In this document: positions 1 through 64,000 of the stretch, piece after piece
Layout of the letters: each line of letters begins with the position of its first letter
Numbering within the stretch: the first letter of the stretch is position 1
Assembly: GCA_034439575.1 (NCBI GenBank)
Contig: JAWXAQ010000022.1
Coordinates: forward strand, 1-64,000
Reading direction: 5' to 3'
Source: Leptospira sp.
GTDB lineage: Bacteria > Spirochaetota > Leptospiria > Leptospirales > Leptospiraceae
DNA length: 64,000 nt
Notes under the pieces: generated by a model
What the model was told of the DNA's origin: nothing
What the model saw: only the letters and a program-made list of their open reading frames with translations
Databases searched by the model: none
Translations under genes and position numbers: made by a program

Positions 1-102
1 ATTGGAGAAGGGGAAAGGTGGGGAGAGCCTATTTTTGAGTCAGAAGTGTTAGGTTCTGAGGGGAAAATAGAGGATTTGTGCGGAATAGAATGGAGAGATT
101 AG
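1..102 (+). CDS. Possible 3' end of an upstream gene (partial)
   Basis: Frame 1 is open from the window edge (IGEGERWGEPIFESEVLGSEGKIEDLCGIEWRD) to TAG at 100-102. Confidence 0.35.
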   Translation: MGEGERWGEPIFESEVLGSEGKIEDLCGIEWRD

Positions 103-226
103 GTGGGATATCCTAGATACCTTTATATTGAACTTTATCGCAAAAAGTTTAAAAGTAATTTAGAGTTCCTATTGACATTCTTAGAAAAAATAAATTCTCT
201 GTTAGAGTAACAGGGAGTCTGCAGAA

Positions 227-508
227 ATGTCCAAATTATCACTCATAATTCTTTTCATTCTGCTAAGTTTTATATTTCCAAATTGTGCTTCAGGCAAAAT
301 ATATAAATATAATGTTAATGAAGAAACAGCGGAAGATAAACTAATACTAATTACTCCTTTATTTTTAGAAACTTTAGGAATTAATAATATAGATCTACCG
401 AAACGGATTCAAACTTATTTTTTTATTCCCTTCTACAATTTTAATTCAGAAACAACAAGCAATAGGGCGAGACACATTGCAAGGAGAATCTTGGACTCCA
501 CTACCTGA
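227..508 (+). CDS. Small putative lipoprotein, possibly truncated
   Basis: AGGGAG RBS upstream; signal peptide with FPNC lipobox; 3' end overlaps the convergent gene by 63 bp. Confidence 0.45.
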   Translation: MSKLSLIILFILLSFIFPNCASGKIYKYNVNEETAEDKLILITPLFLETLGINNIDLPKRIQTYFFIPFYNFNSETTSNRARHIARRILDSTT

Positions 509-1054
509 AGCAATTACTAGTGCTCCATCGGATGCCAAAGCCGAATTAAAACCAGTGCCACAGTCATTCACATCTTGGGCTCCAATGGTAGCTCTTACAT
601 AGCTTGCGAACCATGCATTTGTCCCTACATTTATGCCGAGTTGTTGGCTGATTGCAATTTCGTGTCCCGAACACATATGTGCATTTGAATTTCCACATGC
701 TGTTACACATAAGGCTTTGGCCGCAGCATAACCTCCAACGTTACCTGTCGTACTAACGGATAATCCGCAATAAGTACCAAGGACTGAAGAAGAAATTTTT
801 CCGTTTATTGTTACACTGCCATCATTGTATACAGCAGTCGTTCCATTTTTTGTCCAATTTGGAATTGACTCAATTGCTGTTTTAAGGCTTTCAATGGTTG
901 TATTCAAATCATTGGCAGTCAGTCTATCGCCGTCACTCCACGATTTTACTGTACCGGAAATCGTAACTGCTAATAATCCCATGGTCAAACAACCTAGCAT
1001 AAATGCCATACCTGCAATTATACATCTAATTATTGTTAAATGAAATTTTTCCAT
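446..1054 (-). CDS. Secreted or membrane-anchored protein with a Cys-rich C-terminal domain (adhesin/fibre-like)
   Basis: N-terminal hydrophobic helix, WSDGDRLTANDLN motif, short coiled segment, Cys-rich C-terminal domain ending IACCF. Confidence 0.75.
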   Translation of the reverse strand: MEKFHLTIIRCIIAGMAFMLGCLTMGLLAVTISGTVKSWSDGDRLTANDLNTTIESLKTAIESIPNWTKNGTTAVYNDGSVTINGKISSSVLGTYCGLSVSTTGNVGGYAAAKALCVTACGNSNAHMCSGHEIAISQQLGINVGTNAWFASYVRATIGAQDVNDCGTGFNSALASDGALVIASGSGVQDSPCNVSRPIACCF

Positions 1055-1066
1055 TACTCACCCTAT

Positions 1067-1249
1067 TTATAATTTACAATCATTCACTTTACTAATACCG
1101 ATTACGCAATAACCGGCCGCTGCATTCAAAGCAGAAATAATCCCGTTAGGAAGAAATAATAATTTGCCTTCAGGCAACTTTGATTCGTCATCATTATAAC
1201 GACAAGATACGATTTGTAAAAACATTACAAAAGATATAAACCATTTCAT
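1067..1249 (-). CDS. Small lipoprotein (60 aa)
   Basis: Start moved to ATG 1249 (MKWFISF...), preceded by GGAGG inside the upstream gene; IVSC lipobox. Confidence 0.65.
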   Translation of the reverse strand: MKWFISFVMFLQIVSCRYNDDESKLPEGKLLFLPNGIISALNAAAGYCVIGISKVNDCKL

Positions 1250-1250
1250 A

Positions 1251-2153
1251 TTAAAACCTCCATTGATACTGTAGTAAGAATTGATTTTCTTTTCGATCCC
1301 CGATAATTGTTTGATGGAAACTAATTCCAGTTTCACTTTTTGAATCTAGAGAACTTCGTTTTGATGATATTTCTGATGATTTCCAATTATATGCATCGAA
1401 AAGATTTAACAAATATATTGTCAACATTACAACTGATAGATTTGAAGCTATACGACCGTTAGTATGAAGCTCTTGACGCGTATTTTGAATTTCATTATAG
1501 AAAAATAAATCCGTAATACCGCCTGTAGAGAAAAGGAAGTAGGATTCTTGCGAATTTAAATCTGATTTTGTCGAATGGTATTTGGAATCATAATTGAATA
1601 ATGCTCCTGCACTTACTAAAAAACTTAAAAAGAAAAACGCTGAATTCGTTTTTTGATTTTTGTAATATTGCCCCCAGCCGGGAATGAGAGCCGATCTCCA
1701 TAAATAGGAATACTTATTATCTGAATTTTCTAGGAATTTTGATGGGATTTTATAATCGTATAAAATACCTTTCGTTTGAGATCCTTTATTTTGCTCACCG
1801 AGAATTTCAACCTTTTGGTCAAGTTTGTGTTTTTCTTCTTCCTGTTTTCGTTTATCCATCAGTTTCTGTTGTTCTGCTAAACGGATTTTTTCCATCTCTT
1901 CGGTTGATGCATCATGATAGATGACTTTCAAAATTTGCGTTTTAGATATTATTAAAATACTTCCATCCTCTTTTTTAATGAAAATGTTTATAGAATTCTG
2001 ATCCGTTATTTTCCCTTTTAAAGTTTGTCCATTTTTTAAAAGTATATTTTCTGAATATATTAAATATGGCATAAAGAATATTGAGAAATGTAATGAAAAT
2101 TTTATAATATGAAATTTGTTTAAGGGAATTCGCTTATTAATGCGTAAGTCCAT
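1251..2153 (-). CDS. Leptospira LA_0442/LA_0875 N-terminal-domain-like membrane protein
   Basis: ENILLKNGQTLKGKI N-terminal motif, charged linker, LWRSALIPGWGQYY motif and TM helices. Confidence 0.75.
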   Translation of the reverse strand: MDLRINKRIPLNKFHIIKFSLHFSIFFMPYLIYSENILLKNGQTLKGKITDQNSINIFIKKEDGSILIISKTQILKVIYHDASTEEMEKIRLAEQQKLMDKRKQEEEKHKLDQKVEILGEQNKGSQTKGILYDYKIPSKFLENSDNKYSYLWRSALIPGWGQYYKNQKTNSAFFFLSFLVSAGALFNYDSKYHSTKSDLNSQESYFLFSTGGITDLFFYNEIQNTRQELHTNGRIASNLSVVMLTIYLLNLFDAYNWKSSEISSKRSSLDSKSETGISFHQTIIGDRKENQFLLQYQWRF

Positions 2154-2621
2154 CTCATGTGTATCGTATAACTCGTAAAAAATGTAAATAATTTATTTTA
2201 TATTTATATAATTTCACTAAAATTAATTTACAAAAATTTAAGAAAATTAAAAAAATACATAGTTCTTTTTAATATACTAATTTGTAGATTAAGGAAGAAT
2301 TTCTTCATTTATGAAAAACCGGGTGAATATGGTTTCGGTGGCTATATTGAATATTGGGAAAATATACTAAGTAATTAAAAGGTTGGAAATGGTTTTATTG
2401 GTATACGAAATAAAAATGATTCGAATCTACGAATTGAATCTGGTCAAACAGTAAGTTTTTTTTATAAGATAGCAACACTAGTAGAATTGAAAATTATGTT
2501 GTATTTTTTTGAATGCATATAGCATTTAACAAAAGTAATGATGGGAATATTTACTTTTTCTTCGAACAGAATCTTTCTGCCCTTGCTAATCAAAAATTAG
2601 ATTAAAAGTTGATACACTAGA

Positions 2622-3101
2622 ATGTTTTTCACCAAGAATCTTAATAAATTTTGCATCACAATAATCTTCACTTTGTTCACTTCATGTTATGAAAGTGGAT
2701 TTGTACCTCGAAATGAATATGAAGATGCACTTAAAGAACAAAAAAGATTAACTGCTTTCTTTTTAATTCTGTCAACATCTAGCAATAATTTTATAGCAAC
2801 TCGGCAAATCAATGATTACCTTTATTACGGCAGTTATGACGATGATAATGGATCAATTTATAATATTCTAAATTTATGCGCTAACGTATACACATCTTTT
2901 TACATCCCAGAGGGTAAACTTGTTAATGCATGGACAAAAGTACCGAGACGAAATATTGATTGCAAATATGAAAAATTCAAAAACTTAAAATGTTTAATTG
3001 GAAATCAATTAGAAATAATCGAGATCTTTTTTCCTGATGCTGAATTTTCAACAAGAAAGGATCAATGTGAAAATATAATCAATGGGATATTGGTTTGGTG
3101 A
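2622..3101 (+). CDS. Putative lipoprotein, Cys-containing
   Basis: Signal peptide with LFTSC lipobox; four further Cys in the mature part. Confidence 0.7.
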   Translation: MFFTKNLNKFCITIIFTLFTSCYESGFVPRNEYEDALKEQKRLTAFFLILSTSSNNFIATRQINDYLYYGSYDDDNGSIYNILNLCANVYTSFYIPEGKLVNAWTKVPRRNIDCKYEKFKNLKCLIGNQLEIIEIFFPDAEFSTRKDQCENIINGILVW

Positions 3102-3305
3102 TTTATTTGAAATTTATTTCCAATAAATAAAATATAAGTTATGCGGAATTCACTGATTTCGGTTTTTCTTCTATTGGCATAGCGAATGTTATATAAAAGT
3201 CTTGTTTTTTATGGCAAAAAAATGTAAGATCTAAATGGAAATAGGATAAGAAATGAAACAACTTATAATTAAATTTGGAATTAGCAGAACTAATAACCGT
3301 TATAT

Positions 3306-3602
3306 TTGAAATTTCTTCAAATTATTTTTGAAATAATGATTCTTTTAACATTTGATTGCCGAACTGAACGAGAACGGTGCTACCATAACAATAAATTTGT
3401 TTTAAACAATGATGATGGCTGTGTTGGTGCGATGACAGCATACTCGTCTGCAAATAGAATTAGAAATTCATCAAGAGAGGCTAATTTTTTTGCGGAAACA
3501 ATGTAAAGTATCGGCGATGCATTCTTGCTACAATGTGCAATCAATATAGAAAACTAAAAATCCTGTGATAAAAAATCAGTCATTAACTCTCGTATTCGGT
3601 AG
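3306..3602 (+). pseudogene. Pseudogene of a small four-Cys lipoprotein, paralog of 3728-4003
   Basis: The frame continues past TAA (3504) as SIGDAFLLQCAINIEN*KSCDKKS..., aligning with LLDCLRLFEARQKCRDAS of the next gene; two in-frame TAA stops; TAG at 3600-3602. Confidence 0.7.
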
Positions 3603-3727
3603 ATATGATTTTAAATTAGGCCAATGATTTGAAAAATTAAATTTGTAATATGATTTTATTTATGAAGTAGTTTTGTTATATCATAGATGCGGAGAACGAA
3701 AGTAGTGAGAATGATAAGGAAAAGTAT

Positions 3728-4003
3728 ATGAATAAAATTTTCTTTGCATCATTTCTTATAATGATCTTTATAAACTGTAGACCAGGAAGTAAAAAAGCAA
3801 AATGTAAAGCAGAATTGGTAGCAAACGAAGAGGCTTCAATTTGTGGGGGAAGTTTTTATTTAAATTCTGTTGCTTTAGAAAATTCTGAAACTCAAGATAA
3901 AAAGCAGGATTTCATTAATTTAATTCTTTTGGATTGTCTTCGTCTTTTTGAAGCTCGTCAAAAATGTCGAGATGCAAGTTCCTATCAGCCTACAATTTAT
4001 TAA
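3728..4003 (+). CDS. Small Cys-rich lipoprotein
   Basis: AAGGA RBS, IFINC lipobox, four further Cys. Confidence 0.75.
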   Translation: MNKIFFASFLIMIFINCRPGSKKAKCKAELVANEEASICGGSFYLNSVALENSETQDKKQDFINLILLDCLRLFEARQKCRDASSYQPTIY

Positions 4004-5448
4004 AACTTTCTTCCAATCTGAACCGTCGTATAACGATGAATAGGGTATACGCCTTCCGGCGCTCTATATTCCAAAGTGCTCAATTCTAGCCCCAATTGGA
4101 AAAACCAAGTCGGGCTTTGGTAAACAAAACCAGTAGATAATTTGCCTTGCATTCTTTGTAAATCTACATGATAGGCCGATTTCGCATTTTGTTCGTTACT
4201 TAAAAGCAAAATGGTTGCAAGTCTAGATTCCTCATCTGTCACACCATTGGAATAAAAATATTGAAAAGCTAGTAGTTTAGAAAAAACAGAAATTCCCTTA
4301 CTTTGATCGCGAAATAAAGTATCATACAAAAAATAGCCAAGCCCAGGGTATTTGGCAGAATCAAAATCGGGACTTGCTAATGTTTGAAGTAAGGCCAATT
4401 TTAATCCATTGTCTGGAACTGTGGCTCCATTAAATATTGTATTAAAAATCAAAAAATTCATCGCGAAAGAATTTTCAGGTGCCACAAAATTTTGATACAC
4501 CAAAAACCTTGTCATCGTTGACGAAGATCGTTCTTCAAATATAGAATTGTACATAGGTTCACCAAGAATCGTCACTTTACCTTCGTTAAATAATAACGAA
4601 TCCGAAGAACCAGGTGAATACAATCCATTCAATTGAGTTTTATCCGAATTACCTAGAGTCCCATTGATACTTTGGTGTTTGAAACTCGGGCGAATGAAAA
4701 AGTAATATTCTGTTTCGTCTGAATTGTATGCCGGCGTAAAATCGTTTATATTCATACCGTGAGAAACTGGCGATGTGATGTGACCATAACGAAAAATTGG
4801 ACCAATAGTTACAGACGTATCAAGATTCCCCAGTAAAACAGATGTTTGTATTCCTAAATTGGGAATCCAAAAATATTTCCAATCCGTATTGAATTGGTAG
4901 AGATTTTTCTGTCCAATTTGGTTATCCCAACCTTGTGGCAGAGGTGAGTTGGTTAATTTGTGTATGACTCCTTGGAAGTATTTTCCTTGAGCGGCTGGTC
5001 CCATTTGCCCTAAAGATATTTCGAATGAAAGTGAACTTTTATCAAATGTGTATGTGGAATTATTGGATATCAAACCATACGAAGAGTAGGGTCTCTCCCC
5101 ATAAGCAATGTCAGACGCATATAAATTTAACGGAGTATTGATGTTATGCGTGAGTGATACCCCTGTATACTCTTGCTTTGGATTTTGCAATCCAGGAATC
5201 AATGTCTCTAAGCCAAGAAATAATAGAGCAGAGGGAGCATATGTTTTTGCATACCTTCCGTATTCTATTTTTCCCCCGTTTGTATATTCACGATCTGAAA
5301 GTAAAAAGACATCATTCTCCCAGTATACTTTTAAGATTTGTGGACTAAAGTTTGATCTTTGATCTGTTGTTATTTCTTTCGCAAATATGTTTGTGTGAAA
5401 ACACAATAGAAAAATCAATAAATGATAACGATAGAAACATAGATTCAT
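4000..5448 (-). CDS. Lipid A deacylase LpxR-family outer-membrane beta-barrel with a large insertion
   Basis: ENDVF..DREYTNG, NTP, ERPY, GQMGP, QGVIH and GWDNQI motifs; C-terminal Phe. Confidence 0.8.
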   Translation of the reverse strand: MNLCFYRYHLLIFLLCFHTNIFAKEITTDQRSNFSPQILKVYWENDVFLLSDREYTNGGKIEYGRYAKTYAPSALLFLGLETLIPGLQNPKQEYTGVSLTHNINTPLNLYASDIAYGERPYSSYGLISNNSTYTFDKSSLSFEISLGQMGPAAQGKYFQGVIHKLTNSPLPQGWDNQIGQKNLYQFNTDWKYFWIPNLGIQTSVLLGNLDTSVTIGPIFRYGHITSPVSHGMNINDFTPAYNSDETEYYFFIRPSFKHQSINGTLGNSDKTQLNGLYSPGSSDSLLFNEGKVTILGEPMYNSIFEERSSSTMTRFLVYQNFVAPENSFAMNFLIFNTIFNGATVPDNGLKLALLQTLASPDFDSAKYPGLGYFLYDTLFRDQSKGISVFSKLLAFQYFYSNGVTDEESRLATILLLSNEQNAKSAYHVDLQRMQGKLSTGFVYQSPTWFFQLGLELSTLEYRAPEGVYPIHRYTTVQIGRKF

Positions 5449-5694
5449 TGTTTAAAAGGTAATTATCGCAGGGTTTGAGAAAAACATTTTCAATGCTCTT
5501 AATTGTATTAAATTTTGCTATATAAATTTATTTCTACTTAAGTCTTTTTTTATGAATTATTAAAAAAAGTAAGATTGTTATGTGAAGTATGACAAATAGA
5601 ATCGATACTTTTTTTAAAAATGTTTTGGATTTCCCTTTAGGATTTTGAGTTAATTGCGATAATCTCTTTAGATACAAAATATCGCCGTACAGCT

Positions 5695-5725
5695 AAAAAG
5701 CCCGAGGATTTCTTCGGGCTTTTTT
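5695..5725. terminator. Rho-independent terminator downstream of metW (bidirectional architecture)
   Basis: AAAAAGCCCGA...TCGGGCTTTTT hairpin with A/T tracts on both sides. Confidence 0.85.
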
Positions 5726-5740
5726 GTGTAAACATTTCAC

Positions 5741-6364
5741 TTATTTAGATTCAATGACAAACAAAGTCAGCGTGGCAAAAAAATTGGGCCAAAATTTGAT
5801 TTCCTTTTTTTGATTAAAAGAAGCTGTTTTTAAGACTCTAATCTTCTCGACATCGCAAAAATCCGCAAAGTCTTTCGCCGATAAATAATGTAAGTTTGGA
5901 GTATCATACCAATGAAATGGCATAAGATCTGTAACAGGCGTCTTTCCACTTAGTAATATAGAAAATCGAATTTGCCAATGGGAAAAATTGGGGAATACAA
6001 TGATTACTTTTTTGCCAATACGTAGGCATTCCTTTACAATTTGGCCAGGATTTAATGTCTGTTGTATGGTCTGATTTAGAATGACATAATGGAAACTTTT
6101 ATCAAGGTGATGTTTTAATCCATCATCAATATCACCATGGTGAACATATAATCCTCGTTTGACGCACTGTATGACACAAGAGTCATCTTTTTCAATACCT
6201 TGCACTCGCACGCCCTGTCTTTTTAAAAGTAACATGAGTTCACCGAAACCACATCCCAAATCCAAAACTCTTTCCCCTGGTTGGATTAACTTAGCGATAT
6301 AGGAAATATCAGGTCGATGTGTAAGGTCTATATCCAAAAAGGTTTTTTGCGCGGCTACGTTCAT
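5741..6364 (-). CDS. metW: Methionine biosynthesis protein MetW (SAM-dependent methyltransferase fold)
   Basis: VLDLGCGFG and WYDTPNLH motifs; directly downstream of metX. Confidence 0.92.
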
Positions 6365-7506
6365 ACGCTGATATATCCTTCATCAGTTGAGGATAAAAAA
6401 TCACTCAAGATAGAATCCTGTTCTTTACTTGGTAATAAAAAACTATCATGACCTGCCGGATTATTTAATTCAACGAAACTAACAGGGATTCCATTCACTT
6501 CTAAAGATTTAACTATTTCTTCCGATTGGTAAGGCGGATACAACCAGTCAGAAGTGTAGGCTACTACTAAATATCTGCATTTAACATCTGATAAAGCTTT
6601 TGTAAGTTCTTTTCCAGTCCCAAGACTATAATGATCCAGTGCTTTTGTAACATAAATATAGGAATTCGCATCAAATCTATCTACAAAACTTTCACCTTGA
6701 TAAATTAGATAAGAACCGACGGCAAAATCAGCCGACTGGATGTTTCCCTTGGGAGGTTTTCTACCAAATTTATCCCGCATCATTTCGTCCGACAGGTAGG
6801 TGATATGACCGACCATCCGAGCAAGGGCTAAACCTTTTGAAGGTTTATTTGTATGATCGTATATTCCATTATTATAATTTGCATCAGAAAGAATGGCTTG
6901 TCTTCCTACTTCATTAAAGGCAATTTGTTGGGCAGAATGTTCTGAAGTTGATGCCATAATGATACAGTTTTTTAATCGATCCGGATAGGCAACTGACCAT
7001 TGTAATGCTTGCATTCCTCCCATTGATCCACCGGCAACGGCAAACAGTTGTTTGATCCCAAAATGAGAGACAAGTTTTTCTTGCGCATTCACCATATCGG
7101 CTATAGAGACAAAAGGAAATGCAGACTGAAACGGTTTTCCTGTTTTTCCATTGATGGAAAGGGGACCACTGGATCCCTTGCATCCCCCAATCACATTACT
7201 GGAAATGATAAAATATTTGTTTGTATCAAATGCTTTTCCGGGACCAATATAAAAATCCCAATACCCAGGTTTTTTATCCCCTTCATGAAATCCTGCGGCA
7301 TGGGCATCTCCTGAAAGTGCATGGCAAACTAAGATGGCATTGTCTTTGTTTTGAGATAACGTGCCATAGGTTTCATAGGCGATTTCTAGGGGAATGATGG
7401 TTTCCCCATTATCCAGAGTGAGGGATGGCAGAGTGAGAAGTTTTGTCTCAACAATGCCTACGGACTGGGGCTCTAAATGTGGATCAAAGTTTTCAGTCGT
7501 AGGCAT
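6361..7506 (-). CDS. metX: Homoserine O-acetyltransferase
   Basis: CHALSGD, GGSMGG and GHDSFL motifs; ATG start taken at 7506. Confidence 0.95.
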
Positions 7507-7522
7507 TTCCAATCTCGTTAGA

Positions 7523-8827
7523 TCAGATTTTTTTCAATGCCTCGTCCAAGTCTACAATAATGTCATCGATATGTTCTAGGCCGACAGAAAGTCTAACGAA
7601 TCCTGGAGTCACACCTGCAGAAACTTGTTCCGTGGCAGTTAATTGTTGGTGCGTTGTGGAAGCCGGATGAATCGCTAAAGACTTCGCATCACCTATGTTA
7701 GCAAGAAGACTAAACAATTCCAGACTATCAATAAATTTCTTCGCAGTTGCCACTCCACCCTTGATTTCAAAACCAACAATGGCACCAAATAAACCACGAC
7801 TGTGGTATTTTTTTGCCGTTGCATAATTTTTATCTGTAGATAGGCCAGGATAATTCACCCATTCAATTTTCGGATGTTTGCTCAAAAATTCAGCCACCTT
7901 AAGTGCGTTTGTTGAATGTTTCTCCATTCTTAGGGGAAGGGTTTCTACACCTTGTAATATTTGCCAAGCATTGAATGGCGAAATCGCAGGTCCCAAGTCA
8001 CGTAATCCTTGTACTCTGGCTTTGAGAATAAAGGCAATATTCACTCCACCGAAAGGCTCAAATTTTCCAAAGACATCCCAAAATTTTAAACCGTGGTAGG
8101 ACGGATCAGGCTCTGTAAAATTTTTAAATTTTCCATTTCCCCAATTGAAATTTCCGCCATCAATTATTATCCCACCAATGGATGTTCCATGACCGCCTAA
8201 AAATTTGGTTAAGGAATGAACCACTATGTTTGCTCCGTGTTTTATCGGATTTACTAGGTAAGGTGAAGGCATAGTGTTATCAATCACAAGCGGCACACCC
8301 ACCTCATTTGCAATTTTGGCAACGGCTTCAATATCCAAAGTATCTAATTTTGGATTTCCCAGAGTTTCCGCATAGAAGGCTCTGGTTTTATCATTTACCG
8401 CCTTACGAAAGTTTTCTGGATTTGATTGGTCCACAAAATGAACCTTGATCCCAAGTTTTGGAAAAGTATAATGCAGTAAATTGTAAGTGCCACCATATAA
8501 AGAAGAAGATGCCACAATTTCCTGACCCGTTTCCACAATATTCAATAATGCTAACATTTCAGCTGATTGCCCAGATGCTGTAGCGAGTGCTGCGACACCA
8601 CCTTCTAAAGCTGCCACTCGTTTTTCCAAAACATCGGTTGTCGGATTCATCAGACGAGTATAGATATTTCCAAATTCTTGCAGGCCAAAGAGACGAGCGG
8701 CATGGTCTGTGTCTTTAAAAACATAGGAAGTTGTTTGGTAAATAGGAACTGCCCTGGATGTCGTCGTCGGGTCCGGTTCTTGGCCGCCGTGAAGGGCGAT
8801 GGTCTCTGTTTTATATTCTCGTGGCAT
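7523..8827 (-). CDS. metY: O-acetylhomoserine sulfhydrylase
   Basis: [16 protein letters not shown] and HSLTKF (PLP Lys) motifs; AGAGGAG RBS supports ATG at 8827. Confidence 0.95.
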
Positions 8828-8993
8828 AAATGGCACTCCTCTAGCTATTCTGTCAATTCAGAGCGAAGTATCTTGAATGTCCAACATAAATTCGCTAAAT
8901 TAGAATAAAAAATCAATTTAACGGATACATCTTTGCCTTCAGTTAAAATTCTTATTTTCAAACTCCAAACATTCGATACTATTACGGAATCCC

Positions 8994-10577
8994 ATGAAAC
9001 AAATCTCATTTTTCCTCCTTTTGGTAGGCAATGTTTTTTTTGTACAAACTCTTATGGGTCAAGTATGGATTCCCTCAGGAACGGAAACGAGACGCCCGTC
9101 CGCCTTACAATTTGATGCTGGTGCTACAAGTTTCAAGGGTGATTATTATGGTTACGTTTCGCCCAATTTTACCTACAATCATGGATCTAAATTTGGATAT
9201 TCTTTTTCTTTACCGCTTAACATTTTACTCTTGGATCGTGAGCCATTAAAAGATGGAGCAAAATCAGGACAGATTCGCGATATAGATTATAATAGTAGGG
9301 CTGATTATTTTCGATTATTAAATTATATATCTTATGGAACTTATAACCAACAAGTCCCGGGAAAAATCACTTATTCGGCTTATGCGGGTAAGGTGATAGA
9401 TGGGTATATCGGCCATGGAACCATTGTTAATAAATACCAATCATCATCTCGATATGATGCATACAATCCTTCCGTTGTTGCCGATTTTAATTCTGATTAT
9501 GGAGGAGTTCAATATTTTTCCAATGCGGTTTCCACATTCGACGTGAATGTAGCACGCGTATATATTAAACCTTTAGCAATTGGTCGGAAAGTGTTTTCAT
9601 TCTTTAGCGATCAGACTGGTGGTGTTTATTTTCTAAATATTCGTGGTAACGTTTTAGATGATGCTGGTAGAAAAAGCGTCGAAGAAGAGTTAGGAGAAGA
9701 TTCCAAAAATAAGGAAAAAAAAGAAAAGGAAATTCGACCTATCAATAAAGATTCTAGAATGGAGATTGCTGACAATGATCCATGGTACAATCGTTTGACG
9801 CTAGGTTATACAAATGCCTGGGACAAAGCGGCACCTGTGACTTTAAGTTACAATACCAATGGCTCTCCCGTCACCCAAACAAATCTCGATAACCCAAAAA
9901 CCACAGAAGTCACAAGAGTGAGCATAGAAGGTTTTGATTTAGAATATAGATTGTTAAATTTGCCATTCCTTGAATTTACGCCTTACTTAGATTATAACCG
10001 TATAAAGACTTTGGACAATTCGTCAGGCACTCACTATGGGTCCATGATGCGTCTGGGAACTAAAGATTTAAATATAATCTTTAAGCCAGAGTTTCGACAA
10101 ATGACGGGAAATTATACTCCCATGTATTTTGATAGTTTTTATGAAATTGAACGTTTCCAAAGTTTTCCCACAGGCGCTCCTATGCGACCCAAATACGAAC
10201 AATTGCAAAATCAACCAAATACAACGGTCAGAGGATACTATCATACTCTTTATATAAATTTCTTTCATTTGGGTTTTGAATTCGCAGTGGAAGATTATGG
10301 TGGAAAGGATAAAAAGAGAGTGTTTGCCGCCGCCTATATCCCGCTCGGTTCTTCGTTTCAGTTGTCTTTCTTTTATACTAGAAAAGGATATGATGGGCAG
10401 GGTAAGGCTTTCGAAATTGATGAAAATGCACAAGGCGCGGCTGAACTCTCAAAATCCTTTGGGCCTTTAATGTTAAGGGTTCAAAATTATAGAAAATACT
10501 ATTTGGATTCGAGTGAAAAGACTTTTGTTTCTACAGACGAATTGCGATTTTTAGTTTCAGGTGGAATCAGTTTCTAA
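8994..10577 (+). CDS. Conserved hypothetical outer-membrane beta-barrel-like protein
   Basis: Signal peptide, aromatic-rich amphipathic strands, C-terminal Phe. Confidence 0.7.
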   Translation: MKQISFFLLLVGNVFFVQTLMGQVWIPSGTETRRPSALQFDAGATSFKGDYYGYVSPNFTYNHGSKFGYSFSLPLNILLLDREPLKDGAKSGQIRDIDYNSRADYFRLLNYISYGTYNQQVPGKITYSAYAGKVIDGYIGHGTIVNKYQSSSRYDAYNPSVVADFNSDYGGVQYFSNAVSTFDVNVARVYIKPLAIGRKVFSFFSDQTGGVYFLNIRGNVLDDAGRKSVEEELGEDSKNKEKKEKEIRPINKDSRMEIADNDPWYNRLTLGYTNAWDKAAPVTLSYNTNGSPVTQTNLDNPKTTEVTRVSIEGFDLEYRLLNLPFLEFTPYLDYNRIKTLDNSSGTHYGSMMRLGTKDLNIIFKPEFRQMTGNYTPMYFDSFYEIERFQSFPTGAPMRPKYEQLQNQPNTTVRGYYHTLYINFFHLGFEFAVEDYGGKDKKRVFAAAYIPLGSSFQLSFFYTRKGYDGQGKAFEIDENAQGAAELSKSFGPLMLRVQNYRKYYLDSSEKTFVSTDELRFLVSGGISF

Positions 10578-11303
10578 CCAAGTGTTCGTTTGGTGAAGTA
10601 AGGCATGAAACGCATGTTCGGTTCTGAGGATTACATTTCCTAATCCTACAATTTTAGCCCCTAAAGATTCAAATTCATTAATCTCCTTTTCCAAAAATCC
10701 AGATTCTGGCCCAAAGATAAATTTGGGAAATATTTCTTTTTCCCATGAAATGGAAATATCCTCTTTAAAACTTTGAATTTGTTTTTGGTTCGGATGCAAT
10801 ACATAGGCATTTTTAAAGGGGAACTCATTTAGAAATTTTGGAAAGGATTCTATATAATTGATCTCAGTCGAATAAGGATTTCCTGACTGTGACATACCTA
10901 GATAGATTTCTTCCATTTCCTTTCCATTATACAGCGGTGAGGTTAAGTATTCTTTATTTTTATGATAGGGAAAAATAAATGTGAGTTTACCCACACCATA
11001 ACATCCGCATAAAAATAGAATTTTTTTGCCAGTTTGTGGCCTCGGTAAAGAAAATATAATTTCTGTATTTTGTAAGTGTTGTGTCTTTGTTATGTTTTCT
11101 AAGGTTAATTCTTCTAAATCTATACTTTCATCACTGATCTGGAGTATTCTATATATTCCTTTTTTTTGATCGGGCAATATTACTTTGAGAGTCTCACCTA
11201 ATGTTTTATGTAAAATGTTTTTGACATGAATTTGGCTCGGGCCTTTTATCTGTATGAACTTTCCATCGACTTTGTCCTGCGATGTAAGTACAACCCAATT
11301 CAT
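10557..11303 (-). CDS. rsmE: 16S rRNA (uracil1498-N3)-methyltransferase RsmE family
   Basis: IFGPESGF and LGNVILRTEHA SPOUT motifs. Confidence 0.8.
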   Translation of the reverse strand: MNWVVLTSQDKVDGKFIQIKGPSQIHVKNILHKTLGETLKVILPDQKKGIYRILQISDESIDLEELTLENITKTQHLQNTEIIFSLPRPQTGKKILFLCGCYGVGKLTFIFPYHKNKEYLTSPLYNGKEMEEIYLGMSQSGNPYSTEINYIESFPKFLNEFPFKNAYVLHPNQKQIQSFKEDISISWEKEIFPKFIFGPESGFLEKEINEFESLGAKIVGLGNVILRTEHAFHALLHQTNTWLETDST

Positions 11304-11306
11304 TTT

Positions 11307-11795
11307 TTAAATGTTGATGCTTGGTTCGATTGGGTCGATAGGTAAATTTGGTTTGTCTTCTTCCACAGGCGCTTGGAATGGATCTGACTTTTGTTCCTCC
11401 GCATTTTCTATGATTTGCTCCTTGGAGGGACTTTCAAAATTTCCCCGAAATATATAAAGTAATAGAATCAGTATTAATAGTATTTCAGCGATTCGTTTGG
11501 GAGATTTCCAAAAGGTTATTTTCGATTTTTGATAGGATTCTTTCGGACCAATTTTCGATTTGAGAAAGTCTATAGGTGCGTATAAAAGATCTTTTAGTAA
11601 ATTAATATATTCTTGTTTACTTGGATTGAATTGAAAGGAAGGAATTGATTTTTCTTCTGTAGTAAAATCAAAATCTATTTCTGAATTAAATTGGAATCTG
11701 TGAGAACAAACTGGGCACCGAACAAGAACGGTTCCCTGACTTGCAGGGAACCGAAGCGTTGTAGAACAATTCGGACAGTTCTTAAGGAAGTTCAA
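11307..11795 (-). CDS. Zinc-ribbon membrane protein
   Basis: CPNC...CPVC at the N-terminus; one TM helix. Confidence 0.75.
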   Translation of the reverse strand: MNFLKNCPNCSTTLRFPASQGTVLVRCPVCSHRFQFNSEIDFDFTTEEKSIPSFQFNPSKQEYINLLKDLLYAPIDFLKSKIGPKESYQKSKITFWKSPKRIAEILLILILLLYIFRGNFESPSKEQIIENAEEQKSDPFQAPVEEDKPNLPIDPIEPSINI

Positions 11796-11814
11796 AGAAG
11801 AACCTTTCGGGTTC

Positions 11815-12639
11815 TTAATATTTAAGTGAGTTTTTCAGAGCTTCCACATTCTTTTTGTAATGTTTGTTGGAATCTCTATCATTGTAATCAAAAACTTTTG
11901 TGAAAAGTTTATCGAAGTAGTCAAGATTTTTGAAATAGAAGGATTTCTTGAAATTGTTTCGAATCGGATTCGTTTTTGTATTTTCCACATTTGCTAAAAT
12001 ATATTTTCCTACACCTTTTTCTGAAGGAGTTTCTGGAGTTCCCCAATCTGGGAATCCATCATGTTGGTAAAATAATTCTATTTTTTCATTGTGAGCAGGG
12101 GTTCCGTTAGGTGCCGTATCTGCAATCACAGATATAACTTTATCTTCTAAGAGAAAATTGTTTTGATAAACGTAAGTTCTAACTTTTGTTAAATTACGTG
12201 GTTGTTCTTTCCTTGGATCTGGATCTGCATTGTTTGCACCTTCAAAGAAAAGTTCAATTTTCTTTGACAAAGCTCCAATGTTGTACGCCGATTTTCCAAT
12301 CTCAGAACCAACAAAGTCAAAAACTTCTAAGTGCATGCAAGTGTTGTCTTTGCTTTCTTGGTCTTTTGCCACTTCACATCTTTCCCCGTCTTGGCTTGGT
12401 TTGCCTTTGAAAAGAACAGTTTTATGCGGAAGAGTACGAACTTTCATTTTAAAAAGTACAGTGTGTCTTGTTAACTTTTTATTGACTTCTGAGATATTTC
12501 CATCTAACTCAGCTTCTGTGACTGAGATGGATTTTCCCTCTTGGCTTGATTCAACGCCTGTCTGTGTATTTCCAGTCTCAGCTTGTGCGAATAAGCTAAT
12601 AGAGAGGAAAAGTATAGGAACAAATTTTAATAGTTTCAT
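11815..12639 (-). CDS. fcpB: Flagellar coiling protein FcpB (OmpL32/LIC11848 family)
   Basis: [25 protein letters not shown] and [10 protein letters not shown] segments match the Leptospira FcpB as I recall it; signal peptide. Confidence 0.88.
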
Positions 12640-12716
12640 GTCCGAGTCATCCTAAAACGGTTAAATTGAGGATACCCTTGAACGGTAGGTAACCGTAAAG
12701 TAATATCCTATTGGAA

Positions 12717-12743
12717 TTATCGGAATTTCTTAGCCAAGATTGA
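12717..12743 (-). promoter_or_regulatory. Sigma28 (FliA)-type promoter of fcpB
   Basis: Minus strand TCAA-N15-TCCGATAA, close to the consensus TAAA-N15-GCCGATAA. Confidence 0.65.
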
Positions 12744-12761
12744 CGAATTTAAACAAATTTG

Positions 12762-14021
12762 TTATTTCCAGCGAAAATCGGACAAGATTTCTGTATAAAA
12801 ACTAGGATCAGGGGCAATTATTGTAGCCAAATTCGCTATATGTCTCGTAATCCACCTTCGTTCGACATAATCACAGAAGTCTTTTAAATTCCTTCCCGAT
12901 GCCCCTTCCAATTTTAGGGATATCCTTAGTCTCTCTTCGTAAGTCAGATGTTTAGCATAACCTTCGAGGATTTGAGCTCTTTCTTTTTCGTTTGGCAAGG
13001 GAAAGAATATCTTTCTATCAAAACGAGAAAGAAGTGCAGGATCTAGATCGTTTTTTCTATTTGTCGCCCCAATCGTTATCACATTTCCTTTGTCGGCAAA
13101 GCCGTCTAACTTGCGTAACAAGACACTTAGTAAATTTCTTGTGGCTTCAAAAAGTCCATCTTCTCTGGAAGTGGCAAGGGAATCAATTTCATCCAAAAAC
13201 AACATGGATTTTTCAAATAGGGATGCGGCATCAAAAACAAGTGCTAAGTTTTGCGAAGATTCACCATAATATTTACTGAGTATGGATTCAATGGGAACAT
13301 AAACCATAGGAACCATGGCTACACTTGCGGCAATTTTTGCCATTGTCGTTTTTCCAACTCCTGGATCTCCTTCGAACAAAACAGCCCTAGGGAGAATCGA
13401 GCCCGGTATTTTCCTTGTTAGTTTCGTAATCTCACGAAAAGGACCTGGTTGCAGTATTGGCATCACTAGGCTTTCCATGATTTGTTCTTTGACGCCTTCA
13501 TATCCGTAGACTGAATCTAAGGAAAGTGAAGTTCCTTTGGTTTTTTCTTCCATTGGATCATACACTTCAACACCTAACTTTGATAAAATTTCTTTAGGGT
13601 CACGTTTTTGATTTTTGGTTCCTAAAAAAAATCGATATAGAGCAAGGCAAGTTTGGACTTCTTTTAAAGAATAATCACCACGTTTGGAAGATTCAAATTT
13701 TAATACACTTGCCGAATAGGAAAATCGAAATCGGATCTTTCCACTGATATTTTTTTCCGGTTCAAATAGGTTATCGCTTAATCCTTGAATGCTAAAGTAG
13801 CCATTTTCGAAATTGTATATTCGAAAGTTTTCAATATAATTTCTGATGACACCAATGGCTTCGAATAATCTCTCTTTTCCTGGATCTGGTAGAGACATTC
13901 TAAAGAGCAATTCATCTTTTTCGGTTAAAAATTCGTATCCAGTGTTTCCAATCTCAGTGAGAAGTAGTTCTTTGGCCCGAAAGAAATCCAGGGAATTGGT
14001 GGGATTGGACATAATGAACAA
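12762..14021 (-). CDS. AAA+ family ATPase
   Basis: Walker A GDPGVGKT, Walker B LFLDEID, SRH ATNR..LDPALLSRFD. Confidence 0.9.
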   Translation of the reverse strand: MFIMSNPTNSLDFFRAKELLLTEIGNTGYEFLTEKDELLFRMSLPDPGKERLFEAIGVIRNYIENFRIYNFENGYFSIQGLSDNLFEPEKNISGKIRFRFSYSASVLKFESSKRGDYSLKEVQTCLALYRFFLGTKNQKRDPKEILSKLGVEVYDPMEEKTKGTSLSLDSVYGYEGVKEQIMESLVMPILQPGPFREITKLTRKIPGSILPRAVLFEGDPGVGKTTMAKIAASVAMVPMVYVPIESILSKYYGESSQNLALVFDAASLFEKSMLFLDEIDSLATSREDGLFEATRNLLSVLLRKLDGFADKGNVITIGATNRKNDLDPALLSRFDRKIFFPLPNEKERAQILEGYAKHLTYEERLRISLKLEGASGRNLKDFCDYVERRWITRHIANLATIIAPDPSFYTEILSDFRWK

Positions 14022-14096
14022 AAAATGAATGTTTTATTTTTTTTCAAGGAAGGATTTTTTATTTCTCCGACAGTAAGGTTATAAAGAGGGTTCCCT

Positions 14097-14630
14097 ATGG
14101 GTGAAGGTTCATTATCACAAGAAGACATAGACGCATTGCTTGGCGGTTTTGGTGGTGGCGGGGGAGCTGCACCTTCCAGTGGCGGTGGTAGTGGTGGCGG
14201 GGGACTCGATGATTTGGATGCTCTGGTCGGAAGTGGTCCAAGCATTGGTGGTGATGATGGTCCGAGTTTTGCTGATATTGCCGCAGCCCTTGGTCCGAGC
14301 TCTACACCCACACCTTCTAAATCTTCCCAAAAAAACCAATCAGGATCCAATAGCAATACTGCGAATTTAAATTTACTCTTAGATGTCACACTCCAACTAA
14401 CCATTGAACTCGGGCGAACGACTATGTTTATTAAAGATGTTCTAATGCTCACTGAAGGAACGGTCGTGGAACTGGACAAAAATGTGGGGGAAGAATTGGA
14501 CATCTTGGCCAATGGGAAACTTGTGGGCCGTGGTAAACTGATTGTGCTTGATGATTATTATGGAATCCAAATCACTCAAATCGTAAATCCAATGGAACGA
14601 TTGGGGGGAGCACCCGCCTTTCATTTTTGA
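14097..14630 (+). CDS. fliN: Flagellar motor switch protein FliN with a FliM-like N-terminal peptide
   Basis: C-terminal SpoA domain (LLLDVTLQLTIELG...ANGKLVGRG); N-terminal LSQEDIDALL. Confidence 0.88.
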   Translation: MGEGSLSQEDIDALLGGFGGGGGAAPSSGGGSGGGGLDDLDALVGSGPSIGGDDGPSFADIAAALGPSSTPTPSKSSQKNQSGSNSNTANLNLLLDVTLQLTIELGRTTMFIKDVLMLTEGTVVELDKNVGEELDILANGKLVGRGKLIVLDDYYGIQITQIVNPMERLGGAPAFHF

Positions 14631-14634
14631 TCTC

Positions 14635-15078
14635 ATGACTTCGCCTAAGTTACATATCGAACTCACCGAAGACCCGACCGAAGAAATTCAAACCTATCTT
14701 TGGGACAAATTGCACATCTATGGAATGCAGAAAGTCAAAGATTCTAATTTATCATCCGTTTCTTTTTTTTCGCTACTTGTGAAAGAAAAAGAAAAGATCG
14801 TAGCAGGCGCCCTATGTTATCTTTTTTTTAAAGGCCTCAACCTCCAATTGTTATGGGTAGATGACAGCCTACGTGGCAAAAATATAGGTACACGTTTACT
14901 GCAAAGAGTGGAAGAGGAAGCCAAGGTTCGATCTGCCACTTTGGTATTTGGGTATTCCTTTGGTTTCCAAGCCCCTAAATTTTATTTAAAATACGGATAC
15001 AAACAAGTCGGTCTTATCGAAGATTACCCAGAAGGTCACAACTGTTATTTTCTTTGCAAACGATTGGATATGAATTAA
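14635..15078 (+). CDS. GNAT family N-acetyltransferase
   Basis: LWVDDSLRGKNIGTRLL motif A; FQAPKFYLKYGY. Confidence 0.9.
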   Translation: MTSPKLHIELTEDPTEEIQTYLWDKLHIYGMQKVKDSNLSSVSFFSLLVKEKEKIVAGALCYLFFKGLNLQLLWVDDSLRGKNIGTRLLQRVEEEAKVRSATLVFGYSFGFQAPKFYLKYGYKQVGLIEDYPEGHNCYFLCKRLDMN

Positions 15079-15169
15079 TTAAAAGATTGGATCCAAAGAA
15101 GGTTGCAAACCAAAATATGTAAGTAAAAACACTTGCGCTGGAGATTCAATTTTTCATACCCTCAAAGCT

Positions 15170-15853
15170 ATGCTTCGAATTTTACTATTAACCCTTTTCA
15201 CGCTTTCCCTCACGCATTGCAAAGACAAATCGATACCATTACCCTTTGGTGCAGAAATCCGAATGATGCCAGTCGATACAACTGGTCATGGGTCTATTGA
15301 TACAACTGGATATTATATACCAGAGAAGGGAAGTTACCGTGTTATTTATATTGAGATCGATAAAAATGGAAATGGTTCTTCTGATGAAATGATTTGGCAA
15401 GGATCTGCAACTTACCAAGATCCAAACACAAAAGACCTCAAAACAATGGTTAAAGTTCATGAAGAAGTAGATGAAAACCATGATGGTAAAATTGATTTAA
15501 TCAGATGGATGTTACCAAATGATTTCATTGCGATTTCGCAAAAAGATTCAGATCATGATGGTTTCTTTGAAAGCACTCAGTACTATAATTATAAAAAGAT
15601 CGTTGTGAAACGTGAAGTCGATAGTAAGAAACAAGGATTCCCTACAATTTTTATCTACCAAGATCGAGCTGAAATCGACTCTGATAGTGATAAGGTTCCA
15701 GACTTAGTTGTTTTTGGAAAATCAGAATTGGAATTGGAAGAAAAGGCAACAAACTTACGTGATGTGAAACCTTTAAAAAAAGATGCTTCTTATTTTTTGA
15801 ATCCCAAATTATTGCCTCTAGATGCTCGTCCGATCATCGGTGGAAATTATTAA
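15170..15853 (+). CDS. Lipoprotein with repeated DxDxDG-like loops
   Basis: LTHC lipobox; DKNGNGSSD, DENHDGKID, DSDHDGFFE and related repeats. Confidence 0.8.
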   Translation: MLRILLLTLFTLSLTHCKDKSIPLPFGAEIRMMPVDTTGHGSIDTTGYYIPEKGSYRVIYIEIDKNGNGSSDEMIWQGSATYQDPNTKDLKTMVKVHEEVDENHDGKIDLIRWMLPNDFIAISQKDSDHDGFFESTQYYNYKKIVVKREVDSKKQGFPTIFIYQDRAEIDSDSDKVPDLVVFGKSELELEEKATNLRDVKPLKKDASYFLNPKLLPLDARPIIGGNY

Positions 15854-15856
15854 ATC

Positions 15857-15926
15857 TTAAACTAAAACTAACTAAAAAAAGACTCTTAAATTAGTACTTT
15901 TTTTAGTTAGTGAATTTCTAGTTTAA
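15857..15926. terminator. Long AT-rich inverted repeat between convergent genes
   Basis: Perfect 15-bp IR ACTAACTAAAAAAAG (15867-15881) / CTTTTTTTAGTTAGT (15897-15911), plus outer TTAAACTA/TAGTTTAA. Confidence 0.6.
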
Positions 15927-15941
15927 ATTCAAAGATGAGTT

Positions 15942-16862
15942 TTAAACTTTTGGTTTTTTCCCTTCCGTCAAATTAGCAATTAAATTTGGTAAATTCATTA
16001 CGTCCGCAGGGATGAGAATTTCTGTATTTTCTTTTGCAATTTGTAAGAAGTTTTGAATGAAAGATTTTGTGATTTGAAGTTTGATCGCAGCAGAACCTGT
16101 TTGGTCAGAAATTGCATTCGCTATGGATTCTATCCCTTTTGCTGTAGCGGCCGCTAGTGCTTCAATTTCATTTGCCTTACCTTCTGCGGAGTTGATCCTT
16201 CTTTGTTTTTCCCCTTCCGATTTATTGATCGCTTCTTCTTTGAGACCAAGAGATCTATTGATACGAGAATCTCTCTCGCCTTCCGAAAGTAAAATTTGAG
16301 ATCTTTTTACGATCTGAGCTTTTTTCTCTTTTTCCATGGCTTCTAACACAGATTTAGGTGGAACAATATTTAAAATCTCATAGCGATTTACTTTGATGCC
16401 CCAAGGTTCAGATGCTTGGTCAAGAGCTGCAACAATGGTTGAGTTAATCAAATCTTTTTCACCAATGGTTTTGTCCAGTTCCATAGTTCCGATGACAGAC
16501 CGCATCGTTGTTTGTGCGAGTAAAATTGAGGCGAACCTATAGTCTTGGATTCCGTATGAGGCACGAACTGGATCTATGACTTTTAAATAAATCACTCCAT
16601 CCACTTTCACCTGTACGTTGTCATGCGTAATACAAATTTGCGGTTCCACATCGATGGCTTGTTCTTTAAGAGTGTGGTAATAGGAATCTCTATCAAGAAA
16701 TGGCAGAATGATATGAAAACCGGCTCGTAGAGATTGGCTGTATTTTCCAAGTCTTTCCACAATCAAAACATCTTGTGCAGGAATGATGCGAATGCATCTG
16801 AATAATTTATAAGCTAAATAAATTGTGACAATAGCCCAAAATACAATGATATGATAATCCAT
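15942..16862 (-). CDS. SPFH/band-7 (stomatin/QmcA-like) protein
   Basis: ERLGKY, ITHDNVQVKVDG and WGIKVNRYEI motifs; AAGGAGG RBS supports ATG 16862. Confidence 0.92.
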   Translation of the reverse strand: MDYHIIVFWAIVTIYLAYKLFRCIRIIPAQDVLIVERLGKYSQSLRAGFHIILPFLDRDSYYHTLKEQAIDVEPQICITHDNVQVKVDGVIYLKVIDPVRASYGIQDYRFASILLAQTTMRSVIGTMELDKTIGEKDLINSTIVAALDQASEPWGIKVNRYEILNIVPPKSVLEAMEKEKKAQIVKRSQILLSEGERDSRINRSLGLKEEAINKSEGEKQRRINSAEGKANEIEALAAATAKGIESIANAISDQTGSAAIKLQITKSFIQNFLQIAKENTEILIPADVMNLPNLIANLTEGKKPKV

Positions 16863-16863
16863 A

Positions 16864-17787
16864 TTATTCGGCGCCTCCTTGAGGTAATTTTGTTGTGATA
16901 CGAGAAAGCCCTTCAAAGACCCCACCGATGTTTGCTAAATTTTCTGGAACGACAGTTGTTTTAGAAGTTTTTAAGATAGTTCCAAGAGCATCGAGGTATT
17001 CTTGGGTAATTTGTAAACTAACAGCTTCTTTCCCACCTTTTTTGGAAATGGCTTCGGATACCAATTGCAAACCCCGAGCTGTAGCTGTGGCGATAAGTTC
17101 AATTTCTTTCGCGCGGCCAGTTGCTTCATTCACAAGTCTAAACTTTTCCCCTTCGGAAATATTGATAGATTCTTGCATTTCGCCCATAGACTTATTTACG
17201 AGAGATTCTTTTTCCCCTTGGGAGATTGTGATCTCAGCTCTTCTTTCCCGCTCTGATTTCATCTGGTCTTCCATAGCGAGAAGGATTTGTTTAGGAGGAG
17301 TTATGTTACGAATTTCGTATCTTGTGACTTTGATACCCCAAGGATCGGTAGCTCTGTCAATATTGGAAACCACATTGGCATTCATTTCTTCCCTTTCCGA
17401 AAGCAAATTATCCAAAACCAATTTTCCAATTTCGGAGCGGAGTGTTGTTTGAGCTAACTGAGATGTGGCGAGCATGAAATTATCGATACCATAAGATGCC
17501 TTTTCGCTATCCATAACTTTCATATACAAAACTCCATCGACTTCGACGGAAACGTTGTCCTTTGTGATACAAACTTGCGGTGCGATATCTATCGTTTGTT
17601 CTTTAAGATTTTGGCGGTAACGGATTTGATCTACAAAAGGAATCATAAAATAGAATCCTGGTTTTAAGACCCCTTGAAAGACTCCAAGTCTTTCTTTAAC
17701 AAATTCGTTTTGTTCGGGAACAACGATGACCGTTTTTCGAACGATGAAGACGGCCAAAACAAATAATACAACTATAACATTATCCAT
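16864..17787 (-). CDS. SPFH/band-7 (stomatin/QmcA-like) protein, tandem paralog
   Basis: ITKDNVSVEVDG, LAQTTLRSEIG and WGIKVTRYEI motifs. Confidence 0.92.
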   Translation of the reverse strand: MDNVIVVLFVLAVFIVRKTVIVVPEQNEFVKERLGVFQGVLKPGFYFMIPFVDQIRYRQNLKEQTIDIAPQVCITKDNVSVEVDGVLYMKVMDSEKASYGIDNFMLATSQLAQTTLRSEIGKLVLDNLLSEREEMNANVVSNIDRATDPWGIKVTRYEIRNITPPKQILLAMEDQMKSERERRAEITISQGEKESLVNKSMGEMQESINISEGEKFRLVNEATGRAKEIELIATATARGLQLVSEAISKKGGKEAVSLQITQEYLDALGTILKTSKTTVVPENLANIGGVFEGLSRITTKLPQGGAE

Positions 17788-17894
17788 GAATGTGTCTTTA
17801 CTCCTTAAATGAATATAAGTCGTAAGTCTAAGGAAGCAAGCGGAAAGAAAAAAGGATTTTTTATGTTTTTTGTTTTTTTTAGTGAGTAAAAAGA

Positions 17895-18386
17895 TTAAGG
17901 CATCATATCAACTTTTTCTACGATAAAGGTAAGATTTTCTCTTTTGAGAATGCGTACTTTTTCCCCCTTAGGAATACGAGATTCAGTGGAAATCGCATCC
18001 CAGACTGTTCCTTGGAATCTTACCTTTCCACTCAACTGTCCGACCAAAACATCTTGTTCTACGGACACGATTTGATTTAGGTAATCGTCTTTCACAAAGG
18101 GATCTACCGATTTTTCTGATTTAAAAAGTTTTCTGACAAAATGCCCACCAATGAGCAATGACCCGAGAGTGGATGCCATCCATATGATAGCCTGGCTCGT
18201 AAAACTCAATGGAATGAGACGCGCAGCAATCCCAGTGATAAGTCCACCAATGCCAAGGAACATGATAAAAGTGCCTGGAAAAATAAATTCTAATCCTATA
18301 AAAATAAGTCCACTAATGATCCAGAAATAAGGTGCATTTTGAAATATGATGTCCAATGTTTGGGGCTCCGCAATGAGAGTGGGCAA
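17895..18386 (-). CDS. NfeD family protein
   Basis: TM helices with LEFIFPG, C-terminal OB fold (GKVRFQGTVWDA); upstream of the SPFH pair. Confidence 0.88.
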   Translation of the reverse strand: MPTLIAEPQTLDIIFQNAPYFWIISGLIFIGLEFIFPGTFIMFLGIGGLITGIAARLIPLSFTSQAIIWMASTLGSLLIGGHFVRKLFKSEKSVDPFVKDDYLNQIVSVEQDVLVGQLSGKVRFQGTVWDAISTESRIPKGEKVRILKRENLTFIVEKVDMMP

Positions 18387-18452
18387 TAGAAAGTGACTTA
18401 TGGCAAGAAAATTATACTTTGTTTCTTTCTGAAATTAGAAAGTTTGGAAGGA

Positions 18453-18893
18453 ATGAAGAAAACAATTTTCCTAATAACAACGATCGTTTTCTTGCTTTTG
18501 CAATTGGTACCCGTAGATCGAAATACGCATCCAGAACTTAGTCCAATAAGTGCCTCTCCACAAGTGACTGCTATATTAGAGAGGAGTTGTTATGATTGCC
18601 ATTCTATGAAAACGAATTGGCCTTGGTATTCCTATATTTTCCCCATTTCAGTTTTGACAGCAAAACACGTGGTAGATGGCAGGACGGAATTAAATTTTTC
18701 CGAATGGGAAAATCTTTCGCTGAAAAAAAAAGCTACGGCCACGTCGAGTATCATAGAAGAAATCGAAGAGGGTGAGATGCCCTTATACAGTTATGCAATT
18801 CTGCATCCAAAATCAAAATTATCGGTTGAAGACATTGAAATTTTAAAGGCTTGGGCCAATCAAACAGAAGAAGCCTATGATAAGGAAGAATAA
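18453..18893 (+). CDS. Haem-binding domain protein (c-type cytochrome)
   Basis: ILERSCYDCHS, WPWYS, LNFSEW and GEMP motifs; start taken at ATG 18453. Confidence 0.88.
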   Translation: MKKTIFLITTIVFLLLQLVPVDRNTHPELSPISASPQVTAILERSCYDCHSMKTNWPWYSYIFPISVLTAKHVVDGRTELNFSEWENLSLKKKATATSSIIEEIEEGEMPLYSYAILHPKSKLSVEDIEILKAWANQTEEAYDKEE

Positions 18894-20315
18894 ATGAAAG
18901 GAAAAAAACTTTGGGGTGGTCGTTTTGCGGAGTCCCCGTCTTCCCTTATGGTTCGGATCGGTGAATCCATCAGTTATGATAAAGAATTGTACAAACAAGA
19001 TATCAATGGTTCCATTTCCCATTCCAGGATGCTTAAAAAAATTGGCATCATAACAAATGAAGAACAAAAAAAAATTGAAACGGGACTTGGTCAGATACGA
19101 AAGGAAATAGAATCGGGAAAATTTGAATATAAAATTGAAAATGAAGATATCCATATGTCTATTGAGGTTCGCTTAACAGAGATAATTGGAGATATTGGAA
19201 AAAAATTACATACAGCTCGCTCTCGGAATGATCAAGTCTCTCAAGATGTTAGGTTGTATCTGAAAGACGAAATTTATATCATATTAAATGATCTTTTAGA
19301 GTTACTTGCGACTTGGATAGTTAAAGCAGAAAAAAATGTAAATACCATGATTCCAGGTTATACTCATTTACAAATTGCACAACCGATACGTGCTTCCCAT
19401 TATTTTTTATCTCACTTTTGGGCCAATGTTCGCGACTTTGAAGAATTTTTTGCGGCATATGTTCGCGCCGATGAACTAGTATTAGGCTCTGGTGCGCTTG
19501 CGGGTGTCAATTACCGCACCGACAGACAATTTTTAAAAAAAGATTTGGGTCTCAATGGAATTTCTGAAAATTCCATTGATGCTGTGAGCCAAAGAGATCA
19601 TGTCTTGAAATTTTTGTTTGCAGCATCCCAATTCTTTATACACACATCAAGGTTTTGCGAAGAAGTGATTTTGTTTTCCTCCCAAGAATTTTCCTACTTC
19701 CGTTTGCCTGATTCCCTCACAACTGGTTCCTCCATTATGCCCCAAAAGAAAAATCCTGATATAGCCGAACTTCTACGTGGCAAAGCAGGAAGGGTGATCG
19801 GAAGTTTGAATCATGTTTTTATTATGATGAAAGGCACTCCGTTTGCTTATAACAGAGATTTTCAGGAGGATAAAATCCCTTTGTTTGATTCCATGAAACA
19901 AGTAAAATTGGGAATCGAAGGTGTCAGAGATATGGTAAATGGCATCCAAATCTTTCCAGAAAATACCCTTCGCAGTTTGAAATCAGGGTTTTCTACAGCA
20001 ACAGATCTCGCCGATTGGCTCGTGGCGGAAAAAAAGATACCATTTCGAACTTCGCATGAAATCACTGGAGAATTGGTACGGGTTTGCCAGGAAAGGGGTT
20101 GGGATTTATTTTCGATTCCTGCGAGCGAAAGGGAAAAAGTGCATATGGCGCTTATTGATCCAGGTTACGCGGCCGCTATCAACTTAGAGACTTCTTGCGA
20201 TAAAAAAAATGTCCAAGGTGGAACGGCAAAACCCAGACAATGGGAACAAATCAAAGTAGCCAAATCAAAGTTAAAAGAACTTAGCAAAATGATAAAGATT
20301 AAAAAAGGAAAATAG
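18894..20315 (+). CDS. argH: Argininosuccinate lyase
   Basis: [15 protein letters not shown] and [12 protein letters not shown] motifs. Confidence 0.97.
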
Positions 20316-20326
20316 GAATAAAGATA

Positions 20327-21202
20327 ATGTTAAATCAATTTTTTTCAAAACTCATCCTCTCTATGTTTGTTGTTTCATTTTTAATGACATCCTGTTCTAA
20401 CAAACGATTTAAAAAAATAACATATGAACCTATCAGTTATGCGAAACAAAGTGTTACTGTTAAAAAACTAGAAACCACAAACGCAAAGCTCCCAGATAAA
20501 CCAGCAATTTATGCGATTATAAATTCAACTGCAGGAGACCTTGTCATTGAACTTTATGCAGATGCTGCTCCCAAAACTGTACAAAATTTTATTGATCTTG
20601 CCCAAGGGGAAAAAGAATTCCAAACAGACAAGGGCCCAGAAAAACGCCCGTTCTATGATGGTTTAAAGTTCCACCGAGTGATCAAAGATTTTATGGCGCA
20701 AGGTGGTTGTCCTAGAGGAGACGGAACAGGTGGGCCTGGTTACAAATTTGATGATGAGATCAATGGTAAATCTTTAGGTCTCGATGGAATCAAAGTAAAG
20801 GATGCACCTCAATACCAAACCCAATTGCAGAGAATCGTATTTTCAGAATTTAACATCCAATCAAAACAAGATTTGGAAGCGAAAGGCCAAGAAGTAGAAG
20901 CAGCTTATATGGAAGCTTTAGAACTGCCTGTCTTAGAAGTGCTACATAGAGTGGGTTACCGCTTTAATGAAGTCATCACAAGTAAAACGCCTGTAAGGGG
21001 CTCACTTGCTATGGCAAATGCTGGACCCAATACAAACGGATCTCAGTTTTTTATCAATCAAATCGACAACATGCACCTAACAGGCATCCACACTGTATTT
21101 GGCCAATTGATCACTGGCTTTGAGGTTTTGGACAGGATCATAGAGAAGGGCAATTTACAAACAACAATTAAACATATTTCCATCATTGATAAACGACAAT
21201 GA
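20327..21202 (+). CDS. Cyclophilin-type peptidyl-prolyl isomerase, lipoprotein
   Basis: FHRVIKDFMAQGG and AMANAGPNTNGSQFFI motifs; MTSC lipobox. Confidence 0.92.
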   Translation: MLNQFFSKLILSMFVVSFLMTSCSNKRFKKITYEPISYAKQSVTVKKLETTNAKLPDKPAIYAIINSTAGDLVIELYADAAPKTVQNFIDLAQGEKEFQTDKGPEKRPFYDGLKFHRVIKDFMAQGGCPRGDGTGGPGYKFDDEINGKSLGLDGIKVKDAPQYQTQLQRIVFSEFNIQSKQDLEAKGQEVEAAYMEALELPVLEVLHRVGYRFNEVITSKTPVRGSLAMANAGPNTNGSQFFINQIDNMHLTGIHTVFGQLITGFEVLDRIIEKGNLQTTIKHISIIDKRQ

Positions 21203-21798
21203 ATTATTTAGAAGGAATAGAGACGATTCAAAAGTATACGGCAGGATCATCCGTTGATCCTGTGTTGACATTTATAAAAAATGTTCCTCATGATGAAGAA
21301 GGTTTTGCTCGTGCTCTAGATGAAGTTGGTGGAATACAAAGATATCCTGATACTTTTGTAGGCATGTTATCTTTTTTAAGTTTTATTTTAAGCCAGAAAA
21401 AGAAAGTTCATGATTTATATGAACAAGCTCTGGATCGATATGAAAATTTAAACCAAGTGACTTCGAAACGTAAACCGACAGAAGAAGAAGCCAAGATCAA
21501 AAAAACCATAACAGATTTTATACTAAAAATTGAGAAGGTATTTGAAATTCAGGATTTAACAGATGAAAGTCTAGTCAAAGAACTGAATCGTTTTGTTTCC
21601 GAAGCAAATCTCTATGGAATCACGGAAAGCGAAGTCAAAAATTTGAAATTATCTACAAAAACGATCGCTCTCATCGAATCCCATTTGGACAAACACCGTG
21701 AAAACTTTTACCAATACAAAAAATTGAAGTCCGTCATGGAAAGACTCATTCGCATTGCAGACTATATACTCAATGATGCGAAAAGAAAGGCATCATAG
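21199..21798 (+). CDS. Hypothetical helical protein
   Basis: 199-aa ORF with ATGA coupling to the upstream gene. Confidence 0.75.
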   Translation: MNYLEGIETIQKYTAGSSVDPVLTFIKNVPHDEEGFARALDEVGGIQRYPDTFVGMLSFLSFILSQKKKVHDLYEQALDRYENLNQVTSKRKPTEEEAKIKKTITDFILKIEKVFEIQDLTDESLVKELNRFVSEANLYGITESEVKNLKLSTKTIALIESHLDKHRENFYQYKKLKSVMERLIRIADYILNDAKRKAS

Positions 21799-21857
21799 CT
21801 ATTTATGTCTTAAAAAAAACATTTTTAAATTCCAAAATCTGCCGAAATAAAAAGTGT

Positions 21858-22844
21858 ATGCGTCTTGGAATTTGTCTCACCCTTACCCTCCTTTTATCGC
21901 AAGTAATGTATGCGGTACCAGATCGTGATGCTCGTGGCGAGAGGGTAGAAAATTTTACAGCCCTTCAATCGCGTATCAAAATTCAATTGCCTCAGCGCAA
22001 TTTTTTAGAAGGCGAAAGGATTCCATTACAATATTCGATCACAAATTCAGGAAAGGAAGTCGTCAGATTATTTCCAGCCGGTGATTATAGATATAGTTTT
22101 CAAATCATTATCAAAGATGAAGATGATCGTTTGGTTTCTCCTTTGGAAGATCCCGATTTTCAGGACCCCATCCTAAAAAGACGAAGCACTGTCCTCAATT
22201 TAGTCGGGGATGAAAATAAAGAAATCACTCTGCATCGGCATGAAACTTTTTCTAAATCCATTTACTTAGATGAACTCTATTCGTTTCAGCCTGGACATAA
22301 ATACTTTATCACTGGTTATTTTTACCCCAATTATACAGAAGATAAACAAAGCTTTTTAAGGTCTGAAAATACTGCTTCTTTTCTTTACCAGAAAAATAAA
22401 AGAGATAGGAATTTTTCGATATCTACACAAAACAATAGTGAGTTTGGACGCATCACACCCGAAGAAACCATCTTTTTATTCTTAGGTGCCGAGATGAAGA
22501 AAAATTGGGAATCTCATTTTAAGTGGATCGATTTTTCTGAATATATCTTGAATTACGATAGGTTCAGTGCTATTTTTGTGGATAGTCCTGTATCTGAAAG
22601 AGATTCTATCATAGAAGAATTCAAAGATTATTTAACGACCGCACCTTCGGGAGTTTTGAAATATTATAAAGTCCTTTCTGTTGATTATCCAAGTCAAAAT
22701 AATGCAAGAGTCCAAGTTTATGTGGAAAGAATGCAGGGAAGATTCAAAAGCAGATATGAGTATAGTTATTCCATGCAAAAAGATGACAAAAATCGAACAG
22801 AGTTTTGGCAAATTAAGAATCTATTGGTAAAGGTAAAAAAATGA
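21858..22844 (+). CDS. Conserved hypothetical exported protein upstream of fliM
   Basis: Signal peptide, 328 aa, ATGA overlap with fliM. Confidence 0.75.
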   Translation: MRLGICLTLTLLLSQVMYAVPDRDARGERVENFTALQSRIKIQLPQRNFLEGERIPLQYSITNSGKEVVRLFPAGDYRYSFQIIIKDEDDRLVSPLEDPDFQDPILKRRSTVLNLVGDENKEITLHRHETFSKSIYLDELYSFQPGHKYFITGYFYPNYTEDKQSFLRSENTASFLYQKNKRDRNFSISTQNNSEFGRITPEETIFLFLGAEMKKNWESHFKWIDFSEYILNYDRFSAIFVDSPVSERDSIIEEFKDYLTTAPSGVLKYYKVLSVDYPSQNNARVQVYVERMQGRFKSRYEYSYSMQKDDKNRTEFWQIKNLLVKVKK

Positions 22845-23866
22845 CAGAAATTCTATCACAAGACGAAATTGATGCTCTGTTAAATGCCATATCTTCTGGT
22901 GAAGTTTCTGAAGATGAATATTCATCTGTTGGTGAACAGAAAAAAGTAAAAATTTACGACTTCAAACGGCCAGATAAATTTTCAAAAGACCAAATTCGTA
23001 CATTACAGATGATGCATGAAACTTTTGCACGTTTGGCGACAACTGGTCTTTCGGCACAGCTACGAGCTTTAGTTGTTGTGCACGTAGCATCGGTTGACCA
23101 GTTGACTTACGAAGAATTCATCCGTTCCATTCCCAATCCCACAACACTTGCCGTGATCAATATGGACCCATTGCGCGGGTCTGCGATTTTGGAAATCGAT
23201 CCATCCATTTCCTTTACGATCATAGATCGTTTGTTTGGTGGTAAAGGTGAATCGTCTAAAGTAAATAGAGAATTGTCTGATATCGAGCTTTCCGTAATGG
23301 AAGGTATCATTGTTCGTATCCTTGGAAACTTGCGTGAGTCTTGGTCAACGGTAATTGACCTTCGCCCAAGGCTTGGAAACATTGAAACAAATCCTCAGTT
23401 CGCCCAAGTCGTTCCACCTAATGATATGGTGGTATTAATCACATTGGAAACAAAAGTAGGGGAAGTGGAAGGGATGACAAATCTCTGTATTCCCTATATC
23501 ACCATCGAACCGATCATCAACAAACTTTCTGCACAGTATTGGTATTCCTCGATTCGTAAAGGTGAAGTGGATGAAAACAGAGCGGTCATCCAAGAGCGAT
23601 TGGACCAGGTGAAAATCCCCCTTATCTCTGAAGTGGGAAGTGTAGACATCAGTTTGAATGATCTAATGAATTTACAAATGGGTGATGTCATCAAATTAGA
23701 AAATACACCGATTAAGTCTGATTTGACAGTCAAGGTCGGAGACCGTGGAAAATTCAAAGCGACTCCTGGTAAAGTGGGAAATCGTCTTGCGATCCAAATT
23801 GGTGACTCCATAGAAGATATACCAGATGAACTTCTTGGATCTACTCGTTCCGAACAAGAATATTAA
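22841..23866 (+). CDS. fliM: Flagellar motor switch protein FliM
   Basis: LSQDEIDALL, YDFKRPDKFSK and ETNPQFAQ motifs; C-terminal SpoA domain. Confidence 0.97.
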   Translation: MTEILSQDEIDALLNAISSGEVSEDEYSSVGEQKKVKIYDFKRPDKFSKDQIRTLQMMHETFARLATTGLSAQLRALVVVHVASVDQLTYEEFIRSIPNPTTLAVINMDPLRGSAILEIDPSISFTIIDRLFGGKGESSKVNRELSDIELSVMEGIIVRILGNLRESWSTVIDLRPRLGNIETNPQFAQVVPPNDMVVLITLETKVGEVEGMTNLCIPYITIEPIINKLSAQYWYSSIRKGEVDENRAVIQERLDQVKIPLISEVGSVDISLNDLMNLQMGDVIKLENTPIKSDLTVKVGDRGKFKATPGKVGNRLAIQIGDSIEDIPDELLGSTRSEQEY

Positions 23867-25190
23867 ATTCAGTTTTAATTTCTTGGTCAGAGTTTGGTTT
23901 TTCACGAGATTATTTGTCATTTTATTATTAATTTTTTTTGTCTCATCAGTTGAAGCGAAAAAAACTAAAATTAAACAAACAAGTGTTCGGCTTATCATTT
24001 TATCCATTGATGGATTCCCTGGGTATTATTTTGAATCTCCAGAAATTTTAGATCAGATTCCACATATCAAAGAATTTTCTCAAAAATCTTCATTTTCATC
24101 TACTGTTGATTCAGTGGATCCTTCTGTCACGTATCCTTCGCATACTTCAATGATAACAGGCGTTAATCCTGGTGTTCATGGAATTTTTAACAATACCCCA
24201 CTTGACCCTTTTGAATTCAATGATGGAGGTTGGATGTGGTATTCAGAAGATATCAAAGTGCCTACTTTATGGGATTTAGCACAAAAACAAAAGAAAGTCA
24301 CAGCAAATGTTTTTTGGCCAGTGACTGTTGGTGCAACGATTGATTATAACTTACCACAATATTGGAGAAAAAAAATAACCGAGGATAACAAAATCTTACG
24401 GGCATTATCTACACCTGGTTTACATAGATTAGCTGAAAAGAGTGTGGGTGAGGTGTTAAGTGATACCACCAAAGATCAAATCAAATTTAAAACCGCCACT
24501 TGGTTATATCACAATTACAATCCTGATCTAATGTTTGTTTATACAACTGATTTGGATTCTTATCACCATGCATATGGTCCTCATTCAGAAAAAGCCATTG
24601 AGAAATTAAAAGAGATAGATGCTTCTTTTGGTGAATTTATTAAAAATATAAAATTGTATGAAGATAAAAAGATCGCTCTCATTTTAATCTCTGATCATGG
24701 TTTCGCCTCTGCTACAAAAACCTGTTCACCTAATTTGTATTTATTGAAAGAGGGATTTATTCAAGCCGAAACCCATACTTTTGATTTTATATTTAAAAGT
24801 TCAGGAGGTTCGGCTCTTTTATTACCCGGAAAGAGACAACCGACGGATGCCGAAATTAATAAAATCAAATTGGATTTAGAATCACTTTGTCCTGGAATCC
24901 AAATGGATACCTTGATCACAAATATTGATTTGAAAGCCCAACACCCTGAAGCAATTGCATGGATTTATTCCAAAGAAGGTATTTATTTCTCAGGGTCTAG
25001 GAAAGGGGAAATATTTTCAGAAAATAAATCTTTGTTATATGGCCATGGTTTTAATAAAAGTGATCTCAGGATGAAAACCATTGGTGGATTTTATTGGAAA
25101 GGTATGCGAGATAAAGAAGCTTGGAAAATACATTCTGTAAAAGATGTATTTAACCTTTCCTGTAATTTATTAAATTTAGAATGTAACTAA
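23826..25190 (+). CDS. Alkaline phosphatase superfamily nucleotide pyrophosphatase/phosphodiesterase
   Basis: LSIDG, SVTYPSHTSMITG, DSYHHAYG and SDHG motifs; the real start is probably later (e.g. TTG 23883). Confidence 0.88.
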   Translation: MNFLDLLVPNKNIKFSFNFLVRVWFFTRLFVILLLIFFVSSVEAKKTKIKQTSVRLIILSIDGFPGYYFESPEILDQIPHIKEFSQKSSFSSTVDSVDPSVTYPSHTSMITGVNPGVHGIFNNTPLDPFEFNDGGWMWYSEDIKVPTLWDLAQKQKKVTANVFWPVTVGATIDYNLPQYWRKKITEDNKILRALSTPGLHRLAEKSVGEVLSDTTKDQIKFKTATWLYHNYNPDLMFVYTTDLDSYHHAYGPHSEKAIEKLKEIDASFGEFIKNIKLYEDKKIALILISDHGFASATKTCSPNLYLLKEGFIQAETHTFDFIFKSSGGSALLLPGKRQPTDAEINKIKLDLESLCPGIQMDTLITNIDLKAQHPEAIAWIYSKEGIYFSGSRKGEIFSENKSLLYGHGFNKSDLRMKTIGGFYWKGMRDKEAWKIHSVKDVFNLSCNLLNLECN

Positions 25191-25191
25191 A

Positions 25192-25407
25192 TTATTTTTT
25201 CCAGTGGATACATTCACCAGGACATTCATCCATTTCTTTTTGTACTTTTTTCTCATCTTCCTCAGGAATTAGGGCATCATTTATCGCATCGCCATTAATA
25301 TGCGTTTGTGAAAGATCTTCTTCATCCATCATAAAGTATTTCGGGAAGTTATCGGCACACTGGTTGCAAGATGTGCAATTGTCTTTGTCTACGTATGCTT
25401 TTTTCAA
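25192..25407 (-). CDS. Ferredoxin (single Fe-S cluster)
   Basis: CTSCNQC...ECPGECI. Confidence 0.88.
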   Translation of the reverse strand: MKKAYVDKDNCTSCNQCADNFPKYFMMDEEDLSQTHINGDAINDALIPEEDEKKVQKEMDECPGECIHWKK

Positions 25408-25670
25408 GATTTTTCCTCTACTGATTCTTTAAATATTTTATAATACAAAATTGTACAAACAAAAACAAATGTGACCGCATTTGCCAAAATGATAGGTAGG
25501 TTGGATAGGCTAATTCCATAACTTAACCATAGAAATACGCCTATACCTTGTAAAATATACATGTTTCTGGATATATCGCGTGTTTGGCGAGTAAGAATAA
25601 CGCGCATAACTTGAGGTAAGTATGATAAAGTAGTCAAAATGGCCGCAATATAGCCTATCAATATTTCCAT
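25404..25670 (-). CDS. SemiSWEET (PQ-loop) transporter
   Basis: Three TM helices; LPQV, TRDIS, WLSYG and PIILAN motifs. Confidence 0.9.
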   Translation of the reverse strand: MEILIGYIAAILTTLSYLPQVMRVILTRQTRDISRNMYILQGIGVFLWLSYGISLSNLPIILANAVTFVFVCTILYYKIFKESVEEKS

Positions 25671-25673
25671 AGT

Positions 25674-26075
25674 TTAGGCTCTGTATTCTCGCTTAACAAC
25701 TGTCTTAACACCACCCCGTACATTATAGTCACCGACGACTTTTAAATAGAATGGATCCACCGCAGTGACCAAATCTTCAAGGACTTTATTTACGACATTC
25801 TCGTGGAAAATGCCTACATTGCGGAAAGATAGGAAGTACTCTTTTAGAGATTTGAGTTCTATGCAACGTGTCCTTGGTGCATATTCAATAAAAATCGATC
25901 CAAAGTCAGGTAGCCCCGTTTTTGGGCAAACTGCCGTAAATTCTGGTATAGTGAACTCTATCGTATATTCGCGCCCAGCGTAAACATTATCAAACCACTC
26001 TATCTCAGGGGTTTTCCAGGCAGGGATATGGTCTTGTTTGTCTTCGTATAAAGATTCCGATTTTTTTTCCGACAT
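25674..26075 (-). CDS. queF: 7-cyano-7-deazaguanine reductase (preQ1 synthase)
   Basis: PEFTAVCPKTGLPDF, ELKSLKEY, FHE and RGG motifs. Confidence 0.95.
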   Translation of the reverse strand: MSEKKSESLYEDKQDHIPAWKTPEIEWFDNVYAGREYTIEFTIPEFTAVCPKTGLPDFGSIFIEYAPRTRCIELKSLKEYFLSFRNVGIFHENVVNKVLEDLVTAVDPFYLKVVGDYNVRGGVKTVVKREYRA

Positions 26076-26117
26076 TTGTTTACCCTGGTATTTGCAAAAT
26101 TATTTTGGAATCATCCC

Positions 26118-27929
26118 ATGAAAAGTGATAAAAAAATAGCCGTCATCGATTTTGGAGGCCAATACGCTCATCTGATTGCCTCACGAGTAAGAAGGCTCGG
26201 TGCCTATACTGAGATTTTAAGCAATGAAGAATCCTTTGAAACATACAACTCTTATGCGGGCATCATTCTTTCCGGTGGCCCATCTAGTGTGTATGAAAAA
26301 AATGCACCCAGTTTACCGAATCATTTTTTAGATCTTAAAATCCCAATTTTAGGTATTTGTTATGGCCACCAATTATTAATGCAAAAATTGGGAGGGGAAG
26401 TTATTTCCTCACATAACAAAGAATATGGTCCTGCTGAATTACATTTATTAGAAAATAAAGAATCAAAATTAACAAAAGGTATGACAAAAAGAACTATGGT
26501 TTGGATGAGCCATGGTGATGAAGTCACAAAACTCCCTTTAGGTTTTGTGGCAATAGGTAAATCCCATGATTGTGCATATGCCTTCGTGTCCAATGAAGAA
26601 GAAAATCGATTTGGTATACAATTCCATCCTGAAGTGACTCATACAGAAGAAGGAGAAAAACTTTTATCCAACTTTATTCAGTTATGTGGTGTGTCCAATA
26701 CTTGGAATATCGAAGCTTTTTTAGAAAAGGAAATTGATTTTTTAAGAAAAAAAGTTCCTGAAGGGAAAAATGTTTTTTTACTCGTATCAGGAGGAGTGGA
26801 TTCTTCTGTAGCCTATTTATTACTCGCAAAAGCACTTGGTAAAGATAGGGTTAAAGGTTTGTTAGTCGATACAGGCTTTATGCGTAAAAATGAAGTCAAA
26901 GATCTAAAAGAAAATTTAGATAAAATGGGCTTTGATTTAACTGTTTGGGATGCAAGTAAGGAGTTTTATTCGGAGCTAAGAGAAAAAACTGAACCAGAAG
27001 AAAAAAGAAAAGTCGTAGGTGATCTATTTTTATCAGAACAAGCAAAGGCTGTTTTGTCTATGAACTTAGATTCTAAACATTGGATCCTTGGCCAAGGAAC
27101 AATCTATCCTGATACCATCGAATCGGGTGGCACTAAACATTCACATAAAATTAAAACGCACCACAACAGAGTGCCTGCCATTCAGAAATTGATAGAAGAG
27201 GGCAATATCGTCGAACCGATCGTAGATCTTTATAAAGATGAAGTCAGAGATCTTGGCAAAATGCTTGGGCTTCCTTCTATTTGGATCAGCCGCCATCCTT
27301 TTCCAGGTCCAGGCCTTGTGGTTCGCATGATTGCCTCCAAGGAAAATCAAGCGATGGAAGTTCTGCCAAAATTGAAATCTCTATTATTAAAATCAGGCAC
27401 TTCGCTTTTCTGTGGTATCCTACCGATCCAATCCGTGGGTGTCCAAGGCGACCAAAGAAGTTATGCCCATGCCGCCGTACTTAGCGATGATGGTATCTCT
27501 TGGAAAGAATTGGATAAAATTTCGATTCAAATTACAAATAGCATCAAAGAGCTAAACCGAGTCGTGTTTATGCCAGGCGTTAAAGAAATACCCAATTCAT
27601 TTCATTACACTCAGGTGAAATTGGACAAAGAACATGCAGATTTACTTCGTGAAGCGGATTCCATAGTCAATCGCATTCTTTATGAAGAGAACATCCAAAA
27701 AGATATTTGGCAAATGCCAGTGGTATTGATTCCTGTGGGGCTAATTCCAAATACGTATGGAATCGTTCTTCGACCTGTTGAATCGCAAGAAGCAATGACG
27801 GCCAATTTTTATGAAATGGATAGAAAAATTCTCACTCGCATAACAAAAGAGCTATGCGATATTCCAAAAATCTCCGCGGTTTTTTATGACCTGACGCATA
27901 AACCACCGGGAACCATAGAGTGGGAATAA
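26118..27929 (+). CDS. guaA: GMP synthase (glutamine-hydrolysing)
   Basis: DFGGQY, GICYGHQ, QFHPEV, SGGVDS, HPFPGPGL and KPPGTIEWE motifs; ATG 26118. Confidence 0.97.
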   Translation: MKSDKKIAVIDFGGQYAHLIASRVRRLGAYTEILSNEESFETYNSYAGIILSGGPSSVYEKNAPSLPNHFLDLKIPILGICYGHQLLMQKLGGEVISSHNKEYGPAELHLLENKESKLTKGMTKRTMVWMSHGDEVTKLPLGFVAIGKSHDCAYAFVSNEEENRFGIQFHPEVTHTEEGEKLLSNFIQLCGVSNTWNIEAFLEKEIDFLRKKVPEGKNVFLLVSGGVDSSVAYLLLAKALGKDRVKGLLVDTGFMRKNEVKDLKENLDKMGFDLTVWDASKEFYSELREKTEPEEKRKVVGDLFLSEQAKAVLSMNLDSKHWILGQGTIYPDTIESGGTKHSHKIKTHHNRVPAIQKLIEEGNIVEPIVDLYKDEVRDLGKMLGLPSIWISRHPFPGPGLVVRMIASKENQAMEVLPKLKSLLLKSGTSLFCGILPIQSVGVQGDQRSYAHAAVLSDDGISWKELDKISIQITNSIKELNRVVFMPGVKEIPNSFHYTQVKLDKEHADLLREADSIVNRILYEENIQKDIWQMPVVLIPVGLIPNTYGIVLRPVESQEAMTANFYEMDRKILTRITKELCDIPKISAVFYDLTHKPPGTIEWE

Positions 27930-27930
27930 T

Positions 27931-28338
27931 TTAAGGCAGTAAAAAGTATAAAAGAACCATTCCACCCATTGCCATTTCTGGAAATCGTCGTTCCAAAAAG
28001 GATTTGGGAGCTTCTTCTTTTTTTTCCGTCCCTTGACTAACAGTAGTTTCATGTTGTACAGGTGCTGGACTTGATGAGAATAACTTCTTAAAGAAGCCTG
28101 GTTTCTCTTCTGGCTTTATTTCACCCCAAGTAACTGCTGATGGAACAATTGTAATTTGACTAGTTTTTAATACTTGTTTGGTTCCATCTTTTGCTTCTAT
28201 TGTTGTTTCCGTTGGGCTAGTCGCAGTAGTCTTAACGTCTTCAATATTTGTTTTTGTTTTTTTAATTGTGACTGTGTCCGCCAAAACATTTCCAACGAAG
28301 AGAAAAATTATAAAAATAAATGTTACTAATTTCATCAT
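27931..28338 (-). CDS. Hypothetical exported protein with a C-terminal membrane anchor
   Basis: Signal peptide (VLA-D), Thr/Lys-rich body, hydrophobic C-terminus. Confidence 0.7.
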   Translation of the reverse strand: MMKLVTFIFIIFLFVGNVLADTVTIKKTKTNIEDVKTTATSPTETTIEAKDGTKQVLKTSQITIVPSAVTWGEIKPEEKPGFFKKLFSSSPAPVQHETTVSQGTEKKEEAPKSFLERRFPEMAMGGMVLLYFLLP

Positions 28339-28429
28339 AAATGAAGGGAAAAATTTACCTTGGTAAGTTCCAATGAGTTTCTTATCTTTCTTTGTTACAA
28401 ACTGGTTAAAATGTGAAACTTAAATCCAT

Positions 28430-28457
28430 TTGACACTAGGGTCCGCAATTTTAGCCT
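28430..28457 (+). promoter_or_regulatory. Sigma70 promoter for tRNA-Cys
   Basis: TTGACA-N16-TAGCCT, 16 nt before the tRNA. Confidence 0.6.
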
Positions 28458-28473
28458 ATCCAAAGTCCTATAG

Positions 28474-28547
<74 letters not shown>

Positions 28548-28606
28548 TGAGATTTGTTTTCCCTTGACGTAAGCGGACTTCAAAAAATCATAACCTATAG
28601 CATTTT

Positions 28607-28690
28607 GCCTGGATGGTGGAATTGGTAGACACACAGGACTTAAAATCCTGTGGGAGTAATCCCGTGCGGGTTCGATTCCCGCTCCAGGTA
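28607..28690 (+). tRNA. tRNA-Leu(TAA)
   Basis: GCCTGGA/TCCAGGT acceptor stem, CAGGA-CTTAAAA-TCCTG anticodon arm, long variable arm; CCA not encoded. Confidence 0.97.
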
Positions 28691-28691
28691 T

Positions 28692-28843
28692 GGAACCCTA
28701 ACGACTGCGAGTATCAGAAATGCTAGCGACCCATAGAGAGCGTAAGCATTTCTCTTCGGACAGGATTCCGAAGCAACGAGCAGGACGGGCGAAAACTAAA
28801 AGCCAGCAAGTAAGTTAGTTTGAGCAATTCCCGTTTCAGGAAT
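28692..28843 (+). repeat. tRNA-linked hairpin cassette ending in a degenerate copy of the tRNA-Leu 3' end
   Basis: IRs AGAAATGCT/AGCATTTCT, CTTCGGA/TCCGAAG and AAACTAA/TTAGTTT; 28827-28843 matches 28675-28691 at 14 of 17 positions. Confidence 0.65.
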
Positions 28844-28996
28844 CATTCCAAATGACCGCTTCAGAATTTTCTCTAAATTTTATTCCTTTAACCTAATTCC
28901 CAAAAATCAAAATTCTCGTAACCAGTAGGGATCATCTGCATTTCTCTGCACTCATCCTCTTCGAGTCAATTCCATAATTCGTCCTCTAATGTATTC

Positions 28997-29491
28997 TTGG
29001 GCACCTCGGATGTGTTATATGGACATACATTTAGTTCGCTGACCCGATCCCGCTCTCCGCTTCAATCGTGCAATCCTTGTTCCCATCTCGGGGCTGTCTC
29101 ACCTCCGTGTTCGAATGCCCCGTTACGCCCATCCCTGGGCTTCACCACCGATGGAAACAAGGTTTGCTTGTCCTGGGAAAGTTCGAATACGATAATCTAT
29201 ACTAATACTTTGGGCACCTCGGATATGTTATATGGACATACATTTAGTTCGGTGACTCGATCCCGCTCTCCGCTTCAATCGTGCAAACCTTGTTCCCATC
29301 TCCCTTCCCTCTCACCTCCGTGCTCGAAGGAAGGACTTCGACATCCATGTCTCCGTTACCGATGGAAACAAGGTTTGTTTGTCCTGGGAAAGATCGAATA
29401 CGATAATCTATACTAATACTTTAGGCACCTCGGATGTGTTATATGAAAATACATTTAGTTCGGTGACACGATCCCGCTCTCCGCTTCAATC
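28997..29491. repeat. Tandem array of ~212-bp structured units (two full, one partial)
   Basis: Units start at 28997, 29210 and 29421 (periods 213 and 211); near-identical flanks; internal 18-bp IR enclosing covarying hairpins. Confidence 0.92.
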
Positions 29492-29552
29492 TTTCGCATA
29501 ATGCTCGCTATTTAGATTTTATCACTTTGTGAAAGGATTTCCGCTTCGATCG
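29469..29552. repeat. REP-like palindromic element (CTCCGCTTCAATCTTTCG...GAAAGGATTTCCGCTTCGATC type)
   Basis: CGATC/GATCG outer stem, AATCTTTCGCA/TGTGAAAGGATT inner stem, TCCGCT on both arms. Resembles a dispersed Leptospira repeat as I recall it (not verified). Confidence 0.6.
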
Positions 29553-29665
29553 GTGGTGTGGGGGGAACTGCCAGTCATGAAACAAGAAATTAATTATGTC
29601 ACAAATATTTCTTTCTGTTCGACCAAATCATTCGTGATAGTAGTTTTTTCTAGGCTAAGTTCAGA

Positions 29666-29926
29666 TTAATATCTCATTACTTTTGTTACATATTTTATAA
29701 AAAAATGGAGTATCCCGAATGTTAAAAAAAATACCGGAAAAAAACGAATAAATAAATTTAACAAAAATATAGCTATAGATAATAAATCAGTATTCCCGTC
29801 TCGATTCCAAAATTCCATCGGATTCTGTTCAATTGTAATTAAACAAAATATAATTGAGACTATTATTGAGACAGTGGCAGCCAAATATAGAGGAATTTTG
29901 AATATTTTCCAAAATTTATTTCTCAT
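29666..29926 (-). CDS. Small two-TM membrane protein (possible immunity-type protein)
   Basis: 86 aa, two hydrophobic helices, very AT-rich. Confidence 0.6.
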   Translation of the reverse strand: MRNKFWKIFKIPLYLAATVSIIVSIIFCLITIEQNPMEFWNRDGNTDLLSIAIFLLNLFIRFFPVFFLTFGILHFFIKYVTKVMRY

Positions 29927-29936
29927 TTTCGTTTAT

Positions 29937-30182
29937 TTATTTTGTCCAAGGTTTTTCTTTAATAAGTCTTTCGACAAATACGCAGTAATCTTGTCCATTT
30001 AAATTAGTATTTCCTCCCATATCATTTGCACCTCTTGCTTTTTTCTGCAAAAAAATTGTCTTCTTTTTTGAAGACAGGATAACCCCAGACGCATTCATAC
30101 CATCACTGAAATTCCTAGTCATGGTATTTGCAGCATAGGCAATCCCATCTCGGATTCCATTTGCAAGTTTAGGGGCGAGTAG
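29937..30182 (-). pseudogene. Probable gene remnant (C-terminal fragment)
   Basis: The frame is open 20 codons upstream of the ATG at 30122 (LLAPKLANGIRDGIAYAANT) up to a TGA; no clear RBS; stop is 10 nt before the next gene. Confidence 0.4.
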
Positions 30183-30400
30183 TCATGAATGGTGCCTTTT
30201 ATCATATAAATATTCGTAGGATCAAATTTCCTTATTGACCTAAATCATCTATCAAGTGTTATGCCAATGCAATATTTGACAATAAATTACCATTGGTTAA
30301 AAACCCTTTTCTCATTTTCCCATACTAAAAATCTGTTCAGAATCTCATTTAACATAGGAATTTTTCTTGGCATTAGGAAATAAAAAGATAAAATTAATTT

Positions 30401-31231
30401 ATGAAATTAATTTACCTATTGATTTGTATATCTGTTTTCAATATTCATGCCTCTGAGTTAACAGATGCCATTCGATCAAATGATATATCGAAAGTTAAAA
30501 AATTGATTCAAACCAAAGTGAACTTGGAAGAAGTAGAGGCTGGTATTACCCCCTTAAGTCTTTCTGTAAAAGAAAATAAAAACGAAATCACCAAATTACT
30601 TTTAGAAGCAAACGCAAATCCAAATGTCAGTGATGAAAGATTCATAACACCTTTAATGTTGGCCGCCTGCAATCAAAATAGTGAAATTGTAAAACTCCTT
30701 ATCAAAAACAATGCTGATATTAACGCAAATACTCAGCATGAAACGATGTTAGTCAAAGCAACTCGCTGTAGTAATGCTGAAATCGTCCAGATCCTTTTGG
30801 ATTCAGGCATTGACTATGAAAAAAGAATCCGCACTAAATTGATTTCCCCTAGACCGCTCGTCGAAGCTCTAAAAGCAAAAAAATTTGATATAGCTGATGT
30901 ATTGCTTAATTTTAATTTTGATATAAATGAAGGGAGTTACAATGGAAATTTAAGTCCGCTTTGTTTTTTCTCTCAATATGGTGAAACGGAAGCTGTTTCT
31001 TATCTGATAAAAAAGAAAGCGAATCTAAATCACCTTGCCCAATTGAACTATACACCTTTGATGTTTGCGGCCACAGAAAATCACATTGAAGTTGTTAAAT
31101 TATTAATCGATGCAGGTGCTGATGTAAATATCGTTTCTAAAGATGACAATGAATCAACGGCACTTTCTTTGGCTCGTGAAAAAAAGCATGAAGAAATTAT
31201 TAAACTTTTACTTAATGCCAAAGCAAAATAA
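30401..31231 (+). CDS. Secreted ankyrin-repeat protein
   Basis: Signal peptide; repeated TPL(M)xA...VKLLIxxGADVN. Confidence 0.93.
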   Translation: MKLIYLLICISVFNIHASELTDAIRSNDISKVKKLIQTKVNLEEVEAGITPLSLSVKENKNEITKLLLEANANPNVSDERFITPLMLAACNQNSEIVKLLIKNNADINANTQHETMLVKATRCSNAEIVQILLDSGIDYEKRIRTKLISPRPLVEALKAKKFDIADVLLNFNFDINEGSYNGNLSPLCFFSQYGETEAVSYLIKKKANLNHLAQLNYTPLMFAATENHIEVVKLLIDAGADVNIVSKDDNESTALSLAREKKHEEIIKLLLNAKAK

Positions 31232-31234
31232 GGA

Positions 31235-33109
31235 TCAGTCACAATTTGGATTCAAAGATATGATTGGTAAAATAGCATCCGTTTGGTTAGGAAAAAAATA
31301 ACGAATGCCTAGGTCATAAAATTTAATTTCTGAATCTGCCTTTATGCTTGGAATTGGTACTTGAATCAAATTGTTTCCCGAATTTAATTTTTCTTTAAAT
31401 ACATTGATCACTGTTTCGGAATGGGCTTTAAATTTTTGGTCTTGATCAAAACTATCTCTTTCTCTGAGTTCTATGTCTAAAGAATTTGGGTAATTATCAT
31501 TCACGTCTGTTGGAAGAGATATGTTTAAAAGCAAAGGATTTTCTCTTGGTATTTTATTCCCATTCAAATTTACTTTGTGGCTCAGACATCCTTCCAATTT
31601 AAAATAAAATTCTTTATTCTCCGTTAGGTGAATATTTTGAATATCCCCATTGATTGTTTTTTGTGCAATTGGTGAAAGTAAATTGTTTAGATCTCTAGTT
31701 CTGTGAATAAATAAATCTGATTCTTTGTTTTGAACTAAAGAAGAAATGGAATAGATTGAAATAATCAAAGGTAAGAGTATACATATTAATACAAAAAATT
31801 GAATTGGTTTAGATTTGGCTTTTTTAAGATTCAATCCAACGAGAAAGAGAAAGGTTAAATAAACTTCATCATCTAACAGAAAACATTGAAACATCCCAGC
31901 TATAAAGATGGCATAGATGCCTAAAAAAATTGGTAATTTATGTTTTGAATCGTTTAAATTCGTTATGATTATAAACCAATAATATAGAAAAATTCCAGAA
32001 CCTATGATTCCGCCTAAAATCAAAAAATGAATAAAATCATGATGTGCATGACCTTTGGGTGTAATTAGTATTTCATAATAGAGATAGGGTTTTTTCTCGA
32101 TTTGATCTATATAAGAGGTTTCAAAATATTTTGTATAATTGCCAGAACCTATACCAAATATTCGATTATTTTGAAATATTTCAACATTCGCTTTATGAAT
32201 CCATACCCTTTGGTTTTCTAAAGTTTGTTTCGCAAACAATTGTTCAATGCTCCTTCGAAACAACCAATTTGTTTGAAAAATGACAGCAATCAAAAATATT
32301 AAAATAGTAAATGAGAATATGAGAGTATACTTATGTTTTTTGAAAAGATTTAAACTTGATTTAGGTTTATATAATAATATATATGCGGTGATAAGGCCAA
32401 TCCAGATAGATCGACTCTGGTTCAATAATAAAACAAGTAATCCTAAAATGGAGTATATTCCAAAAATAATTAAAGGAAATTTATTAAATTTTTTAGAATG
32501 TAAATGTAGTCTTAACAATCGATAAAAATGAAACCAAACAGCAGGTAAAAATAAAGCGAGTAAACCCCCATATGTTAGGTGAGTATTTTGGATTCCAATG
32601 GGAAGGTATATCGCTAAATCCCAGAAATCAAGAAAGGCTATTTGATGCGGTAATCTTCTACCAATCAAAAATTGGAATCCATCCATAACGAATGTCGAGA
32701 TTCGATAAGGAAAAAAAATAGAAATACAACCGAAGGTGATAAGTAAGAGAGAAGCGAATTTTAGGTGTGTTTTTAATTTTGTTTTTTGGGCAATGGAAAA
32801 TCCACTAGTGGGAAGTAAAATGAGTAACATCCAAATATCGCCAAATTCCGATTTTAACATCTTCTTCCCGAATGAATATGGACTTTCGCAAGACTGGAAA
32901 GCTGAGGATATAAGGATTAAAATATAAAGACTAAAGCCTACCCAAAAAAGTCTGGGAAAGTCCTTGAAATTTGGTCTCTTGAAAATGAAATAGCAAAGTA
33001 TGGATAGAACGGCAAAAAACTGTGAAAGTGTGACGGAAAGGATCGCCGAATATACATATAGGACGAGCAATAAAAAATCAAAATTTTTAAACGAAATCTT
33101 ACTGCCCAT
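31235..33109 (-). CDS. O-antigen ligase (Wzy_C/WaaL) family membrane protein
   Basis: Multiple TM helices; QSRS, FGIGSGNY and HAHHD motifs. Confidence 0.85.
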   Translation of the reverse strand: MGSKISFKNFDFLLLVLYVYSAILSVTLSQFFAVLSILCYFIFKRPNFKDFPRLFWVGFSLYILILISSAFQSCESPYSFGKKMLKSEFGDIWMLLILLPTSGFSIAQKTKLKTHLKFASLLLITFGCISIFFPYRISTFVMDGFQFLIGRRLPHQIAFLDFWDLAIYLPIGIQNTHLTYGGLLALFLPAVWFHFYRLLRLHLHSKKFNKFPLIIFGIYSILGLLVLLLNQSRSIWIGLITAYILLYKPKSSLNLFKKHKYTLIFSFTILIFLIAVIFQTNWLFRRSIEQLFAKQTLENQRVWIHKANVEIFQNNRIFGIGSGNYTKYFETSYIDQIEKKPYLYYEILITPKGHAHHDFIHFLILGGIIGSGIFLYYWFIIITNLNDSKHKLPIFLGIYAIFIAGMFQCFLLDDEVYLTFLFLVGLNLKKAKSKPIQFFVLICILLPLIISIYSISSLVQNKESDLFIHRTRDLNNLLSPIAQKTINGDIQNIHLTENKEFYFKLEGCLSHKVNLNGNKIPRENPLLLNISLPTDVNDNYPNSLDIELRERDSFDQDQKFKAHSETVINVFKEKLNSGNNLIQVPIPSIKADSEIKFYDLGIRYFFPNQTDAILPIISLNPNCD

Positions 33110-33129
33110 AGCTACAATAGAAATCGAAG

Positions 33130-33966
33130 TTGGTCTCTGTGTCCACTAAAGGTACAAAAAAACTTTCTGTTGCCATCATTACTTTCAATGAAGAAAAAAA
33201 TATCAAAGATTGTATATTATCGGTAGAATCAATTGCAGATGAAATCATCATTTTAGATTCTTTTAGTACTGACAAAACTAAAGAAATTTCTTTAAAGCAT
33301 AACAAAGTTAAGTTTTTTGAAAATCCCTTTTATGGTCATGTAGAGCAAAAAAATAAGGCAATTTCACTTTGTAAAAATGAATGGATACTTTCTCTTGATG
33401 CTGATGAAAGAGTAGATAAAGAATTAAATGCAGAGATAACAAAATTTTTATCTGAACCAGAGAATCATGAAATACAAGGATTTTTAATTTCTCGTCTAAC
33501 ATTTCATCTTGGTCGATGGATTCGTCATAGTGGATGGTATCCACAAAGAAGGTATAGATTGTTCCAAAAACAATTTGCAAAATGGGTTGGCGAAAATCCA
33601 CACGATTTTATAGAAATCCAAGAGGCAAAAAAAGGTAAAGTAATCAACGGAAATATTTTACATTATAGTTTTTCAGACTTCTCTCACCAAATAACAACGA
33701 TCAATCAATTTTCATCCATAGTCGCATACTCACGTTATTCGAAGGGAATTTCTTTTTCCCTGATAAAATCTATTTTAAAACCTATAGGAAAATTTTTTGA
33801 AATTTATATATTCAAACTTGGTTTTCTAGATGGAATTCCTGGGCTCTATATTGCTCTTGCTTCTAGTTTCTCCACTTTTCTTAAATATGCGAAAATATAT
33901 GAATTACAAAATGGTTCAATAGAAAGACCATCAAACATTAGAAAAGACTATGGCAAAAAAAAATAA
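33130..33966 (+). CDS. Glycosyltransferase family 2 (LPS core type)
   Basis: IITFNEE, DSFSTDKT and LDADE motifs. Confidence 0.92.
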   Translation: MVSVSTKGTKKLSVAIITFNEEKNIKDCILSVESIADEIIILDSFSTDKTKEISLKHNKVKFFENPFYGHVEQKNKAISLCKNEWILSLDADERVDKELNAEITKFLSEPENHEIQGFLISRLTFHLGRWIRHSGWYPQRRYRLFQKQFAKWVGENPHDFIEIQEAKKGKVINGNILHYSFSDFSHQITTINQFSSIVAYSRYSKGISFSLIKSILKPIGKFFEIYIFKLGFLDGIPGLYIALASSFSTFLKYAKIYELQNGSIERPSNIRKDYGKKK

Positions 33967-34711
33967 ACCTTCTTTATTTAAGCGTATTTTACAATTTTTC
34001 TGGAAGAAAAAAAATCCTGCTATCTCCATAAATGCAGAGATCCCGAAACCTAAGTCTTTAGACATGGAATGGAAAAAAGCGCAATTAAAATGGAATCAGT
34101 TATTATTGACTAAGAGCGTAGAACAAGGTTTGGTTGTGGAAAGATCTGGATATAAACTTCACAAAACAAATGATAAACTATTTCGATTAGAAGGAAATGA
34201 TTTTTCAATTCTAATTGCCACTGGAAATACGATTTATACAAATAAAGACGGAAAGTTAGCGGGGATCATTTTTGTCGAAGAAGGAAATCTCAACCAAGCC
34301 ATTCAATCAGATTATTCAAAATTAGAAGACTTTTTAACAAGGCTAAATTTGCCAAAAGCTGATTTGAATTTTGAATTAGGAAAATTAGAAAACTGGAAGA
34401 TCATTCTGAATTGGGAAAGGTTTTGGAAAGAACAACTGTTACTTCAACTTTCCGCCAATACGACCGCCATTCTTTTGTTAGCATTGGGTGATGAAATGAA
34501 TGATTTTTTTACTTCTGTAGCGACAGATCGCCAAAAAACACTAGTTAGAGATGAATTCTTTTTTTTGAATTCTGGAAAAACGGGTGAGGCAAATTATCCA
34601 CATGGAAAAAATAAGAATTTCTTCGGATTTTCAGGTGCTTTGAGCGAATTTTCAAATAAAATTGACTTAATCCAAAAGAAGAGAGATAAAGAAATTGGAA
34701 TACCAAAATAA
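33950..34711 (+). CDS. Leptospira conserved hypothetical protein
   Basis: 253-aa ORF overlapping both neighbours in the operon. Confidence 0.7.
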
Positions 34712-35282
34712 AATCAAACAAACCATACAAGAATCCATTGATGTAAAAAAACAGGTTTCTGAAAGACTAGCACCTGACATTGAAAAGGCTGGCAAACTTT
34801 GCGTAGACGTTCTCAATTCAGGCGGAATGTTATATTTTTGTGGAAATGGTGGTTCTAGTTGTGACGCCTCACATATTGCCGCCGAGCTCGTCATACGTTA
34901 TAAAGGTGGAAACGAAAGAAAGGCCATACCAGCAATCGCACTTAACTCAGATCAGGCGGTTCTGACTGCTTGTTCAAACGATTATGGTTATGAACATGTT
35001 TTTCGCAGACAACTCGAAGCTTTCGGAAAACCAAATGATTTATTTGTGGGCCTTACCACATCAGGCAATTCTCAAAATATTTTACTGGCTCTAGAAGAAG
35101 CAAATTCTATCGGTATGAAATCATTGTTATTGTTAGGTGGCGATGGTGGCAAAATAGCAGGAAAGGGAACACTCGAATTGATCGTGCCATCTTCTGTCAC
35201 AGCTCGCATTCAAGAATCTCATATATTGATCGGACATATCCTATGTAGCATTATTGAAAAAGAGCTTTTCGGGTTGGACTAA
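34695..35282 (+). CDS. gmhA: Phosphoheptose isomerase
   Basis: CGNGGS, NDYG, TTSGNS and RIQESH motifs. Confidence 0.95.
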
Positions 35283-35286
35283 TATT

Positions 35287-36060
35287 TTGGAACCCTTGAT
35301 TCGGATTGCGCATGCTAACTTACAATCAGGGGAAGGTAAATTCATTTGGAAAGATCTTTCCTTTCAATTGTTACCAAATGAGATACATGCGATCATTGGT
35401 GAATCTGGTTCCGGAAAAACAACACTTGCCACTTCAATTTTTGGCATCCTACCAAAATCTTGGGATTTAACATTTGAGACTTGGGATGTAGCGGGATTGT
35501 CCTGGCAGAAAATGATTGATCAACGATTCCAAAAAAATCTTGTCAATAATGTCTTTCTTGTGCCGCAAAATCCGAATTTGGCGTTTCATCCTTACAGGGA
35601 TTTACTTTCACAAATTCAAGATTTTTATACGTATGGCTTGAAAGCAAAGTTTCAAAAGGAAGAAATCCTCTCTTTGTGGCAAGATATGGGTATAGAAGGC
35701 GGATACAATTTATTGAAACGGATGCCAAGGAATCTTTCGGGTGGAGAAAAACAAAGAATTTGTTTGTCTCTGGCAATTTTGGCAAATCCGAGAATCCTCA
35801 TTTTGGATGAGCCGACAACGGGTTTGGATGCATCGACTGAACTTTGGGTGTTACGTCGCATCAAAGAAATAGCTTCCGTATCTGGTCGTGGAGTGATTTT
35901 TATTTCCCATGACCTTCGCATTGTCGAAAGTCTAGCCTCCCAAGTTACGATAATGAAAGAAGGGCAAATTGTAGAAAGCCAACCGATCAAGGAAAGAAAA
36001 ATTGAACTTCACTCACCTTATGGCCAGGCTTTGGAAAATGCGCATAAACTTTTCGTTTAA
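35287..36060 (+). CDS. ABC transporter ATP-binding protein (dipeptide/oligopeptide type)
   Basis: GESGSGKT, LSGGEKQR, DEPTTGLD and ISHDL motifs; start uncertain. Confidence 0.9.
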   Translation: MEPLIRIAHANLQSGEGKFIWKDLSFQLLPNEIHAIIGESGSGKTTLATSIFGILPKSWDLTFETWDVAGLSWQKMIDQRFQKNLVNNVFLVPQNPNLAFHPYRDLLSQIQDFYTYGLKAKFQKEEILSLWQDMGIEGGYNLLKRMPRNLSGGEKQRICLSLAILANPRILILDEPTTGLDASTELWVLRRIKEIASVSGRGVIFISHDLRIVESLASQVTIMKEGQIVESQPIKERKIELHSPYGQALENAHKLFV

Positions 36061-37513
36061 AAAGTTTTGTTTCCCTCTTTTTTACTTGTTACTCATATTT
36101 CCTATTTTTTCGGAGGATCGTTACCATATTTCCAGTTTTGATTCTAGTAAATACCCGATCCTAACCGTTGAACTTATTGCACGCGAAAATTTATTTGGAA
36201 AGGAAGGGGAATTGCTGATCTCGGAAGATATTGGTGAAGGTAAAAAAATTGCCACCGAATACAAATTATCCGAAAATACAGAACAAAATCCTCTACATGT
36301 TTATTTGTCTATCCCTAGTTATGCGAATTGGGAAGAGAAAAAATGGTTACTTCAATTTTCACATAACATTGCGACTCTAGTTGAACGTTCAAAAGGAAAA
36401 TTTTTCCTCAATGTCCAATCAGATGATAAATTTATTTTTTATGAAGGTTTACCTGCGATTAAATTGACACCTTCCTTCGCATTACCCAAAGAGAAAATGC
36501 CAAATTACCCACTACGAACTTGGGAAAAAGTGATAGGTAAAATGAAGGCAGATGAACATCCAAATAAAGTTTTCATTTCCCTTAGCTTTCAAAATGATTG
36601 GGAAGATAAATTTCGAATCGCCGACTTTGCCAAAAAAATTAACGAAGAAAAAATAAGATATTATGTTGCAGGCCATAATAGTCTCGAGACCACCAAACTT
36701 GCAAGTTATGTGAATGGTAAATTTTTTTCCATCGCAAGTGAAGAAGGAATCTCTGCACTTTTTAAAGAACTGAATGCTCTCGCTTTACCAAAAGTAAGCT
36801 TAGTCTATAAGTCCCCACTTGAATTATCTCCTTGGTCATATTTCGAAGCGGATGTTGAAATATCATTTGGGGAAGAAAAGAATTTAACGTATCAATACGA
36901 AGTTTCTCTGATTAAAACCATTTATTATAAATTTATAGATCCATTTATTTTTTATCCTGTTCTTTTTTTCTTTATCATTTTGTGTTTTTCAGTTCTATAT
37001 TATTTACGTGGGTATGAAGTTCCAAAATCAAAATATAATAAACCTAAGCGTTCAAATGAAAAAATAAGCATCATTTCTGAACTCTCCGAAGAAAATCAAA
37101 GAAATAAAAATGAATTAGAAGTATACGAACGAGTGTATGGTGAGGTCACAGGAAAAGCACGCGAAAATGAAATCGTATCACAGTTTCTCGAAAGGGAAGA
37201 AATTTATGGCGAAACCTATGCCACAGCGGTTCTTGTGATCAAAGAAGGCATTTCCCAAGGGGAAAAATATATTTTGAAATCGGATGAAACTTTGATCGGC
37301 AGGGGTGAAGATTGTGACTTGGTTTTGAATGATCCCTATGTAGATATATTGCACGCTAAAATCAAAAAAGTAAGGGGTCGACAATTGCTTTTTGATTGTG
37401 CATCTAGTGAAGGTGTGCTATTAAATGGTAAGAAACTTTTGCGACCGAAAGCTTTGCATGATTTAGATGAAGTGAAAATTGGCAAAACTGTATTTTCCTT
37501 TCGTGGTAGATAG
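36038..37513 (+). CDS. Membrane protein with a C-terminal FHA domain
   Basis: Signal peptide, periplasmic region, TM helix, then IGRGEDCDLVLNDPYV...GVLLNG. Confidence 0.85.
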   Translation: MRINFSFKKFCFPLFYLLLIFPIFSEDRYHISSFDSSKYPILTVELIARENLFGKEGELLISEDIGEGKKIATEYKLSENTEQNPLHVYLSIPSYANWEEKKWLLQFSHNIATLVERSKGKFFLNVQSDDKFIFYEGLPAIKLTPSFALPKEKMPNYPLRTWEKVIGKMKADEHPNKVFISLSFQNDWEDKFRIADFAKKINEEKIRYYVAGHNSLETTKLASYVNGKFFSIASEEGISALFKELNALALPKVSLVYKSPLELSPWSYFEADVEISFGEEKNLTYQYEVSLIKTIYYKFIDPFIFYPVLFFFIILCFSVLYYLRGYEVPKSKYNKPKRSNEKISIISELSEENQRNKNELEVYERVYGEVTGKARENEIVSQFLEREEIYGETYATAVLVIKEGISQGEKYILKSDETLIGRGEDCDLVLNDPYVDILHAKIKKVRGRQLLFDCASSEGVLLNGKKLLRPKALHDLDEVKIGKTVFSFRGR

Positions 37514-37522
37514 GAGTCGATT

Positions 37523-38323
37523 ATGTTGAGATTGTTACTTTCTATTTTTCTGATTTTGAGCGCATGTGGTGGCACAAAGTCCACAGATTCGACGACAGCA
37601 GCAGTTCTCCTTGCCAATGAGTCTGGCGCTGATGGTTGCACCATCACTGGTATCTCAAATCAGATTAAAGCTGGTTATACGGAAATCGCAACGACATCAA
37701 AAACTGTCAGCACACGCGCTGTCCAAGATACCTATTATGCCGTTGTACAGGTAAAAGGTGGTCAAATTGGAACCAATATAGTTTTTAATCAAAATTTAAC
37801 TCCCTATTTTTATAAATCAACAAGTTGCCCTTTGAAATTGGACACTGATGTATTAGCCGCAGAAGGAACAGATTATACAAAAACTCTCACAGAAACTAGT
37901 CTTACCTTTACCTTACTTAAGGCGAGTAGTTATCTCATTTACTTTTACAGCAAGACAAATTACGAAGCAAACGGATTAACGGTCGTTACTACGGGGACTG
38001 CCTTGCAAGCCGTGAGTGATGCTACTTTGACCGGTATATTGAACGGTAGTACAACTACGTTTCAATTTGCCTGCGACGACAGTGCCTCCACTGGAATTTG
38101 CCAAAACTATTATGGCAGTTTTACAAGTTGTCTAGCGGGCGGTACAAAACAAACTTCTAAGTGTACAGAAACAAATGTTGTCGGCTCATGCAAACTTTCT
38201 CAATCAGGTATCGGAACCATAGTCAGCGTTTACACTTCACCAACAATAGCGGATGCGACTGCGGCAAGTGCCAAATGTACTTCCGGAACATTTCAGAGCG
38301 GAAGCACCGTTCAAACTCCTTAA
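37523..38323 (+). CDS. Ser/Thr-rich lipoprotein with a Cys-rich C-terminus
   Basis: LSAC lipobox, AGGAG RBS, six Cys in the C-terminal ~85 aa. Confidence 0.82.
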   Translation: MLRLLLSIFLILSACGGTKSTDSTTAAVLLANESGADGCTITGISNQIKAGYTEIATTSKTVSTRAVQDTYYAVVQVKGGQIGTNIVFNQNLTPYFYKSTSCPLKLDTDVLAAEGTDYTKTLTETSLTFTLLKASSYLIYFYSKTNYEANGLTVVTTGTALQAVSDATLTGILNGSTTTFQFACDDSASTGICQNYYGSFTSCLAGGTKQTSKCTETNVVGSCKLSQSGIGTIVSVYTSPTIADATAASAKCTSGTFQSGSTVQTP

Positions 38324-38401
38324 ACAAGCAAGTTTTTCTTTCAAATTCTCTGGACGATCTACCCCCAGTACGGGGTATGACTTAGATAAGGGAGAGTCCG
38401 A

Positions 38402-39796
38402 ATGAAAACGATGTTTGAAAAGATTTGGGAAGATCATTTGGTAGATGAGGAAAATGGAACTTGCATTATCTATATCGATCGCCACCTAGTTCATGAAGTC
38501 ACAAGCCCGCAAGCCTTTGAAAACTTAAAATTAACTGGTCGTAAGGTCAGACGTCCAGATGCTACTTTTGCGACTATGGATCATAATGTATCCACTCGTA
38601 CTAAGGATCTTTCCAAAATTGATCCCATTGCTGTTTTACAAATGCAAACTTTGGAAAATAATTGCAAAGAAAACCGTATTAGTCTATTCGATATCAATCA
38701 TCCAGACAATGGAATCGTACATGTTGTGGCTCCAGAACTCGGACTCACTCATCCCGGAATGACAATTGTTTGTGGGGATTCACATACAGCTACTCATGGT
38801 GCCTTTGGTGCCCTCGCATTTGGAATTGGTACTTCGGAAGTGGAACATGTGCTTGCGACTCAAACCTTAGTCCAAAGAAAACCAAAAACATTAGAAATCC
38901 GAGTCGATGGCAAACTCTCACCTCTAGTTTCAGCAAAAGACATCGTACTTGCTATCATTGGAAAAATTGGAACTGATGGTGCCACAGGTTATGTCATCGA
39001 ATTTACGGGCGAAGCGATTCGTGCCTTGTCTATGGAAGGTCGCATGACAATCTGTAATATGGCGATTGAGGCTGGGGCAAGAGCTGGCCTAATCTCTCCA
39101 GATGATACTACAATCTCTTATATCAAAGGCAGAGACTTCGCACCAAAAGGTGCCGAATTTGAAATTGCGGAAAAGAAATGGCGAGCCTATGCTACGGATC
39201 CTGGAGCGAAGTATGACAAAACAGTCGTACTCAATGCCAATGAAATTGCACCTATGGTGAGTTGGGGAACTTCTCCAGGTCAAGTTGTTCCTGTAACAGC
39301 TGTTGTGCCAGGGCCAAATGATTTTTCAGATCCGATCCAAAAAAAATCAGCTGAATCAGCATTGTCCTATATGGATTTGAAAGCTGGTCAAAAAATTTCT
39401 GACATCAAAGTAAATAAAGTTTTTATCGGTTCTTGTACAAATTCAAGGATCGAAGACCTTCGTGTTGTGGCGGAAACTGTGAAGGGTAAAAAAGTTAATT
39501 CCGCAGTTGAGGCGATCATCGTCCCAGGATCTGGAAGGGTAAAACGCCAAGCTGAACTAGAAGGTTTGGATAAAATTTTTATCGAGTCTGGATTTCAATG
39601 GAGAAACCCAGGTTGTTCGATGTGCCTTGCGATGAATGATGATGTTCTCTCACCTGGAGACAGATGTGCCTCTACCTCCAATCGTAACTTTGAAGGTAGA
39701 CAGGGGAAAGGTGGCAGAACACACCTAGTTGGTCCGGCGATGGCAGCAGCTACTGCTATTGAAGGTCATTTTGTAGATATACGTGATTGGAAATAA
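38402..39796 (+). CDS. leuC: 3-isopropylmalate dehydratase large subunit
   Basis: [29 protein letters not shown] and [10 protein letters not shown] motifs. Confidence 0.98.
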
Positions 39797-39806
39797 GGAA
39801 TAAAAT

Positions 39807-40433
39807 ATGAAATCTTTTACAACACTCACTGGGATCGCCGCACTTCTTGATAAGGCAAATGTGGATACGGACCAAATCATACCAAAACAATTTCTTAGAA
39901 AAATAGAACGATCTGGATTCGGCCAACACCTGTTTCACGATTGGCGTTTTTTAGATGATGCAGGGCAAAAACCAAACCCTGATTTTATTTTAAATGCTCC
40001 TCGTTATGCGAATGCAAATACTCTTTTGACGCGAGATAATTTTGGCTGTGGTTCCTCTCGGGAACACGCACCTTGGGCTTTAGAAGATTATGGATTTCGT
40101 TGCATCATTGCACCTTCCTTTGCGGATATTTTTTACAACAATTGTTTTAAAAATGGAATGTTACCAATTGTACTCCCCGAAAATCAGGTCGAAGAATTAT
40201 TCAAATCCATATCAGCAAAACCAGGTGCCAAATTAACCATCGATTTAGAAAAACAAGAAATTCTTTCAGAAGAAGGCAAAAGTTATAAATTTGAAGTGGA
40301 TAGTTTTCGCAAGTACTGCCTTCTGAATGGTTTGGATGATATTGGTCTAACAATGAAAAAGGCAGATAAAATAACAGAATTTGAAGCCAAAAATAAAAAA
40401 GAAGTGCCTTGGCTTTATAAAGGTGTAGTCTAA
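39807..40433 (+). CDS. leuD: 3-isopropylmalate dehydratase small subunit
   Basis: [13 protein letters not shown] and [11 protein letters not shown] motifs. Confidence 0.98.
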
Positions 40434-40439
40434 TTCATT

Positions 40440-40820
40440 ATGAAACATTTTATATTTATTTCCCTTTTGTTTTTTACGAGTGTCGGGTCACTAATCGCTG
40501 AGGATCTTTTGATCCAAGATACCAAAATCGGTAACGGAAAAGAAGCTGCCCGCGGAACAAATGTTACGGTTCATTATACGGGTAAACTTACCAATGGCAA
40601 AATATTTGATTCTTCCTTAGATCGAGGGGAACCATTCCGTTTTGATTTAGGTGCCGGCCAAGTGATTCAAGGTTGGGAAAAAGGAATCGTCGGTATGAAA
40701 GAAGGTGGCAAAAGAAAATTGACCATCCCGCCAAATCTTGGATATGGGAATAGACAAGTAGGACCCATTCCTGCAAATTCCACATTGATATTTGATGTAG
40801 AGTTATTACGCGTAAAATAA
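40440..40820 (+). CDS. FKBP-type peptidyl-prolyl isomerase, exported
   Basis: VHYTG, FDSS, VIQGWE and IPANSTLIFDVEL motifs. Confidence 0.95.
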   Translation: MKHFIFISLLFFTSVGSLIAEDLLIQDTKIGNGKEAARGTNVTVHYTGKLTNGKIFDSSLDRGEPFRFDLGAGQVIQGWEKGIVGMKEGGKRKLTIPPNLGYGNRQVGPIPANSTLIFDVELLRVK

Positions 40821-40823
40821 CAA

Positions 40824-41825
40824 ATGTTTGATCCTATCTCTAAAGGTATAGATGATTTTGGCAATAGCCTTCTCCAAGCCTTGAACAATGTGCAGGGTCT
40901 TTTTGGGAAGGAATTGTCCGTTGCCAATCCAATAAAAGATAATATCTTACAATTGGTTGGAAACACGCCACTCATCCGATTGAATCGAATTGGATCAGAG
41001 TTTTCAGGCATCCATTTTTACCTTAAGGCAGAATTTTTAAATCCTACTGGTTCCGCCAAAGACCGCACAGCGCTTGCTATGTTTATAGACGCAGAGAGGC
41101 GAGGGCGCCTTAAGCGCGGTATGTCAGTGGTACTAATCGGTGCTGGATCTTCGGCGATTAGTTTTACTTGGATTGGAAAAATTAGACAATATCCTGTATT
41201 TTGTTTGGTGCCAATTGGTACCTCCTCAGAAAGGATTCAGGCACTGCGAGGTTATGGAGCCGAGGTAACAGTTGCAAGTAAGTCCGACGAACAATCGTTA
41301 ATGGAATTAGCAAATGTTAAAGCTCAAAAAGTAAATGGATGGATTCCTGATGAATCAGAAAATCCTGCCAATCCAAATTTTCATTTTAAGACTACTGGGC
41401 CTGAAATTTGGAGAGATTTACAAGGGAAAGTGGGAGCCATCGTTTCTGCCCCTGGTACTGGGGGTGCGATCACAGGCATCGGAAGATACTTGAAATCTCA
41501 AAATTCTAAAATCAAAGTAGTCCTTGCCGGAAAGCCAAATTCGTCTTATGTGAATTATGCGAAGGAAAAAGATAAAAAAAAGCAAGAGTCAATTTATCTG
41601 CCACCTGTTTTTGATCCTAAATTGATAGATTATACTTTTCCTATAAGTTCAGAAGAAGCCCTACATTTACAATCTGATCTTTATGAAAAAGAAGGAATAT
41701 TTGCTGGTTTAACAACGGGCACTGTCATCACGGGCGCTCTAAGATACTCGGAAACATTGCAAGAAACAATGGCAAATGAGAGAGAACCTTTTAATATTGT
41801 GATTCTTTCCCCAGATAGAGATTGA
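40824..41825 (+). CDS. PLP-dependent cysteine synthase-like protein (divergent)
   Basis: GNTPLI, NPTGSAKDR, TTGPEIW and GTGG motifs. Confidence 0.85.
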   Translation: MFDPISKGIDDFGNSLLQALNNVQGLFGKELSVANPIKDNILQLVGNTPLIRLNRIGSEFSGIHFYLKAEFLNPTGSAKDRTALAMFIDAERRGRLKRGMSVVLIGAGSSAISFTWIGKIRQYPVFCLVPIGTSSERIQALRGYGAEVTVASKSDEQSLMELANVKAQKVNGWIPDESENPANPNFHFKTTGPEIWRDLQGKVGAIVSAPGTGGAITGIGRYLKSQNSKIKVVLAGKPNSSYVNYAKEKDKKKQESIYLPPVFDPKLIDYTFPISSEEALHLQSDLYEKEGIFAGLTTGTVITGALRYSETLQETMANEREPFNIVILSPDRD

Positions 41826-41830
41826 GATTT

Positions 41831-43690
41831 TTATAATTCCACTAACAAAACAGTAATATCATCTGATATAGGTGAGCGTTTTTTGTTTAAAGAATTTATA
41901 ATCTCAGTTATATAATTTTCTGATGATTTGTTTTTTAGTTCTCGCATTACTTCGATTAGAACTTCGGTAGAAGTGTTTTCTATACTGATATCATCATTTA
42001 ATCCATCCGTATAAAATAAGAGTTTATCACCTTTTTCTAAATTTAAAGTATAAAGATTATAATCTACATGGGTTATAAATCCCAATAGAAATCCTTCTGA
42101 TTCTAAAGGAACAATTTGATCCTTGCGAATCAATATAATCGGCGGATGACCAGCAGTCGCGAAGGTCATTTTCCCATTCTGTAAATCTATATATGAATAT
42201 ACGGCACTCACAAACCTTTGGTCTAGAGTTTCCAATAGAAATTGATTCATATTGGATAGTAATTTGTTTGGTGAATGCATCCATTGTTTCTCATTTCGAA
42301 ATGCAATTTTGACAGTTGATGAGTCCATAGCTGCACTCACTCCGTGACCTGTTACATCGGCGAGTAATATCCCGAGTTTATTCTCATCAAATTCATGGAA
42401 GTCATAAAAATCTCCTCCGACTGCATGTAGCGGAAGATAGGTGACAGAGATTTTGGCATCAAAAACTTTAGGTATATGTAATGGTAAAATTCGATTTTGA
42501 ATTTTTCTTGCTACATCCAAATCTTTTTCGATTAATAAAAGTTTGGCGTTTACTCTTTCTTTTTCTAGAGTAAGACTTTTGATCCTTCGACCAATTGCTA
42601 TTGAGAATAATATCACTTCTAATAGTGAGGAGAGTTGGGTTCCAAATCGCCCAAGCCAGAATTCCATGGGAATATATCCCAAGTTAGTTAAAGTTTCCAG
42701 CAAAACACCAATTGTGACAATGATCCATGCCAGGAGAAAAAATTCAGATTGTTTGACTCCCTTATTGTAACCATAAACCGCACTAATGATCATCAATAAG
42801 GATCCCAATGGTAAAAATACATTCATTGATCGTACCATCAGCCCAAAGTCCAAGAAGGGAGAAATGATAGCCATACCTAATGAAAAGTAGGCGGAATAAC
42901 TTAGGATCTTGGCCCACCTGACATTGAATTTGGAAATTTCCAAAAATTCATTCGTAAATTGTAAAACCGAAAAAATTGTCAGATAAGATACTATAAATAA
43001 TCCAGGTTTTATAAAAAAAGTATGATTTGGTGTAAAGAATTGTTTCAAAAATCCACCTAATATCAAATAAACGAAAAAGACAGATAGAATATAAGAACAA
43101 TAGTATAAAAAACTCCTTTCCCTTATGGAATAATAGATAAATAAATTATAAAATAAGAGTGAGATCATGGCTCCAAAATATAAGCCATGGATGATATATT
43201 CACCTTGCGTTTTGTTGATAAAATCTGTTTCATTCCAGATTCGGAGTGGGGCAGTGAGGAGTCCTGAGTTCGAAAGTTTAAAATAAATATCAGTGATTTC
43301 TTTAGGAGCTAGTTTGATTCGAAAACAGGGATTTCTATGAAAGATTTGGTTATTTTTGGGATTTGAAAATACTCCTGACTTTTCTTTAAAAATTAAATTT
43401 CCATTCGTCACTTGGTAGTATTCTATATGATCCAAATAGGAAACGCCCAATTCTAAAATGAATACCTGCTCTAAGTTAGTTGTATTTTCTAGTTTTGTTT
43501 TGACCCAAAGCGGAGGACGACTCGTTCCAAAATTTTGTATACCTTTTCCCACTTCCACCCAATCATTTTCGAATGTGGAAAGTTTTTCAAATGGGATATC
43601 CATATCTAATATCGATAGGTTCGGTCGATTTATATTTGCATTGCACTGAAATAAAAATAAGGAAATGAAAAGGCTAAATAATAATTTCAT
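41831..43690 (-). CDS. 7TM-DISM sensor fused to a SpoIIE/PP2C phosphatase
   Basis: Extracellular domain, seven TM helices, VGGDFYD, ADVTGHG, YTDG and DDIT motifs. Confidence 0.92.
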   Translation of the reverse strand: MKLLFSLFISLFLFQCNANINRPNLSILDMDIPFEKLSTFENDWVEVGKGIQNFGTSRPPLWVKTKLENTTNLEQVFILELGVSYLDHIEYYQVTNGNLIFKEKSGVFSNPKNNQIFHRNPCFRIKLAPKEITDIYFKLSNSGLLTAPLRIWNETDFINKTQGEYIIHGLYFGAMISLLFYNLFIYYSIRERSFLYYCSYILSVFFVYLILGGFLKQFFTPNHTFFIKPGLFIVSYLTIFSVLQFTNEFLEISKFNVRWAKILSYSAYFSLGMAIISPFLDFGLMVRSMNVFLPLGSLLMIISAVYGYNKGVKQSEFFLLAWIIVTIGVLLETLTNLGYIPMEFWLGRFGTQLSSLLEVILFSIAIGRRIKSLTLEKERVNAKLLLIEKDLDVARKIQNRILPLHIPKVFDAKISVTYLPLHAVGGDFYDFHEFDENKLGILLADVTGHGVSAAMDSSTVKIAFRNEKQWMHSPNKLLSNMNQFLLETLDQRFVSAVYSYIDLQNGKMTFATAGHPPIILIRKDQIVPLESEGFLLGFITHVDYNLYTLNLEKGDKLLFYTDGLNDDISIENTSTEVLIEVMRELKNKSSENYITEIINSLNKKRSPISDDITVLLVEL

Positions 43691-43713
43691 ATCAGGAAAA
43701 GAAAAGTTTTATA

Positions 43714-44760
43714 TTACCATTTTTCCTTTTCTTCTGCAAAACTAAACTGCCTCATAATATTAAATCCCAGACAAAATTCTTTTTTAGTGGTATCAAAATC
43801 GGCACCACGTAGCAGTTGTGTGTGGGCGAGACTTCGCGTATTGGCAACAAAGAATTGAAATACATGGCCACCTGTTTCCAGATCAATTCCTATACCAATG
43901 GGTATAAATTTATGTTTTACTGGTTCATCTAAAATGATGTTTTTAAGTATTACTTCCGTTAAGCTAATTGATCCATTTGTCAAACCTAGATTGATCTGGT
44001 CTGAGCTAAGTTGTGTGATGCTTGTTTGGCTCGTTTTTTGTGATTCAGTGGTATAGTTTTCTCCAAAATAATCTCTTTTGGGTGTGAGGATGGTACTGAA
44101 ACTAAAATCCAAACGATTCGTAATTTTAAATCTGCCACTGATATCTAAACCGACGCGGGCATTGCCTATTTTTTCCTGAGTGAAATTTCTATGAACATAC
44201 ATAGGGGATGCTTGCACAGTAAAAGAGTCGGTCCATTTTCTGGAAATAAGGAGGGAACTTAAATAAGACCTTTTATCCTGATCACTCAAGGTATAAGTGT
44301 TGAGATCTCCATTGAGTTTAGTATCTAATACAGAATTTCCCGTCCAATTACGATTGAAATAATTATACTTATAACTTTGATCCGAAGTTTCTTGGCCAAT
44401 GGCTCCGAAAAAACTAATGGTTAGAGGGAATGAATCTTGCGAGATGATTTTATATTTGGTTCTAAGTTCCCAGGTTTTATCAGCAGATGTTCGTGCTATC
44501 CCCACCATAAGATCATCTGTAATGCCATAATCGAGCGCGAGATGAGTGTTTGCTCCATCATCTAATCCATAAAAATTTTCAAAACCAGATTTCGCATTTC
44601 CAAATCTATGATTGAAACGAAAGACTAAATTTTTTGCGCCAATGTTTTCTGTGCTTGGCATAAAAATAAGGCTAGATCCCATGAAATGTGTGTTTGTTGG
44701 TGTTTGTGCGATCAAAACACAGGGAAAGAATAACAAATTAATAATTCTAAAAATTTTCAT
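43714..44760 (-). CDS. DUF5777-like outer-membrane beta-barrel protein
   Basis: FRFNHRFG, FYGLDDGA, LDYGITD and IDLETGGHVFQ motifs. Confidence 0.8.
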   Translation of the reverse strand: MKIFRIINLLFFPCVLIAQTPTNTHFMGSSLIFMPSTENIGAKNLVFRFNHRFGNAKSGFENFYGLDDGANTHLALDYGITDDLMVGIARTSADKTWELRTKYKIISQDSFPLTISFFGAIGQETSDQSYKYNYFNRNWTGNSVLDTKLNGDLNTYTLSDQDKRSYLSSLLISRKWTDSFTVQASPMYVHRNFTQEKIGNARVGLDISGRFKITNRLDFSFSTILTPKRDYFGENYTTESQKTSQTSITQLSSDQINLGLTNGSISLTEVILKNIILDEPVKHKFIPIGIGIDLETGGHVFQFFVANTRSLAHTQLLRGADFDTTKKEFCLGFNIMRQFSFAEEKEKW

Positions 44761-45293
44761 TCTTTACTCCAAATTAGATTCACCTTAACTTTTATATCTT
44801 GATTTACTTTTAGAAAAACCAATTTAGGGACTTCAATATTATATTCACTCAAACGTATCGTAAAATAAGAAGTTTGTTCAATATCTGCACCTAACTTACT
44901 CAAATTTCCTGTGATTTCAACGTTTTCTTTTTTAACACCGTGCAATTCTAAACTACCTACTGTTTTAACTTCTCCTTCATTTTTAATCTCTAAAACTTTA
45001 CCAATGAATTTTGCCGTCGGGAACTTTTGAATTTCGAAATAATTGTCATGTAAGTGAGATGTTTGTAAGTTGTTGCTTGTGCGAATGGAACCGAGTGTGA
45101 TTTCTATATATATTTCTTTGGTATCTAGATTTAAGGTCCCTTTGACACCTTGGCCATCACCGTAAATAGATTCTAAATCCGTTTCTGATTTGAAAAAAAC
45201 TTTTCCCGATTTGACTTTCCATTCTTTGCTTTCTGCATACAAAGTACTAAAAAAGAAGACTGGAATAAGGATGATAATACGAATCATTTTCAT
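44757..45293 (-). CDS. YceI family (polyisoprenoid/quinone-binding) protein
   Basis: HLHDNYFEIQKFPTAKF, GSLELHGVKK and EYNIEVP motifs; ATGA coupling at 45290-45293. Confidence 0.88.
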   Translation of the reverse strand: MKMIRIIILIPVFFFSTLYAESKEWKVKSGKVFFKSETDLESIYGDGQGVKGTLNLDTKEIYIEITLGSIRTSNNLQTSHLHDNYFEIQKFPTAKFIGKVLEIKNEGEVKTVGSLELHGVKKENVEITGNLSKLGADIEQTSYFTIRLSEYNIEVPKLVFLKVNQDIKVKVNLIWSKE

Positions 45294-45724
45294 GGATTTG
45301 CACCACCTTGGATCCAACAATAGAGTGCTGAATCAATTGTAGAGTTTGAATAAACGGCCATATTCCCTCTAGATTGGATGATATACAAAGTGGAACCAGA
45401 AGCATTGCCTGGACTCGTAAATCCTTTCACCTGTGTGTAGTTACTTGCTTGGTAGCGAGTCGTTCCATCGTGACAACCAGACCTGCCACAACTTGTCTCA
45501 AAACCAGCCGCTTTCAATGTGGAGAATGTGGGAGAAGCTGTTGTGCAATTGGGAGATGCGGAAGATGTTTGGGAATTGGAACTCCTGGTTGTGATGGCAG
45601 AAACCAAAAAAGATTGCCAGGCTATTTCTTTTTCTTTGTCGCTCGCGGATGTATAACTACAGTTAAATGAAAATAAGAAAATAATAAGTGATAATTGGAG
45701 GAGTTTTTGTTTGCGATTTTTCAT
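45290..45724 (-). CDS. Lipoprotein with a CX4CH putative haem-c motif
   Basis: FSFNC lipobox; CGRSGCH, GNMA and YCWIQGGA. Confidence 0.78.
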   Translation of the reverse strand: MKNRKQKLLQLSLIIFLFSFNCSYTSASDKEKEIAWQSFLVSAITTRSSNSQTSSASPNCTTASPTFSTLKAAGFETSCGRSGCHDGTTRYQASNYTQVKGFTSPGNASGSTLYIIQSRGNMAVYSNSTIDSALYCWIQGGANP

Positions 45725-45743
45725 TTGATTCTATTTCGAATTT

Positions 45744-46199
45744 TTATTGTTTAGTCCCACCTAATATCCAACAATAAATCGCTTTATCAATGGATTGTGT
45801 GGTGTGAATTGCCATGGAACCAGTAGACTGAGCTGTGTACAATTTAGAAGTCGTCGGCGATGCACTTTGTGTTTGTGTGAGAACTTCTGAAATTACACTC
45901 GCACGATAGATACTCGCACCAGAACCACCTGTTACATGACAGCCAGAGGCACCGCAAGTAGACTCAAAGCCAGCATCCTTTAACGTGGAGAATGTGGGTG
46001 CTGAAACTTCACAAGTAGGAATTGGAAATTTTCCTGTTTGGCCCGTTGTATTTGTAGTAGAAGTTGCACCCGAAGAACGAGCCAAAACAAGAAGCCCAAG
46101 AAGAGTCTCATCATTTGATTCATCTTTCGGACTTATGAGATCGCATTGAAAACCGAAGAGGATCAAAACTAAAAATAAGTGTTTGTAAAAAAATTGCAC
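45744..46199 (-). CDS. Lipoprotein with a CX4CH putative haem-c motif, paralog of the downstream gene
   Basis: FGFQC lipobox; PTFSTLK.AGFE..CGASGCH, GSMA and YCWILGG. Confidence 0.78.
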   Translation of the reverse strand: MQFFYKHLFLVLILFGFQCDLISPKDESNDETLLGLLVLARSSGATSTTNTTGQTGKFPIPTCEVSAPTFSTLKDAGFESTCGASGCHVTGGSGASIYRASVISEVLTQTQSASPTTSKLYTAQSTGSMAIHTTQSIDKAIYCWILGGTKQ

Positions 46200-46294
46200 T
46201 TTGTAACCTACCTTATGTTTGTAAAATTTGGGATTAAATAAAACTTAAGACACAAAATACTGGTTCAATATTTTCTTAACAAGAAATTTTAATT

Positions 46295-48019
46295 TTAGTT
46301 AGCTGTTCTTTCAAATAATTTCTTGATATCGGGTAGCGAATCTCTTGTTACTTGTTCTCCCAATTTGATAAATTCGCTAGATCGCCAAAATTCAAACCAA
46401 TTGGAATTAGGTAAAATTGGGTTTAGATAAACATCTGCATCTTGGGCTGAATATTTCCCGATCCGGTATTGTAGTGAATAAAGGCTATTGACTATGATAT
46501 CCAAAACATTCAGGTTCAATAATTTGTTCGTTGCCATTTGGTCTTTAGAAGAGGGCATTGAATTCACAGCGATGATTCGCTCGACACCTTCGTGAGTCAA
46601 GGGTGACACAGGCAATGGATTCACTATCCCTCCATCCACATAGATTTTTCCGTTTTCTTGGGCTTGTGGAGAAAAAACACCTGGGATCGAAATACTTGCC
46701 ATAAGTGCGTCTAAAACCTTTCCTTCAGAAAGAACGATTTCTTTTCGATTTGTAATATCACACGTGATCAATCGTAGTTTGATTGGCAATTCTTCGAAGG
46801 TAAGATCACCTAAGTATTTTTCTAATAGATTTCTGACTTGTTTTCCGTGAAGTAATCCTTGGCCTGGAAAAGATAAATCTACTAGTTTGAACATTTTAAA
46901 AATCGAATCGATTTCATTTAACAGAGGTAATATGCCTTTATAACCTAAACCACTGGCCCAAAATGCACCAATCACTGCACCAATACTCGTACCTGAAATG
47001 ATATCAACTGTTAGGCCTTCTTCTTCCATAACCTTCATGATGCCTACTTGTGCCAATCCAAGTGCGGCACCTCCACCAAGGGCAATCCCAACTTGGATGC
47101 CTGAAAGTTCTCTCGCTTTACGGGTGATATGTGTATAGAACTTATTGTCACTTACACTAAAATCAATTTTTGTTTCACAATACATGGTATCATTTGATCT
47201 TTTTTCTTCGGAAAGAAATTCCATGTTCTGAATATCATTTTTATTAAATTCATTACCTACCAAATGATCAATGTTATCTGATTCATCAATCAATGCTTTT
47301 TTCAGATCTATAGGATCTTCTGGAAAAATTTCTAAAAAAATAAAAGAGTGGGTTGGATAATGTCGACCTAAAGTTTCTTTGATTCGATCCAAATCTCTAA
47401 ATCGATACGATTTAACTAAATCTGATTTATATTCATCTGGCATGGAACGCTGGTTAAAGCGGAGGATAATTACTTTTTTACCTGATTCTTTTTCGATTGA
47501 TTCTGCTAATTTAATAGAATAATAATTTGCCGCTAGTTCTGAATTATGGACAAAACAAATGACAGAGTTTTTAAAATACTCTCTGCTTCCTAGAAGTTCA
47601 TTTCGCAGAGTTTTTGTTAACATACGAGAAAAGGTAATGGATAGAAAGGGAATTTTACGAATTAATTCTTGGAATTCTCTTTGGTTTAAAACTAAAAAGC
47701 GGGATTCTGTAAGAGTTCGTACAGAATGAGAATGTTCTTCGCCAGTCAGTAGGGAATGGATGCCAAAGTATTCCCCTTTTTTTAAAATTTGAAGTTCCTC
47801 TTCTTTTGTTTCCCCTTTGGAAGGCAGAAATACGGATACAGAACCCGATAGAATCAAATATAAACTGTGATCTTTTCCGCCTTTTTTATAGAGCAATTCG
47901 TCTCGTTTAGCTTCCACAATTTGAACGGATTCGGCGATCCAAACCAATTCCTTTCTAGATAAACTACGAAATAATGGTAATCCAGAAACTAGGTGAATTT
48001 TGCCTTCGAGGTCTTTCAT
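46295..48019 (-). CDS. cNMP-binding domain plus patatin-like phospholipase (NTE family)
   Basis: N-terminal cNMP domain (GEYFG); GGGAALG, GTSIG and DGG motifs. Confidence 0.92.
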   Translation of the reverse strand: MKDLEGKIHLVSGLPLFRSLSRKELVWIAESVQIVEAKRDELLYKKGGKDHSLYLILSGSVSVFLPSKGETKEEELQILKKGEYFGIHSLLTGEEHSHSVRTLTESRFLVLNQREFQELIRKIPFLSITFSRMLTKTLRNELLGSREYFKNSVICFVHNSELAANYYSIKLAESIEKESGKKVIILRFNQRSMPDEYKSDLVKSYRFRDLDRIKETLGRHYPTHSFIFLEIFPEDPIDLKKALIDESDNIDHLVGNEFNKNDIQNMEFLSEEKRSNDTMYCETKIDFSVSDNKFYTHITRKARELSGIQVGIALGGGAALGLAQVGIMKVMEEEGLTVDIISGTSIGAVIGAFWASGLGYKGILPLLNEIDSIFKMFKLVDLSFPGQGLLHGKQVRNLLEKYLGDLTFEELPIKLRLITCDITNRKEIVLSEGKVLDALMASISIPGVFSPQAQENGKIYVDGGIVNPLPVSPLTHEGVERIIAVNSMPSSKDQMATNKLLNLNVLDIIVNSLYSLQYRIGKYSAQDADVYLNPILPNSNWFEFWRSSEFIKLGEQVTRDSLPDIKKLFERTAN

Positions 48020-48095
48020 TTTGCCTACTTATATAACCAAATTCTAGAATCTTTGGTCTATGAAATTTTGTTTTTAATTTTTTTATGTTTTTTTC

Positions 48096-48125
48096 TTGAC
48101 TAATTATTTGTTAAGTAGTTATCGT
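48096..48125 (+). promoter_or_regulatory. recN promoter with an overlapping candidate LexA box
   Basis: TTGACT-N18-TATCGT; imperfect palindrome CTAATTATTTGTTAAG at 48100-48115. Confidence 0.55.
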
Positions 48126-48149
48126 ATGTATAGTAAACAGGAGACACGT

Positions 48150-49859
48150 ATGATTACTCACCTTAAAATTCGAGATTTTGCCCTTCTAGAATCCTTGGAT
48201 CTGGATTTAAAAACAGGCCTAGCCGTATTTACTGGAGAATCAGGCTCCGGTAAATCTTTAGTTTTTGACTCCATTGCCTCTTTACTCGGAGGCAGGTGCA
48301 CGACTGCGAACATCCGAACTGGGAAAGAAAAGTATTCAATCCAGGCCATCATCAATTTGACAGAACACCCCGTGGCAAAAGAATATTTGGAAAAACAAGG
48401 CTTTCAAAGAGAAGGAGAAGAAATCATTCTCACAAAGGAATTATATAAAGATGGTAAGGCGCGAGTTAAAATTGGGGATTCCTTAGCATCCACAGCACAC
48501 TTAAGAGAGTTTGGAAAGTGCATAGCAGAAGTCCATAGCCAAAACGAACAATTATTCTTACTCGAAAAATCTCACCAATTGGAGTTTTTAGATCGCTTTG
48601 CTCACTTAGAGTCAATGCGTGCTAAAGTTAAATTATCCTTACAAAACTTTCGTCATTGGAAGGAAAAATTGAACGGCTTTGACGAAACACTTTTATACTC
48701 AAAAAAACGTAGGGAAACTCTTAATTTTGAGATAGATGAGATCGAATCCATTTCCCCCAAGGAAGGCGAAGATGAGTCCTTGTTACGTGAAGAACAATTT
48801 TTGGCCAATGGGGAAAAGTTAGCTGAGAACTATCGTTATATACTCAACGAGATGATTGAAAAGGAAAATTCTATCCTCAAAGTTTTTCCGAGCCTCCTTC
48901 ATTCTGTAGAAAAAATTTCACAACTCCTTCCTGAAAAACAAGCCTTACGTGAAGAATGGGAAGATATATATGACAGGTTAAAAATACTAAAAGCGACGAT
49001 TCGCGAAGAGGAGGAAGAGCTATTTTTTAGTCCAGACAGACTTGATATGGTACAAACTCGTCTCCAAGAATTGAACAAACTCAAAAAAAAATATGGAGCA
49101 GAAGTTCCAGAAATTCTTACCCAATTAGAAGAAAAAAAATCGGAATTGGAAAAGTGGACTATGGAGGCAGGAGATAGAGATTTCCTTTCTCAGAAATATG
49201 ATCAGTCACTAATCGAATTGAAAGAACTTGTTTTCCAATTATCACGTGCTAGACGAAATGCATTGTCCTCATTTGAAGACGAGGTCCAAAAGGAATTGAT
49301 GGATCTCGGAATGGAAGGTGCAAAATTGCAAGTTGTGCTTCGTTGGGAAGAAAACCCAGAAGGTGAAGTCGAAGAAGGATCCAAACTCTATTATTTAAGT
49401 GAGACGGGTCTAGACCAAATTGAATTTTATTTTAGTGCCAATGTGGGTGAAAAACCTCGACCTCTGCGTAAAGTTGCTTCAGGAGGAGAACTTTCTAGGG
49501 TGATGCTCGCGCTACGGAGTGCTCTTGGCAAATTGAGCCCTGCACCTCAGATTTTGATTTTGGACGAAATTGATACAGGCCTTGGAGGGGAAGCAGCGAC
49601 ATCTCTTGCCTCAAAAATCAAAAAACTATCTAGATCTTCACAGATTCTTCTCATCACTCATACCCAGCAAATTGCGGCAGTCGCCGATGAACATGTTAGA
49701 ATTGAAAAACAAACGGCCAATGGGAGAACCACCGCTTTTGCAAAAATTTTATCATTTGAGGAAAGAAAACGGGAACTCGCTAGAATGATCGGAGGCAAAC
49801 AATTAACGCAAGGAGTACTTAAGGCTGCCACTGATCTTTTACAGAAAAAAGCGGTCTGA
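48150..49859 (+). CDS. recN: DNA repair protein RecN
   Basis: TGESGSGKS, ASGGELSR, DEIDTG and ITH motifs; AGGAG RBS before ATG 48150. Confidence 0.96.
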   Translation: MITHLKIRDFALLESLDLDLKTGLAVFTGESGSGKSLVFDSIASLLGGRCTTANIRTGKEKYSIQAIINLTEHPVAKEYLEKQGFQREGEEIILTKELYKDGKARVKIGDSLASTAHLREFGKCIAEVHSQNEQLFLLEKSHQLEFLDRFAHLESMRAKVKLSLQNFRHWKEKLNGFDETLLYSKKRRETLNFEIDEIESISPKEGEDESLLREEQFLANGEKLAENYRYILNEMIEKENSILKVFPSLLHSVEKISQLLPEKQALREEWEDIYDRLKILKATIREEEEELFFSPDRLDMVQTRLQELNKLKKKYGAEVPEILTQLEEKKSELEKWTMEAGDRDFLSQKYDQSLIELKELVFQLSRARRNALSSFEDEVQKELMDLGMEGAKLQVVLRWEENPEGEVEEGSKLYYLSETGLDQIEFYFSANVGEKPRPLRKVASGGELSRVMLALRSALGKLSPAPQILILDEIDTGLGGEAATSLASKIKKLSRSSQILLITHTQQIAAVADEHVRIEKQTANGRTTAFAKILSFEERKRELARMIGGKQLTQGVLKAATDLLQKKAV

Positions 49860-49935
49860 ATTTAACTAAAATTGTATTTGGCGAAAAAGGGAAGAATGAA
49901 ATCCTTATTCTGTAATCCTGAATTGGGGCCATTTC

Positions 49936-50556
49936 ATGTTTTTTCCTTTCGCTAAATCAGACTCAGTTATTTCATCGGTTCCTCCGGAAACCATTCCAAT
50001 CATTATCATTTTCGTATCCATTGTTGGATTTACGATTATTATTGAACGTTTGGTTTACTTTTGGAAATTAAAACCGATTCCTTCGGACGACCTTAGAAAA
50101 ATTCGCGAGTATGCCCGCGAAAAAAAATGGGATGAAGCAAAAGACCTTCTTTTGCAAAAATCCCTTTCACCAGCTTCCGTTGTACTCCAATTGGCATTTG
50201 ACTTAAAAAGAAGAAATGTTGAATACCTTGAGGACGATGTCCGCCAAGAAGGTTTTCGCCAAATTTCTCTTATGGAAAAATACCTAACAAGCCTTGGAAC
50301 CATTGCTACCATAGCCCCTTTGTTAGGTGTACTTGGAACTGTGATTGGTATAGTTCGTTCCTTTGCGGAAGGTGCCGGAACCAAAGGTGCGGAAGTCGGT
50401 ATTTCAGAAGCTTTAGTGACAACAGCCATGGGACTTGGTGTGGCCATTCCTGCTTATGTGTTCTATAATTATTTTTCTCGTTCTAAAGAAGAGCGAACCA
50501 TAGAACTAGAAAATGCGACTGAACTTGTATTACCACATTTGGTAAAAAATAAATAA
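49936..50556 (+). CDS. exbB: MotA/TolQ/ExbB proton channel protein
   Basis: IAPLLGVLGTVIG and GISEALVTTAMGL motifs. Confidence 0.9.
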   Translation: MFFPFAKSDSVISSVPPETIPIIIIFVSIVGFTIIIERLVYFWKLKPIPSDDLRKIREYAREKKWDEAKDLLLQKSLSPASVVLQLAFDLKRRNVEYLEDDVRQEGFRQISLMEKYLTSLGTIATIAPLLGVLGTVIGIVRSFAEGAGTKGAEVGISEALVTTAMGLGVAIPAYVFYNYFSRSKEERTIELENATELVLPHLVKNK

Positions 50557-50559
50557 AGA

Positions 50560-50991
50560 ATGAAGTTTCGCAAGAAGCAAGAGTCATTTAATAAAATCGA
50601 ATTAGCTCCGCTAATCGATGTTATATCCTTTATAGTTATATATTTTTTAATGAATGCCACATTAGAAAAAAATACTGCCTTAAAAGTAGAACTACCTCGT
50701 TCTTCAAGTGTAGCGAAAGAGAAACAAAAAGACGAGTTAATCATCACTGTTGATAAATTGGGCAAAATATATTTGGATCAAAATACGGAAGCAGTGGCCT
50801 TAGAATCTCTGACCGATAAAATCAATGGATTCCTTGGACCAGAAAAAGAAAGAGATCCGAAAAAAAATAAAGTAATTATACGCGGAGATGGCGGAGCCTC
50901 ATACCAGGTCGTAGTTAAAGTCATAGACGCCGTGAACGCAGCAGGTGTTAGTCGATTTAACTTAGCAATGGTAAAAGGAACTTCGAAATAG
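50560..50991 (+). CDS. exbD: ExbD/TolR family protein
   Basis: LAPLIDV, VELP and IIRGD motifs. Confidence 0.9.
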
Positions 50992-50995
50992 TTCT

Positions 50996-53869
50996 TTGAA
51001 ACTTAAAAAATCACATTCTGGTATACTATTTGTACTCGGGTTAATTTTATTATCCGCGGTACAATGGTTTTCTTTGCATTCAAACAAATCTATTTATTTA
51101 GATAAAAAGATTACAAAGATAGAGTTTTCAGGAAATATCAATACATCTGGATCAGACATCCTAGATATAATGGATATGAAACCAACTATGGTTTTATCTC
51201 AGGATTTACTAGATTCAGATATGCGTGCTCTTTTTCAATCTGGGTATTTTTTCCAAATTGACATCCAAGGTGAGTTAGACGGTGAAGGCGTTAAAATCCT
51301 TGTTAAAGTAAAGGAAAGGCCTCGAGTAAAAGATATTGAATTTATTGGTGCAGATGAGGTTTTTCCTTCTGATTTAAGAGAAAAAATACCTCTAAAAGAA
51401 AATGAAGTCATAACACCCAAAAAAGTTCAATTATCCAAAGAAGTAATTCTCAAAAAATACCGTGATGAAGGATTTTTTCTCGCATATGTTAGGTTTGAGT
51501 TAGACCCTGTTGATACAGAAACCAATACCGTTAAAGTAAAATTTATTATTGATGAAGGGGAAGAAATCCCTGTTTCAAAGATCAATATTTTTGGTAATAA
51601 TGAAATCGATACATTTGAACTGCAAGGAATTCTCGATCTAAAAGAAAGTGGAATTATTGAATCTGGTGTTTTTAAAGAATCAGCATTTGAGACCGACAAA
51701 CAAAAAATAGTCGGTTTTATGAAATCGAAAGGTTATGTAGATGCAGAAATCAGCAATGATGGTACTAATTGGGAAATTAAATGGGAAAATCCCAAAAAGA
51801 AAGATAAACGAGTCGTCATAGTAAATTTCAAAGTCGTTGAAGGGGAGCAGTATTTTTACAACGGTTATACAACTGCACATGATATGACTTTGGCTCCCAA
51901 TAATATGCCTCTTTATTTAAACAAAGAAAGCAACCCAATAGGAACACCGGCTGAAGAATGGAAACCCGTTTATGATTTAAAATATCTAAAGAATTTATTT
52001 GAATTTTCGGATGAAGATATTGGTGAAGTTTTTGATGAATCTCGATTTCAAAAAGACAGAGGTTCGATAAACGAGGCTTATTCGGCAAAAGGATATTTGT
52101 TTGCCCAAGTGATTCCAAGGCGAAAAATTATTGAACTGAGCGAAGAGTCTTTGTCTCGCTATGAAAATTGTTCCAAACGAGCAAGCGCTGATGGAATAAG
52201 GGAATGCGAAGAAGAATTCGCTTTATTGAATATAGCAAAGTTAAGAAAAATTTATGATAAAAACAAAAAATACCATGGTAAAAAATTCATTCATGTGGAT
52301 TTCACCATTAGAGAAAACAACTTAGCTTTCGTTGAAAATATTATCATCAAAGGAAATAAAAAAACTTTAGATCGTGTTGTTAGGCGTGAATTATTGTTTA
52401 AACCTGGGGATCTTTTTAACTCCACTTTGGTGAATAGATCTAGAGAGCGTATCTTTAATTTAGGTTACTTTAAAGAAGTAAACTTTAATATGCGGCCGGG
52501 TTCTGACGAAACAAAAATGAATCTAATCATTGAACTCGTTGAACAACCTACGGGAACAGTTTCCATGGGTGGTGGTTATGGAACCATTACAGGTTTCTCA
52601 ATTTTTACTCAGTTAGGTGAAAATAATTTAAACGGAACAGGCCAACAAATCAACGGTAGAATTGAATTTGGACCTATAAGAAGGTATTTACAAATTTCTT
52701 GGACCGAGCCTTGGTTATACGATAAACCTTGGTCATTAACTTTATCTGCCTTTTATTCTTCCAGAACTCTATTTGTGGGTGCCACATCCATTACCGAAAA
52801 CAATAATCAAGGGATTAAGGAAGCCGCATCCTATGAAAGAGCAGGTGTCGGGGTTAGTGGGGGGGTTGGTCACAGATTTTTGATCAACTGGACTCACTTC
52901 CATAGATACTCTCCCAGTTTTTTTGCATCAACTAGACCATCTTCCCTTGTATCCGATCAGGTTTTGGCAGAGGTAAATCGAGGTTGGCAATTTCGATCGC
53001 AAGTTACAAATGGAATTGCTTACGATAACAGAGATAATGTTTTTAATTCCACACAAGGTTTCAATTTAGTTTTTTCTGTAGATAATGTGGGGCAATTTTT
53101 AGCTGGAGAAAGTCATTTCGATCAGTTTAGCCCGATTATGGAATACTATCAAACTTGGTTTGATTATACGTTTTTTGGACTCATTCGCAAAAATGCACTT
53201 AGGCGATGGCGAGTTGTCCAACAATTTAGAACCTCATCTGTCTTTACTTATGAACGGACGCCCAAATATGGAAGACAAGATAAGGAAAAAATTCCCTATA
53301 TTCAAGTGCAAGATAGATTGTTTTTGGGTGGTTATGAATCACTACGTGGTTGGTTTTTTGATGATAAATACTATCCAGATGAATGGAAAAATGGTGCAGC
53401 ATCAAGGATTCTATTTACTTCTGAGCTAAGATTTCCAATAGAGCCTTCACTCTTATGGTTTGTGGTTTTCTTCGATGCAGGTGCCATGTATGAAGAAGTG
53501 AACCGAGCCATAGGGGAAAGAAAAGAAACATTCAAAAATTATGATACCCTTGTACAAAATCAGCGTTATACGGACCCGAATGCATCATATATATTTGATA
53601 ATTTTAATAACAATGGTAAAAAGATTCCCATCTCTCCCTATGAGTTGAATGATCCTGATCGATTGGTTTTATCTGGAAAAAATATTTCATTACAAAATTT
53701 CAAATATTCCTGGGGTTTTGGACTCCGAATTCAGATTCCAGTGCTTCCCCTTCGGATTTATTTTGCTCAAAAGATTTTATATACAGGTTCTGGCGAACAT
53801 CCTTTCACCACCTATCCTGACACAAATGCATTCCAATTTGTATTCGGTATTGGAGATCTAAGATTTTAA
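50996..53869 (+). CDS. bamA: Outer membrane protein assembly factor BamA (Omp85)
   Basis: POTRA repeats (IKGNKKT...RRE, NLGYF), ENNLNGTGQ, GGYESLRGW and a C-terminal Phe. Confidence 0.93.
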   Translation: MKLKKSHSGILFVLGLILLSAVQWFSLHSNKSIYLDKKITKIEFSGNINTSGSDILDIMDMKPTMVLSQDLLDSDMRALFQSGYFFQIDIQGELDGEGVKILVKVKERPRVKDIEFIGADEVFPSDLREKIPLKENEVITPKKVQLSKEVILKKYRDEGFFLAYVRFELDPVDTETNTVKVKFIIDEGEEIPVSKINIFGNNEIDTFELQGILDLKESGIIESGVFKESAFETDKQKIVGFMKSKGYVDAEISNDGTNWEIKWENPKKKDKRVVIVNFKVVEGEQYFYNGYTTAHDMTLAPNNMPLYLNKESNPIGTPAEEWKPVYDLKYLKNLFEFSDEDIGEVFDESRFQKDRGSINEAYSAKGYLFAQVIPRRKIIELSEESLSRYENCSKRASADGIRECEEEFALLNIAKLRKIYDKNKKYHGKKFIHVDFTIRENNLAFVENIIIKGNKKTLDRVVRRELLFKPGDLFNSTLVNRSRERIFNLGYFKEVNFNMRPGSDETKMNLIIELVEQPTGTVSMGGGYGTITGFSIFTQLGENNLNGTGQQINGRIEFGPIRRYLQISWTEPWLYDKPWSLTLSAFYSSRTLFVGATSITENNNQGIKEAASYERAGVGVSGGVGHRFLINWTHFHRYSPSFFASTRPSSLVSDQVLAEVNRGWQFRSQVTNGIAYDNRDNVFNSTQGFNLVFSVDNVGQFLAGESHFDQFSPIMEYYQTWFDYTFFGLIRKNALRRWRVVQQFRTSSVFTYERTPKYGRQDKEKIPYIQVQDRLFLGGYESLRGWFFDDKYYPDEWKNGAASRILFTSELRFPIEPSLLWFVVFFDAGAMYEEVNRAIGERKETFKNYDTLVQNQRYTDPNASYIFDNFNNNGKKIPISPYELNDPDRLVLSGKNISLQNFKYSWGFGLRIQIPVLPLRIYFAQKILYTGSGEHPFTTYPDTNAFQFVFGIGDLRF

Positions 53870-56055
53870 TGACCATAGAAGGTCTTAACCCTGAGCAAAG
53901 TTTAGCGGTCACAACAGTAGATGGTCCAGTTCTTATTCTAGCTGGCGCGGGTTCTGGAAAAACTAGAGTCATCACATATAGAATAGCAAATTTAATTAAT
54001 ACCCATAAAATATTTCCGAATCGTATACTCGCTGTTACATTTACAAATAAAGCAGCCCAAGAAATGCGAGAAAGGTGTAAGCACATATTAGGTGATATTA
54101 AGGAAGAACCATTTATTCGCACCTTCCACTCTTTATGTTTATATATCCTTCGTCGGGAAGGGAAACATTTAGGACTTGGTAATAATTTCACAGTTTATGA
54201 CAGTGATTTACAAGAATCCTTTATCAAAGAAATTTTAAAGAAAAAAGAATTGGATACTAAGGAATATCGGCCTAGCCAATTGGCGAATCTATTTTCCAAA
54301 TCTAAGGATTCTTTTCAGACTGCCGAAGAATTCGCCAATCAAAGCTCTGACGATACGTATGGAAAAACCATATCTCAAGTATTTTTAGAATATGAGAAAG
54401 AAAAGTTTCAGCGCAATGCAGTGGATTTTGGTGACTTGATATTACTATGTGTTATTTTGTTTCGTAATTTTCCGATGATTTTGGAGAGATACCAAAATTA
54501 TTGGCAGTATGTTATGGTTGATGAATACCAAGATACAAACAAAATTCAGTATCATTTGGTGAAACAATTGGCTTCAAAACATAAAAATATTTGTGTTGTT
54601 GGAGATGATGATCAGTCAATTTATTCATGGCGTGGCGCAGATATTTCGAATATTCTAAATTTCAATAAGGATTATCCCGAATCTTTAGTTGTTAAACTGG
54701 AAGAAAATTATAGATCTACACAAATCATAATTAATACCGCGGCAAAAATTATTTCAAATAACTCTAGAAGAACAGAAAAAACTCTATTTACAAATAATCC
54801 AGTCGGTGAAAAAATTCGCCTAACATCATATCAAAATGAAACAGAAGAGGCGAATGGAATATTGCAGAGAATATTAAAGCTCAAAAAACCAAATTCTAAA
54901 TTTTCTGAATATGCTATTTTTTATCGAACCAATAGTCAATCGCGGTATTTTGAGGAAGCTTTTCGAAAAAAAGGAATTCCTTATAAAATATTTGGTGGGT
55001 TTCGTTTTTTTGATCGTAAAGAAGTAAAAGATATAATCGCCTACCTTTCTGTGATTGTCAATCCTGTAGATTCGACTTCACTTTTGAGAATTATAAATTC
55101 TCCACCGCGTGGGATCGGGGATACGACGCTCGCACGCATTCAAGATTTTTCGATCAATAATGGAATCTCGCTATTGGAATGTTTGGCGAAGCCGATTCCC
55201 GAAGTAAAAAAAGGTACGGCAAAGAAATTATCTGACCTATCAAAATTTTTTGAAAACTTGATTTCAGAACACCAAAATCAAAAGTCACCATCCGAATTAA
55301 CTTATGAAGTATTGGAGAGGTCGGGATATAGGGAATATTTAGAAAACGAAGGCACAGAAGAAGCCTTTTCTAAATTAGGAAACTTAAATGAATTTGTAAA
55401 TGCACTGAAGGAATACGAAGAAACGACGGAAGATCCTTCCCTCGAAGAATATCTTGGAAATATTTCTCTTATCACAAGCGAAGAAGATAGCAAAAATCTA
55501 GCGGATTATGTGATTCTTATGACAGTTCATAATGCCAAAGGATTAGAATTCAAAAGTGTTTTTATGGCTGGTATGGAGGATGGAACCTTTCCTCATTTTT
55601 TGGCAAGAGACAAACTAGAAGAATTGGAAGAAGAACGCCGGTTATGTTATGTGGCCGTGACTCGTGCACGAGAACGATTAGAAATTTCTCTTTCAAGATA
55701 CACGCGAAAATTTGGTGAGGTCGAAGCACGAATTCCATCTAGATTTTTGGAAGAAATTCCATCAGAATGTTTGGTCGGGGATGTGATTGAAACGGCTTAC
55801 GGGATGAGAATGCCAGAAAGCGCACCAAAAGCCAGTGTTGCCAATGTAAAAATTCAGAATAAAGAGTCGATCCAAGGTAAAAATCCAAATGTAAGTTTCC
55901 AGGTAGGCAAAAGGGTGAAACACAAAGTTTATGGGGAAGGAAAGATTATTTCTATGAGTGGTACTGGGGATAATACGAAAGTTGAAGTACGATTCGGTGC
56001 TCATGTTGAGAAAAAATTTTTATTGGCATACACACCGCTTGAGTTAATATCTTAA
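53869..56055 (+). CDS. uvrD: ATP-dependent DNA helicase UvrD/PcrA
   Basis: AGAGSGKT, VDEYQD, GDDDQSIY, TVHNAKGLEF and YVAVTRA motifs. Confidence 0.96.
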   Translation: MTIEGLNPEQSLAVTTVDGPVLILAGAGSGKTRVITYRIANLINTHKIFPNRILAVTFTNKAAQEMRERCKHILGDIKEEPFIRTFHSLCLYILRREGKHLGLGNNFTVYDSDLQESFIKEILKKKELDTKEYRPSQLANLFSKSKDSFQTAEEFANQSSDDTYGKTISQVFLEYEKEKFQRNAVDFGDLILLCVILFRNFPMILERYQNYWQYVMVDEYQDTNKIQYHLVKQLASKHKNICVVGDDDQSIYSWRGADISNILNFNKDYPESLVVKLEENYRSTQIIINTAAKIISNNSRRTEKTLFTNNPVGEKIRLTSYQNETEEANGILQRILKLKKPNSKFSEYAIFYRTNSQSRYFEEAFRKKGIPYKIFGGFRFFDRKEVKDIIAYLSVIVNPVDSTSLLRIINSPPRGIGDTTLARIQDFSINNGISLLECLAKPIPEVKKGTAKKLSDLSKFFENLISEHQNQKSPSELTYEVLERSGYREYLENEGTEEAFSKLGNLNEFVNALKEYEETTEDPSLEEYLGNISLITSEEDSKNLADYVILMTVHNAKGLEFKSVFMAGMEDGTFPHFLARDKLEELEEERRLCYVAVTRARERLEISLSRYTRKFGEVEARIPSRFLEEIPSECLVGDVIETAYGMRMPESAPKASVANVKIQNKESIQGKNPNVSFQVGKRVKHKVYGEGKIISMSGTGDNTKVEVRFGAHVEKKFLLAYTPLELIS

Positions 56056-56070
56056 GTATCAAGAGGTTTT

Positions 56071-56499
56071 ATGAATAAATATATACTCATTTTTCTTTTA
56101 ATTGCCCTACAAAACACCTCTGCACAAACTAACTCCGGATTGGCGGAAGAGTTTTTGAAACTGGACAATTACTTAAAAAATGTAAAACAAAGTCCAGAAG
56201 AACGAAAAAAAATTCTAGAATCAAATATAATCAATTCAGTAAAAACCACACTCTCTCACAAATTCAATGATCCAAAAAAGGAATTGAAAGATCTAAAAAT
56301 ACAAGATATACAATCGGAAAGAAAAGAGGGAACAAACCAACTCTTTATAAAGTATAAAAACTTTTATATCGCTTATACTTTTTATTCTGATCCGGAAGTT
56401 TATCTCGCATCCCCCGTAGAAGAAAAAGTTTTAGAGAAACCTGCGAATGCCGATTTAAATGCGGCGCATGAAGAAAAACAATCAGTCATCGCTAAGTAG
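56071..56499 (+). CDS. Leptospira conserved exported protein
   Basis: Signal peptide, AGAGG RBS, 142 aa. Confidence 0.75.
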   Translation: MNKYILIFLLIALQNTSAQTNSGLAEEFLKLDNYLKNVKQSPEERKKILESNIINSVKTTLSHKFNDPKKELKDLKIQDIQSERKEGTNQLFIKYKNFYIAYTFYSDPEVYLASPVEEKVLEKPANADLNAAHEEKQSVIAK

Positions 56500-56508
56500 A
56501 ATTCAGGA

Positions 56509-57381
56509 ATGATAGATAGTGATTTCGAAAATGTTTGGCGTTGGGTATTAGAGATTGGCGATGAAATACTTTCCATTTATAATTCTGATTTTTTAGTTAC
56601 AGATAAAGGTGGCAACGATCCAGTCACGGAAGCTGATTTAAGAGCGAGTGAATTTTTATTCCAAAAAATAAATACACATTTTCCTGATCATGGTTTTTTA
56701 TCTGAAGAAAAAAAAGATAATGAATTGCGACTTTCAAAAGAATGGGTTTGGATTTTGGATCCTATTGATGGCACAAGAGAGTTTGTCAAAAAAAACAGTC
56801 AATTTGCACTGAGCCTTGGGCTTGTACGTTCAGGTGAACCGATTTGGGGAATCATATTTAATCCCTCCACGGGAGAATTTTTTTCAAAGAAAGAATTTGC
56901 ATTTAACACTAAGTTATCATCTCCATTCTTTACAGAGACTAATTTCCAAAAACTGAAAGACGCTTCGAAAATTCCATCTGAAATTTTGAAACAGGAATAT
57001 TCAATTCATCATAAACCAAATTTAACAGTCTCCGCAAATGAACTGAAAGAAGGGATGTTTGATGGAAACATTTGGAAAGATAATTTTTCGATTACAGCGA
57101 TTGGGAGTATTGCCTATAAACTTGGATTACTTTCTTCAGGGAATATCGACCTAATTGTTTCTTTGAAACCTAAAAGTGAATGGGATATTTGTGGTGGTAT
57201 CGCCTTGTTAGATGAGGAAAAATTTCGTTTTTTCCCACTAAAAGAAAGTTCAAAATATTCGTTTAACCAAACAAATACGCGTAGTTTCGGTCTTGTTGCT
57301 GGAAATAGAGAAGCTGTAGATTATTTAACAAATCTTATGCCACTTTCCAAACTGACATCGCAAGTAAAGGACCAGTGGTAA
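56509..57381 (+). CDS. CysQ/inositol monophosphatase family protein
   Basis: PVTEAD, LSEE, DPIDGTREF and EWD motifs. Confidence 0.9.
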   Translation: MIDSDFENVWRWVLEIGDEILSIYNSDFLVTDKGGNDPVTEADLRASEFLFQKINTHFPDHGFLSEEKKDNELRLSKEWVWILDPIDGTREFVKKNSQFALSLGLVRSGEPIWGIIFNPSTGEFFSKKEFAFNTKLSSPFFTETNFQKLKDASKIPSEILKQEYSIHHKPNLTVSANELKEGMFDGNIWKDNFSITAIGSIAYKLGLLSSGNIDLIVSLKPKSEWDICGGIALLDEEKFRFFPLKESSKYSFNQTNTRSFGLVAGNREAVDYLTNLMPLSKLTSQVKDQW

Positions 57382-58523
57382 ATCCTTATGCCATAGGTCT
57401 TGATGCAAGGCCTCTTTCCACACGTATGTCTGGTGTGGGACGACTGATTGGAGAAACACTAAAAGCATTTCCAAATTCTAATCAGTATCATTTTTTTTTG
57501 TTTTCCCATCTACCCATACATAGTGATCATAATGAAATTATAAAATTACCAAATGTAACAGTGGTTAATGGGGGTGGGGTTTTCCGATGGAAGGGTGGAT
57601 TATATTTCAATTTTTATTTGCCGATACGTCTTCGTTTTTTATCATTAGATCTTTTTTGGGGATCACAACAAGTGTTGCCTCCTTTATTGCCAAGTAAATT
57701 AAAGGCAGTCTTAACCTATTGCGATCTGGTTTTGTATTTGTATCCTGAAACAATGCGAAAATTAGCACGTATCCAACAAAGGCTTGTTCAAAGTTATTCG
57801 GTGCACAGAGCCTCATTTATACTTTCTATTTCTAAACAAACAAGTGAAGATATGTCCAATTTTTTTAAATTTGATAAATCAAAAACAGGAGTGTCTTATC
57901 CTGGAGTCAACCATAAAGAGATATTACGCTTACTCGAAAAACCAATTTCAAAACGATTTGCAGATTTGGGAGAAGGTTATCTCTTATCAGTTTCTACCAT
58001 TGAGCCTAGAAAAAATTATCCATTTTTGTTAGAAGTCTATAGAGCTTACAGACGAATGAACCCGAAAGATCATAAAGACTGGATCATCGTTGGAAAAATT
58101 GGATGGGAGACGAATGAATTTATAGAAGAAATTCGCACAGAACAATCATTATATGGTGATATACATATTCTTGATTCTATTGGTGATTCTGATTTACAAC
58201 ATCTCTATAAAAATGCTGGTTTGTTTTTATTTGCCTCCCATTATGAAGGATTTGGAATTCCAATGTTGGAAGCCTTATATCATGGAAAGTATTGTATGGT
58301 TTCAGATATCCCTACATTTCGAGAGATTGGTAAAGATGGAGTTACCTATTTACCCTTCCAAAAACCAGAAAATGCCAAGGAATGGGCGAATGAAATCTAT
58401 GCATTCTGTAAAAACCCAATCAAACCCAAAGTGGACATTTCTAATTTTACTTGGGAAAATACTGCCAAAATCACGGAAGAAGTTTTTTCTCAAATTCTTT
58501 TGGAATCGCCTAATCAAAAATAA
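57375..58523 (+). CDS. Glycosyltransferase family 4
   Basis: TIEPRKN and YEGFGIPMLEA motifs. Confidence 0.92.
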   Translation: MVNPYAIGLDARPLSTRMSGVGRLIGETLKAFPNSNQYHFFLFSHLPIHSDHNEIIKLPNVTVVNGGGVFRWKGGLYFNFYLPIRLRFLSLDLFWGSQQVLPPLLPSKLKAVLTYCDLVLYLYPETMRKLARIQQRLVQSYSVHRASFILSISKQTSEDMSNFFKFDKSKTGVSYPGVNHKEILRLLEKPISKRFADLGEGYLLSVSTIEPRKNYPFLLEVYRAYRRMNPKDHKDWIIVGKIGWETNEFIEEIRTEQSLYGDIHILDSIGDSDLQHLYKNAGLFLFASHYEGFGIPMLEALYHGKYCMVSDIPTFREIGKDGVTYLPFQKPENAKEWANEIYAFCKNPIKPKVDISNFTWENTAKITEEVFSQILLESPNQK

Positions 58524-58830
58524 ACATTAGTTCTTGCCAAAATTTAATTTTATTTATTATTCCTGAATATATAATTTTATTATTATTTAAAAGCGATGTT
58601 ATGTGCAAGTGAAACCGATTTTGTGTCATTGCTTGAATTTCGCATTGCCACTCTCCTCCAATGTCAAACAAAGTTAGTTTATCCGCATATACTTCTGAAG
58701 GATCTTTCCATATAATTGAAATGTTCTTTGAATTTCTTTTCAATTTAACTTTAGAAACTTTTTTTGATTCGTTCCATATAGCTCTTGTTAATAAGTTGTC
58801 TTCATATGGTTCTTTTTCTTGTATGATCAT
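58510..58830 (-). CDS. Small hypothetical protein
   Basis: 106-aa AT-rich ORF filling the gap; 14-bp convergent overlap. Confidence 0.6.
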   Translation of the reverse strand: MIIQEKEPYEDNLLTRAIWNESKKVSKVKLKRNSKNISIIWKDPSEVYADKLTLFDIGGEWQCEIQAMTQNRFHLHITSLLNNNKIIYSGIINKIKFWQELMFIFD

Positions 58831-58931
58831 GGAAATTCCATTGCCTTTCCATTTACCTATCGCATATTTTTTCCATTCATCAAGAGAAGAGAAATAGTTG
58901 TATTGATTCAGTGGTAAACCATCCTTTTCCT

Positions 58932-59441
58932 ATGAAATTATTATCAAAATCTCTTATCCTTTTTATTTTTTCTTTAAGCCTTAATTTTTGCGACCTTAAT
59001 TCGAATGATCCAAAAGTATCTCTTAGCTCTATCTCACTCAAGTCAATGGATGCGAATAATTCAGTAAGATTGACTGAGTTTAAAGGGAAAGTTGTGATTG
59101 TTGATTTTTGGGCTACTTGGTGTGAACCTTGTAGCAAAGCTGTTCCTGTTTTAAACGCATGGAAGAAACAAACCAATTCGAAAGAAATCGTTTTTATCGG
59201 AATCAACACCGACCAAGGTGAAGAATTAGCTAAAATACAAAATCACGCTAAAGACCTTAAAATGGAATATGAGAGTCTACTGGATCCCGAGTGGTATCTT
59301 TCAGAACTTTACGGGATCGAAGGAATTCCTTGCTTACTTGTCTTTGATAAAGAAGGTAAAATCATATTTCGACAGTATGGTTTAAATGCAAGTGACCTCC
59401 CGGGGCTAATCATTCGTTCCAATGTATGGATCCAACACTGA
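58932..59441 (+). CDS. TlpA/ResA-like thioredoxin lipoprotein
   Basis: DFWATWCEPC and GIP motifs; LNFC lipobox. Confidence 0.92.
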   Translation: MKLLSKSLILFIFSLSLNFCDLNSNDPKVSLSSISLKSMDANNSVRLTEFKGKVVIVDFWATWCEPCSKAVPVLNAWKKQTNSKEIVFIGINTDQGEELAKIQNHAKDLKMEYESLLDPEWYLSELYGIEGIPCLLVFDKEGKIIFRQYGLNASDLPGLIIRSNVWIQH

Positions 59442-59580
59442 TTGTGCAATGCAAAAATAAACATTTGTTAGTCAAGTATTTGATTTCAATGTTATGATGG
59501 AAAATGTCTTGACTAGACTATGGCAGAACAGTCTCCTAAACTTACCTTTTTAATGTTACTGATCCAGAAAGGAGTCAAGA

Positions 59581-61518
59581 ATGCCATCGAATTTGCCCGA
59601 ACTCTTCCAGCAGAGTGCTGAAAAATTTGGGAATCGCCAAGCCTTTGTAAGCAAAGACGAGTCCAAAACATATAAACCTATAACTTTTAAAGAGCTTTAT
59701 GATCTAGGCTTAGATCTAGCTGAGGCTCTAGTTGATCTAGGTGTACAAGCTAGGGAAAACGTCGCCTTACTTGCAGATAATCGCCTAGAGTGGATCGTTG
59801 CTGATTACGGTATCCTTATGGCGGGCGCCGCCGATGTTCCTCGCGGAACAGATATTACAGATTCAGAAATAGTTTATATACTCAATCATTGCGAAGCGAA
59901 AGTCATTTTTATCGAAAATGATAAAATGTTAGAGAAATATCAAAAAAATAGATCTCAATTTGAACATGCAAAAACAGTCATAGTTATGGACAAAAAGTCC
60001 ACAGCGACGGGTGTATTAAAACTTTATGATTTACTGGCAAAAGGAAAAGAACTCCGAGCCAAAGGTAGTCGCAAAACAGAAGAAAGAATCAAAGGGATAA
60101 AACCTGATGATTTATTTACTATCATTTATACTTCAGGAACTACAGGAATGCCGAAAGGTGTTATGTTAATGCATTCCAATATGCTTCACCAAACAAGAGT
60201 CATTCTTTCGAACATGATCGACATTCGATCGGAAGAAAGAATGTTGTCCATACTTCCTGTTTGGCACGTTTTCGAAAGAGTATTTGAATACTTAGCGATT
60301 GCGGCGGGCTGTGCTACTTATTACACAAATGTCCGTGATTTGCGTGATGATATGAAAAAAGCGAAGCCTACGTTTATGGCATCGGCTCCAAGGTTATGGG
60401 AAAGTATCTATAACGGTATTTATACGAGAATTAGTGATCCTAAACAAACACCTGCTTTGCGCAGGGGAATGTTTAAGTTAGCATATTTTTTCTCAAAACA
60501 TTACCATCGCGCTCTTCGATTTGTTAAGGGCAATGAAGTTGATTACACTGGAAGAAATCCCATCGTATCACTCATTCTTGGCACTTGGTATGTGATCACA
60601 TTGATCCCACTTGCCCCATTAAATGCGCTTTTTGATATGATCGTATTGTCAAAAATACGTGAAGCTACAGGCGGTGCATTAAAGGCATCCGTATCTGGTG
60701 GTGGAGCATTACAAAAACATGTGGATGCATTCTTTAACGACATTGGTATTAATGTTTTGGAAGGTTATGGAATGACAGAAACTTCACCTGTGATTTCAGT
60801 TCGAACTTTTAAAAATTTAGTCCAAGGTTCTGTTGGATCTATCACTCCTGAAACGGAAATGCAGATTCGAGATGACCACAATAAAGTCCTGACCCATATG
60901 GATTCCAATCAAAAATTGATCGCTGGAAAATTAGGCCAACGTGGTGTCATCCATGTTCGTGGGCCACAAGTGATGAAAGGATATTACAAAAATCCTGAGA
61001 CGACAGCCAAAGTATTAAAAGACAATTGGATGGATACTGGTGATATTGGAATGTTCAATTTCAAAAAAACCCTTACGATCACAGGTCGTGCGAAAGATAC
61101 AGTGGTTCTTTTGGGTGGTGAAAACGTAGAACCGGTTCCTATCGAAAACAAATTGAGCGAATCTCCATATATCTTTCAAGTCATGGTTGTCGGCCAAGAC
61201 CAAAAAAATCTTGGAGCCATCATTGTTCCTGATTTTGAACAATTAGGTGCTTGGGCGAAAGAAAATGGAATCACCGAAAAAGAACCGGCCAAATTGATTG
61301 AAGATCCTAAGGTAATAGATTTCTACAAAAAAGAGATCAAGGCACTGAACAATACAAAGACAGGTTTTAAATCATTTGAGCAAGTGACACCGTTTTTTCT
61401 CATCACTAAACAATTTGAAGTTGGCGATGAGTTAACAAATCTCCATAAAATGAAAAGACATTTGATAACAGAGAAGTATAAGGCAAAAATAACTTCGCTT
61501 TATGCTGGTGATCTTTAA
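59581..61518 (+). CDS. fadD: Long-chain fatty acid-CoA ligase
   Basis: [23 protein letters not shown] and GRAKD motifs; AAGGAG RBS. Confidence 0.93.
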
Positions 61519-61553
61519 AAATATTTTTTAAAATCTCACACAAAAATGTATAG

Positions 61554-61583
61554 AAAAACCGCCTGAAGGGGCGGTTTTTTTTT
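61554..61583 (+). terminator. Rho-independent terminator after fadD
   Basis: AAAAACCGCC-loop-GGCGG followed by T9. Confidence 0.9.
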
Positions 61584-61619
61584 ACCCGCAAGAATTATGA
61601 TCATGCCGATATTTTTAAG

Positions 61620-62282
61620 GTGAATCCAACGGATGAAGCTTTAGATTCGAATGAAAGAGCCGTCTTTCATCCATACCAACACCATGATTTTTATGGAATG
61701 GATTCTCTTTTTCTTTCCCCCATACAAAATGGCGAGATTTGGAATTTTCAAAACATAACGTCCGTTCACCCATCTATATTGGCATTTTTGACTCTTCGCA
61801 GTTTTTTACTCAATGAAGAGAATCAAAAACCTTTAGAGGTAACAGGCCTTAATCGCATTTGGAAAACATACTTAGCTAAAAACAATTATTTTATTAAAAA
61901 TAAAAACTTAGTTACCGAACATTTTATACCAGGTTTAGTTTCTAATGAAGAGAATCCTAAAATTGATAATGATTTGGAATCTTCAGATTGGAAACATAGT
62001 CTAAGATGGGAATTCAAAGACGGACATAAAAAAACTGTATTTTTTGTCGCTTGTGGTAAAAAAGAGGGAGAAACTTCCAAAAATCTCTCAGAATTACTTT
62101 CTCAATTTTTGGTAGAATCTCAAAAGTACGACAGACTCACACGGGCTTATATTCGAAAAGAAACGTCATCGTATCTTTATTTACAAACAGAAGGACAAAT
62201 CCATCCGCGAGTTTTTTTCCGTGAGAATGCAAAAGAACTACCTGAATTTATATTATTTATAGCTGAACTAATCCCTGCTTAA
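61620..62282 (+). CDS. Leptospira conserved hypothetical protein
   Basis: 220-aa ORF with a GTG start. Confidence 0.7.
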   Translation: MNPTDEALDSNERAVFHPYQHHDFYGMDSLFLSPIQNGEIWNFQNITSVHPSILAFLTLRSFLLNEENQKPLEVTGLNRIWKTYLAKNNYFIKNKNLVTEHFIPGLVSNEENPKIDNDLESSDWKHSLRWEFKDGHKKTVFFVACGKKEGETSKNLSELLSQFLVESQKYDRLTRAYIRKETSSYLYLQTEGQIHPRVFFRENAKELPEFILFIAELIPA

Positions 62283-62286
62283 AATT

Positions 62287-62895
62287 TTATTCTTTTAAAT
62301 TTAAAGATCTAACAATGTTTAATAGTTTGATTGCTTTGTCCATAGCATTTGTTGTGGAAAGTATATCTTGTTTTTGTTCATAATCATAGTTTAACATTGA
62401 TGCAATGAAATCTACTGGATAAAAGTGATTTTTAATATGATTCATTTTTAAAATTAAAGATTCATCAGCTCCTTCAGAAAGTAATATCCTCTTTGTTAAA
62501 AGTAAAATTTCATCAATAGACAATTGGTATTGCGGATTTGATTTTTGAGATCTGTCTTGTTCTATTTTTTTTACTGTCGCAATGATAAATGGTTCAGTTG
62601 AATTGAACTCGATGATTTCTGCTGTTCCCATACCTTCGAGAATGATGTTGGATCTGCCGTCTGGGAGTTGTTCTTTTTGGATCACATGTCCCCAGCCAAA
62701 AACTTTTTCAATTTGAGGAGCTTCAAAAGGTTTCCAGTTTTTTTTGTAAGGTGAGATTGCCATTTCATTTCCGTTTTCCAAGCAGTATTCCAGCATGGAC
62801 CTGTATCGTGGTTCAAATATATGTAAGGGCAAAAAAGTCCCAGGAAATAGGAATACTTCTGGAAGAGGAAAGATTGGCAACGTGAAGGTTGACAC
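62287..62895 (-). CDS. Stand-alone LON peptidase N-terminal (substrate-binding) domain protein
   Basis: LPIFPL..VFLFPG..LPLHIFEPRY and LPDGR motifs. Confidence 0.9.
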   Translation of the reverse strand: MSTFTLPIFPLPEVFLFPGTFLPLHIFEPRYRSMLEYCLENGNEMAISPYKKNWKPFEAPQIEKVFGWGHVIQKEQLPDGRSNIILEGMGTAEIIEFNSTEPFIIATVKKIEQDRSQKSNPQYQLSIDEILLLTKRILLSEGADESLILKMNHIKNHFYPVDFIASMLNYDYEQKQDILSTTNAMDKAIKLLNIVRSLNLKE

Positions 62896-62948
62896 CTAGA
62901 AAGGAAAACGTTTTTCTGGAAACCTGTAAATCCAAAAAGGTTGAATCA

Positions 62949-63965
62949 TTGAAAATACAACTCTCAAAATTGAAGGAATCATTCGGTAAACTAAACCAAA
63001 TTAAAATCTTGGTGATAGGTGATTTGATTTTGGATGAATACCTGTTTGGTAGTGTCGATCGGATTTCACCAGAAGCCCCAGTCCCTGTCGTTTGGGTACG
63101 CAAAGAAAATCATACGCTTGGTGGCTCTGGAAATGTAATACAAAATTTGTCCGCGATCGGTGTATCTTCCATTGTAATGGGACGAGTTGGTACAGATAAT
63201 GCTTGTAATACGTTAAAATCACTCTTAAGTGAAAAAAACGTAAAATCAACCGACTTTGAACTTTTGGAATCAAAATCATATCCTACAACCTTAAAAACAA
63301 GAATCATTGCTTCCCACCAACAAATCTGTCGCGTTGATCGAGAAGAGACAAATCCACTCACTTTGGTAGAAGAAGATATGGTGATCTCAAGGCTTAAAAT
63401 TCGAATGAAAGATTGTCATGCCGTTATTATTTCTGATTATGATAAAGGTTATTTGACCGAAAGAGTTATTTCTGAATGTATCCGTTTGGCCGTGGAAAAC
63501 AAAGTGATTGTCACTGTTGATCCTCAAATCAGTCATTTTTTCTTATATGAAAAAATTGATATTATGACACCAAACCACCATGAGGCGGGAAAAGCACTCG
63601 GTCGAAAAATCAATTCAGAAAAAGAAATAGAAGATGCTTGCATTGAAATTTCTGAAAAAATCAAACCCACAGCCATGATGATCACTCGTGGGGAAAAGGG
63701 AATGAGCATCTATGAAACAAAGACGAAAGTATTTCATCATATACCAACAGTAGCTAAAGAAGTTTTTGATGTAACAGGGGCAGGTGATACGGTAATTAGT
63801 ATTTATACGGCATTTCTTGCATGTGGCCTTAGCATTTTGGAAGCAAGTCTTGTTGCCAATGCGAGTGCTGGTGTCGTTGTTGGAAAACTTGGTACTGCTA
63901 CTGTGAATTTGGATGATATCCAAGAAAGTTTAACAAAATTGGGAATATTGGAAATGAACAAATGA
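62949..63965 (+). CDS. rfaE1: D-glycero-beta-D-manno-heptose-7-phosphate kinase
   Basis: GDLILDEY, RISPEAPVPV, SDYDKG, TPNHHE and DVTGAGD motifs; TTG 62949 avoids overlap with the divergent gene. Confidence 0.93.
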   Translation: MKIQLSKLKESFGKLNQIKILVIGDLILDEYLFGSVDRISPEAPVPVVWVRKENHTLGGSGNVIQNLSAIGVSSIVMGRVGTDNACNTLKSLLSEKNVKSTDFELLESKSYPTTLKTRIIASHQQICRVDREETNPLTLVEEDMVISRLKIRMKDCHAVIISDYDKGYLTERVISECIRLAVENKVIVTVDPQISHFFLYEKIDIMTPNHHEAGKALGRKINSEKEIEDACIEISEKIKPTAMMITRGEKGMSIYETKTKVFHHIPTVAKEVFDVTGAGDTVISIYTAFLACGLSILEASLVANASAGVVVGKLGTATVNLDDIQESLTKLGILEMNK

Positions 63966-64000
63966 GTTTTTTATCTTTGTTAGCCGAAAAAATCATTCCT
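63962..64000 (+). CDS. 5' end of the next gene (partial; plausibly the heptose adenylyltransferase)
   Basis: ATGA overlap with the rfaE1 stop and an open frame to the window edge; identity inferred from context only. Confidence 0.5.
   Translation, partial: MSFLSLLAEKIIP

Follow-up and report, generated by a model that had tools for sequence, protein, structure and literature searches.

What kind of element makes up the short tandem array that begins 305 nt after a tRNA-Leu gene in a Leptospira genome, and why are most of the differences between the cores of its units paired? The array occupies positions 28997-29491 of the window, the 64,000-nucleotide stretch of DNA analysed here, as had been stated in the original prediction, and its orientation is that of the tRNA. 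The prediction ascribed the paired differences to selection on secondary structure, and offered two identities for the array, an undescribed non-coding RNA family or a REP/BIME-like element with exchangeable cores.

The repeat structure was established by Tandem Repeats Finder, which reports 29000-29491 as a single array (period 211, 2.3 copies, 87% matches, score 746), and by reading of the sequence, which gives 2.3 head-to-tail units of 211-213 bp spanning 28997-29491, the two complete ones being 213 and 211 nt long. The tandem units that had been described were thus confirmed, and every coordinate given for them was correct. The partial third unit at 29421-29491 is also present, with the correction that it continues into a complete Flavo-1 hairpin (29466-29561, minus strand). 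As for the folded element formed by the inverted repeat and the core, it was found at 29070-29167 and 29283-29378; it had been assumed to fold on the plus strand, but the minus strand is the better folder. Each unit is composed of a flank (module A), the folded element (module B) and a tail, and the features of the region are as follows.

28474-28547, plus strand: tRNA-Cys (gca), by ARAGORN and the Rfam tRNA model (60.7 bits)
28606-28691, plus strand: tRNA-Leu (taa), by ARAGORN and the Rfam tRNA model (61 bits)
28692-31234, no strand assigned: lineage-specific segment of about 2.5 kb, in which the array is accompanied by AT-rich DNA and a gene for an ankyrin-repeat protein, by blastn against orthologous loci and Pfam
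28997-29067, minus strand: module A copy 1, a conserved flank ending (in minus-strand sense) in the 3′ arm of the Flavo-1 hairpin, the rest being apparently deleted, by unit alignment, genome blastn and comparison with full A-Flavo-1-B copies
29070-29167, minus strand: module B copy 1, a predicted three-way junction whose P2 is of subfamily I and whose P3 resembles that of the tRNA-His copy, by covariance model R1 (94.6 bits) and the module table
29168-29209, minus strand: B tail copy 1, with the motif GAAAG(A/T)TCGAATA and an AT-rich end, from the flanks of all copies listed
29210-29280, minus strand: module A copy 2, by unit alignment and genome blastn
29283-29378, minus strand: module B copy 2, of subfamily II, the commonest type in the genome, by R1 (109.8 bits) and identity to copies elsewhere
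29379-29420, minus strand: B tail copy 2, from the flanks of all copies listed
29421-29491, minus strand: module A copy 3, running on into the complete Flavo-1 hairpin, by Rfam scan and unit alignment
29466-29561, minus strand: complete Flavo-1 element (RF01705), by cmscan (55.5 bits, E 6.4e-11, model positions 1-76)
31235-33109, minus strand: Wzy_C-type gene, by Pfam

Besides the tRNAs and Flavo-1, nothing in the region passed the Rfam thresholds, and the weaker matches, such as mir-4716, are attributable to chance. None of the data sets listed as containing the window is recorded as RNA. Contigs from four wastewater runs (X1-X4, probably DNA) cover mostly the tRNAs of the region; one of them covers 29420-29790 with 27 differences.

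When units 1 and 2 are aligned, 88 of 92 columns on one side of the core and 59 of 61 on the other are identical, so that the flanks agree at 96%; inside the core the figure is only 33 of 60. The paired swaps reported for the core are all there: GGGGC/GCCCC (29090-94/29117-21) in unit 1 against CCTTC/GAAGG (29303-07/29330-34) in unit 2, GT/AC (29122-23/29144-45) against AC/GT (29335-36/29355-56), and GCCC..GGGC in unit 1 corresponding to GAC..GTC in unit 2.

Module B takes the form of a Y-shaped three-way junction of 96-98 nt, in which a basal stem of 18 bp (P1) carries two hairpins, both with GGA in the apical loop. In P2, a stem of 5-9 bp is separated by a small internal loop from the 3 bp that close the terminal loop. 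P3 has a 2-bp helix at its base, followed by a 3x3 symmetric internal loop (GGA/GGA or GAA/GAA) and by 3-5 bp below the terminal loop. Most subfamily-II copies of this genome have AUGGAU as their P3 loop, but the P2 tip is ACGGAG or CAGGAG, the last Y of AYGGAY not being kept. The layout of two hairpins on a basal stem was obtained in the minimum-free-energy folds of all 29 copies of the genome, and the pair counts agree with it. Among these copies, 90.8% of the cells are paired, versus 80.7% in shuffled controls and 36-48% with slid partners, and 18 pairs have undergone double changes. A covariance model and a covariation check had been proposed. On 42 sequences from many genomes, double changes were found in 34 of the 36 pairs, and 86.6% of the cells are paired (62.2% when shuffled, 36-42% when slid; none of 500 shuffles reached any of the observed measures), in an alignment which was fitted to the model and so favours the structure, as is the case for both alignments of this kind (A4 and A6). 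Between species, the stems of B differ completely while the junction bases and both loops are kept, GGA being present in the P3 loop of 39 of 41 sequences, in the P2 tip of 40, and in both for 38. We conclude that selection acts on structure and loop sequence and not on a protein, as originally proposed.

Regarding the strand, G-U cells outnumber A-C cells by 65 to 20 in the copies of this genome and by 112 to 49 in the set of 42 sequences. When the folding energies of the two strands are compared, that of the GGA strand is the lower for all 29 copies of this genome, for 32 of 33 from other genomes, and for 13 of 14 elements at tRNA-His loci. Module B is thereby predicted to fold on the minus strand of the window, the better folder of the two. 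The fold of the whole 581-nt array is unexceptional on either strand (z −1.65 and −1.78).

Is this element proper to the tRNA-Leu locus? The blastn search of unit 1 against its own genome (G000; 4.1 Mb, 37 contigs, 99.98% complete) gave 38 matches, which reveals a dispersed repeat, and nhmmer found 28 full B copies plus remnants. A covariance model (R1), built from an alignment of 29 B copies (A2) on the strand opposite the plus strand of the window, gave 29 strong matches in the genome (E 3e-9 or lower); an element specific to this locus is therefore not what we are dealing with. Of 40 other genomes of the genus, 25 also gave R1 matches; G004 has 29 copies, G044 23, G049 20 and G016 15. A second model (R2) was derived from 42 sequences belonging to many genomes and used to search a sample of the phylum. 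All 4 genomes of the genus matched, and 0 of 146 outside it did (12 of these represent other genera of the family and 134 the other families), under strict filters that let few candidates per genome be scored. In the literature on Leptospira integrons and attC sites, intergenic repeats and miniature inverted repeats, we found no description of the B element.

Relative to the gene upstream, 13 of the 29 copies have the same orientation, 13 the opposite one, and 3 have no neighbour. Relative to each other, B copies less than 6 kb apart are co-oriented in 14 adjacent pairs of the window's genome and opposed in 2. Concerning replication, the two B strands are about evenly split in each half of the near-complete genomes G016 and G049, as judged by eye and with assumed origins, so that little weight can be given to this observation. 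Truncated pieces of B, made of one arm of the basal stem, lie directly beside complete copies at C8:231989-232019, C7:101985-102018 and C35:36677-36694; two of the three reach the same point of P2, which suggests a preferred breakpoint or template switching. At loci L109, L115-L117 and L120-L123, a B subfamily is located about 45 nt 3′ of a conserved terminator-like hairpin with a T-run on the same strand, the whole lying inside a larger repeated unit.

The existence of other copies throws light on the differences between units 1 and 2. At least four stem subfamilies of B were found in the genome, and the types of P2 arm, P2 tip and P3 assort independently among the copies. For instance, in the copy at C11:44915 P2 is of subfamily I and P3 of subfamily II, and the copy at C7:105649 is its converse (subfamily-II P2, subfamily-I P3). 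In the window, unit 1 has a subfamily-I P2 together with a P3 that resembles the tRNA-His copy on C36, and the B module of unit 2 is a standard subfamily-II element, 88-98% identical to copies on other contigs. The idea that compensatory changes were made in place at this locus must therefore be rejected, since the two units carry hairpins of different subfamilies. The differences look "fully compensatory" because the hairpins have been reshuffled by recombination between copies of different subfamilies. Judging from these comparisons, the paired differences are real evidence for the fold; they arose between subfamilies and were joined here by module exchange. More generally, a look-alike of stepwise compensatory evolution can come from the swapping of ready-made hairpin modules between repeat subfamilies. 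The REP/BIME-like mosaic with exchangeable cores is the better of the two descriptions that had been offered.

The other half of the mosaic is related to a known motif. The Flavo-1 match at 29466-29561 covers the full model of RF01705 and passes its gathering score of 42; it is formed by the end of the partial third unit together with unique sequence. Since the complete Flavo-1 starts in the end of the third unit, module A, the first 71 nt of each unit, ends in one arm of a Flavo-1 hairpin. Units 1 and 2, with that single arm, do not match RF01705. Module A has 14 blastn matches in the genome, where Flavo-1 itself has 32 matches (23 above cut-off), and Flavo-1 is multi-copy in 39 of 40 relatives of the genus. 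Complete A-Flavo-1-B units, in which B directly follows the hairpin, were found at C8:232166-232403, C30:65677-65911 and C17:550-897. Compared with them, units 1 and 2 lack about 73-75 nt of the Flavo-1 hairpin, i.e. the apex and one arm, and in a contig from the environmental runs (X1-X4, probably DNA) A is joined to B with 73 extra letters in between. A deletion between direct words is a plausible cause of this loss, as the same short word occurs in both arms of Flavo-1 in direct orientation. To the eye, the internal loops that flank the 2-bp helix at the base of P3 in B (GGA/GAA opposite GGA/GAA, beside a GC step) look like those of Flavo-1, but B itself gives no Flavo-1 match. Flavo-1 was described in Bacteroidetes as a probable RNA whose role is unknown (Weinberg et al. 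2010, PMC2864571, available extract). According to extracts of two further sources, Flavo-1 matches in Flavobacterium psychrophilum are sense or antisense to transcripts without a pattern (PMC9723704), and Flavo-1 is among the unannotated transcribed regions of a Leptospira long-read transcriptome preprint. Module A was also considered by eye as a sigma-54 or sigma-70 promoter, and dropped owing to the misfit of the spacing in the window's copies.

Relatives of B were found next to the tRNA-His genes of the genus. With filters off, R2 gave 30 matches in 22 of 30 tRNA-His loci, 29 of them on the strand antisense to the tRNA, with 2-3 copies about 290-430 nt apart at L201, L208, L213, L214, L215 and L216. 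At three of these sites, the TwoAYGGAY model (RF01731, gathering score 43) matched on the same strand, with 50 bits at L201, 46.5 at L200 and 45.5 at L216. Over the genus, 28 of 40 other genomes have RF01731 matches at E 0.01 or lower, which exceed the cut-off in 5 genomes, and by their coordinates most of these matches adjoin the tRNA-His matches. The Rfam check that had been suggested led to Flavo-1 at the array end. RF01731 is not matched by the window's own copies: there is no match at E≤10 in 28300-29900 or in 20 B copies, nor at E≤1 in the whole genome of the window. Because of this last result, we file B as a putative divergent branch of TwoAYGGAY, reached via intermediates, and not as a member by the family's own threshold. 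The undescribed non-coding RNA family is in any case abandoned, as one module is Flavo-1 and the genus-wide relatives of the other reach the RF01731 threshold.

TwoAYGGAY (clan CL00106) was reported from the human gut, gamma-proteobacteria and Clostridiales as a probable RNA whose role is unknown (Weinberg et al. 2010, PMC2864571, available extract). It has been predicted to bind CsrA and to have tandem G-A pairs in one stem (PMC4333381, extract). In Pseudomonas, it is multi-copy (median 11-23 copies) and flanked by repeats, it occurs in divergent doublets with REP arrays downstream at a fixed position, and a mobile-like expansion as well as a possible sponging of Csr/Rsm were proposed (bioRxiv 10.64898/2026.09.22.753630, extract); the text of this preprint does not mention Leptospira. 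B shares with TwoAYGGAY a basal stem with two hairpins, loops that resemble AYGGAY, G-A-rich internal loops in one arm, a multi-copy nature with very uneven copy number between species, and another class of repeats at a fixed side; both have no known function and both have been proposed as CsrA/Rsm binders. In the P3 arm of B, the symmetric GGA/GGA or GAA/GAA loops flanking the 2-bp helix may be compared, as far as sequence goes, to tandem G-A pairs. The differences are that the basal stem of B is long (18 bp) and lacks the extensions described for Pseudomonas, that its partner repeat is Flavo-1 and not REP, that its neighbouring copies are mostly co-oriented (14 of 16 pairs) instead of forming divergent doublets, and that its host is a Leptospira-group spirochaete, a taxon not named for the motif in the extracts of the cited sources. 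The inverted B doublets of G004, 80-140 nt apart (C3:16775-17049, C6:130189-130511, C11:322-1336), are more like those of Pseudomonas and unlike the co-oriented arrays of the window's genome. What was already known are thus the two motifs, described in 2010; what seems new is a divergent TwoAYGGAY-type variant fused to Flavo-1, so that two motifs whose function has been unknown since then are physically joined here in one repeating unit.

At the tRNA-His locus itself (C36:160294-160387 in this genome; loci L195-L224), the element is found 30-50 nt after the last tRNA of a three-tRNA cluster, and in many species a further outer stem encloses it. Another repeated module, rich in GC, is present 3′ of tRNA-His at L200, L204, L206, L207, L212, L217 and L221-L224, as well as at C11:42590-42690 and C11:46360-46460. 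It comprises a hairpin of type GCAAGACACCTTGC and, on the tRNA strand, a hairpin with a GGA loop, and it comes after a terminator-like hairpin in some species and before B copies on C11.

Taken together, we consider it likely that the array arose by local head-to-tail duplication in a mosaic of structured, non-coding repeats of a mobile-like kind. On the plus strand of the window, the mosaic would usually follow the grammar (B, tail, A, Flavo-1)n. The loss of about 73-75 nt of the Flavo-1 hairpin from units 1 and 2 would have fused the tail of A to B and reduced the period to 211-213 bp. The subfamilies of B are particular to each species, and their hairpins have been reshuffled through recombination among the copies. 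The element would have spread or been amplified like REP, MITE or TwoAYGGAY, by some enzyme. Searching for such an enzyme, we found no match to Y1_Tnp/RAYT (PF01797) in the genome, 99.98% complete, with a control positive in 6 of 14 genomes, and no insertion sequence of the genome that has the basal-stem arm as its end. Apart from 4 B remnants and 2 unrelated sites, the arm (with up to 3 mismatches) does not occur outside B. The B copies show no visible target-site duplication, the right flank always being the conserved tail.

REP/BIME elements of enterobacteria and BOX elements of pneumococci are modular intergenic mosaics of short palindromic units, in which tandem modules vary and subtypes recombine. 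The B array resembles them as a modular intergenic mosaic with variable tandem modules and recombining subtypes. It differs from them in the absence of RAYT and in a far larger, branched unit whose loops and junction bases are kept genus-wide. Inverted pairing of the REPIN type is absent as a rule, as seen above from the orientation of adjacent pairs. The 18-bp basal stem, serving as terminal inverted repeats, is a MITE-like feature; a median of 154 MITEs per genome was reported for the Leptospirales (PMC11602168, extract).

What could the element do? If it is transcribed from the minus strand, its twin GGA loops would dock a CsrA dimer. An RNA from the minus strand of the array, comprising Flavo-1 and two B units, may then act as a decoy of the CsrB/Rsm kind that titrates CsrA, and B copies elsewhere may place host transcripts under CsrA control. 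We regard this as a tentative possibility; predicted CsrA binding is nonetheless our best guess of a function for B, because the twin GGA loops are conserved (in 38 of 41 sequences, while the stems change), csrA is present in the genome, and CsrA binding was predicted for TwoAYGGAY (PMC4333381, extract). The consensus RUACARGGAUGU is given in a paper which also shows that the CsrA of L. biflexa binds a GGA hexaloop of flaB3 (PMC8668096, extract). The P3 loop of the window's genome fits this consensus and the P2 tip resembles the validated flaB3 site. The same extract states that Leptospira is without csrB and csrC, and one "CsrA-like ncRNA" was predicted in L. biflexa (PMC4863578, extract). 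When strict CA(N)GGANG sites are counted, the array ties the genome maximum, with 4 per 500 nt for a mean of 0.12, but the density of the looser A(R)GGA is unremarkable (10 versus a maximum of 17). The cluster of equal rank at C16:82650-83450 was set aside, as it looks like a repeat inside a coding sequence. The CsrB, CsrC and RsmX-Z decoys also consist of repeated hairpins with GGA in the loop, but they are discrete genes with their own promoter and terminator, whereas B is a dispersed repeat of mixed orientation (13 same versus 13 opposite to the upstream gene). Next to the array, a consensus scan found no terminator and only weak promoter-like sites, 8 for 5.7 expected. In addition, its partner Flavo-1 is common in Bacteroidota, and the CsrA family search gave no match in a Bacteroides control genome. 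Going further, TwoAYGGAY and Flavo-1 could form one composite element in the Leptospira group, the TwoAYGGAY module being the missing RNA partner of CsrA, the tRNA-His copy a resident decoy, and the dispersed or tandem copies a means of mobile CsrA control or of decoy dosage; this we think rather unlikely. The decoy idea for TwoAYGGAY would be directly testable in the genetically tractable L. biflexa, if the genus is the saprophytic one and so includes this species; a csrA mutant and purified CsrA exist for it (PMC8668096, extract).

Three other readings compete with a mobile-like structured repeat. B could be a recombination site that works as folded single-stranded DNA, like an integron attC site or the forked hairpin of the CTX phage, for a tyrosine recombinase, clusters of B then being gene-cassette arrays. 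The layout on C11 is what makes one think of it: a gene for a XerA-type recombinase (C11:40691-41608; NF040815, 231 bits for a cut-off of 220) ends 2 nt before a B copy, and beyond it come two antitoxin-plus-PIN pairs as well as further small ORFs, with co-oriented B copies between them all. The imperfect inverted repeats, the variable and sometimes branched centre, the strand-specific fold, and the co-oriented arrays with small accessory genes including toxin-antitoxin pairs are all reminiscent of attC, and the co-orientation of adjacent copies noted above points the same way. So does the enrichment near tRNA genes: 4 of the 29 copies, at the tRNA-Leu, tRNA-His and tRNA-Tyr loci, lie within 1 kb of a tRNA for 0.38 expected, and about 1 in 2000 random placements reach 4. 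Yet this recombinase is below the cut-off for integron integrases (TIGR02249, 162 versus 265 bits, in two pieces that skip positions 179-235), B occurs within 1.5 kb at only 1 of 11 loci of recombinase homologues in relatives, and the L. ainlahdjerensis homologue (60% identity) has no B within 6 kb. Five genomes (G044, G049, G052, G004, G020) have no homologue above 34% identity, and three of them hold 20-29 B copies. The inverted doublets of G004 and the ends of the basal stem, which differ between subfamilies and leave no shared core site, also speak against it. Unlike attC, B comes without an integron-type integrase, without shared RYYYAAC/GTTRRRY ends and without a consistently linked recombinase. 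We regard the recombination site as improbable. All four tRNA-linked copies run with the tRNA, the GGA strand being antisense to it. On its plus strand and within a tRNA primary transcript, B could then be a terminator or a processing barrier for tRNA operons, and the direction is indeed that of the tRNA at the Leu, His and Tyr loci, the three tRNA-linked ones of this genome, and genus-wide in 29 of 30 tRNA-His matches. This role is very improbable to us, considering that in 74 of 76 elements the plus strand is the poorer folder, that no T-run follows the stem, and that 25 of 29 copies are not near a tRNA. As to coding, an open frame of 139 aa (28997-29416, plus strand) does span both units. 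We give practically no credit to a repeat protein, as this ORF has no Pfam match, the unit differences pair in the helix instead of following codon position, and the frame shifts between units because their lengths, 213 and 211 nt, are not multiples of 3. Apart from this comparison, the whole cassette-array-like layout of C11 extends over 40691-47218 (loci L052, L011 and L009), and the contig ends in a 5S rRNA gene.

Coming back to the mosaic repeat at the tRNA-Leu locus, we compared this site between genomes. In G016, G044 and G049, the Wzy_C-type gene comes about 215 nt after tRNA-Leu, versus 2.5 kb in the genome of the window. R1 had no match within 1.5 kb of the same tRNA-Cys/tRNA-Leu locus in 29 other genomes of the genus, and Flavo-1 had none at the tRNA-Leu locus of the 19 relatives scanned. 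By these comparisons, the presence of the array at this locus is lineage-specific. The boundary of the insertion is unreadable, the relatives being about 70% identical in DNA with synteny ending at the element, and when att-like bounds of the 2.5-kb segment were sought, the 3′ end of tRNA-Leu was not found repeated in direct orientation. A 38-nt direct repeat (28718-28755 and 28910-28947, 71% identical) is present in the spacer that separates the array from tRNA-Leu, and the first 150 nt of this spacer are common to G052. Finally, the ankyrin-repeat gene of the 2.5-kb segment is located at 30401-31231 on the plus strand (Pfam Ank_2, E 2e-48).

What the first reader, a model, noticed from the sequence alone, without database searches (positions are those of the whole stretch)
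29088..29360. Conserved loops of the repeat cores read as CsrA/RsmA-type ANGGAN hexaloops on the minus strand
Seen: on the minus strand each full unit has two hairpins, ACACGGAGGU and CCAGGGAUGG in unit 1, GCACGGAGGU and ACAUGGAUGU in unit 2. Established: the CsrA/RsmE recognition element is (A/U)CANGGANG(U/A) in a hairpin loop, a CsrA dimer binds two such sites, and Leptospira encodes CsrA. I know of no described CsrB/RsmZ-like sponge RNA in spirochaetes. A C-A mismatch in the outer stem of both units becomes a G-U pair on the minus strand, which fits that orientation. Inference: each unit may be a two-site CsrA-binding module and the array a CsrA-titrating RNA.
Basis: partly seen in the sequence, partly recalled or inferred. 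Interest (0 to 1): 0.8.

Follow-up and report, generated by a model that had tools for sequence, protein, structure and literature searches.

The report
Dispersed twin GGA-loop hairpin repeat
The flagged hairpins are real and belong to a Y-shaped, about 100-base repeat scattered through this spirochaete genome, a divergent relative of the known but untested TwoAYGGAY motif, whose two loops look like docking sites for the regulator CsrA.

Summary
On the minus strand, 29065-29173 and 29278-29384 each fold into an 18-bp basal stem carrying two hairpins with loops C-A(N)GGA(N)-G.

It is not a one-off sRNA gene. This element ("H") occurs at 30 places in the genome, clustered in variable regions. 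It often lies 80-84 nt from a Flavo-1 (RF01705) repeat.

Stems covary freely while GGA stays in both loops in 54 of 57 copies from several spirochaete genomes.

A model built from the spirochaete copies finds 30 and 55 full-length copies in an Oscillospiraceae MAG and a gammaproteobacterial MAG. Rfam's TwoAYGGAY model (Csr/Rsm clan) gives sub-threshold matches exactly on such copies.

The window's array lies in a 2.7-kb insertion beside tRNA-Leu that three congeners lack.

csrA is present here and in 13 of 15 other carriers tested. Transcription and binding are untested.

Verdict: a new spirochaete variant of the TwoAYGGAY-like dispersed repeat. CsrA docking is plausible; a dedicated CsrB-like sponge gene is unlikely. 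The scan has noted TwoAYGGAY-like repeats before, on other DNA.

The parts
29278..29384 (-). H copy 2: 18-bp basal stem, hairpin 2 (GAC-AUGGAU-GUC, + strand 29340-29351) and hairpin 1 (tip GC-ACGGAG-GU, + strand about 29313-29323)
   Evidence: Model R1 scores 121.7 bits. Fold energy is -46.2 kcal/mol, z -6.57.
29065..29173 (-). H copy 1: same architecture with covarying inner stems (GCCC-AGGGAU-GGGC at 29127-29140; GGGGC/GCCCC stem; tip AC-ACGGAG-GU about 29100-29109)
   Evidence: Model R1 scores 101.1 bits. Fold energy is -50.0 kcal/mol, z -6.44.
29466..29561 (-). Complete Flavo-1 (RF01705) hairpin at the 5' end of the array on the minus strand, 82 nt upstream of H copy 2
   Evidence: Rfam scores 55.5 bits against a gathering score of 42.
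29174..29277 (-). Inter-H segment: 3' half of a Flavo-1-like hairpin (GAUUGAAGCGGAGAGCGGGAUCG), then the recurring CCGAGGUGCCC module and the UUCGAUCUUUCC linker
   Evidence: Direct repeat family D1. The same modules flank H copies elsewhere in the genome.
29385..29465 (-). Second copy of the linker and CCGAGGUGCC module, between Flavo-1 and H copy 2
   Evidence: Repeat D1 copy 29358-29491 is 95% identical to 29147-29280.
28997..29064 (-). Third, partial copy of the Flavo-1 3' half plus CCGAGGUGCCC module, at the 3' end of the array on the minus strand
   Evidence: 28997-29067 matches 29210-29280 and 29421-29491 at 88-93% identity.
28606..28691 (+). tRNA-Leu(taa), the conserved left border of the insertion that holds the array (context)
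   Evidence: ARAGORN and Rfam. Synteny breaks after 28690 in three congeners.

Best explanation
The flagged loops are the tips of a roughly 100-nt, Y-shaped structured repeat, here called H. It has a basal stem of about 18 bp whose sequence varies freely, purine-rich junctions (CGG-NNN-CGGAG ... CGGAG ... GAG), and two hairpins with loops C-A(N)GGA(N)-G.

H is a spirochaete lineage of a cross-phylum, multi-copy family that behaves like a mobile element. Its closest catalogued relative is the TwoAYGGAY motif (Rfam RF01731, Csr/Rsm clan). In this genus H assembles with Flavo-1 repeats into mosaics. The window's array (Flavo-1, H, half Flavo-1, H, half Flavo-1 on the minus strand) is one such mosaic, and it sits in a lineage-specific insertion next to tRNA-Leu.

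Most likely mechanism: wherever a copy is transcribed on its folding strand, the two GGA loops, 27 nt apart, dock one CsrA dimer. Copies would then act as small CsrA decoys, or bring the host transcript under CsrA control, as has been proposed for TwoAYGGAY.

Shown here: the structure, the folding strand, covariation, loop conservation, dispersal, the Flavo-1 coupling, the insertion, and co-occurrence with csrA.

Inferred, not shown: transcription, CsrA binding, and any titration effect.
For: Structure and strand.

Dispersal:
- 29 places in the own genome with model R1, plus one more with R2.
- Hits in 15 of 36 other genomes of the genus with R1, with 1-21 matches each.
- Hits in 4 of 4 genomes of the genus in the phylum draw with the more sensitive R2. 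Two of these were negative with R1.

Loop conservation against variable stems: GGA is in hairpin 2 in 55 of 57 copies, in hairpin 1 in 56 of 57, and in both in 54 of 57. There are 40 distinct outer 5' arms.

Distant spirochaetes keep both loops while rebuilding the stems. G110 has 4 copies and G068 has 1. Hairpin 2 reads UUUUGGC-AGGGAU-GCCAAAA in one G110 copy and CCCACACUUAC-AGGAU-GUAAGUGUAGGG in another.

Cross-phylum family:
- An H-core pattern hit 86 stretches in named records of Leptospira and many other phyla.
- R2 run on 80 of those 86 gave 43 matches, full-length in Oscillospiraceae and Gammaproteobacteria MAGs.
- R2 found 30 and 55 matches in two such genomes.

Link to TwoAYGGAY: RF01731 matches over its whole model at 24.5 bits (L149) and 24.1 bits (L137). 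Its only hit in the own genome (21.9 bits) falls exactly on an H copy on the folding strand. RF01731 and PrrB_RsmZ share clan CL00106.

Literature:
- TwoAYGGAY is described as two hairpins on a common basal stem, multi-copy, in doublets, with REP arrays at a fixed position. It has been proposed as Csr/Rsm sponges with mobile-like expansion (bioRxiv 10.64898/2026.09.22.753630, sections 8 and 11).
- CsrA-motif matches in TwoAYGGAY were reported in PMC4333381 (passages).
- Leptospira biflexa CsrA binds a GGA hexaloop upstream of flaB3 (ACACAGGAGGGT), and a GGA-to-AAA change abolishes binding (PMC8668096, passages). H hairpin-1 tips read ACACGGAGGU or ACAGGAGGU.

csrA is present in the own genome, in 5 of 5 spirochaete genomes tested, 4 of which carry H, and in 8 of 10 non-spirochaete carriers.

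Insertion: in three congeners tRNA-Leu lies about 215 nt from the Wzy_C gene region, against 2.7 kb here.
Against: No transcript evidence. No RNA run holds the locus, and the laid contigs cover almost only the tRNAs. Promoter-like and terminator-like sites are at chance level, and the only promoter-like sites inside the units are on the plus strand.

Orientation relative to crudely called neighbouring genes is unbiased: 18 tandem-sense against 18 tandem-antisense. Many copies would therefore be read on the wrong strand unless they carry their own promoter.

H was not found in 10 genomes of the sister genus with R2 under the stricter filters, and in 21 of 36 congeners with R1. The one sister-genus genome tested, G072, has csrA. 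H is therefore dispensable for Csr function.

The window's H misses Rfam's TwoAYGGAY threshold by far: no hit at E up to 10, and the best in the genome is 21.9 bits against 43.

Two of 10 non-spirochaete carriers showed no csrA; both are small MAGs.

The cross-phylum pattern required GGA by construction. therefore say nothing independent about loop conservation.

G-T wobbles and hairpins would serve a single-stranded DNA substrate just as well.
Confidence: 0.55

Rival explanations
1. DNA-level mobile repeat only, of REP/BIME or MITE type. The hairpin forms in single-stranded DNA and the conserved junction and loop bases are the recognition site of a transposase or recombinase. The likeness to CsrA sites is coincidental.
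For: - Multi-copy, patchy and clustered distribution in variable regions.
- Mosaic assembly with Flavo-1 at a fixed 80-84 nt spacing in 7 cases.
- Truncated or nested copies.
- No orientation bias relative to genes.
- The array lies in an insertion next to a tRNA gene.
- Copies lie next to tmRNA or tRNA genes in other records.
- Basal stems up to about 45 bp, resembling terminal inverted repeats, in other phyla.
- Flavo-1 hits in Flavobacterium psychrophilum lie sense or antisense of transcripts, and many are untranscribed (PMC9723704, passage).
- The GCGGA(R) motif is shared by Flavo-1 internal loops and H junctions.
Against: - In a classical MITE the terminal repeats are conserved and the interior drifts. 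Here it is the reverse.
- No Y1/RAYT transposase in this genome, which is 99.98% complete.
- The one adjacent Xer-like recombinase is single-copy.
- No target-site duplication was seen by eye.
- The bases kept across phyla are those of the CsrA consensus, and carriers nearly always have csrA.
Confidence: 0.2
2. One reading: the 29000-29561 array is a dedicated CsrB/RsmZ-like sponge sRNA gene of this spirochaete, with its own promoter and terminator, tuned to titrate CsrA.
For: - Four strict CA(N)GGA(N)G sites and 19 GGA on the minus strand in 565 nt, against a background of 8.7 +/- 3.3. The locus is among the five densest in the genome.
- csrA is present.
- No csrB or csrC is known in Leptospira (PMC8668096, passage).
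- In distant spirochaetes, H copies stand between a promoter-like TTGTCA box and a U-run (my reading of the sequence).
Against: - The locus is not conserved. None of 40 congeners has the array at the tRNA-Cys/tRNA-Leu locus, and three show the uninterrupted site.
- The same module occurs at 30 places.
- No promoter or terminator stands out.
- No U-run follows the basal stem in this genus.
Confidence: 0.1
3. Ribosome decoy or Shine-Dalgarno mimic. The GGAGG-type loops pair with the 3' end of 16S rRNA. Read on the plus strand, the UCC-rich loops would instead act as anti-Shine-Dalgarno regulators.
For: Hairpin-1 tips often read ACGGAGGU or AGGAGGU, and the plus strand reads UCACCUCC.
Against: - Only GGA is invariant. 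Many tips are AGGAU, AGGAA, AAGGAC or AUGGAU, and hairpin 2 is rarely GGAGG.
- G-U against A-C counts (96 against 26) and fold energies favour the GGA strand.
Confidence: 0.05
4. Integron-like attC sites: H marks cassette boundaries recombined by a tyrosine recombinase as folded bottom strands.
For: On contig C11 a tyrosine recombinase gene ends 3 nt before an H copy. Four further H copies in the same orientation follow among toxin-antitoxin gene pairs, with the folding strand antisense to those genes.
Against: - The recombinase scores as Xer-type (NF040815, 231 bits). It scores 162 bits against a cut-off of 265 for integron integrase.
- It is single-copy.
- In other arrays the folding strand is sense to the cassette genes.
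- The conserved part is apical rather than the stem base, and I saw no extrahelical bases.
- Integrons among spirochaetes are reported only in Treponema (PMC3607928, abstract in the search listing).
Confidence: 0.03

Closest known systems
TwoAYGGAY RNA motif (Rfam RF01731, clan CL00106; Weinberg 2010 PMC2864571; Gardner & Eldai PMC4333381; bioRxiv 10.64898/2026.09.22.753630)
   Same: [quoted passage not shown]
- Multi-copy, with very variable copy number.
- Local clusters.
- Fixed-position association with another repeat family: REP in Pseudomonas, Flavo-1 here.
- Tandem G-A in one stem (UC-GA-RC / GY-GA-GA in the own-genome type).
- Proposed, but untested, CsrA/Rsm binding.
- RF01731 gives whole-model sub-threshold matches on H-type copies.
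   Different: - Scores of 21.9-24.5 bits are far below the gathering score of 43, and there is no hit on the window's own copies.
- The second loop is usually ACGGAG or AGGAG rather than AYGGAY.
- The conserved CGGAG junction repeats and the coupling to Flavo-1 appear in none of the passages I read on TwoAYGGAY.
- The host phylum is Spirochaetota. The motif's listed taxa are Gammaproteobacteria, Clostridiales and human gut.
CsrB / RsmY / RsmZ sponge sRNAs
   Same: Several GGA motifs are displayed in hairpin loops and in single-stranded junctions, about 5 per 100 nt in H. The loop consensus matches the CsrA site quoted in PMC8668096 (RUACARGGAUGU, with GGA in a hairpin loop).
   Different: Those are single or few conserved, syntenic genes with their own regulated promoters and terminators. 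H is a dispersed repeat with 30 copies, no conserved locus and no evident promoter.
Flavo-1 RNA motif (RF01705)
   Same: One full member ends the array (55.5 bits). Both are dispersed hairpin repeats in this genome: 32 Flavo-1 hits, 23 of them at or above the gathering score. Both share a GCGGA(R) motif in unpaired positions.
   Different: Flavo-1 is a single long hairpin with symmetric internal loops and no GGA terminal loops. 22 of its 32 hits are not near an H copy.
REP/BIME mosaics and MITEs (for example Correia elements; recalled from general knowledge)
   Same: Short structured extragenic repeats that combine into mosaics, cluster in intergenic and variable regions, and vary in copy number between relatives.
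   Different: No RAYT transposase in the genome. The terminal stem is variable and the interior is conserved, the opposite of a MITE. No target duplication was seen.

Membership tests
TwoAYGGAY (RF01731) | [quoted passage not shown] | tested here: met
   Consensus fold and pair counts give 30 pairs in 3 helices with 94.5% of cells paired. Single-sequence folds agree.
TwoAYGGAY (RF01731) | Each terminal loop contains AYGGAY | tested here: inconclusive
   Window copy 2 has AUGGAU (fits) and ACGGAG (last base is a purine). Copy 1 has AGGGAU and ACGGAG. Across 57 copies GGA is present in 55 and 56 of the two loops, but the flanking bases vary.
TwoAYGGAY (RF01731) | Score at or above Rfam's gathering threshold (43 bits) | tested here: not met
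   No RF01731 hit at E up to 10 on window 28690-29700. The best in the own genome is 21.9 bits, at an H copy. Related copies in other phyla score 24.5 and 24.1 bits.
TwoAYGGAY (RF01731) | Multi-copy, variable copy number, local clusters, fixed-position partner repeats (as described in bioRxiv 10.64898/2026.09.22.753630, section 8) | tested here: met
   30 places in the own genome and 0-21 matches in congeners. Clusters of up to 3 copies in 700 nt. Flavo-1 lies at 80-84 nt in 7 cases.
CsrB/RsmZ-type CsrA sponge sRNA | Multiple GGA motifs exposed in loops or single strands | tested here: met
   Two loop GGAs plus junction GGAs per H. 19 GGA and 4 strict sites on the minus strand of the array.
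CsrB/RsmZ-type CsrA sponge sRNA | Discrete, expressed transcript with its own promoter and terminator | not testable with these tools
   No RNA holder is listed. The laid contigs are uninformative. The promoter and terminator scan is at chance level.
CsrB/RsmZ-type CsrA sponge sRNA | Conserved gene at a syntenic locus in relatives | tested here: not met
   The array is absent at the tRNA-Cys/tRNA-Leu locus in 40 congeners, and three show the uninterrupted site.
CsrB/RsmZ-type CsrA sponge sRNA | GGA-dependent binding of CsrA | not testable with these tools
   Only co-occurrence is available: csrA is present in the own genome and in 13 of 15 other genomes tested, 14 of which carry the element.
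Flavo-1 (RF01705), for 29466-29561 only | Rfam gathering score (42 bits) | tested here: met
   55.5 bits over the whole model on the minus strand.
Integron attC array | Integron integrase (IntI) next to the array | tested here: not met
   There is none in the window. The recombinase beside the C11 array reaches 162 bits against a cut-off of 265 for TIGR02249, and passes a Xer-type model instead.
REP/REPIN | Cognate RAYT (Y1 transposase) in the genome | tested here: not met
   PF01797 has no match in the own genome, which is 99.98% complete.
MITE | Conserved terminal inverted repeats with target-site duplication, and empty sites in relatives | tested here: inconclusive
   A stem resembling inverted repeats is present, but its sequence varies between subfamilies. 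No duplication was seen by eye. Relatives are too diverged (about 70% identity) to show empty sites for single copies. The whole 2.7-kb segment holding the array is missing in three congeners.

The most novel reading that the evidence does not exclude
H and its TwoAYGGAY-like relatives form one cross-phylum class of mobile RNA modules that carry ready-made CsrA docking sites. By spreading, they buffer free CsrA or place accessory genes under the host's Csr regulon. The accessory genes seen here are toxin-antitoxin pairs and toxin/immunity-like cassettes. Flavo-1 and REP-type hairpins would be their mobilisation partners. This would make them the first RNA-type CsrA antagonists in spirochaetes, where only FliW is assumed to play that role.
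Probability: 0.2. Interest if true: 0.8.

Novelty: new variant of a known kind. Interest (0 to 1): 0.45.

Why it matters
If CsrA binds these modules, spirochaetes would have RNA antagonists or targets of CsrA besides FliW. The TwoAYGGAY-like family would then be a mobile way of wiring genes into, or buffering, a global post-transcriptional regulator in many phyla.

Even without that, three results stand:
- They give the uncharacterised Flavo-1 motif a concrete partner and a repeat-like behaviour in Leptospira.
- They extend TwoAYGGAY-like elements to Spirochaetota and, by pattern matches, to several little-studied phyla.
- They provide a covariance model and alignments that make the CsrA hypothesis directly testable in a tractable saprophytic Leptospira.

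Tried and rejected
- **RNA evidence.** The look-up of sequencing runs listed no RNA holder. The four wastewater runs, laid as contigs, covered almost only the tRNAs plus a few related repeat pieces, with no strand information.
- **Integron reading.** I considered it seriously because of the C11 recombinase and the toxin-antitoxin cassettes. I rejected it for the reasons given under the rival explanations.
- **RAYT/REPIN reading.** No Y1 transposase.
- **Empty-site search for a single H copy.** Congeners align only over the flanking gene at about 70-74% identity, so this was uninformative.
- **Promoter and terminator scan.** At chance level.
- **Sigma-54-like reading of the GGCAC module on the plus strand.** The spacing does not fit (by eye).
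- **Plus-strand ORF 28997-29416 (139 aa).** No Pfam family. I treat it as a by-product of the repeat.
- **A loose regular expression for H copies.** It returned 242 mostly spurious places, so I used the BLAST and covariance-model lists instead. An earlier MAFFT run timed out.
- **Alignment A3.** It contained 9 reverse-strand duplicates (27-31 bits), which I dropped before the counts.
- **R2 on three other-phylum genomes that match the pattern (G216-G218).** It found nothing at E up to 0.001. Their copies have much longer stems.
- **Earlier scan notes by sequence or place.** None.
- **Complex prediction, structure tools and protein-database searches.** Not used, because they cannot test RNA-protein binding.
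Full report
**1. What is in the sequence**

Downstream of tRNA-Cys (28474-28547) and tRNA-Leu (28606-28691) lies a 2.3-unit tandem array of 211 nt at 29000-29491.

Each full unit holds an 18-bp inverted repeat, GCAAACCTTGTTCCCATC / GATGGAAACAAGGTTTGC, enclosing about 60 nt.

Rfam finds one known family. A complete Flavo-1 (RF01705) lies at 29466-29561 on the minus strand, at 55.5 bits against a gathering score of 42. It closes the array.

The rest of each unit is the 3' half of a Flavo-1-like hairpin plus two short recurring modules.

**2. The hairpin module is a dispersed repeat**

BLAST and a covariance model (R1, built from 23 own-genome copies) find the roughly 100-nt module, which I call H, at 29 places in the genome. 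A second model, R2, adds one more.

Copies cluster with a shared orientation inside each cluster:
- C11:41606-46563, behind a Xer-type tyrosine recombinase and among PIN-type toxin-antitoxin pairs.
- C35:32023-36938.
- C8:231401-234618.
- C30:143204-147057.

Neighbouring genes are accessory: a YhgA-like transposase, SH3 and M23-type proteins, and small lipoproteins.

14 of 30 H copies lie within 300 nt of one of the genome's 32 Flavo-1 hits. In seven of them the gap is 80-84 nt.

**3. Structure, strand and covariation**

On the 23 own-genome copies the three-helix structure pairs 94.5% of cells, against 42-52% when partners are slid. Nine pairs show double changes. No shuffle of 500 reaches the observed covariation score.

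The inner stems exist in alternative covarying versions:
- CCUUC/GAAGG against GGGGC/GCCCC.
- GAC-AUGGAU-GUC against GCC-AGGAY-GGC.

U-G pairs at fixed positions would be C-A on the plus strand. The minus strand also folds 5-8 kcal/mol better. Over 57 copies, G-U cells outnumber A-C cells 96 to 26 (that alignment was fitted to the model).

**4. Relatives in other spirochaetes**

R1 finds H in 15 of 36 other genomes of the genus, with 1-21 matches each, and in one genome of another family of the order. R2, built from 32 diverged hits, finds H in all 4 genomes of the genus in a phylum-wide draw. It finds none in 10 genomes of the sister genus. It also finds H in G110, from a distant family.

In the diverged copies the basal stem is entirely different in sequence but still paired: there are 40 distinct 5' arms among 57 copies. 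The junctions (CGG-NNN-CGGAG, CGGAG, GAG) and the two loops are kept.

After I dropped 9 reverse-strand duplicates from the 66 rows of alignment A3, the counts were:
- GGA in hairpin 2 in 55 of 57 copies.
- GGA in the hairpin-1 tip in 56 of 57.
- GGA in both in 54 of 57.
- Counted as distinct sequences, 24 of 26 and 18 of 19.

G110 has four copies in two subtypes, and G068 has one. Their hairpin-2 stems are rebuilt, but the AGGGAU or AGGAU loop stays.

**5. The family reaches far beyond spirochaetes and touches a known motif**

An H-core pattern, which by construction includes both GGA loops, matched 86 stretches of the species-representative genome collection. The records include:
- Named Leptospira (L. 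ilyithenensis, L. idonii, L. ognonensis).
- Several matches each in MAGs of Eiseniibacteriota, Oscillospiraceae, Gammaproteobacteria, Marinobacter, Eremiobacterota, Krumholzibacteriota, Planctomycetota and Acidobacteriota.

R2 run on 80 of the 86 stretches gave 43 matches, many covering the full model including a basal stem. It found 30 and 55 matches in one Oscillospiraceae and one gammaproteobacterial genome. Some versions in other phyla have basal stems of about 45 bp.

Rfam's TwoAYGGAY model aligns over its whole length to such copies at 24.5 and 24.1 bits. Its single hit in the window's genome, at 21.9 bits, is an H copy on the folding strand. All of these are below the gathering score of 43. 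TwoAYGGAY shares clan CL00106 with PrrB/RsmZ.

**6. What is in print**

- TwoAYGGAY was found in 2010 (PMC2864571; table row seen).
- Gardner and Eldai reported strong matches of a CsrA-site model to its two loops and proposed CsrA sequestration (PMC4333381, passages).
- A 2026 preprint describes it as two hairpins on a common basal stem with AYGGAY loops. It reports median copy numbers of 11-23 in Pseudomonas groups and up to 202 copies in one strain, frequent doublets, and REP arrays at a fixed position. It suggests multivalent Csr/Rsm sponges with mobile-element-like expansion, and says the link between the two is unresolved (bioRxiv 10.64898/2026.09.22.753630, sections 8 and 11 read).
- For Leptospira, PMC8668096 (passages) states that there are no csrB or csrC homologues and that fliW lies next to csrA. 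It shows that L. biflexa CsrA binds a GGA hexaloop upstream of flaB3 in a GGA-dependent way.
- That paper also cites one "CsrA-like ncRNA" predicted in L. biflexa (PMC4863578, passages). Its position is in a supplement that I could not open.
- Flavo-1 is listed among unannotated transcribed regions in two pathogenic Leptospira (bioRxiv 10.1101/2023.03.29.534852, passage).
- In F. psychrophilum, Flavo-1 hits lie sense or antisense of transcripts, or outside them (PMC9723704, passage).
- Searches for Flavo-1, Leptospira with CsrA, Leptospira with MITE, Leptospira with attC and integron and TwoAYGGAY turned up no description of this element in spirochaetes.

**7. Tests of the CsrA reading**

For:
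- The loop consensus C-A(N)GGA(N)-G fits the consensus quoted in PMC8668096.
- The varying positions are the N positions.
- The two GGAs are 27 nt apart.
- csrA is present in the own genome.
- csrA is present in 5 of 5 spirochaete genomes tested, four of them H carriers.
- csrA is present in 8 of 10 carriers from other phyla. The two without it are MAGs of 1.7 and 2.6 Mb.
- For scale, the tool's control set rings in 3 of 14 well-known genomes. That set is not a fair background.

Against, or missing:
- There are no RNA data.
- No promoter or terminator rises above chance.
- Orientation relative to neighbours is unbiased: among 85 places, 18 tandem-sense, 18 tandem-antisense, 12 convergent, 6 divergent, 12 with an open frame running through (8 on the same strand, 4 opposite) and 19 at contig or locus edges. 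Gene calls were crude.
- H is missing from many csrA-bearing relatives.

**8. The array's locus**

None of 40 congeners matches the array at the tRNA-Cys/tRNA-Leu locus. In three of them tRNA-Leu is followed after about 215 nt by the region of the Wzy_C-type gene. In the window that region starts 2.7 kb further on (28690 to 31421).

The array, two small unassigned ORFs and an ankyrin-repeat gene (30401-31231) therefore sit in a lineage-specific insertion. That fits a mobile repeat and does not fit a conserved regulator gene.

**9. Verdict**

It is wrong in treating the array as a dedicated sponge gene.

The element is best filed as a new spirochaete variant of the TwoAYGGAY-like dispersed structured repeat, coupled to Flavo-1. 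It works like a CsrA-site carrier on sequence grounds only.

My estimates:
- About 0.85 that it belongs to this repeat kind.
- About 0.5 that CsrA binds it in vitro.
- About 0.15-0.2 that it measurably titrates CsrA in the cell.

Earlier notes of this scan describe similar TwoAYGGAY-like repeats in other genomes, mostly Gammaproteobacteria. I reached the same reading from my own calls (81-93) before reading those notes.

Noticed in passing
window 28692-31420: About 2.7 kb between tRNA-Leu and the Wzy_C-type gene is missing in three congeners, where about 215 nt separate the two. Besides the repeat array, the segment holds two small minus-strand ORFs without any family (29666-29926, 29937-30122) and an ankyrin-repeat gene (30401-31231).
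   Followed up: partly
own genome, 32 places (for example C15:23186-23260, C16:173939-174038); window 29466-29561: Flavo-1 (RF01705) is itself a dispersed repeat here: 32 hits, 23 of them at or above the gathering score. 22 are not near an H copy. Where the two meet, the gap is 80-84 nt in seven cases. In locus L061 an H copy sits inside a Flavo-1-like hairpin.
   Followed up: partly
own genome C11:40691-46563 (locus L095): A single-copy Xer-type tyrosine recombinase gene ends 3 nt before an H copy. It is followed by PIN-type toxin-antitoxin pairs and small ORFs punctuated by four more H copies in the same orientation. This is an island that looks like a cassette array.
   Followed up: partly
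loci L062, L063, L064, L065, L067 (congeners G016, G031 and G035); own genome C30:143204-147057: Arrays of large proteins (some with an M23 peptidase domain), each followed by a small protein that looks like a lipoprotein or carries an SH3 domain. Each cassette is preceded by Flavo-1 plus H on the sense strand, and in several an open frame runs through H. They look like polymorphic toxin/immunity cassettes.
   Followed up: partly
L165:171-284 with tmRNA 276-627; L151:6005-6118 with tmRNA 5666-6014: In two Leptospirales MAG records an H-like copy abuts the 3' end of the tmRNA gene in convergent orientation. Other copies lie near tRNA genes (L125, L177, and the window itself).
   Followed up: no
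L109, L111, L114, L138, L141, L163 (records of other phyla): Hairpins of 150-190 nt with basal stems up to about 45 bp carry the same GCGGAGCC-AUGGAU-GGCGGAG core and a second or third GGA loop. One Eiseniibacteriota MAG alone gave more than a dozen pattern matches.
   Followed up: partly
own genome C8:231991-232023 and C7:101993-102016: Truncated pieces of one H subtype are joined through GAT(T/A) to a full H copy of the other subtype at two different loci. These are nested or recombined copies.
   Followed up: no
own genome, flanks of H at C11:41705-41840, C11:46559-46690, C28:55832-55960, C35:33400-33580 and others: Another recurring module of about 130 nt begins ...TTGTTAG... and ends ...TTTTATCGTATTGCGTAAAAC... 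It follows several H copies and is probably a further repeat family of the mosaic.
   Followed up: no
own genome C16:82956-83106, minus strand: A two-unit tandem repeat (period 132 nt) carries GUUC-AGGAA-GAAC hairpins. It is one of only five loci in the genome with four CA(N)GGA(N)G motifs in 565 nt. It is not an H copy.
   Followed up: no
window 28997-29416, plus strand: A 139-aa open frame runs through the repeat units. It has no Pfam family and is most likely a by-product of the repeat.
   Followed up: partly
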